NCBI GenBank assembly: GCA_045863855.1
Contig: BTVV01000069.1
Coordinates: 1 to 31,433, forward strand
Direction: 5' to 3'
Source: Planctomycetota bacterium
Lineage (GTDB): Bacteria; Planctomycetota; SZUA-567; H5-PLA8
DNA: 31,433 nucleotides
The notes under the pieces: model-generated
Seen by the model: only the letters and a program-made list of their open reading frames with translations
What the model was told of the DNA's origin: nothing
Database searches by the model: none
Shown here: positions 1 through 31,433 of the stretch, piece after piece
How the letters are laid out: each line of letters begins with the position of its first letter
Numbering within the stretch: position 1 is the first letter of the stretch
Made by a program: the position numbers and the translations under genes

Positions 1-619
1 CACCGACTTCGACGTCGACATCAACGAACTGGAACGCAACATCAAGCGCATGCGCAAGACGGGGACCAAGTTCATCCGCGTGATGAGTTACCCCAACGCA
101 AAGGAGCCGTGGCCGGAAGCGCAGTGGAAGGCTGAAGTCATCCGCCGGCTGAAGGAACTTTCCGCCCGCGCCCGCGCCGCCGATATCGTACTCGTGCACG
201 AGAACTGCAACGGCTACGGCGGCCTGGGACCGAAGCAGACCCTGGAACTGATCGAAGCCATCGACAATCCGGCCTTCAAGCTCGTCTTCGACACCGGCAA
301 CAACACCGGTCACGACAACGAACTCGAAGCCACCTGGCGCTTCTACGAAGCGGTCAAGGACCACATCGTCCACGTGCACATCAAGTCGTACAAGAAGGGC
401 GCCGACGGCAAGTTCGCGACCTGCTTCCCGGACGAAGACGCCAACCAGCTCAAGATTTTGAAAGATCTGAAGAAGCGCGGGTACAACGGCTACATCAGCA
501 TCGAACCGCACCTGAAGGCCGCAGTGCACGCCGGGAAAGACGTGGACGACGTTGAAGCCGCCACAGCCGTCTGGATCGACTACGCCAAGCGCATCGAGAA
601 ACTGGCCGCGAAGGCGTAA
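1..619 (+). CDS. Sugar phosphate isomerase/epimerase (xylose-isomerase-like TIM barrel, AP_endonuc_2), 5'-truncated by the window edge
   Basis: The frame is open from position 2 (TDFDVDINELERNIKR...). Family metal-ligand motifs are present: LVHEN, VFDTGN, HVHIK, ISIEPH. Confidence 0.85.
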   Translation, partial: TDFDVDINELERNIKRMRKTGTKFIRVMSYPNAKEPWPEAQWKAEVIRRLKELSARARAADIVLVHENCNGYGGLGPKQTLELIEAIDNPAFKLVFDTGNNTGHDNELEATWRFYEAVKDHIVHVHIKSYKKGADGKFATCFPDEDANQLKILKDLKKRGYNGYISIEPHLKAAVHAGKDVDDVEAATAVWIDYAKRIEKLAAKA

Positions 620-664
620 CGCCTTTTCGACCTGCGCGATGGCGCGTATTCGAGAATTATGCTT

Positions 665-700
665 AACCGGGAGCCTGTGCATGGCTCCCGGTTTTGCTTT
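665..700 (+). terminator. Intrinsic terminator after the epimerase gene
   Basis: Perfect 11-bp stem AACCGGGAGCC / GGCTCCCGGTT (665-675/683-693) followed by TTGCTTT. Confidence 0.8.
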
Positions 701-757
701 CCCAGCAGCCCCATCCTGACGATCCCAGTCTGTAACTCTGGCTCGAGGTCCGGTATC

Positions 758-2128
758 ATGGCTGCCATGACGACGCCCGACGAGACCCCGCCGCTCTGGC
801 GCCTGCTGTGGGAAAAGCTCCTCCGCGACCGCATCACACTTCGCGCCGGCGCGCTCTCCTTCACGACCCTCGCTTCGCTGCTGCCGCTCTCGGCCATCGT
901 CCTGGCGGTGCTTTCGGGACCGGCCTTCGAATCCCAGCGTGAACGCGTTCTCGACCAGGTGGCATCTGCCGCGGTTCCCGATAGCCAATCGGCCTACGAC
1001 GAAGTACTGATGCTGGAGGGTGCAGATACCACGCGCGAAAACACGATCGCCAACCTCAAGGCCGAGTTCCGCGGCGCGATCGACATGCTGGGCGGAAATC
1101 TGGGGAAGATCGGCATATTCTCATTCGTGGTCCTGCTGTTTATCGCGCTGCAGCTTTTCGGGACCGTCGAAGGCACCTTCAACGAGATTTGGAACGTGAG
1201 TCAGGGCCGCGGCCTCTTCATGAAGCTGGCGATCACGTCGGCCATGCTGTTCTGGGGGCCGGTGGTGGTCGGCTGCGCGGTGGCGGCGACGGCGAAGCTG
1301 CCGAACTTCGCGCTCGTGCGTTTCTTCCTGCCGATGGTGCTGACGGCTCTCGCGTTCACCGCTTTTTATATGATCATGCCGCACGCGCGCGTACGCATCC
1401 AGGCGGCGCTCGCCGGAGGCGCGTCCGCGGCCTTGTTGTGGGAGTTAAGCAAAGTCGGGTTCCTCGTCTACATGAAGCAGGCGGTGAACACGAGCGCGCT
1501 GTACGGCAGCTTGAGCCTGGTGCCGGTGGTCTTCGCGTGGGTGTACTTGAGCTGGCTGGTGGTGCTGACGGGCGCGGAGGTGGCGTACCTGTTCCAGCAC
1601 CGCGTGGCTTTGCGCGAAGCATGGCGCGTACGCCGCCGCGCCGAAGCGCTCGCCGCGCAAGGCGCCGCGCAAGCGCCCGAATACGCCCGCCTGCCCGCGC
1701 TGGCGCTGGCCGCGGCGCGTGAGGTGGCGCGGCGCTACCGGGACGGTTCGTCGCCCGGCGGGATTACCAAGAGCGCGCTCGCCGCGGCCTTGCACGTCGA
1801 GCCCGGTCCGCTTGAACAGGCGCTCGAACGCCTGACCGGCGGCGGCATCCTGGCCCGCGTCAACGGAGCGAACGAAGAGCCGTCCGCCGATCCGCGTTAT
1901 TTGCCCGCCAGCGACCCGGCCCGGATGACGCTGGCGCAGTTGCTCCGCGCCGCGCGCGGGTCCGAAGCGGGGATCGAATCGAACGAAGCACTCGGCCCGG
2001 CCGCAGAACTGATCGCCCGCGCGCGCCGGGACGGCGAGCAGGCGCTGGCCGCCCAATCCTTCGGCGATTGGCTGGGCGAAGCCCCCGCGCCGGCGGCCCA
2101 GACCGCGCCTTCAGGCCATCCTGCGTGA
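758..2128 (+). CDS. YihY/virulence factor BrkB family membrane protein with a C-terminal Rrf2-like winged-helix region
   Basis: Motifs RAGALSFTTLASLLP, VEGTFNEIW and LYGSLSLVPVVFAWVYLSWLVVLTGAE, with multiple TM segments. The C-terminal 'KSALAAALHVEPGPLEQALERLTGGGIL' is wHTH-like. Start is at ATG 758 or 767; the track's 659 start runs through the terminator. Confidence 0.85.
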   Translation: MAAMTTPDETPPLWRLLWEKLLRDRITLRAGALSFTTLASLLPLSAIVLAVLSGPAFESQRERVLDQVASAAVPDSQSAYDEVLMLEGADTTRENTIANLKAEFRGAIDMLGGNLGKIGIFSFVVLLFIALQLFGTVEGTFNEIWNVSQGRGLFMKLAITSAMLFWGPVVVGCAVAATAKLPNFALVRFFLPMVLTALAFTAFYMIMPHARVRIQAALAGGASAALLWELSKVGFLVYMKQAVNTSALYGSLSLVPVVFAWVYLSWLVVLTGAEVAYLFQHRVALREAWRVRRRAEALAAQGAAQAPEYARLPALALAAAREVARRYRDGSSPGGITKSALAAALHVEPGPLEQALERLTGGGILARVNGANEEPSADPRYLPASDPARMTLAQLLRAARGSEAGIESNEALGPAAELIARARRDGEQALAAQSFGDWLGEAPAPAAQTAPSGHPA

Positions 2129-2571
2129 CGCGCGCCGCCCATTGCTTCGCAAGCCTCGCGCTCTGTGCCGTGTTGGCCGGTTGCGGCGGCGGCGGGGACG
2201 GCCCGCCCGACCCCAAGATTCTGGCTCAGTTGATCGGCTCGTGGGAAGGCGAAGGCCCGGAACAGGCCGGCGTGCGCGCGAAGGTGCGCGTCGAATTCCG
2301 CGCCGACGGGACCGTGAAGCAGGTGCTCGAAAGCGCGAGTGGCAGCACCGAGACGACGCTGAAATACCTCTTCAACACCGCGCACGTACCCTATCGCCTG
2401 GATTTCATCGGCAAGCGCCACACGCTGGAGCAGGTGCTGCTGATCGGGATCGCGGAATTTCCCGATCCCGACACACTGCGTCTGCGCAGCGTGCCCATGG
2501 GGGTGCCGCGCGCGGAGACCTTCGACGAGAAGAAGACCGCCGTGCTGAAGCGCGTGAAGACTGCGGAATGA
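2125..2571 (+). CDS. Hypothetical lipoprotein with a TIGR03067/lipocalin-like small beta domain
   Basis: The GTG start overlaps the upstream stop (GTGA at 2125-2128). Lipobox VLAG-C. Pattern LIGSW ... PYRLDF ... GIAEF ... DTLRL ... PRAETF ... VLKRVK. Confidence 0.65.
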   Translation: MTRAAHCFASLALCAVLAGCGGGGDGPPDPKILAQLIGSWEGEGPEQAGVRAKVRVEFRADGTVKQVLESASGSTETTLKYLFNTAHVPYRLDFIGKRHTLEQVLLIGIAEFPDPDTLRLRSVPMGVPRAETFDEKKTAVLKRVKTAE

Positions 2572-2572
2572 G

Positions 2573-3916
2573 TCAAGGCTCCACGACGACGCGCAGCTTC
2601 GCCAAAGCCGGTTCACCGCGCAGGCCTCGCCCATGCACGGCGACCGTATAAAGACCTGGCCGATCGTATGCGTGTTCAACTTGTGATGCGATGGTGGTGC
2701 GCGCACTTCCGTCGCCAAAGTCGATCTCGGGCGATTCAGCCAATCCGCTGAGCCGGTTCCAGAAGAGCACGCTTGTACCGGTGCGGATCGCGCGGGCCGG
2801 CGCATAGTGCAGCCAGCCTCGCGGAATATCGTGCGCTTCGGGGCGTGCAGGATCGTAGACCGTTACGTGAATGCTGTCGCGATCTTCCGCGCCTGAGGCC
2901 GAGTGTACGACTAATTCCTCGGCGTAAAACCCAGGGCGCTCGTATCGAACTTCGGTTTGCGCGCCGGAAACGGTCCGGCCGTCGTGCAGGCGCCAGGCGA
3001 AAGACGCGATCCGCTCGCCCGGGCGCGCCAGCGAGCGCGAACCGTCCAGAACGATAGGCCGACCGGGAACTGTGAATGCAAACCCGCCCGCAATAGGCAG
3101 TAGCGCGTCGGGAAACGAACGGAAGTATGCCGCGGCCACGAATGGAAACGGGCTGAACTTCGTCCCTTCCGTGTGGAATCCCAGGTGCAAATGAGGATCG
3201 TGCGATTGGCAGGTACGTCCCGCCCAAGTCTGGCCGGTTCGCCCCAGGGCCTCGCCTCGCGCGACCTCCGCGCCCACCGTAAGCCTTGGCGAAATATCCT
3301 TTAGATCCATATGCGCACAGCGGATCTCGACGCCTTCGCTCGTACGAACGGACAATCCATTCGACTGACCATCACCCAAAGGCAGCGGTGAAATCGCCAC
3401 CCGTCCCGACTCCGCCGCCGCTACGGGGACGCGATTCGGGATGGCTCCGTAATCCTCTCCCCGGTGATAGTACAAGCTGTTGAAGGGCACCAGCGAGAGC
3501 CACGTATTCATGTACGTCGAAGAACGCCAGCGGTATTCGCGCAGCGGAAACAAGAGATCTTCGGGCCCCCAGGGCAAGTTGGCGGCCAGCACCGAGAGAC
3601 GAACGTCGGTATTTAGATCTTCGATTTTGCTGTAGCGGCAATCGGCCGCCCAATTGCGCGTCAATTCCGCGTACAGCCGCACGCCGCCGACCACGGCGGG
3701 CATCTCGTAGGGGCGCATGCGCAGTACGGCCCGCTCGCCGGAAACGTCCACGGCGACATGGGCTTCGCAAAGCGTCTCGCGCCGCGGGTTGTCCGCGCAC
3801 CAGAAATCGGGCTCGTAAAACTCTTCGATCCCCAGCACGCGAATCGTCCGGATCCCGTCGGCCCCGTGCGCCTCGAAACTCGAACCGATATTCACGTTTG
3901 TCCGCAGCGGCCACAT
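2573..3916 (-). CDS. M23 family metallopeptidase fused to two PKD domains
   Basis: Zn motifs HRGED (HxxxD), CAHMD and PHLH (HxH). PKD-like segments LDGSRS..IASFAW..YERPG and IDFGDG..EHAYDRPGLYTV. ATG 3916 has an AGGAGG upstream, just inside the nadD 3' end. Confidence 0.75.
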   Translation of the reverse strand: MWPLRTNVNIGSSFEAHGADGIRTIRVLGIEEFYEPDFWCADNPRRETLCEAHVAVDVSGERAVLRMRPYEMPAVVGGVRLYAELTRNWAADCRYSKIEDLNTDVRLSVLAANLPWGPEDLLFPLREYRWRSSTYMNTWLSLVPFNSLYYHRGEDYGAIPNRVPVAAAESGRVAISPLPLGDGQSNGLSVRTSEGVEIRCAHMDLKDISPRLTVGAEVARGEALGRTGQTWAGRTCQSHDPHLHLGFHTEGTKFSPFPFVAAAYFRSFPDALLPIAGGFAFTVPGRPIVLDGSRSLARPGERIASFAWRLHDGRTVSGAQTEVRYERPGFYAEELVVHSASGAEDRDSIHVTVYDPARPEAHDIPRGWLHYAPARAIRTGTSVLFWNRLSGLAESPEIDFGDGSARTTIASQVEHAYDRPGLYTVAVHGRGLRGEPALAKLRVVVEP

Positions 3917-3921
3917 CTGGG

Positions 3922-4605
3922 TCAGTGCCTCCTGGATCGGTCCGTACCCCGCACCGCGCCATACAAACCCTTCGCGCGGATGTACTCCTCCACGTCTTTG
4001 CGCAGGAGCCCCCGGATCGGTTCCCCCGCGCGCAGGCACTTCCGGATTTGTGTAGACGAGACATCCACTTTATCGACGGGCACTACGCCACGTTGGAGGC
4101 GTTTAACGGCATCCGCCCCGAACGCTTCGCGCAAGCGGTCCCACAAATGATCGTTCAGCGGCTGTTCGCGGCGCGCGGCGATGGCGAAATCGGCCAGCGC
4201 CACCAATTCCTTGGCCTGGTACCATGTGGGCAATTCGGCCACGCTGTCCGCCCCGATGATGAAGCGGATCTCCGCATCCTTGCCGTACGCTTGGCGCAGC
4301 AGCCGCGCGGTCTCGACGGTATAGCTTACCCCGCCGCGGGTCAGTTCCAGGTCACTGGCCTCCAGCCCGCGCATGGCGCGCACGGCCAGCCGGCACATTT
4401 CCAGGCGGTCTTCGGGGGAGGCCAGATCGGGATCGTTCTGCTTGTGCGGCGGCGTGGCGGCGGGAAGCAGGAAAACCTTCTCGAGTTTCAACTCGGTCTG
4501 GACCTGCTGCGCGATCGAGAGGTGCCCGACGTGGATCGGGTTGAACGAGCCGCCCAGGATGCCGAAGCGCGTCACGTTCCCCAGCGGCAGTTGCGATTGG
4601 CCCAT
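3922..4605 (-). CDS. nadD: Nicotinate-nucleotide adenylyltransferase
   Basis: GILGGSFNPIHVGH (HxGH), PPHK, SYTVET, IIGADS, VSSTQIR, YIRAKGLY. Confidence 0.95.
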   Translation of the reverse strand: MGQSQLPLGNVTRFGILGGSFNPIHVGHLSIAQQVQTELKLEKVFLLPAATPPHKQNDPDLASPEDRLEMCRLAVRAMRGLEASDLELTRGGVSYTVETARLLRQAYGKDAEIRFIIGADSVAELPTWYQAKELVALADFAIAARREQPLNDHLWDRLREAFGADAVKRLQRGVVPVDKVDVSSTQIRKCLRAGEPIRGLLRKDVEEYIRAKGLYGAVRGTDRSRRH

Positions 4606-4668
4606 GGCGTCCCCTGCACTAGAATGTATGCGCCGAGCTTAACGGAGGCGCGAAGGCGCTCAAGGACC

Positions 4669-5436
4669 ATGGCCGCAAAGAACCGCAAGAAAGAGACCGA
4701 GGACACCGAAGAACGCGCCACGCGGCTGGCCTACATCGGCACTCTTGCCTCGGGTTTGGCCCACGAAATCCGCAGCCCGCTCAATTCGATCAAGCTGAAC
4801 CTCGATCTGCTCAAGGAGTCCGTCGGCGAAGTGCGCAGCGAGGCGCGCGAGCGCTTCGAAACGCGGCTCGACTTGATTGCCAAAGAAGTCGACGGCTTGC
4901 AGGATCTGCTCACCGAGTTTCTGAAGTTCGCGCGCCCGCCGCGCATGCAGCCGCTGGCGACGGACATCAACCATCTGGCGCAGCAGGTGCTGGAACTGGT
5001 CGAGCCCGAATGCCGGCAGGCGCATATCGAACTGGTCCGCGACTTTCAGGAAGACCTCTATCCGGTGGCCGTGGATCAGGCCCAGTTCGGGCGCGGGGTG
5101 CTCCTGAACCTGCTCACCAACGCGCGCGAGCAGATCGGCGAACACGGCACGATCACCGTCCGCACGCGCGACCGGGACGACGCCATCGAGGTGCAGGTCG
5201 AGGACAACGGAGGCGGCGTGCAACCGGGCCTGGAAGAGAAGATTTTCCAAGCCTTCGAATCCACCAAGGCGCACGGGACGGGCCTGGGCCTGCCCATCGC
5301 CCGGCGCATCGTGATGGAGCACGGCGGCGAATTGCTGCTGCAGAACCATCCGGGGCAGGGCGCGATTTTTCTCGTTCGGTTGCCCAAGAGCAAGATTTTG
5401 CCGCTGGCGCCGGAAGGCGGGACGCCCCGGCGTTAA
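4669..5436 (+). CDS. NtrB-like histidine kinase (HisKA + HATPase_c) with no sensor domain
   Basis: H-box LASGLAHEIRSPL, N-box LLNLLTNA, G1 VEDNGGG, F/G2 FESTKAHGTGLGL. ATG 4669 is preceded by GGAGG/AAGGA. The frame's upstream part overlaps nadD in antisense. Confidence 0.9.
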   Translation: MAAKNRKKETEDTEERATRLAYIGTLASGLAHEIRSPLNSIKLNLDLLKESVGEVRSEARERFETRLDLIAKEVDGLQDLLTEFLKFARPPRMQPLATDINHLAQQVLELVEPECRQAHIELVRDFQEDLYPVAVDQAQFGRGVLLNLLTNAREQIGEHGTITVRTRDRDDAIEVQVEDNGGGVQPGLEEKIFQAFESTKAHGTGLGLPIARRIVMEHGGELLLQNHPGQGAIFLVRLPKSKILPLAPEGGTPRR

Positions 5437-5483
5437 AAGTTCGCCGCGATTGCCAGACGCGCCCGCTCCGTTACCATAAGGTC

Positions 5484-6932
5484 ATGTCCGAGCCCGAAAC
5501 CGCGACCAAGCACCGCAGCGTGCTCCTGATCGAAGACCACGAAACGACGCGCATCACGCTCGCCGGGGTCGTCGAACAGGAAGGCTGTAAAGTCACGTCC
5601 GTGGCCAGTGCCGGCGCGGCGCGCGAGAAGCTCAGAGACGAAGAGTTCGATCTCGTCGTCACCGACCTGCGCCTGCCCGACGGCGACGGGATGGAACTGC
5701 TCAAGGAGGCCAAGCGCCTGAGCCCCGGCACGCCGGTGATTCTCGTTACCGGTCACGGCAGCGAAGAGACGGCCGTGAAGGCGATGAAGCAGGGCGCGTT
5801 CAATTACCTCGCCAAGCCCATCGATCTGCATCGGCTGCGGGCGGAACTCGAAAGCGCCCTGCGCTGGCGCGCCTCGCAGATTCAGACCGCCGAGCTGCAG
5901 CAGGAACTGCTCACCCGCCGCCGCGGCGACAGCGAATTGATCGGCGTTTCCCCGCCGATCCTGGCCATCCGCGAAAAGATTCGCCAGATCGGACCAACGC
6001 ACGCCACCGTGATGCTGACCGGTGAGACCGGCGTGGGCAAAGAGGTCGTCGCCGGTGCGATCCAAGCCGCCAGCGACCGCGCGGGCAAACCCTTCGTCAA
6101 AGTCAACGTCGCCGCGTTGCCGCGCGAACTGCTGGAGAGCGAACTCTTCGGACACGAACGCGGCGCCTTCACCAGCGCCGTGCGCGCGCGCAAGGGCCGT
6201 TTCGAACTTGCCGACGGCGGAACGCTTTTTCTCGATGAGATCGCGGAGTGCCCGCCCGAAGTCCAGGTGAAGCTCTTGCGCGTGCTGCAAGAGCACGAGT
6301 TCGAGCGCGTCGGCGGAAGCGAGACGCTGCGGACCGACGTGCGTTTGATCTGCGCGACCAACAAGGACCTCAAGAAGGAGATGGCCGAGGGACGTTTCCG
6401 CGAGGACCTGTACTACCGCATCAACGTGATCCAGATTCCCATCCCGCCGCTACGCGACCGGGTCAAGGATCTGGACCTGCTGGTGCCGCATTTCATGAAG
6501 CAGATCGCGCAGCGCGAAGGCGCCAAGCAAGCCAAGTCGGTGGGCCACGAAGCGATGGAAGCCATGCGCCGCTACCGCTGGCCCGGCAACGTCCGCGAAC
6601 TGCGCCACGCCGTCGAGCACGCGTATTTGCTCAGCCCCGGCTTGGAGATCGGTCCCGAATCGCTGCCGGACGAAGTGCTGCAAGCCGGCGGGCGGCCCGC
6701 GGGCAAGTCCGAAGCCGCCGCATCGTCGGCCGGCGTCCACGGGGATGCGCTCACCGTGGTGCTTGACCTGCCCATGGAAGAAGTGGAGCGCCAGTTCATC
6801 CTGGCCGTATACGAGAAAGCGAAGCGCAACAAGACCCAAGCCGCCAAGATGCTGGGCATCGGCTTGAAGACGCTTTACCGCAAATTGAGCAAGTACGGGG
6901 TCGAAAGCGGCGAGGACGAACCGGAGGAGTAG
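5484..6932 (+). CDS. Sigma-54-dependent response regulator (REC-AAA+-Fis HTH; NtrC/AtoC family)
   Basis: REC domain (IEDH, VTDLRLPDGDG, YLAKP), Walker A GETGVGKE, ESELFGHERGAFTSA, Walker B FLDE, FREDLYYRIN, WPGNVREL, HTH NKTQAAKMLGIGLKTLYRKL. Confidence 0.95.
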   Translation: MSEPETATKHRSVLLIEDHETTRITLAGVVEQEGCKVTSVASAGAAREKLRDEEFDLVVTDLRLPDGDGMELLKEAKRLSPGTPVILVTGHGSEETAVKAMKQGAFNYLAKPIDLHRLRAELESALRWRASQIQTAELQQELLTRRRGDSELIGVSPPILAIREKIRQIGPTHATVMLTGETGVGKEVVAGAIQAASDRAGKPFVKVNVAALPRELLESELFGHERGAFTSAVRARKGRFELADGGTLFLDEIAECPPEVQVKLLRVLQEHEFERVGGSETLRTDVRLICATNKDLKKEMAEGRFREDLYYRINVIQIPIPPLRDRVKDLDLLVPHFMKQIAQREGAKQAKSVGHEAMEAMRRYRWPGNVRELRHAVEHAYLLSPGLEIGPESLPDEVLQAGGRPAGKSEAAASSAGVHGDALTVVLDLPMEEVERQFILAVYEKAKRNKTQAAKMLGIGLKTLYRKLSKYGVESGEDEPEE

Positions 6933-7029
6933 CTTTAACTGTGGGGAGCGTCGCAACGCACGCCGGCATGTCCTAAGCTCCGGACGCTGTCCCGAAGCCT
7001 GGACCGGCCGAGCGAAGTTGCGCAGGTGC

Positions 7030-7146
7030 TTATTGGGCGAGCAGCCAGAACAAGCCCGCCGCCGAGGAAGCCGTCAGAAGCGCGCCCACCAGCAGCATCT
7101 CCAGGCGCAGCACCGGCATCGAGGTGTATCCGCGGGGCGTATGCAT
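7030..7146 (-). CDS. Putative 38-aa single-pass membrane small protein (MHTPRGYTSMPVLRLEMLLVGALLTASSAAGLFWLLAQ)
   Basis: ATG at 7146 with GAGGAGG (7157-7163) 10 nt upstream, TAA at 7030-7032, mostly G/C third positions and a hydrophobic C-terminal ~20 residues. It sits in an otherwise empty 510-nt gap. Confidence 0.6.
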   Translation of the reverse strand: MHTPRGYTSMPVLRLEMLLVGALLTASSAAGLFWLLAQ

Positions 7147-7445
7147 GGTCTTCGAGCCTCCTCAGGCGATCCTGCTTCGGTCTGGCAACTGGGCGCGGTC
7201 CCTTCGACTGCGCTTACGCCAAGCCCGAGTCGCAACCCCCGTGCCGCGCGGCTCGAAGTCGCGGCGTTCTTGCAAGCCAAGTTCCCTCAAGGGGTAGCAG
7301 TTCCCGAGGCGAGTGGGCGGGGCGCGCGGTCTGTCCCGGCTTCCGGACGCGCTCGCACCCACGCATCCATCCTCTAAAGTAAGTGTCTGCGGGTTGCGTT
7401 GGTGTTTACTTTCAGGGTCCGCCCAATCGAAGGAGTGCTTGGTTC

Positions 7446-8246
7446 ATGGCCGCGCCGCGCCGCATCTTGCTGACCAACGACGACGGGCTCTCCTCGCCGG
7501 GGCTGACGACGCTCGCCCAAGTGCTCCAAGAGGCTGGAGGTTACGACGTCCGCATCGCCGCGCCCGAACGCGAGCAATCTGGCGTCGGGCATTGCATCAC
7601 GCTCCACGAACCGCTCTATGCCGAACCGATGACGCTCGACGGGCCGCTTGCCGGCATCCCGACTTGGCGCGTGCGTGGCACGCCGGCCGATTGCGTCAAG
7701 ATTGCGATCACAAACCTATTCCCGGGATTCGAGCCCGAGCTGGCCGTCTCCGGCATCAACCGCGGGCCCAACGTGGGCATGAACGTCTTTTACTCCGGCA
7801 CGGTGGGCGGAGCGCTTGAAGCCTGCATCAACGAGATCCCAGCGCTCGCCGTCTCGCTCGACGTGCCCGCCACCGGCCTCTGGCATTTTCGGTTAGCCGC
7901 CGAACAGACCCTCCCGCTCATTGCGGCGGCGCTCGAAAACGGCTTGCCGCCTTGGTCGGCGCTGAACGTGAACCTCCCCAACCGCCCGCAAGCGCAGCAG
8001 AAGGGCGTGCGCCTCACGCGCCAGGGCGTGAGCTGCTTCAAGGAGTATTACGTCGAAGAGAAGTGCGAACCGCCGCACCGGCGATTCCGGCTGGAAGGCG
8101 AGATGATTTTTCGAGACCAGGATCTGGACGTCGACGCCGTGGCGCTGCGCGAAGGCTGGATTTCCGTCACGCCGTTGGGATTGAGCTTGCCCAATCCCGC
8201 CGCGCTGGCGCACGTGAAAGATTGGTCGGTCTTCAAGCCGGCGTAA
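7446..8246 (+). CDS. surE: 5'/3'-nucleotidase SurE
   Basis: ILLTNDDG, APEREQSG, GTPADCV, SGINRGPNVG, YSGTVG, LNVN, ISVTPL. AAGGAG lies upstream of ATG 7446. Confidence 0.95.
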   Translation: MAAPRRILLTNDDGLSSPGLTTLAQVLQEAGGYDVRIAAPEREQSGVGHCITLHEPLYAEPMTLDGPLAGIPTWRVRGTPADCVKIAITNLFPGFEPELAVSGINRGPNVGMNVFYSGTVGGALEACINEIPALAVSLDVPATGLWHFRLAAEQTLPLIAAALENGLPPWSALNVNLPNRPQAQQKGVRLTRQGVSCFKEYYVEEKCEPPHRRFRLEGEMIFRDQDLDVDAVALREGWISVTPLGLSLPNPAALAHVKDWSVFKPA

Positions 8247-8272
8247 TGCTATCCTGCGGCAAGCGGGTATCC

Positions 8273-9154
8273 CTACTTGCCGGTGTTTAGCGTGGGCGTT
8301 TCCGCGCGCCGCGGATGCGTCGAGAAAAAGCGCCACATCCGCTCGTTCACACCCGCGACGTGCGCCCACAGATGCCCCCAGCGTTCCACCTCAAGGTATT
8401 CGACCGGATGCCCGGCCTTCTGGTACGCGTCCCGCGTGCGCCGGCCCTCGTCCACCTTGACGAGCCCATCCTGCGCACCGTGGACGATCAGCACGCCGTA
8501 CTTCGAGACCGGCGTCAGGTTTTTGAAATCCACAGTACCCAAGCCGCCGCTGTGCGTGGCGATGGCCGCGATCTTCTCGCCGCGCAGCGCGCCGAGCAGG
8601 TGGCAGAAGTACGCGCCGTTCGACATGCCCGTCAGAAACACGCGGTCTTTGTCCACCGCGTACTCCGTGGTGAGCTTCGCGTACAGTGCGTCGAAGAACG
8701 CCAGGTCGTCCTTTGCCAGGGCCTCCAGCAGCGGCCACGCGCGGAGCCGGCCGTTGGGGTAAACCAGGATGAACCCGCGTTGCGCAGCCGCGACATCCAG
8801 GAGCGTATAGATCGGCATTAGGTCTTTGCTGTCGCCTAATCCATGGAAGGCAAAGATCAGGGGAACGGGCTTACTCAGGTCCACCGAGGCAGGCACCACC
8901 AGCCGGTATTCGCGCTCGATCCCATTTACCATCAGCGCTTCGTTCGGCAAGATGCCCGTCTTCGGCCGCGCTTTGACGGCACTGGCGGGATACGCCGGCG
9001 TGGAGGGTGCGGGAGGCGATGTCACGGCGCTTTCCATGCCGCTCCCGCCCGCACAACCCGCACACAGCGCCACCAGGATTCCGATCGTCAGATCCCTTGC
9101 GGTCGTACTGTGGTTTTGGGTTCGGGCCGTGGGCTGCTCAGATTCTGGCATCAC
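8273..9154 (-). CDS. LpqC/PHB-depolymerase-like alpha/beta hydrolase (esterase), likely a lipoprotein
   Basis: Nucleophile elbow TGMSNGA (GxSxG), oxyanion FHGLG, HGAQD and GHLW (Asp/His). N-terminal hydrophobic stretch ending in LCAG-C. Start is GTG 9154 or ATG 9151. Confidence 0.85.
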   Translation of the reverse strand: MMPESEQPTARTQNHSTTARDLTIGILVALCAGCAGGSGMESAVTSPPAPSTPAYPASAVKARPKTGILPNEALMVNGIEREYRLVVPASVDLSKPVPLIFAFHGLGDSKDLMPIYTLLDVAAAQRGFILVYPNGRLRAWPLLEALAKDDLAFFDALYAKLTTEYAVDKDRVFLTGMSNGAYFCHLLGALRGEKIAAIATHSGGLGTVDFKNLTPVSKYGVLIVHGAQDGLVKVDEGRRTRDAYQKAGHPVEYLEVERWGHLWAHVAGVNERMWRFFSTHPRRAETPTLNTGK

Positions 9155-9180
9155 GATTGCACCTTACGCACCAAGAGGTT

Positions 9181-9207
9181 CAAAATCGCCCGGAGCGCGC
9201 GATTTTG
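9181..9207. promoter_or_regulatory. Perfect 9-bp inverted repeat in the divergent esterase/selenoprotein intergenic region (candidate operator)
   Basis: CAAAATCGC (9181-9189), 9-nt spacer, GCGATTTTG (9199-9207). Confidence 0.4.
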
Positions 9208-9275
9208 TGGTTTCCGCCCACGCTCCTTGCTGGATTGCTCCACAGCACGGCGGAATTCAGAACGGAGGTTTCATC

Positions 9276-9980
9276 ATGCGCCTGTTCTCCCCGGTTCTTG
9301 GGTGCCTTATGGCAATTGCCATGCCGCTCGCCGCCGCCGAACCGGAGAACGTAGAGCAACTCAAGACCGCAGCCCTAGCCAAGGAAAAGGAAGGCCACTG
9401 GAAGCAGGTAGCATGGGAAGCCGACGCTGCGGCGGCGGTTCGGAAATCCCAAGCCAGCGGGAAACCTCTTTTTGTGGTGCTCATCGTGGGGCACTTGGCG
9501 CGCCCTAACGCCAGCGAATGCTGACTGGGTGGGCGCATGCTCCGCGGGCGGTCGCTCTCGGACATTCGTATCATGCAGCGCCTGAATGCCGATTTCGTTC
9601 CGCTGGAACTGAACCTCACCGATTGCAGCTTTCCGGCCGAGTTGCCGGGCTTGGCGAACTGGAAGCGCGCCTTCGAGTCCAACGCACGCCACAAGTTTGG
9701 CTTTGCCACGGCCGTAGTGCTCGACCCCAAGGGCCTTGAGCCGCTAGGCACGTCCGGCAGCGGCTATTTAGCGGAATGGGAAAGCGCCACGAATTATCAC
9801 GCCGACAAGTTCTTCGCCTTCCTCAACGCCAGCTACGCGCGCGCCTGCCGTCTGGCGGCTTTGCAGGCCGAAACCGAGATGGGTCATCTGGAGCGGAACC
9901 TGAAGCTCGCCGCGCTACGCAGCGAGGTACTGCAGCAGATCCGCGCCGTGAATGTTGGATCGCCGAACGTTTCGCGTTGA
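9276..9980 (+). CDS. Putative exported selenoprotein (234 aa, Sec83 at TGA 9522-9524), thioredoxin-like fold with a SelN-like C-U motif
   Basis: GGAGG (9264-9268) precedes ATG 9276. Signal peptide MRLFSPVLGCLMAIAMPLAAA. Trx-like N-terminus WEADAAAAVRKSQASGKPLFVVL. The in-frame TGA directly follows a Cys codon, and the frame continues LGGRMLRGRSLSD..LNADFVPLEL to 9980. A SECIS-like hairpin lies downstream of the TGA. Confidence 0.8.
9537..9565 (+). promoter_or_regulatory. Candidate bacterial SECIS element
   Basis: AUG-C-UCCG-C-GGGC-[GGUC]-GCUC-U-CGGA-CAU: the AUG/CAU, UCCG/CGGA and GGGC/GCUC stems close an apical loop starting with G (9550-9553), 25 nt after the UGA. Confidence 0.65.
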
Positions 9981-9991
9981 ACGCATAGGGC

Positions 9992-10006
9992 TGGCATCGA
10001 CCTTGC
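9992..10006 (+). promoter_or_regulatory. Sigma-54 (-24/-12) promoter upstream of the Thr/Ser/Gly-rich secreted protein
   Basis: TGGCAT-CGACC-TTGC matches TGGCAC-N5-TTGC with one mismatch and the exact GG-N10-GC spacing. It lies about 100 nt upstream of ATG 10109. Confidence 0.7.
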
Positions 10007-10108
10007 GCTGCTCACCCGGTGTGCGGAGCGGGTGGGGGAACTTGCCTCATGCCAACCGTCTGACGGGGCGAACGAACCCTTCTCCGGAAGGGACTTGGAG
10101 GAATAACC

Positions 10109-11620
10109 ATGAAGTGCGCGCGTACCGTTAGGAGCCTGCCGAAGCTGTGGGGAATTCCGGCGTTCCTGGTCTGCGTAGGTCTGGCCTGGCCGTTGGCCGC
10201 GGAAGATGAGCAGGCGCTACTTGAAAGCGCCGAGGAGGCCCCGGCCGAAGAAATGCCGCCCATCGAGCCCGTTCAGGTGGTGACCTCGGCCGTACGAACC
10301 GTTGTCGAAAACGAGGACGGCAGTAAAACCGTGACCTCCACCGCCACGCACGCCAATACGGCGACAGGAGCGGAACGCAGCGTCGAGAACACGGTGACGG
10401 TCACGCCGTCCGAATCGGGTTCCACGTATACGCGCGACACCATCTACGCCGGCGCGAATGGAGGAGCGGCCAGCAGCCACACCGACTGCAACGTGACCCG
10501 CAACGGAGACGGTTCGGGATCGTTCAGTTCTTCCACCAGCGGCAGCGGCACGCGCGCCAACGGCCAACCCGCAAGCTGGAACACCGAACGCAGCGGCACT
10601 TGGGCGCCCAACAGCCAAGGCGGCAAGGACGCTTCCATGACCGCCACCACCACGATGGGCAGCGGCTTCAGCACTACCGTCAACCGCACCGCTCAGTCCT
10701 TTCAGGTCGACGAGGACACCAAGGGCTTCCACGCCGAATCCGACCGGACCAACAGCCTCGGCGGCAGCACCCAGCGCGTGACCGACGGCAGTGTGACCAA
10801 AACCGAAACCGGCCGTGAATGGGAGAGCACGACGACCGGCACGCATACCAACCGCATCGGCGAGACGGCCAGCTGGTCCGCCGAACGCGACGGCTCGGTG
10901 ACCAAGAACGAGGACGGTTCGCTGACGCTCTCCAAGACGCAGACGGTCACCAACGCCAAGGGCGAGACGGTGAACATCGAAAAGTCCGGCACGCTGGTGA
11001 AGACCGAGACCGGACACGCCTGGGAAGGCACGGGCAGCGCCACGTACACCGGCGCCGAAGGGCAGCAGAAATCCTGGACGGGCACGGGCAGCGGCAGCAC
11101 CACACGCAACGGCGATGGAACGGGCTCGGCACAATCCACCCGGACCGTCACCAACGACCAGGGCCAGTCGCGCTCGGTCGATCGGACGGGAACGTCGGCG
11201 CCCGCGGAAAGCGGCGCGGGCCGCACCTGGGAAGGTACGAAGTCGGTATCTCGGTCGGGCGCTGAAAAAGCTCCGCCGGCCGAAACCTCGGCCACGGCGC
11301 GGTCCACTCAGGCCGCGTCCACCGACCGTGCGGGGGGCCGCGAAAGCTGGGCCGCGCGCCGCGAGGCGGCCGCTTCCAGCCCCGCGACGGGCATCGCCAA
11401 CGATTCGGCGCGCCGCGCAGAAGCCACCCAGAGGCTGGACGCCTGGAAAGCTCAGCGCGGCGATGCCACCGCGGCTGGATCTGGAGCCGGAAGCTTGCGT
11501 GAACGGCTCCAGGGCGCCGGGCAAAACGCCGACGGTTTGCGCGAACGCGCTGAACGGGACCGCGTGGAGCGCGAACGGGCCGAGCGCCAACGCACCCCGC
11601 AACGCCGCGGTCGCCGCTGA
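10109..11620 (+). CDS. Secreted Thr/Ser/Gly-rich beta-repeat hypothetical protein
   Basis: RBS GGAGGA. Signal peptide (…LVCVGLAWPLAA-E). Repeats KTETG.W.. / T[KR]N.DG[ST]..TVTN..G with a 67-aa period. Arg/Glu-rich helical tail. Confidence 0.8.
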   Translation: MKCARTVRSLPKLWGIPAFLVCVGLAWPLAAEDEQALLESAEEAPAEEMPPIEPVQVVTSAVRTVVENEDGSKTVTSTATHANTATGAERSVENTVTVTPSESGSTYTRDTIYAGANGGAASSHTDCNVTRNGDGSGSFSSSTSGSGTRANGQPASWNTERSGTWAPNSQGGKDASMTATTTMGSGFSTTVNRTAQSFQVDEDTKGFHAESDRTNSLGGSTQRVTDGSVTKTETGREWESTTTGTHTNRIGETASWSAERDGSVTKNEDGSLTLSKTQTVTNAKGETVNIEKSGTLVKTETGHAWEGTGSATYTGAEGQQKSWTGTGSGSTTRNGDGTGSAQSTRTVTNDQGQSRSVDRTGTSAPAESGAGRTWEGTKSVSRSGAEKAPPAETSATARSTQAASTDRAGGRESWAARREAAASSPATGIANDSARRAEATQRLDAWKAQRGDATAAGSGAGSLRERLQGAGQNADGLRERAERDRVERERAERQRTPQRRGRR

Positions 11621-11643
11621 ATCAAAGCTGGTTCCTCGCTGTG

Positions 11644-11688
11644 CTTCGGCCGTGTTCGGGTTCTGCCCGGCACGGCCGGAGTTTTATT
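11644..11688 (+). terminator. Intrinsic terminator between convergent genes
   Basis: Long GC stem CTTCGGCCGTG..CGGG / CCCG GCACGGCCGGAG followed by TTTTATT. Confidence 0.7.
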
Positions 11689-11719
11689 GGAGCCAGGACT
11701 CACGCGGAGGCGTACGCAG

Positions 11720-14700
11720 CTAGGGAGCGGCAGGCGGCTGCGGGGTTCCGGCTGCAGGCTTTTTCCGGACTTCCTCGGGCAAGTCTTCGTCGCTCACGCC
11801 TTGCGATCGGGCGGCTGCGGCGGCGCGTTGGGCGGGTCCGGTCTCGCCCAGGATGAGCCAAGCCTGCGCCGCCCAGACAAACGGCTCGCCCGCATCGGGA
11901 TCGAAGGCCAGGGACGTGTGCGCGGCGGCTCGGGAGCGTAAGGCGCGTTCGCGCGCTTCCTCCGTGCGGCCCAGCGAGACCAGGATGCCGGCGAGCTTGC
12001 CTTCGAGCGTGGCGCGGTCGAGCCAGCGCGCGGGGTTGGACGGCTCGAATGCGAGCAGGCGTTCCAGCGTCTCGGCGGCGCGCTCGAAGTTCGGCAGCCC
12101 TCCCAGACGCTGGAGCAGCGTGACACGCTGGGCGAGCACCACCGGATCGTTCGGCGCGAGGCGCTCGGCCATGCCGAGGGCGAGACCGGCTTCCTGGCGG
12201 TCCTCCTGTTCGACCATGAGTTCGGCGCGAAGCATCCAGACGCGCGCCCACTCGGGGCGATCGGCGGCATCGGGCAGGTGGCGCAGCGTGTCGAGTTCCT
12301 GCCGCGCGGCGACCCAATGCTTGGCGTCGAGCAGCGCGCGTACCGCCGCTTCGGCGGCGCGGTGCCGCGGCGCGCCGCGTTCGAGCGCACTTTTCGCGAA
12401 GTCCAGCGCGGCATCGATCCGGCCTTCGGCGCGTGCCAAGGCGCTGCGGGCGAGCGCCACCTCATAACTCTCCGGCGCCAGCGCCTCGGCGGCGGCTAGA
12501 TCGGTCGCGGCGGGCTCGCGCTCGCCGCGCTCGAGCGCATGGATCGCGCGCGTGGCGTAGGCGAGGGCGAGCTTTTCGGCGCGTTCTTGCGGCAGCGCCC
12601 CCAACGTTTGGCGTTCCCGCTCCAGGATCGTGATGGCATGTTCCGGTTCCGCGCGGATATCCAGCGCTTGGGTCGGCTGCTTCGCGACCTGCCGCATGGC
12701 GCGGAGGCGCTGGTAGATCGTCCAGTATTGATTTGGCGCCAGCTTGGCCGTGGCTTCCAGAATGGCGGCGCGGTCCCCGGTAAAATCCTGGCCGTAATCG
12801 ACGAGCATGCGCGCGTTAACCGCGCAGTCGATCCCCACCCATTCGGCGTCGGCGTAGTCGGGCGGCATATTGCCTGTGGCGAGCATCCGGCCGGGATGCA
12901 CGCGCCAGCCCGCGATGGGGAACTGCGAGCTGCCGGCGTGCATCGTGCGCGGCGCCGCGAACTCCAGCAGCAGGTTATCGTCGGTGTGCAGCGGCGCGGG
13001 CCCCAGAACCTGCTCGAGGCGCGCGCGGTCGGCCATGAAGCAGGCAAAAAACTCGTCGGCGCCGTGGAAGCCGACTTTGCGCAGGTATGCCTGCGCGCCG
13101 GGATCGCGGGATCGCGGAATCCATCGGGCCAGTTCCGCGTGCAACGGAGTTTCGCTGCCCACCAGCAGATAGTCCTGGCCGGGCAGGACGCACCAGACCT
13201 GCGTGTGCGGGAAGACCTCCATGAAGGTGCGGACCACGCTGGCGAACTCGCGCTCGCCCAAGCCGTAGCGGTGCAGCCATTGGGACATAATTCCCTTCGG
13301 CTTCAGCGCGCGGCGGCAAAGTTCGAAGGACTCCCGCGTGAAGAGGTTCCCGATCCCGGCGATCCAGGGATTCGACGGTTCGCTGGCGATGACGTCGTAG
13401 CGGCGCGAAGTGAGCTGCAGGTGGCTGCGGCCATCTTCGAGGATGACGTCGAGCTTGGGCTCGTCGAGGCGGCCGTCGATCTTGTAGCGCAACTTGCTGT
13501 ACGGTTCGAACGCCTGCGCCGCTTCTATCACTTCCGGCGCCAGTTCCACCAAATCGACGCGCCGGACGGCCTCCGGCGCGAGCGCCGCTCCGAGACTGAT
13601 ACCCGAACCCATGCCGATGACGAGAATCTCTTCGGGTGTGCCGTCGTGCAAAAGCATCGGGACCATGGTAAGCCCCACCTGAGTGCTCATGTCCCCGTGG
13701 CTGCTGGCATCGGGTTTGCCTCCGATGGCCATGGTCAGTCCGTCGGGGGTCTCGTAGACGGCGACGGTGGCCGACGCGCCCTCGCGGTAAAAGAGCAGGC
13801 GGTCGCCGGTCAGTCCGGGCAGTGCGTCAAGGAAGCGGCCTTCACGCGCGGCTTCGACCTTGTCGGGCTGGCGCAGCAGGAAGGCTCCAGCGCTCATACG
13901 CCTTGGATCCCAGCGCGGGGCGAAGATCAGGAGCAACGTCAAGCCGAGCAGCACGCCAGAGACGAGCTGCTTGCGCCGGTCGGCGTAACTCGGCGCGTGA
14001 AGGAAAAGCGCCGCGCCCGGCAGCGCGTACAGCAGCGCCGCCAGCTTCAGGGTGCCTTCCAGTTGCAGTAGCGGCAGTAGCACGAAGCCGCCGGCGAGGC
14101 TCCCAAGGATCGAGCCGAGCGTGTTAAGGGCGTAAAGCCCGCCGACGGTGCGTCCCGCGTCGCGCCCGGCATGGCGGACGATTTGAAGCGTGAGCGGAAG
14201 CGTGGAGCCCATCAGGAAGGTCGGCAAAATGAGCAGCAGCGTGACGCCCAGCGCTTCGGCGGCCAAGAGCGCCGCGAAGCCCCACTGGCTGCCCACGGCC
14301 ATCAGCCAGAAGAACAGAATCGGCGCGAAGCCCAGGATCGGAACGAGCGTCATGGCTTGCAGGCCGATCAGGAGCAGCACCCTTGAAAGTTCGGCGATGG
14401 GATCGTCCAGGCGCGCGGCACGGCGCGCGCCCCAGGTTCCTCCGAGCGCAAGCCCCAGGATGAAGAGGGCTACGATCAGGCTGAAGGCGTAGGTGCTGCT
14501 GCCCAAGCAAAGCGTCAGCGCGCGCGTCCAGGCGATCTGGGTGGCCATGGCCGCGAAGCCGGTGAGTCCGAAGGTGAACGCCGCGCAGCGGACGGCCCGA
14601 GGCGAAGGCGGTTCGGCCGGCGCGGGAGCGGCCGGATCGGTCGCGGGTTCGGACGTTTCATCCGCCGGGGCGGATTCCCGGCGTCCCAGCATCAAGGAGG

Positions 14701-15277
14701 CTACGCCCAAGGCCAGATTAATGGCGACGGCTAGATAGTTGGTCGCCGAGAGTCCGAGCATCGGCAGCAGCAGGAACCCGGCGCCGGCGGCTCCGATGAC
14801 CGCGCCGAAGGTGTTGATCGCGTACAGCGAACCGGCGGTGCGCGCGAGACCCGCGGGCGAACGGACGAGGAACTGGGACAGGATCGGTAACGTCGCGCCC
14901 ATGCAAGTGGTGGGAATCATCAGCAGCAGGAAGCAGATGACGAAACGCGCGACGGTAAGCGCAGTTCCGCCGGTCTCGCCGTAAAGCCGGGTGTAAAGGG
15001 GGATCGCGGCCTCGAAAAGCCACGGGAGCGCCAGACAATACGCGCCGATCAGGATTTCGAGCACGCCGTACAGCGCCAGGAGGTGCCGGAATTTGACGAG
15101 ATAGCGCCCGGCGAGGAAGCTGCCCAGCGCGAGTCCGGCCATGAAGGCGCTGAGCACCGCCGCGAGGCTGTGCACCGAATGCCCTAACACAAGCCCCAAC
15201 TGGCGCGACCAGAGGACTTCGTAAATCAGCCCGCAAGCGCCGGAGAGGAGGAAGAAGAGCCAAACGATCCAGGTCAT
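11720..15277 (-). CDS. Fused MFS-like membrane domain / spermidine-synthase-like SAM domain with C-terminal TPR repeats
   Basis: N-terminal FLLSGACGLIYEVLWSR, duplicated YAINTFG / YALNTLG, SAM-binding LVIGMGSG..LVEL, EDGR, YDVIASEPSNPW, LHTDD..LEF, then TPR-like helices. Confidence 0.9.
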   Translation of the reverse strand: MTWIVWLFFLLSGACGLIYEVLWSRQLGLVLGHSVHSLAAVLSAFMAGLALGSFLAGRYLVKFRHLLALYGVLEILIGAYCLALPWLFEAAIPLYTRLYGETGGTALTVARFVICFLLLMIPTTCMGATLPILSQFLVRSPAGLARTAGSLYAINTFGAVIGAAGAGFLLLPMLGLSATNYLAVAINLALGVASLMLGRRESAPADETSEPATDPAAPAPAEPPSPRAVRCAAFTFGLTGFAAMATQIAWTRALTLCLGSSTYAFSLIVALFILGLALGGTWGARRAARLDDPIAELSRVLLLIGLQAMTLVPILGFAPILFFWLMAVGSQWGFAALLAAEALGVTLLLILPTFLMGSTLPLTLQIVRHAGRDAGRTVGGLYALNTLGSILGSLAGGFVLLPLLQLEGTLKLAALLYALPGAALFLHAPSYADRRKQLVSGVLLGLTLLLIFAPRWDPRRMSAGAFLLRQPDKVEAAREGRFLDALPGLTGDRLLFYREGASATVAVYETPDGLTMAIGGKPDASSHGDMSTQVGLTMVPMLLHDGTPEEILVIGMGSGISLGAALAPEAVRRVDLVELAPEVIEAAQAFEPYSKLRYKIDGRLDEPKLDVILEDGRSHLQLTSRRYDVIASEPSNPWIAGIGNLFTRESFELCRRALKPKGIMSQWLHRYGLGEREFASVVRTFMEVFPHTQVWCVLPGQDYLLVGSETPLHAELARWIPRSRDPGAQAYLRKVGFHGADEFFACFMADRARLEQVLGPAPLHTDDNLLLEFAAPRTMHAGSSQFPIAGWRVHPGRMLATGNMPPDYADAEWVGIDCAVNARMLVDYGQDFTGDRAAILEATAKLAPNQYWTIYQRLRAMRQVAKQPTQALDIRAEPEHAITILERERQTLGALPQERAEKLALAYATRAIHALERGEREPAATDLAAAEALAPESYEVALARSALARAEGRIDAALDFAKSALERGAPRHRAAEAAVRALLDAKHWVAARQELDTLRHLPDAADRPEWARVWMLRAELMVEQEDRQEAGLALGMAERLAPNDPVVLAQRVTLLQRLGGLPNFERAAETLERLLAFEPSNPARWLDRATLEGKLAGILVSLGRTEEARERALRSRAAAHTSLAFDPDAGEPFVWAAQAWLILGETGPAQRAAAAARSQGVSDEDLPEEVRKKPAAGTPQPPAAP

Positions 15278-15458
15278 GAGGGGCGCGTAGACCCTTGCGG
15301 TGCCGGTACGAAAGTTCGTATGCTAATCGAGACGCGGCGGGAGCGTCCACCACCGTACGCTTCCCGGTCCGCCCACCCCGTTCTTTCCATACTAAGAGGA
15401 TGCAAGCAGGCGGATTCGGACAGCCGCATTACCATTCTTCGAAGCCCCGGGGCCGAAC

Positions 15459-17720
15459 ATGATCAAAGTAGACGATTTTTTGAAGGAAGCGACGCAACAC
15501 TCCTTGGATGCCTTCCAGAAGCAGCGGCGGGTTCTTTCGTTCCAGCAGTGGCTGGATCTGTTTGTCAAGGATCCGGCGATGCAGGGACGGAACGCAGCGC
15601 AGTACCTTGTGGACTGCCTGGACTTCTACGGGCACTACGAAGTGGATTCCATCGGCGGGAAGGCTCGGCGCTACAAGCTCTTCGACGCGCCCTTCGACGG
15701 CGGCCGCACGCGCATGATCGGGCACGAGGCCGCGCAACACGACGTCTACGATCTTTTTCGCCGTTTTGCCGCTACGGGCAAAGCCGACCGCCTGGTGCTG
15801 AGTCACGGCCCGAATGGAAGCGGGAAAAGCACGCTGATCGACCTTTTGATCCGCGCGCAGGAAGCCTACAGCCGCACCGACGAAGGTTCGATCTTCACCT
15901 TCAACTGGATCTTTACCGAGCGGCTGGAAGGCAGCGGTCAGATGGGCTTCAGCGCCCGCGAGGAGCTGCCCAAGGACAGTCTCGCGTTCATCGACGAGAA
16001 CTTAATCAGTTGCAAAATCGTCAGCGAGCTGCGCGAAAGCCCGCTTTTCCTCATCCCGCAGCCCGAGCGCAACCGGCTCCTTGACAGACTCCTGGCCGAA
16101 GGCGAGCGCAGTCCGAAGCGCGTGGAGCGGCTGAAGGGGAGTTACCTGCGCGAGGGCGATCTTTCGGCCAAGAGCAAGGCGATCTTCGAGGCGCTCCTGA
16201 ACGCCTACCGCGGCGACTGGCTGAAGGTGATCAAGCATGTCCAGGTGGAGCGCTATTTCGTGAGCAAGCGCTTCCGGGTGGCTTCTTCGGTGATCGAGCC
16301 GCAACAGAATGTGGACGCCGCGGCGCGGCCGATGAGCTTCGAGGCCGGCGCGGTGCTGCCCCCGGCTCTACAAGGGTTGCAACTCCTGGAGCTTTCCGGC
16401 GAACTGATCGACGCAAGCGGCGGGATCGTGGAATACAGCGATATCCTGAAGCGGCCGCTGGAACTGAACAAGTATCTCCTGAATACCTGCGAGCGCGGGT
16501 CGATTTCGCTGCACGGTGTCGTCGCCCACCTCAACACCGTCTTGATGGGTACGTGCAACGAGAAATATCTGAGCGCCTTCAAGGCAAACCCCGACTTCAC
16601 CAGCTTCAAGGGCCGCATCGAACTGGTGCGGATGGGGTACCTGCTGGAGTGGCGCAAGGAGCGCGAGGTCTACCGGGACTTTATCGAGGAACTGCGTGGC
16701 GAGCGGCATGTCGCGCCGCACACCCTCGACGCTGCGGCTCTTTGGGCGGTGATGACGCGGCTGCGCAAGCCCGATCCCGACCGCTACTCGGAGGAAGCTC
16801 AGTCCGTCGTGAAGAAACTGACGCCGCTGGAGAAGGCGCGGCTGTACGGCGAGGGCGCGGCCCCCGAACGGTTGAACACCGACCAGAAGCGCGCGCTGCT
16901 CTCCGTGGTCGCGCGCATGCGCGACGAGCACAACGAAGATGCGGCGGAGTTCGAGAATTTCGTCTGCAGCGCCTACGAAGGCCGCCGCGGAGCCAGCGCG
17001 CGCGAAATGCGTTCGCTCCTGGCCGACGCCGCGGGCAATCACGACAAGCCGTGCCTCTCGCCGCTGGCCGTATTCAACGAGATGCGCAAACTCATGAAGG
17101 ACCGCAGCGTCTACGATTTCCTGCGCCTGGAGCCGGAGGACGGCTACAGCGATCCGGAGAGCCACATCGGCGAAGTGGAAGACGAGTATTTCCGCTGGAT
17201 CATGGTGGAAGCGTACGATTCGATGGAGCTGATCGAGGAGCAGGAATTTACCCGCCGCGTCGAAGACTACTTTCGCCACGTCCGCGGGTACGTCTCGGGC
17301 GAGAAGATCGAAAACGTGCGCACGGGCCAGTACGAGCCGGCCAGCACCAGCGTGATGGAAGGCCTCGAGAAGCTGATGGACCTGAAGGAGTCGGCGGACA
17401 ATTTCCGGCGCAACGTGATGACCAAAATCGCCGCGTGGTCGCTGGAGCATCCCAATGTAAAGCTCAGCTACCCCGAAATCTTCCCCGATTTGGTTCACAA
17501 CCTGCGCGCCAGTTACTACAAGAATAAGCAGAAGGATCTCGAAACCCTGGCGCAGTACATCCTGACGTCGGGCACCGAGGACGCAGCGCTGGTTCCGCAA
17601 GCGCAGCGCCCGCGCGTCGAGAAAGCGCTTGGCACGATGCGCGAGAAGTACGGCTACTGCGACGCATGCGCCAAAGAGGCGCTTTCGTTCATGCTGCGTC
17701 GGCTGAACGAGAAAGCCTGA
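15459..17720 (+). CDS. prkA: PrkA-family serine protein kinase / AAA+ protein
   Basis: Walker A LSHGPNGSGKST, GELIDASGGIVEYSDILKR, ALWAVMTRL, GASAREM, and the C-terminal KYGYCDACAKEAL typical of PrkA. Confidence 0.85.
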   Translation: MIKVDDFLKEATQHSLDAFQKQRRVLSFQQWLDLFVKDPAMQGRNAAQYLVDCLDFYGHYEVDSIGGKARRYKLFDAPFDGGRTRMIGHEAAQHDVYDLFRRFAATGKADRLVLSHGPNGSGKSTLIDLLIRAQEAYSRTDEGSIFTFNWIFTERLEGSGQMGFSAREELPKDSLAFIDENLISCKIVSELRESPLFLIPQPERNRLLDRLLAEGERSPKRVERLKGSYLREGDLSAKSKAIFEALLNAYRGDWLKVIKHVQVERYFVSKRFRVASSVIEPQQNVDAAARPMSFEAGAVLPPALQGLQLLELSGELIDASGGIVEYSDILKRPLELNKYLLNTCERGSISLHGVVAHLNTVLMGTCNEKYLSAFKANPDFTSFKGRIELVRMGYLLEWRKEREVYRDFIEELRGERHVAPHTLDAAALWAVMTRLRKPDPDRYSEEAQSVVKKLTPLEKARLYGEGAAPERLNTDQKRALLSVVARMRDEHNEDAAEFENFVCSAYEGRRGASAREMRSLLADAAGNHDKPCLSPLAVFNEMRKLMKDRSVYDFLRLEPEDGYSDPESHIGEVEDEYFRWIMVEAYDSMELIEEQEFTRRVEDYFRHVRGYVSGEKIENVRTGQYEPASTSVMEGLEKLMDLKESADNFRRNVMTKIAAWSLEHPNVKLSYPEIFPDLVHNLRASYYKNKQKDLETLAQYILTSGTEDAALVPQAQRPRVEKALGTMREKYGYCDACAKEALSFMLRRLNEKA

Positions 17721-18511
17721 TGCGCGCGGCATGCGCGATAGTGGCGCTGGCACTGCTGTCCGGCTGCGGCGAACGGGACCCCGAGTCTGCGGCGGCGCCG
17801 GCCTTTCAGGAACCGGCGCTCGTCGCCGTACCGGTGCCGGGCAAGCCGGATCGCTCCGAACGCCACTTCGTCTGCGCGCGGCTCAAGGGAAAGATCGAGC
17901 TCGACGGGAAGCTCGACGAACGCGCGTGGCGCGAGGCGCGGCCGTTGGAATTCGTGCAGCATTGGGCGAAGGCCAAGCCCGCGCGGGAAGGCCGTGCCTG
18001 GATGCTGTGGGACGAAACCTTCCTGTATCTGGCCGGAGAGTTTACCGACCGCGATCTGCGTGCAAACGTGGCGGAGCACGATGCCGACGTGTTTCTGAAC
18101 GATGTCTTCGAGCTGTTCGTGCAGCCCGACCGCGCCAAGGACGACCATTTCGAAATCCTTTTCGCGGCCAACGGTTCGACGATGGACCTGCGCGTGCTTG
18201 GACGCGACCGCCACGCGAAGACCGACCGCGGCTGGGAGTCCCGCCTGGAAGGCGCCGCCGGCCTGCGCGGAACTTTGAACGATGCGTCCGACGAGGACGG
18301 CGGCTGGAGCGCCGAAGTGCGCGTCCCGTGGAGCGCGTTCGCCCAGACGGCTTCCGCCCCGAGCGCGGGGAGCGTCTGGTACTTCGCGTTGGGGCGCTAC
18401 GATTACTCGGAGCGCGATCAGCCCAGCCCGGAGATCAGTTGTACCGCCCCGATGCGAGCGCTGAACTTTCATGCGTTCGACGAGTACGACGGCTTGCGCT
18501 TCGAGAAGTAA
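17720..18511 (+). CDS. Carbohydrate-binding family 9-like (CBM9/DOMON-like) lipoprotein
   Basis: The ATG overlaps the prkA stop (TGATG). Lipobox LLSG-C. Motifs IELDGKLDERAW, WDETFLYL, DVFELF, GWSAEVRVPW. Confidence 0.8.
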   Translation: MRAACAIVALALLSGCGERDPESAAAPAFQEPALVAVPVPGKPDRSERHFVCARLKGKIELDGKLDERAWREARPLEFVQHWAKAKPAREGRAWMLWDETFLYLAGEFTDRDLRANVAEHDADVFLNDVFELFVQPDRAKDDHFEILFAANGSTMDLRVLGRDRHAKTDRGWESRLEGAAGLRGTLNDASDEDGGWSAEVRVPWSAFAQTASAPSAGSVWYFALGRYDYSERDQPSPEISCTAPMRALNFHAFDEYDGLRFEK

Positions 18512-18526
18512 TTGAAGCCGTTTTAG

Positions 18527-19732
18527 CTACGCGCGGCCGGCCGGGATGCCGGCGCCGCGAGCGGCGGCTTCGATCATGCGCCCGGCGATAAAGCGCCCCA
18601 CCAGATCCCCGCGCACGTAAAGCCGCGTGGCGAACAGGGCTTCCCTCAGCGCCAGCAGGATGCTCTCGCAGCCTTCCGCGCCGAACAGCGCGGCAAGCTT
18701 TCCGGCGAGCGGCGACTGGTCGCGCTGCAACAGCGCTTCTTCGCCCGCTCCGGAGGCGCGGACGAGCGCATCGCGGAAGTTCAGTTCGCACAGTTCCAGC
18801 AGCCGCGTGAAGACAAAACGCTTCCAGCCCGCGGCCGTCTTCTGCGCCTCTTCGGCTTCGCGCGCGTTCTCCGATTCGTCGTCTTCTTCCACGACGGCGG
18901 TTTCGCTGCCGCGGCCGGCCTCCTTCTCGGCCTCGAAGTAGCGTGTCCCTTCGGCCTCGGCCAACGCCCACAACGCGAGCCCGAAGCGCACGCCCGTCTG
19001 CGGCGTGAAATCGCCCAGCGCTTTGGCGAGCCCCGTGCGCCAGCGGCCCAGGTCGCCGGAGAGAATCTCCTTCGCGCGGCCCAGGCTTCCGTCGGCCAGC
19101 GCCGCGGCCAGTTCCACCGATGCGGTGCTCGCGGAAAGCCCGCTCAACCCGGCGAGGACCTCGGCTTTGGCCAAGCGCCGGAAAGTCACGGGCTGGCAGC
19201 GCGAGACGATCGTCTCCAGCAGCGCCTCGGGATGGCTGGTAGTCAGGATCACCACCGCGCCGGGCGGCGGTTCTTCGAGCGATTTCAGAAAGCTGTTGGC
19301 GGCTTCGGCCTGCCCGCGGCAGAGCCGTTGCGCTTCGGGGACAATCGCGACGCGGCGCGGTCCGCTGTGCGGCGTGCGGTGAAGTTGTTCGGCCAGGCGC
19401 TTGGCGGCGTCGAGCGGGATGATCGGTTCCTGATCGCCGACGAGCTTCTCGCCGCCGGTGAGCGTCTTGATCGGGACGAGCAGATCGGGATGTTCGACGG
19501 GCTGTCCGGGCGGCGCGGACAGCCAGCGGCAGGACTTGCAGGTTCCGCAGGCTTTGTCCGGGGCGGGCGGCTGGTGGCAAAGCAATACACGCGCGAGGAC
19601 GCGCGCCGCCGTGCGTTTGCCCACGCCGGAGGGGCCCGTGAAAAGGTAAGCGTGCGCAAGCCGGCCGTTGCGCAGCACCGTGCGCAGGAACTTCTGGGCG
19701 GGCGCTTGCCCAAGCAACTCGTCCCAGCTCAC
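18527..19732 (-). CDS. holB: DNA polymerase III delta' subunit
   Basis: HAYLFTGPSGVGK, Zn cluster C..CGTCKSC, HPD, AANSFLKSLEEP, TIVSRC. The GTG start overlaps the tmk stop, and tmk-holB is a conserved gene order. Confidence 0.9.
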   Translation of the reverse strand: MSWDELLGQAPAQKFLRTVLRNGRLAHAYLFTGPSGVGKRTAARVLARVLLCHQPPAPDKACGTCKSCRWLSAPPGQPVEHPDLLVPIKTLTGGEKLVGDQEPIIPLDAAKRLAEQLHRTPHSGPRRVAIVPEAQRLCRGQAEAANSFLKSLEEPPPGAVVILTTSHPEALLETIVSRCQPVTFRRLAKAEVLAGLSGLSASTASVELAAALADGSLGRAKEILSGDLGRWRTGLAKALGDFTPQTGVRFGLALWALAEAEGTRYFEAEKEAGRGSETAVVEEDDESENAREAEEAQKTAAGWKRFVFTRLLELCELNFRDALVRASGAGEEALLQRDQSPLAGKLAALFGAEGCESILLALREALFATRLYVRGDLVGRFIAGRMIEAAARGAGIPAGRA

Positions 19733-20370
19733 TTCAAGAGCCGCTCCACGTGCTTCCACAGCCGCGCCCGGACTTCTTCGATCGGGCCGGCGGCATCCAC
19801 GAGCTTGTACTTGCCCCGCCCGCGCTCGGCATGGCGCTTGTACGCGCCGCTCACGTCGCGCAGGAAGCGCGCGCCTTTCGACTCCATGCGGTCGGCTTCG
19901 CGTTCGGCGCGGCGACCGACGCAAACCGTCGTCGCGGCCCACAGCACGAGGTACAGATCGGGCTTCAAGCCCCCGGTCGAAAGCTCGGAAAGCTGCTGGA
20001 TCGCGCGCGCGCTCACGTGTCCGGCGTCACCCTGATAGACGAGCGTCGAGAGCGTGAAGCGGTCGCAGACGACCCAGGTGCCGCGGGCTAGCGCGGGGCG
20101 GATCACCTCCGCCACCAGTTGCGCACGCGCGGCCTGGAACAGAAACGCTTCGGCGACGGAGGTGAGCTTTTCCTGGCGTTTTTCGAGAAGCAGCGAACGG
20201 ATGATCTCGCCGGCTGTCGTGCCGCCGGGCTCGCGCAGCGAAAGCGTGTGTACGCCGCGCATGTCGAGTTGTTCGACCAGCAGCTGGACCTGCGTCGACT
20301 TGCCCACACCGTCGGGGCCGTCGACGACGATAAAGCGGCCGGCTTTGGACTTGGCGCGCGCGGCGGACAC
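19729..20370 (-). CDS. tmk: Thymidylate kinase
   Basis: P-loop DGPDGVGKSTQ, REPGGT, DRFTLSTLVYQG, DRMES. GTG 20370 has AGGAG upstream. Confidence 0.95.
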   Translation of the reverse strand: MSAARAKSKAGRFIVVDGPDGVGKSTQVQLLVEQLDMRGVHTLSLREPGGTTAGEIIRSLLLEKRQEKLTSVAEAFLFQAARAQLVAEVIRPALARGTWVVCDRFTLSTLVYQGDAGHVSARAIQQLSELSTGGLKPDLYLVLWAATTVCVGRRAEREADRMESKGARFLRDVSGAYKRHAERGRGKYKLVDAAGPIEEVRARLWKHVERLLK

Positions 20371-20443
20371 TGGGGCTCCTTGAGCGAACGGCCGAACCAC
20401 GGGGAATCGGGCTTCCGGAGCGCTGTTTATAAAGGAGAGCGGG

Positions 20444-20689
20444 CTAGTCCGCGAATTCCAGTTCGACGAGCTTGTCGCCGGCCTTGACCTTGGCGCCTTC
20501 CTCGACCAGCAGGCGTTTGACCGTGCCCGCGCGCGGGGCGGGCAGGTTGAAGGCGGCCTTGTCCGTGACCAATTCTGCCAGATCGTCGCCTTCCTCGACC
20601 CGTTCGCCGGGCGCGACGTACCAGAAATTCAGCAGCGTTTCGGTCTGCTTCTGCTCGCCGAGCGGCGGGACTTCGACGGTGGTGAGCAT
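20444..20689 (-). CDS. Stand-alone lipoyl-carrier domain protein
   Basis: 81 aa with the lipoyl attachment motif LAELVTDKA, plus W..PGERVEEGD and GAKVKAGD. Confidence 0.85.
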   Translation of the reverse strand: MLTTVEVPPLGEQKQTETLLNFWYVAPGERVEEGDDLAELVTDKAAFNLPAPRAGTVKRLLVEEGAKVKAGDKLVELEFAD

Positions 20690-20831
20690 GCGAGCGGCGT
20701 CCGCGGGTGCACGATCTTGGGCTCGGCCGGCCCATCTATTTCAATAAGCTACCCGGCGGTCGGTTTTTGCTCAAGACGGGGCAAAAGAAGATTCCGGCGC
20801 GCAGAATAGGGAGGGGGCTGCCTTGGCGGGC

Positions 20832-21323
20832 TTACTTTTTCTGCATCCGGCCCAGGAGCGCGCCCAGGCTGAGCACGCCTTTGCGTTCATGCACCGAACA
20901 GGAAGCGTCGGTAAAGGCTTCCTGGGCCACGAGCTTCCCGCCACGGAGCTGTTCGACGCGGATTTCCTCTACGGTCGTGCATCCGCCATCGGGCTTGGCG
21001 CGGTAAAAGGCGAGCAACGCGTCGAGTTGGCGCAGATCTTCGGCGGTCAGCGCCATTTCGCCCAAGGCTTCACGCCCCTTTTCAACGTATATCCCATCCT
21101 TCTCCGACCATTCCAGGATCAGCCGAGTGGCGCTGGCACGGGGCGCCGCGCCCGAGATGAACGTGAGTTCGTAGGTCGCCGAATGGAAACAGCCCCTCGA
21201 GGCGTAGCGGATTTTTAGACTATCGGCGCCGGGCAACCCCGCGAAGCCGGCGACGCGTGCGGGTTCTTCCGCGCGCGCGGCACATGCGAGCAACAGCAAA
21301 GCAACTAGGGCGATGCGCGGCAT
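20832..21323 (-). CDS. Hypothetical secreted protein
   Basis: RBS GGAGGA. Signal peptide MPRIALVALLLLACAARA. Cys-containing motifs SRGCFH, GGCTT, ASCS. Confidence 0.7.
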   Translation of the reverse strand: MPRIALVALLLLACAARAEEPARVAGFAGLPGADSLKIRYASRGCFHSATYELTFISGAAPRASATRLILEWSEKDGIYVEKGREALGEMALTAEDLRQLDALLAFYRAKPDGGCTTVEEIRVEQLRGGKLVAQEAFTDASCSVHERKGVLSLGALLGRMQKK

Positions 21324-21407
21324 GGGCCATCCTCCACCTGCGGCCGTAGGCGCCGCTGCTTCTTAGACTTCGGCGGCAGCGATTCCGTTACGGGTTTTCC
21401 ATGTTTC

Positions 21408-22976
21408 CTACTCGCCCCACCGGTAACACACCAGCTCCCGGTCGTTTCGCACCAGCAGGTGCTTGCCCGCCAGAGCCGGATAGTTCCAGGTCTTGCTCGT
21501 CAGCGCGGGAATCCGCTGCAGCACGCGGTACGCGCCTGGGTCGGCGGCGACGAGCACCACTTCGCCGCGCTCCGATTGCACGATTAGCGCGTCGCCCGCT
21601 CCGATCACTTGCCCGTGCCCGAAGTTCTCGTCTTTCCAGGTTCGCTTGCCGTCGGCCAGCGCGATGCACGCCAGCCGGCCTTCGTCGAGTCCGTACGCGT
21701 GAGCGCCTTTCACGAGCGCGTTGGTGAATTTCGTCTTCATGTCCAGGCTGTGCCAAACTTGAGCGACGCTCCACGGCTGCCCCTCGGCGGCGGGCGGCGT
21801 GATCTTGAGCATCTTCGCGCCCAGGCCGTAACCGACGGTGATCAGGACGCGCTCGGCGTCGACGAACTGGGGGCTGGCGACCTTCGCGGGCGCGCCGGGC
21901 CAGGCGAAGCGCCAGAGTTCTTCGCCCCCGGCCGGATCGTGCGCGGCCACGCTGTCGGCGTAGACGACGACCAGTTGCTCGCGACCGCCCAGCGTGCCGA
22001 GGGCCGGCGTGCTGTAGCTCGACTTGTCGTTCCCCGCGCGCCAAACCGGTTCGCCGGTCAGCGCGCGAAACGCGGCCGTCGTGGTTTCGGGCTTTCCACC
22101 GAGCGTGACGACGACCAGATCGTGGATGACCAGCGGGGAGCCGCTCTTGCCCCACTGCAAGTTCGGCTGGCCGGATTCGCCCAGCGTATCGCGCGTCCAG
22201 CGCGTGGTTCCCGATTGCGCATCCAGCGCATGAAGCAGGCCGGTGGCGCCGAGGGCGTAGACGATCCCGCCCGAAACGGTGGGCGTGGCGCGCGGGCCGT
22301 CGCCGCCCATTTCTTCGCTGAAGCGCGCGGCGGCTTCGTGTACCCAGCGTACGTCGCCGTTCTTGAGATCGCGGCAGACGACGAGTTCCTTCTCGCCGCG
22401 CTGCTCTTGCGTATAGACGAGCCCTCCGGTGACGGTGCACCCCGACCAGCCCGCGCCGCAGGCCACGCGCCAGGCTTGGCGCGGCGGCTGCTTCGCCCAA
22501 TCCGCGGGAAGGTCCGACACGTCGGCCCAGCCGTCTCCGCGCGGCCCTAGAAAGCGCGGCCAATCCGTGGCGGCAATTTTCGCCGCTTCCGCAGCGGGAA
22601 CGGCCTCGGCCGCCGGCGCCGCTGCAGGCTTGAGGTCCGGCAGCGCATAGTCGCGCGGCGGCGTCCAGCGCCAGCCCAGGATCGGAAGAATGTCGCCGTA
22701 ATAGCCCTCGACACGCACGCAAAGCGCGAGGCCCGCGATGAGCGCGACGGCGGCCAACGAACCTCCCAGCCGCACGCCCCCCGGCAGCCGGCTCACGAAC
22801 GCGAACCACAACCCGACCGCGCCGGCCAGCAGCACCAAGGTCATCAGCGTCAGGCCCGTGGTCAGGCCCTTCAGTTCGAAGCTCGGATTGAAGCGTACGA
22901 AAGCGAGCGCCGCCGCGCCCAGGGCCAGCAGGGCGGCGAGCAGCATCCAGCGCGGGCGGGGCGGATCGGATGTCAT
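21408..22976 (-). CDS. Membrane-anchored PQQ-binding-like (BamB-like) beta-propeller protein
   Basis: GAGGAG precedes ATG 22976. Three N-terminal TM segments, then DWPRFLGP, GPRATPTV, SYSTP and TWNYPAL..LLVRN, the propeller signature. Confidence 0.85.
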   Translation of the reverse strand: MTSDPPRPRWMLLAALLALGAAALAFVRFNPSFELKGLTTGLTLMTLVLLAGAVGLWFAFVSRLPGGVRLGGSLAAVALIAGLALCVRVEGYYGDILPILGWRWTPPRDYALPDLKPAAAPAAEAVPAAEAAKIAATDWPRFLGPRGDGWADVSDLPADWAKQPPRQAWRVACGAGWSGCTVTGGLVYTQEQRGEKELVVCRDLKNGDVRWVHEAAARFSEEMGGDGPRATPTVSGGIVYALGATGLLHALDAQSGTTRWTRDTLGESGQPNLQWGKSGSPLVIHDLVVVTLGGKPETTTAAFRALTGEPVWRAGNDKSSYSTPALGTLGGREQLVVVYADSVAAHDPAGGEELWRFAWPGAPAKVASPQFVDAERVLITVGYGLGAKMLKITPPAAEGQPWSVAQVWHSLDMKTKFTNALVKGAHAYGLDEGRLACIALADGKRTWKDENFGHGQVIGAGDALIVQSERGEVVLVAADPGAYRVLQRIPALTSKTWNYPALAGKHLLVRNDRELVCYRWGE

Positions 22977-23059
22977 GGCGGCTCCTCGTTTCGCGGCCCC
23001 AGTAGAACGTGAACGGGGAAGGAGAGCAACGGCAAGCGCCGCCGCCGGGCGGGACGCGT

Positions 23060-23470
23060 TCAGGTAGCCGGTCCTTCGCGGCGCGCGCGCCACGCCTTGA
23101 CCACGGCGGCCGCCTCGTACGCTTCGAATCCGCCGCACTCCTGCGCGAAGGGCTTGGCGTTCAGTTCGCTCACCAGCCGGTTCAGATCCTCGACGCCCGC
23201 GCGCACCGCAGCTTCGTCGGGCAAGGCGAGCAACCCTTGAAAGCGCTGGCTCAGCGTTTTGCGCAGCGCCATTTCTTTGGTCAGCGCACTAAGCCCTTCG
23301 CGCCGGATCGTCTTCTTGACCCACCACAATTCGTCGTACGGCTGGTCGAGGTCCGGAATCGGTTCGCCCATGCCGGGGAGCTTATCGAATTCGCCGGCTT
23401 CGATCGCGCGCAGGATGCGCTGTTCGGCGACGTACGCGACGACGCGTTCGGAGATGAGCGGCTGGGACAT
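23060..23470 (-). CDS. DUF1992 (DnaJ-family-associated) domain protein
   Basis: AEQRILRAIEAGEFDKLPGMGEP..D..YDELWW. GGGAGG lies upstream of ATG 23470. Confidence 0.8.
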   Translation of the reverse strand: MSQPLISERVVAYVAEQRILRAIEAGEFDKLPGMGEPIPDLDQPYDELWWVKKTIRREGLSALTKEMALRKTLSQRFQGLLALPDEAAVRAGVEDLNRLVSELNAKPFAQECGGFEAYEAAAVVKAWRARREGPAT

Positions 23471-23582
23471 TGCGGTCGCCTCCCGTGGTGCGAAGGGAGC
23501 CAAATTACGTGCTGTCCGGATCGTGTGCAAGATTCAGGCCAAAGCGCGCGGGGCCGCGCGTAGGCGAATTCGCATCGATACG

Positions 23583-24572
23583 CTACAGGAGATACACACC
23601 GGCCGTGCCGGCCTGCGCCGCCAGCATCAGCACGTACATGTGCGTCCAGGCCGGATGATTTCGTTCGCGGCCCAGCGCGTCGGGATCCCTCAGCAGCCGA
23701 GAACCGATCCAGCCGCCGTAGGCCGACAAGCCCAAGCCGAGCGCGGCCAGCGCCTCCAGCGGCGCGTGCAGCAGGCCCGCCGCGCCCAAAGCGGGCAGCG
23801 CCAGCCACGGCAGGCTTAAACACGCCGCGGCCAAGCGCGCCGCCGATCGGAAGCCCCACGCCACCGGCAGCGAGCGCACCCCGTCGGCGGCATCGGCTTC
23901 CGCGTCCGAAAAATCTTTCGTCGTTACCGCGCCGAACGTGAAGACGAAGAACACGCCTCCCAGCGCCCACGGCTCGGGATCGAAGGGACTCAACGCGGGG
24001 AAAAGCACCGCCCACCCGGCTACCTTGAGAAGCAGCCCGCGCGCGAGCGCGATGGCGAAGTTCGCGGCCAGCCCCCAGCGCTTCAGGCGCACGGGCGGCA
24101 GGCTGTACAGCGTGGTCAGGATCGCGGCCAGCAGCGCGCAATAGAGGAATTCCGGGTTCCGCGACCCTGGCGGGCGCGCGAAGAGTCCCCACGTCATGCT
24201 CGCCAGCAGCGCGGCAAACGCACAGCTCCACGCCGCGCCGCGCGAAAGCTCGCCCGACGGCAGCGGCCGTTCGGGTTTCGCGCGCCGGTCGATCTCCACG
24301 TCGCAGAGTTGGTTCAGGACGTTGCTGTAGATATTGAGCGCGATGGCCGCGAGCGCGCCGACGGCGAGCACGTGGCTCCATTCGCGCGGCGGATCGTCGC
24401 GCAAGCCCAGCGCGTTCAGGCCGGTCGTGACCGTCTCGAAGCTCGAACCGTCCGCGCGCATACGCGCGCCGATGGCCGCCAGCGCGCCGGTTACGACGCC
24501 CACCGCGGGAGGCAGACAGGTAAAGGGGCGCGCCAGCCGCCACCACGCGCGCGCGCTTCGCATAAATGGCAT
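23583..24572 (-). CDS. UbiA-superfamily prenyltransferase
   Basis: LARPFT, first Asp motif NQLCDVEID..KPERPLPSG, YSLPPVRLK, second motif KDFSD..AD...GVRSLP, and multiple TM helices. Confidence 0.85.
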   Translation of the reverse strand: MPFMRSARAWWRLARPFTCLPPAVGVVTGALAAIGARMRADGSSFETVTTGLNALGLRDDPPREWSHVLAVGALAAIALNIYSNVLNQLCDVEIDRRAKPERPLPSGELSRGAAWSCAFAALLASMTWGLFARPPGSRNPEFLYCALLAAILTTLYSLPPVRLKRWGLAANFAIALARGLLLKVAGWAVLFPALSPFDPEPWALGGVFFVFTFGAVTTKDFSDAEADAADGVRSLPVAWGFRSAARLAAACLSLPWLALPALGAAGLLHAPLEALAALGLGLSAYGGWIGSRLLRDPDALGRERNHPAWTHMYVLMLAAQAGTAGVYLL

Positions 24573-24701
24573 GCGGGGGTTATGGCGAGTCGCCCAAGTA
24601 GCCGCAAGCAGAGATACGTGCGCGGCTCTTGGCGGGCCTCATTTAAGGATGGACCTGCGACCCGGACAGGCGAGAATGGATGGAGGGCCGGAGCACGGGC
24701 T

Positions 24702-25172
24702 ATGCCGCAAACGCTGGACGAACCGGTGGCCGGACCGGCGCCCGCTTCGGGCCGTGGCGTCCCGTGGGTCCTGTCCCTGATTCTTTTGCTCGTGATGCCT
24801 TCCGGAACGATTTTCCTGCGCGCCCACGAATGGTTCGGCCGGACGGGCGCGGAGATCCTCTGCTTGTTGCTGTGGTGCGGCCTGATTCTCCTTTTCGCTC
24901 GCGTCGCGGCGGTGGGGCTGGGTACGGTGGGCGGCATTGAAGAGCGCGAGATGTACTGCTGGATGCTGTGGGGATTGGCCCTCCTGCATGCGGTCTGGGC
25001 GATCTATGCCGGATCGCTCCTGAGCGGAACCGTGGCGTTGTCCGAGGCGAAGCGGACGCTGCTGAACGTGAGCGGCGGATGGTGCCTGGCGGCGGTTCCG
25101 GTGGGCGTATACGCAGCATTGCGCATGCGCGAAGCGCAAGACCGGGCAGAATTGAAGGAATCGGCTTCCTGA
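24702..25172 (+). CDS. Hypothetical membrane protein (about 4 TM segments)
   Basis: GGAG upstream of ATG 24702 and four hydrophobic segments. No family recognised. Confidence 0.55.
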   Translation: MPQTLDEPVAGPAPASGRGVPWVLSLILLLVMPSGTIFLRAHEWFGRTGAEILCLLLWCGLILLFARVAAVGLGTVGGIEEREMYCWMLWGLALLHAVWAIYAGSLLSGTVALSEAKRTLLNVSGGWCLAAVPVGVYAALRMREAQDRAELKESAS

Positions 25173-25218
25173 GCGTTTGGTTAACACCTTGAGCAAGCTG
25201 GCGAAGTGGAGAGTGGCG

Positions 25219-25947
25219 ATGCGCGTGGGAAGCGGGATCTTACTACTGGGCGGTGCGCTGGCGGCAGGAGCGCTGCGGGCGGAAGCCGAAACACCCGCGG
25301 CCGCGCAGGTCTCGATCTGGAAGCGCACCGCGACCATCGAGATCGAACAGACCTACATTCTCGCGGCGCTGGCCGCGTTTTCTTCCTCGACCAAGGCCGA
25401 AGTCTACATCGATCCGCGCATTCACCGCTTGCCCGAAGCGAAGCGTCTGGTCAGCCTCAAGGGCCAAGGCCAGCCGCTGCAAAGCGTGCTGGAGTCGCTC
25501 GTCAAGCAGGCGGGACTGCTCTTGGAAATGCGCGGCGAGAAGGCGCATGTCTCGCACGCGTCGCTCCCGTACCGCGAGTTGCTCGGTGTGTTCGAAGTCA
25601 GCGACTTGGCGGCCGGCGACAGCCGCCCCAAGACGGCCGAAGAGTTGTATCTCAGCGCCGAGGAACGCTACGGCTGCTGCCCGCACATGCTCGATAAGCA
25701 GAAAGCCGCCGACGCCGAAGCACGCTCGATCGTGAGCCGCCTGCAGCGCGCGGTCGCGCCGGGCAGTTGGAGCGAGAAGCAAGCGAGCGCCGAAGTGCTG
25801 CGCGGGCAACTGGCGGTCACGCATCGCCCTGAAGTGCTGGCGCAGATCCGCCCGTGGCTGGACCGCGAACGCGCGAACCGCACCGACCCGCTTGCCCAGA
25901 TGCCGGGCTCGAAAGCCAAGAACAAGAAAAAGCACGAAGACGACTGA
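25219..25947 (+). CDS. Hypothetical exported protein with an STN/secretin-N-like domain
   Basis: Signal peptide ending ALRA-E. 'YIDP..VSLK....LQSVLESL...GL' is STN-like. The C-terminal 'VAPGSW...LAVTH.PEV..QI..WL' segment resembles an N-domain. Confidence 0.6.
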   Translation: MRVGSGILLLGGALAAGALRAEAETPAAAQVSIWKRTATIEIEQTYILAALAAFSSSTKAEVYIDPRIHRLPEAKRLVSLKGQGQPLQSVLESLVKQAGLLLEMRGEKAHVSHASLPYRELLGVFEVSDLAAGDSRPKTAEELYLSAEERYGCCPHMLDKQKAADAEARSIVSRLQRAVAPGSWSEKQASAEVLRGQLAVTHRPEVLAQIRPWLDRERANRTDPLAQMPGSKAKNKKKHEDD

Positions 25948-26162
25948 CGCCAGCCTTTCCAATCTGGACCTCACAGGTGGTGATTTTTATACTAGGTGCA
26001 GACCCGGGTGTTCAGGATTGGTAGCCTATATTTGAACTTAGTGATTAAATTTACGCACCCTTCTGTTGAGTCCTGATCCTTCGAGCTTAAGCTCGCCGCT
26101 GCAACATGTGACGGCGGCGAGGCTTTCTAGATTGTGTGAAGAACTGTCCGCAGTTGGCGGAT

Positions 26163-26177
26163 TGGCCTCACGCTTGA
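26163..26177 (+). promoter_or_regulatory. Probable sigma-54-type promoter of glnB-glnA
   Basis: TGGCCT-CACGC-TTGA has correct spacing but GA instead of GC at -12. It lies about 80 nt upstream of glnB and is preceded by an AT-rich region. Confidence 0.45.
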
Positions 26178-26255
26178 TAGTGGTTTCATGCCTTTCTGTA
26201 GGGCTTGGAACAGCCTGAAGCGACCGACGTTAAACCCTGTCGAGGATGCCCAGCC

Positions 26256-26603
26256 ATGAAGTTGATCGAAGCGATTATTCAGCCGTCGCGCCTGGAGGCC
26301 GTAAAAGAGGCCCTCAGCGAGGTCGAAGTCGTGCGCTTGACGGTTTGCGACGTGCAGGGCTTCGGGCGCCAGAAGGGGCGCACGGAAATCTACCGCGGGC
26401 ATGAGTACACGGTGAATTTGCTGCGCAAGGTGAAGCTGGAGATCGCGGTGAACGACGATTTCGTCGAGCCGACGATCCAGGCGATCATCCGCGGCGGGCG
26501 CTCCGGTGAAGAAGGTCAAATCGGAGATGGCAAGATCTTCGTGTTGCCGTTAGAGGACTGCATTCGCATTCGCACGGGCGAGCGCGGTCCGGAAGCGATC
26601 TGA
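26256..26603 (+). CDS. glnB: P-II nitrogen regulatory protein (GlnB/GlnK)
   Basis: MKLIEAIIQP, T-loop GFGRQKG.TEIYRGHEY (Tyr51), IGDGKIFV, IRIRTGE. Directly upstream of glnA. Confidence 0.95.
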   Translation: MKLIEAIIQPSRLEAVKEALSEVEVVRLTVCDVQGFGRQKGRTEIYRGHEYTVNLLRKVKLEIAVNDDFVEPTIQAIIRGGRSGEEGQIGDGKIFVLPLEDCIRIRTGERGPEAI

Positions 26604-26764
26604 CGCTTCCGCGGCCGATCGTGGTCATGCGCCGGCGCCGGATTGGGTCCGCGTGCCGGCGGCGTTCGGGGGGACGCCGGGTCCTCCTTGCGCCTCGATG
26701 AAACCACACTTAAGGGTGCCCGCCGGTTTGCCGGCGGGGGAGCAGTTGGGATAGGAGCGTAGCG

Positions 26765-28195
26765 ATGGCGATTAAGACGGCGAAGGACGTCCTGGAACTG
26801 GCCAAGGCCAAGGGCGCGAATACGGTGGACTTCCGCTTCATGGACTTCATCGGGACTTGGCAGCACTTCTCTACGCCGATTCGTGAGCTGACGGAAGAAG
26901 TCTTCGCCGATGGGTTGGGCTTCGACGGTTCGTCCATCCGCGGCTGGCAGGGCATCCACGAGTCCGACATGCTCGTGATTCCCGTACCGGATACGGCCTT
27001 CATCGATCCCTTCTTCAAGGATCCGACCGTCGTCCTGATCTGCAACATCCAGGATCCGATCACGCGCGCCGATTACAGCCGCGATCCGCGCAACATCGCG
27101 CTCAAGGCCGAGAAGTACCTGGCCAGCACCGGCATCGCCGACACCGTCTACGTCGGGCCGGAAGCCGAGTTCTTCATCTTCGACAACATTCGCATCTTCG
27201 GCCAGACCAACGCGGCCGGCTACGAGATCGAATCCGAAGAAGGCCACTGGACCAGCTCCCGCGCGTCCAGCGAATCCCGCCCCAACCTGGGACACGACAT
27301 CCGCCCCAAGGAAGGGTACTTCCCCGTTCCGCCCATCGACCAGCAGCAGGACATCCGCAACGAGATGTCGCTGACGATGGAAGAGATCGGGCTCAAGATC
27401 GAGCGCCAGCACCACGAAGTCGCCACCGCCGGACAGGCCGAAATCGACTTCGTCTTCGACACGCTCGTCAAGACCGCCGACAACCTGATGAAGTACAAGT
27501 ACGTCGTCAAGAACGTGGCCAAGAAGCATGGCAAGTGCGCGACCTTCATGCCCAAGCCGCTCTTCGGCGACAACGGCAGTGGCATGCACACGCACATGTC
27601 CTTCTGGAAGGGCGGGAAGAACGCCTTCGCCGGAAGCGGCTACGCGGGGCTCTCGGAGATGGCGCTGCACGCCATGGGCGGCATCCTCAAGCACGCTCGC
27701 GCGCTGACGGCCTTCACCAACCCCACGACCAACAGCTACAAGCGCCTCACGCCCGGCTACGAAGCGCCGATCAACCTGGCGTACAGCGCCCGTAACCGTT
27801 CGGCTTGTCTGCGCATCCCGATGTTCAGCAACAACCCGAAGGCCAAGCGCTTCGAGTTCCGCTGTCCGGACCCGACCTGCAATCCGTACTTGGCCTTCGC
27901 GGCGCTCCTGATGGCCGCCGTCGACGGCATCCAGAACAAGATCGATCCGGGCCGGCCGCTCGATAAGGACATCTACGATCTGCCGCCGGACGAACTGGCC
28001 AAAGTGCCCAACACGCCGGGCAGCCTCGACGAAGCGCTGGAGGCGCTGGAAGAAGATCACGAGTTCCTGCTCAAGGGCGAGGTCTTCACCAACGACGTGG
28101 TCGATACGTGGATCAACTACAAGCGCAAGAAGGAATCGGACCAGGTTCGCCTGCGCCCGCATCCGCACGAGTTCTACCTGTACTTCGACATGTAA
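26765..28195 (+). CDS. glnA: Glutamine synthetase type I (GSI-beta)
   Basis: FDGSS, GPEAEFF, HHEVA, TFMPKP, GSGMH, NSYKRL.PGYEAP, NRSA, and the adenylylation-site motif DIYDLP. Confidence 0.97.
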
Positions 28196-28223
28196 TTCCG
28201 CGGGAAAGTCCTGCGAAATTCCG

Positions 28224-28260
28224 AACGGCGGCCTGGAACCCCCAGGCCGCCGTTTTCTTT
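28224..28260 (+). terminator. Intrinsic terminator after glnA
   Basis: 13-bp perfect stem AACGGCGGCCTGG / CCAGGCCGCCGTT followed by TTCTTT. Confidence 0.9.
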
Positions 28261-28424
28261 AACCCTTGAATGGCAAGGACCTGCCGCACGTCCCCGACTT
28301 AGGCGGGCATGCTGTACGAATGAGAATTTCCTTCGAAAGAACAGGTGCGGTTCTGTAACCTAATAGGTGCTGGATTTACCTGACTCCATTTTCTGGAAGC
28401 ACGATCAAGGCTGGAGAGCGACGC

Positions 28425-30479
28425 ATGTCGATGCGCATGAAGGCAATTTGGGTTCTTGGGCTGGCTCTGGCGCTGGGTGCCGGAGCGCCGGTGGAGGCCG
28501 CGGATGGCGCGACGCCCGAACAGGTGGCGCAGTGGATCAAAGACCTGGGCGACGAGAACTTCGACGTACGCACCGCCGCGCAGGAAAGCCTGGTCAAATC
28601 CGGCTCGCCGGCCGTCGAACCGCTCAAGGCCGCCCAAACCGCGAGCCAGGACATCGAGGTCAAGAACGCCATCGGCCAGGTGCTGCTGCGGCTCAAGTGG
28701 GCCGCGGTGCCCGGCGAGGCCCAGTACCTGGACCTTTTCCCGGCCGATACGGTGATGGTCGCCGGACTCTCCAATGCTTCGGCTTCGTGGGGCCGTCTGA
28801 AGGAATCGGCCTTCGGTAAGCTGCTTCAGGGCGAAGCCTTCAAGCCGCTGATGGGTTTGGCGGATAAGGAGATGAAAGGCGCGCCGGGTTGGCCGCTGAT
28901 CGAGAAGTGGCTGGCGCGCTTCAACGGATCGGCCGCCGCGGGCCTGTGGGCGTTTAACCCGATGGACCCCGCCAAGATGGGCGCCGCGCTGGTGGTGCAG
29001 CTTCCGGCCGAAGAGCCGGAAAAGGTGCTGCGCGAACTCCTCGCCGATACGGGGCTCGACCAGGGCTTGCAGGCCGATACCTCGCGCGGGCTGCCGCTAT
29101 GGGCCGCGCCCGGCGGGAACGGCGCTCTCGCGCTGGCCGGCCGGCATATGATCTTCGCGTCCAATCCCGACAGCGCCATGCGCATTGCCGACGGCCTTAT
29201 CGCGCCTGCCGAACAGCGCCTCACGACCAGCCCCGCTTACTCCAAGCTGCGGCCGCATCTGGGCGAAGGCGCGGACTTCACGTTCGTCATGAACATGGCC
29301 GAGTACCAGAAGATGCTCGGCGGCATGATGGCCATGATGGGCGGCGGAAACCTGCTCGAAAAACTCGGCTACGACGCCCTCGAGTACGTCGCGCTTGCCA
29401 GCCACATCCGCGGCCCGATGATCGAGGACCGCATGGTGGTGAGCATCTCCGAAAAAGAGACGAGCCTGACCAAGATCATGAACATGGGCTGGAAGAGTCC
29501 TACGCCGCTCAAGGACATCTTTGCGGTCGTTCCGGCCGACGCGGTCCTGGTCGGGAACAGCTACGTGGACGGCGCGGGCCTGCTGGAATACTTCGTCGGC
29601 TACATGAAGGGCATCGCCGAGATGCAGGCGCAGATGGGCCAGCCGATCGAGTTGAACCCCGACGAGATGATTCCGAAGGCCGAGGCCATCATGGGGCTCA
29701 AGATGGCCGACGTGGCCGGCGCCGTGCAGGGCGATCTGGTCTACTGGGCCAAGCTGCACCCCGGCTTGATCCCGCCGGATATCGGCATGGCACTGACCTG
29801 CGCGAGCCCCGAGAAGTCCGCCGAACTGGCCGCGACTTTCGAGAAGGTCGTCAACGCGGCGATCAAATCGGCCGAAGGGAAGGACGCGCCGGCGATCGAG
29901 AAGCAGACCAAGGAAGGCGCCACGATCTGGATCGAATCCGAAGACAGTCCGCTGTTGGAAGATCCGCAGCGCAAAGCCATCCCGTACCGGCTGTGCTGGA
30001 CGGTTTCGGGTAACCGCGTGCTCTTCGGCTCGTCGGCGCTCGCCTTGCAGAACCGGCTCAAGGGCATCGCGGCCGCCGAACCGGCTTACGATCCGGCCAA
30101 GCTCGTGGGCGAATTGCCGCCGGGACAGCTCGCGCCGAAGGTGGTGATGTCGTTGGACCTCAAGCAGATCCTCGAACTGGGCGTCAAGCAGGGGATTCCG
30201 ATGGCGGCGATGTTCATGCCCGCCGAGCAGGCCGAACTGCAACAGGCGCTGCTGGGCCTGACGCAGCAGCCGGAACTCTTCAAAGATTTGCCGCCGGTTA
30301 CCGGATTGGGTTTTGCGCCGCAGGCCGGCGTGCAGGTCACGGTGGTCCGCTCGCCCGTCGGCATGGTGCCGGCGTACGGCGGCCTGATGGCCGGTGTCGT
30401 GGGGTACTTCATGATGCAGCGCGGCGAAGCGGCCGGCGTGGGCGGCGGGGTTGTGGGTCCGGCGCCCGGCGGCTTCTAA
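28425..30479 (+). CDS. Large exported hypothetical protein: HEAT-like N-terminal module plus DUF3352-like body and a C-terminal hydrophobic segment
   Basis: Signal peptide KAIWVLGLALALGAGAPVEA. HEAT-like WIKDLGDENFDVRTAAQESL. Duplicated 'LFPADTVMV' / 'VVPADAVLV' halves. Strong host-like codon usage. Start could be 28425, 28431 or 28437. Confidence 0.7.
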   Translation: MSMRMKAIWVLGLALALGAGAPVEAADGATPEQVAQWIKDLGDENFDVRTAAQESLVKSGSPAVEPLKAAQTASQDIEVKNAIGQVLLRLKWAAVPGEAQYLDLFPADTVMVAGLSNASASWGRLKESAFGKLLQGEAFKPLMGLADKEMKGAPGWPLIEKWLARFNGSAAAGLWAFNPMDPAKMGAALVVQLPAEEPEKVLRELLADTGLDQGLQADTSRGLPLWAAPGGNGALALAGRHMIFASNPDSAMRIADGLIAPAEQRLTTSPAYSKLRPHLGEGADFTFVMNMAEYQKMLGGMMAMMGGGNLLEKLGYDALEYVALASHIRGPMIEDRMVVSISEKETSLTKIMNMGWKSPTPLKDIFAVVPADAVLVGNSYVDGAGLLEYFVGYMKGIAEMQAQMGQPIELNPDEMIPKAEAIMGLKMADVAGAVQGDLVYWAKLHPGLIPPDIGMALTCASPEKSAELAATFEKVVNAAIKSAEGKDAPAIEKQTKEGATIWIESEDSPLLEDPQRKAIPYRLCWTVSGNRVLFGSSALALQNRLKGIAAAEPAYDPAKLVGELPPGQLAPKVVMSLDLKQILELGVKQGIPMAAMFMPAEQAELQQALLGLTQQPELFKDLPPVTGLGFAPQAGVQVTVVRSPVGMVPAYGGLMAGVVGYFMMQRGEAAGVGGGVVGPAPGGF

Positions 30480-30506
30480 ACCCAGCCAGCCTTCGAACGC
30501 AATCCG

Positions 30507-30534
30507 AAACGGGCGCCCTTGCGGCGCCCGTTTT
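30507..30534. terminator. Bidirectional intrinsic terminator between convergent genes
   Basis: AAACGGGCGCC / GGCGCCCGTTT 11-bp stem with A and T runs on either side. Confidence 0.8.
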
Positions 30535-30585
30535 GCATTCAGGCCATTGGCAATTCGGGATCAGCAGTCGAGTACGGGGATGAGC

Positions 30586-31433
30586 TCAGTCATGACCAAC
30601 GCCTAAGGCCGCTCCGATCAGCTTGATTCCGAGCAGGTAAGTAAAGGATTTCAGCCGAGGCTCGTGCTTGTCCAAATCCCGAAGCCACTTTTTGAAATCA
30701 GGTGGCTTCACTTCGCTCAATCTATTAAGGGCATGGTCCCAATGGGTGCGTTCCTCGTCGGTCAAGCCGCGGTACCATAATACATACTTTGATAAGGACT
30801 CTCCCTGCAGTACGACGCCACCTAGGCAATTGCGTTGTTGCTCATTGTTTGGCGCAGTCCAAATGGCGTAGCAGAATCTGCGAGCCACCCCATTCGGACC
30901 AGGGTCGGGCAGCCAAGCGACCTGTCCTGCCTTCTCATCCCATGCTCCGTTGGTGAAGACAGGCTTGCCGGGGCAGCTTAGTCGGATGGAGTAACTGTGC
31001 ATGGTCAGCCAACCTTCTTCTTGCGCAAGGAAGAGCCACAGAAACTGTATGGTCGAAATAAACTCGTCCAGATTTGCGGGTTGGATGTCGGTTCCGATCG
31101 TGTGTTCGTCGACTTGGGCTCCAAGCTTGCTTAACGCAACGCGTGCCAGGGTCTTTAGGCCTTCGTGAGCACGCAGGAACTGCAACAGAGACTTTTCTAG
31201 CGCAGGAAGAGAAGACAAGAACGCGAGTTCTTTAGCCGTGGTCGTACTCGGCTCGTGGCCCAGTTTCCTTGCTAGCAGGCGTACAAGCAGCTTGCGCAGG
31301 AATTCTTGATGCTCGGCGCGATTCGCCTGGGATACCGCGCAAACGACCAAGGGTAATTCGTTCGCCTCAATATACTTTTTTGACAAGAGGCGAAGGGTAA
31401 TTTGAACTATGGCGCTCTCGCGGTCCTCGCGAC
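30586..31433 (-). CDS. Hypothetical protein with lower GC, 5'-truncated by the window edge
   Basis: The frame has no stop between the track's TTG at 31386 and the window end, so the true start is probably outside the window. No family recognised. Confidence 0.6.
   Translation of the reverse strand, partial: REDRESAIVQITLRLLSKKYIEANELPLVVCAVSQANRAEHQEFLRKLLVRLLARKLGHEPSTTTAKELAFLSSLPALEKSLLQFLRAHEGLKTLARVALSKLGAQVDEHTIGTDIQPANLDEFISTIQFLWLFLAQEEGWLTMHSYSIRLSCPGKPVFTNGAWDEKAGQVAWLPDPGPNGVARRFCYAIWTAPNNEQQRNCLGGVVLQGESLSKYVLWYRGLTDEERTHWDHALNRLSEVKPPDFKKWLRDLDKHEPRLKSFTYLLGIKLIGAALGVGHD

Follow-up and report, generated by a model that had tools for sequence, protein, structure and literature searches.

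A hidden selenoprotein gene with a vicinal Cys-Sec thioredoxin site from an uncatalogued Planctomycetota family

Results

A single frame interrupted by an in-frame TGA

The window, i.e. the whole stretch of 31,433 nucleotides analysed here (Planctomycetota bacterium, GCA_045863855.1, contig BTVV01000069.1), belongs to a genome of 6.9 Mb that is 94% complete (G000). On its forward strand a frame runs from ATG 9276 through 82 codons, the last of which is TGC (9519-9521), to TGA 9522-9524 and continues for 151 open codons to the stop TGA 9978-9980 (Table 1). Read-through gives a protein of 234 aa with E-C-U-L-G-G-R-M-L-R around the internal TGA. An initial annotation, made from the letters of the sequence, had proposed one frame broken by this TGA alone and a good ribosome binding site for its upstream part; sequence and read-through agree with the former, and the GGAGGT that precedes ATG 9276 bears out the latter. 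It had also placed the downstream ATG 9537 in a stem, and the extended stem does include this ATG; its remark that ATG 9537 lacks a clear Shine-Dalgarno sequence needs a small correction, as a weak GGTG does precede it. An ATG is present at this position in 2/11 family loci, and a 90%-identical relative has ATA. Differences from this relative were biased towards synonymous changes on both sides of the TGA (N-terminal half: 9 synonymous and 5 non-synonymous in 61 codons; C-terminal half: 30 and 15 in 151 codons). No paralogs of the gene were found in G000.

Table 1. Features of the selenoprotein gene (positions in the window)
Feature	Position	Strand	Basis
Shine-Dalgarno sequence GGAGGT	9264..9269	+	Sequence; several relatives likewise have GGAGG 5' of the start
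Selenoprotein gene (234 aa and stop codon)	9276..9980	+	Frame, relatives, synonymous-biased differences
Predicted Sec-pathway signal peptide, aa 1-21, ending A-A-A	9276..9338	+	Hydropathy 2.66, heuristic
Thioredoxin_7/DsbH-type thioredoxin domain, about aa 39-197	9390..9866	+	AlphaFold2, structure matches, Pfam
Cys82, adjacent to Sec and proposed to act as the resolving residue	9519..9521	+	Ends of database N-halves; role by analogy with SEPN1
In-frame TGA, Sec83, start of active-site helix	9522..9524	+	Aligns with the attacking Cys or Sec of relatives with CxxC or UxxC
Candidate bacterial SECIS, 25 nt after UGA	9541..9562	+	Core stem 9546-9549/9554-9557; loop GGUC 9550-9553
C-terminal extra helix, about aa 204-225	9885..9950	+	Predicted to form a hairpin with the last helix of the thioredoxin domain; some homologs lack it

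The internal TGA is also present in other sequencing data. A DNA-run contig (X5, 8273-9801) and an RNA-run contig (X11, 9398-9601), each from another study, span the codon unchanged, and the two differences in the RNA-run contig are at third codon positions. RNA-run contigs over the gene are evidence of its presence and say nothing on transcription or its level. In one study an RNA-run contig starts at 9137, with 8785 to 9135 uncovered there and the DNA runs continuing, which hints very weakly that a transcript may begin there; a promoter and terminator scan of 9050-10200 found none.

The gene is flanked by a divergent esterase-like gene and by an exported low-complexity protein without a Pfam match, the latter lying downstream on the same strand (10109-11620, +) and being an exported-looking, Thr/Ser/Gly-rich protein of 503 aa with repeated strand-like units that is kept in the congener. 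No neighbours of the gene were conserved beyond the genus.

The TGA codon and the selenocysteine machinery

The initial annotation had tied its reading to the presence of selA, selB, selC and selD, and selA, selB, selD and tRNA-Sec were all found in G000, each above its family cut-off; selD itself carries an in-frame TGA. A second tRNA-SeC (C125:17730-17828) was called by ARAGORN and not by Rfam, and is probably spurious because Rfam was negative and the sequence looks coding. TGA is an ordinary stop in G000, where it terminates 373/1034 long coding-like frames, and these frames, together with the lack of Trp at the TGA column, rule out genome-wide reassignment of the codon.

Within the class, 7/62 genomes match the window protein. 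The codon at the Sec column is again TGA in G006, G004, G009 (two loci), G018 and G014, and it is TGC in G008. A profile built from 30 family members gave matches in 145/401 genomes of the phylum (E<=1e-8), which is not a family count because weak matches can be other thioredoxin families. Among the 30 best homologous loci the codon was TGA in 28 and Cys in 2. We surveyed selA and tRNA-Sec in 36 chosen genomes, made up of 33 with the TGA form, 2 with the Cys form and 1 congener without a clear copy. selA was present in 34 of them, including all 33 that carry the TGA, and was absent only from the two Cys-form genomes (91% and 94% complete); tRNA-Sec was present in 31, the three misses besides the Cys-form genomes being in genomes that are 66-87% complete. 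In one genus a Sec ortholog (L030) and a Cys ortholog (L027) have the same flanking neighbours.

As had been claimed, ORF callers split the gene, and protein databases store halves that break at the TGA codon: the best 150 of 159 database matches comprised 23 N-halves, 95 C-halves, 29 proteins spanning the column and 3 others, with at least three of these 150 being spurious repeat matches. Cys is the last residue in 21/23 of the N-halves. In alignment A2 the Sec column is occupied in 25 natural rows, by Cys in 21, Gly in 2, Ser in 1, Ala in 1 and Trp in none. Neither Trp at this column nor halves that occur as independent genes, both of which the initial annotation had named as grounds for abandoning its claim, were seen. 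That the TGA is a real stop, with the locus being a pseudogene, containing a sequencing error or comprising two genes, is scarcely credible: the databases do keep the halves as separate proteins and there is the weak GGTG 5' of ATG 9537, but the TGA is conserved across the phylum, interchanges with Cys, tracks selA and is unchanged in other sequencing runs, the downstream ATG is not conserved, and a stop would cut what is predicted to be a single domain at its active site. TGA 9522-9524 is almost certainly decoded as Sec, making this one gene and not two.

A candidate SECIS hairpin

The hairpin that follows the TGA folds at -10.5 kcal/mol and lies within all four constraints of a bacterial SECIS model (a loop of 3-9 nt with G in the first two loop positions, a stem of 4-16 bp, a spacing of 16-37 nt and an MFE <= -7.5; PMC13188914). 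Stability by itself is weak evidence for a SECIS: compared with shuffles, z was about 0 in windows of 51-121 nt, and values of -1.5 and -2.1 were reached in windows selected post hoc. No compensatory pairs above shuffles were found in the stem among 19 rows, which had been picked for hairpin likeness.

Support for the putative SECIS rests on synonymous-site conservation, which we assessed in 9 loci of the family; these were selected for the similarity of their proteins, and two near-copies were excluded. The Leu codon at +11 was CTC in 9/9 loci versus a background of 49/132, and codon +9 was NGT in 8/9 versus 19/218, the ninth locus being the window, in which GU lies one base later. The nominal p values of this codon bias are overstated because the loci are kin and not independent. 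The GU was lost in both Cys-form loci, and the GGUC/GU register was not common to all of the more distant groups.

A codon-plus-hairpin scan of G000 missed both this gene and selD and is therefore no census of selenoproteins. Two further selenoprotein candidates were noted in G000, with family names assigned by eye, one MsrA-like (C24:44629-45495, -) and one small and HMA/MerP-like with UxxC (C3:14865-15206, +); both have hydrophobic N-termini and 8-bp SECIS-like hairpins. No Sec-type formate dehydrogenase was found above cut-off in G000.

Probable export, predicted fold and active site of the protein

The protein had been described as exported with a signal peptide. What can be upheld is a hydrophobic N-terminus ending in A-x-A, which by a heuristic resembles a cleavable signal peptide, and a hydrophobic N-terminus is likewise seen by hydropathy in 20/23 database N-halves. 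We judge export of the protein to be probable.

The thioredoxin fold that had been proposed was borne out by structure prediction. AlphaFold2, run with a 136-row alignment, gave a model with pLDDT 95.4 and pTM 0.92 in which Cys82-Sec83 lies just before helix 84-91, and all of the best matches among solved structures were thioredoxin folds: 3f9u, which is DsbD-gamma-like (Z 12.6, rmsd 2.5, 122 aligned), AGR3 (Z 11.3), DsbH (2ju5, 10.7), 3ira (10.5) and UAS (9.8). A profile match to 3ira was also obtained (E 3e-5); a single-protein sequence search of the PDB gave 0 matches. Pfam Thioredoxin_7 matched below cut-off in 15/30 family members, and the Atlas cluster that contains a natural homolog has 230 members, no name, and Thioredoxin_7/DsbH clusters as neighbours. 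The predicted fold is that of the Thioredoxin_7 (PF13899) and Thioredox_DsbH (PF03190) proteins (3f9u, 2ju5 DsbH, 3ira, AGR2/3 and UAS; Z 9.5-12.6), but unlike them the window protein lacks CxxC and scores below the Pfam cut-offs.

The Cys82-Sec83 motif of the initial annotation was supported by the frame and by family comparison. When the protein is aligned with relatives of the VPG-U-x-x-C and C-H-W-C types, Sec83 corresponds to the attacking residue and Gly86 takes the position of the resolving Cys; neither a CxxC nor a UxxC motif occurs in the window protein, which reads U-L-G-G. Among 35 TGA loci of the wider group, the residue at +3 after Sec was Gly in 21 and Cys in none, and a vicinal Cys preceded the Sec in 20 and was missing from 15. 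Cys-Cys was found in 6/27 spanning database homologs (register set manually). In the alignment, the Pro before the strand that follows the active-site helix in DsbH, VPGU and SelN-like proteins is replaced by Gly-Phe in the window family; the lack of this Pro, the cis-Pro of the substrate loop, is unusual for a disulfide oxidoreductase.

Proposed function and alternatives

Taken as a whole, the explanation that we favour, and consider moderately more probable than all others together, is that the protein is a Sec-containing, likely exported periplasmic thiol-disulfide reductase; for the reductase chemistry itself, which is drawn by analogy, we would put the chances slightly above even. In this scheme SelB would bind the GGUC hairpin and Sec would be inserted, after which the signal peptide would be cleaved behind Ala21. 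The Sec83 selenolate would then attack a disulfide or an oxidised thiol of an envelope protein, and Cys82, a candidate resolver because Gly86 replaces the usual resolving Cys, would resolve the intermediate to give a vicinal selenenylsulfide, as proposed for C427-U428 of SEPN1. Re-reduction may be carried out by the single DsbD-type transporter of G000 (DsbD_TM above cut-off, with a C-terminal CxxC domain). Through residue 428, the SEPN1 variant C427S/U428C stays attached to its substrate; SEPN1 has been called a reductase (PMC7474598; for the latter also PMC8148124). Given that a vicinal Cys is missing from 15/35 TGA loci and that Cys-Cys occurs in 6/27 spanning homologs, resolution by Cys82 cannot be general, and the TGA loci and Cys homologs that lack the vicinal Cys need an outside reductant. 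The few homologs in which Gly, Ser or Ala takes the place of Sec count against the proposal, and as the gene neighbours are not conserved beyond the genus they provide no link to DsbD or to a substrate.

A selenoprotein that is no catalyst of disulfide exchange, in which Cys-Sec is a ligand of a soft metal or a metalloid or a sensor of the redox state, or in which the fold is a binding module of the AGR/UAS type, appears rather unlikely, but is the alternative that we take most seriously. The missing resolving Cys at +3 and the missing Pro in the substrate loop fit such a role, as do AGR3 and UAS among the best structure matches, and a 2026 review proposes Sec as a possible metal ligand in some selenoprotein families. 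It is countered by the retention of Sec or Cys at the attacking position throughout a wide family, and by SEPN1, which has the same CU motif and traps substrates via Sec (PMC7474598).

The protein could also be an exported oxidase, an isomerase or a scavenger of peroxide or sulfenic acid and not a DsbD-fed reductase, which we regard as improbable. To our knowledge, the direction in which a thioredoxin-fold enzyme works cannot be read from its sequence, which speaks for this alternative along with the missing genomic link to DsbD. Selenenylsulfide couples, on the other hand, are usually strongly reducing, and this speaks against it, as does the description of SEPN1 as a reductase (PMC8148124, PMC7474598).

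Catalogued and uncatalogued relatives

The window protein had no NCBIfam match at E<=1, and it and 17 relatives had no match above cut-off in NCBIfam (20.0) or Pfam. Two catalogued selenoprotein groups come close to the window protein. The VPGUxxT selenoproteins (NF041382/NF041383, OS_HP5), which were above cut-off in 24/251 Planctomycetota genomes, have the same domain type, the same Sec register and a similar SECIS-loop position, but differ in their UxxC motif, which supplies a resolving Cys, in an N-P-V loop and in a second domain fused to the first; a Cys homolog of the window family scored 22 bits against the VPGUxxT cut-off of 275. The Trx7/PDZ selenoprotein (NF041199), also found in Planctomycetota, has a Thioredoxin_7-type N-terminal domain with Sec but differs in its CxxUxxC-type motif and 390-aa model, against which the score was 11 bits (cut-off 300).

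Further unnamed TGA-containing thioredoxin groups were observed (L038-L056, L014), many of them without a vicinal Cys. These groups include lipoprotein-like C-U-[IV]-G proteins, G-x-T-U proteins with a large C-terminal domain and x-U-x-G-[HY] proteins with helical tails. Two-Sec members occur among L113-L118, L088, L092, L093, L098, L099, L101, L105 and L106, the forms being Trx7/PDZ with U-x-x-U and VPGU whose fused domain carries another Sec. A thesis reportedly dealt with a SelN ortholog of Candidatus Poribacteria, and bacterial SelN-like genes may therefore not be wholly new.

The table of 119 prokaryotic families published in 2026 lists one Sec each for the Trx7/PDZ and VPGU families and, in its Table 1, no SelN-like or CU thioredoxin family (PMC13188914). 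In the main text of PMC13326102, PMC12013277 and PMC13745706 nothing relevant on SelN or Planctomycetota was found. The literature search, which covered few subscription papers and also took in related work (PMC7539508, PMC7016017, PMC3473315), returned no description of the window family or of a bacterial SELENON. Table S9 of PMC4807772 gives, for a planctomycete, one hypothetical and two candidates that are split and named 'thiol-disulfide isomerase-like thioredoxin'; these could be relatives of the window family.

Relation to selenoprotein N

The initial annotation had called the protein SelN-like. This is true of its active-site segment, which resembles that of SelN, and its thioredoxin domain is likely a remote homolog; membership of the family is very improbable. 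The window protein likely works like the CU domain of SelN. SELENON carries an SCUG motif (PMC12839072), where the window protein by contrast reads E-C-U-L, and has its vicinal Cys-Sec (CU) in a thioredoxin-like domain (PMC12839072, PMC8148124). Our comparison with animal SELENON is indirect, through bacterial SelN-like sequences.

These sequences form a separate Planctomycetota family with a SELENON-type layout (L017, L018, L020, L023, L123, L126, L128, L129; proteins P0154-P0264), consisting of a long N-terminal domain and then a thioredoxin domain with D-D-E-S-C-U-G-S-G, with a strong SECIS hairpin; in P0246 the two domains are in swapped order. A motif search gave 10 matches in 9/301 genomes (control pattern: 1), 4 of which are real genes with D-D-[EQ]-S-C-U-[GP]-S-G after a long N-terminal domain, and a protein search found the family in 12/401 genomes and in 112 database proteins. 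The database proteins are stored as N-halves of about 280 aa; 105/111 of those checked end in S-C, and one is named 'selenoprotein N' by JGI. No Pfam or NCBIfam model exists for the family. The first Atlas match of a natural Cys-form SelN-like protein was a Selenoprotein N cluster (Eukaryota 98%, score 0.91), which we regard as a moderately strong lead.

When the window family was aligned to the SelN-like thioredoxin domain, Sec fell on Sec (97.9%), and the profile score was 113, compared with 78-80 against the VPGU, Trx7/PDZ and DsbH families. With size-matched profiles the SelN-like scores were 92-110 versus 52-79 for controls, and with 14 motif/SECIS columns masked they were 53-78 (97/111 rows maskable) versus 54-69 for DsbH and 58-66 for VPGU. 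As the excess similarity was mostly gone after masking, the extra resemblance lies mostly in the motif/SECIS segment. Four other unnamed planctomycete groups outscored the SelN-like family against the window family (126-232 vs 113). All trees were built under LG+G4. Two free trees gave a firm SelN-like clade without the window protein (support 100/99 in one of them); in an AU test, grouping the window family with the SelN-like rows was not rejected (p 0.56). Monophyly of all xU groups was seen in 0% of 200 bootstrap trees and was not rejected by the AU test (p 0.90 and 0.54).

The window protein shares with SELENON and the bacterial SelN-like proteins a thioredoxin-like domain, the Cys-Sec pair, followed by Gly at +3 and a basic residue at +4, and an exported or luminal location (predicted for the window protein), and with several bacterial SelN-like genes the same SECIS position and 3' arm. 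Unlike them, it has no N-terminal domain of ~250 aa (only 82 residues precede the Sec, the score against a profile of SelN-like N-halves was -0.9 bits, and this domain was not found in G000), lacks both the Y-P-V-D loop and the acidic D-D-E-S stretch in front of the motif, and falls in a separate clade in the free trees. Unlike SELENON it has no evidence of a type II membrane anchor or of an EF-hand, for which the general Pfam search gave no match at E<=1. The common register C-U-x-x-G-[RK]-x-L-R-x-x-x-L, the size-matched scores and the AU test would suit a true but shortened ortholog of selenoprotein N; nevertheless we judge this very unlikely, since the SELENON-type layout is held by a separate bacterial family whose clade excludes the window protein, the N-terminal domain is absent, the masked scores overlap those of the controls and four other planctomycete groups score higher. 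In the L052/L054 and GCT-U groups, the C-terminal domains matched the SelN-like N-terminal domain weakly (35% and 3%) and are not claimed as its homologs.

Discussion

The gene described here almost certainly encodes a selenoprotein that annotation has hidden; its Planctomycetota family is uncatalogued, and the vicinal Cys-Sec at its thioredoxin site is unusual. As neither NCBIfam 20.0 nor the 119-family catalogue includes this family, and most of its members are stored as halves, the selenoproteomes of Planctomycetota are undercounted.

A broader and speculative idea, which we put forward as a possibility with the chances clearly against it, is that the gene is the single-domain form of a so far undescribed superfamily of xU thioredoxin selenoproteins, exported from the cell, that radiated in Planctomycetota, and that eukaryotic SELENON arose from one of its branches. 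If so, the segment after Sec in SELENON would be a fossil of a peptide constrained by the bacterial SECIS, and the SELENON coding-region hairpin (SRE), which is said to resemble a bacterial SECIS (PMC12936836), would be a remnant of it; the small soluble proteins of the family would also make the Cys-Sec chemistry of SELENON testable. Probable protist homologs were observed (P0059, P0072, P0140, P0144 and P0265): P0059 (MMETSP) and P0072, which is fused to a kinase-like domain, are Cys forms of the window family, and P0265 is a SelN-like protist protein that ends at the Sec codon. These suggest that more than one branch was transferred to eukaryotes.

SELENON, which is a myopathy gene in humans, is a known case of a thioredoxin active site that has a vicinal Cys-Sec and lacks a resolving Cys. 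The function of Sec in SELENON is described as enigmatic (PMC12936836), and in 2020 SELENON/SEPN1 was without a solved structure (PMC7474598). A soluble bacterial relative of 213 aa that has natural Cys-Cys forms would be an easy model for SELENON chemistry, and the full-length bacterial SelN-like genes would provide a still closer one.
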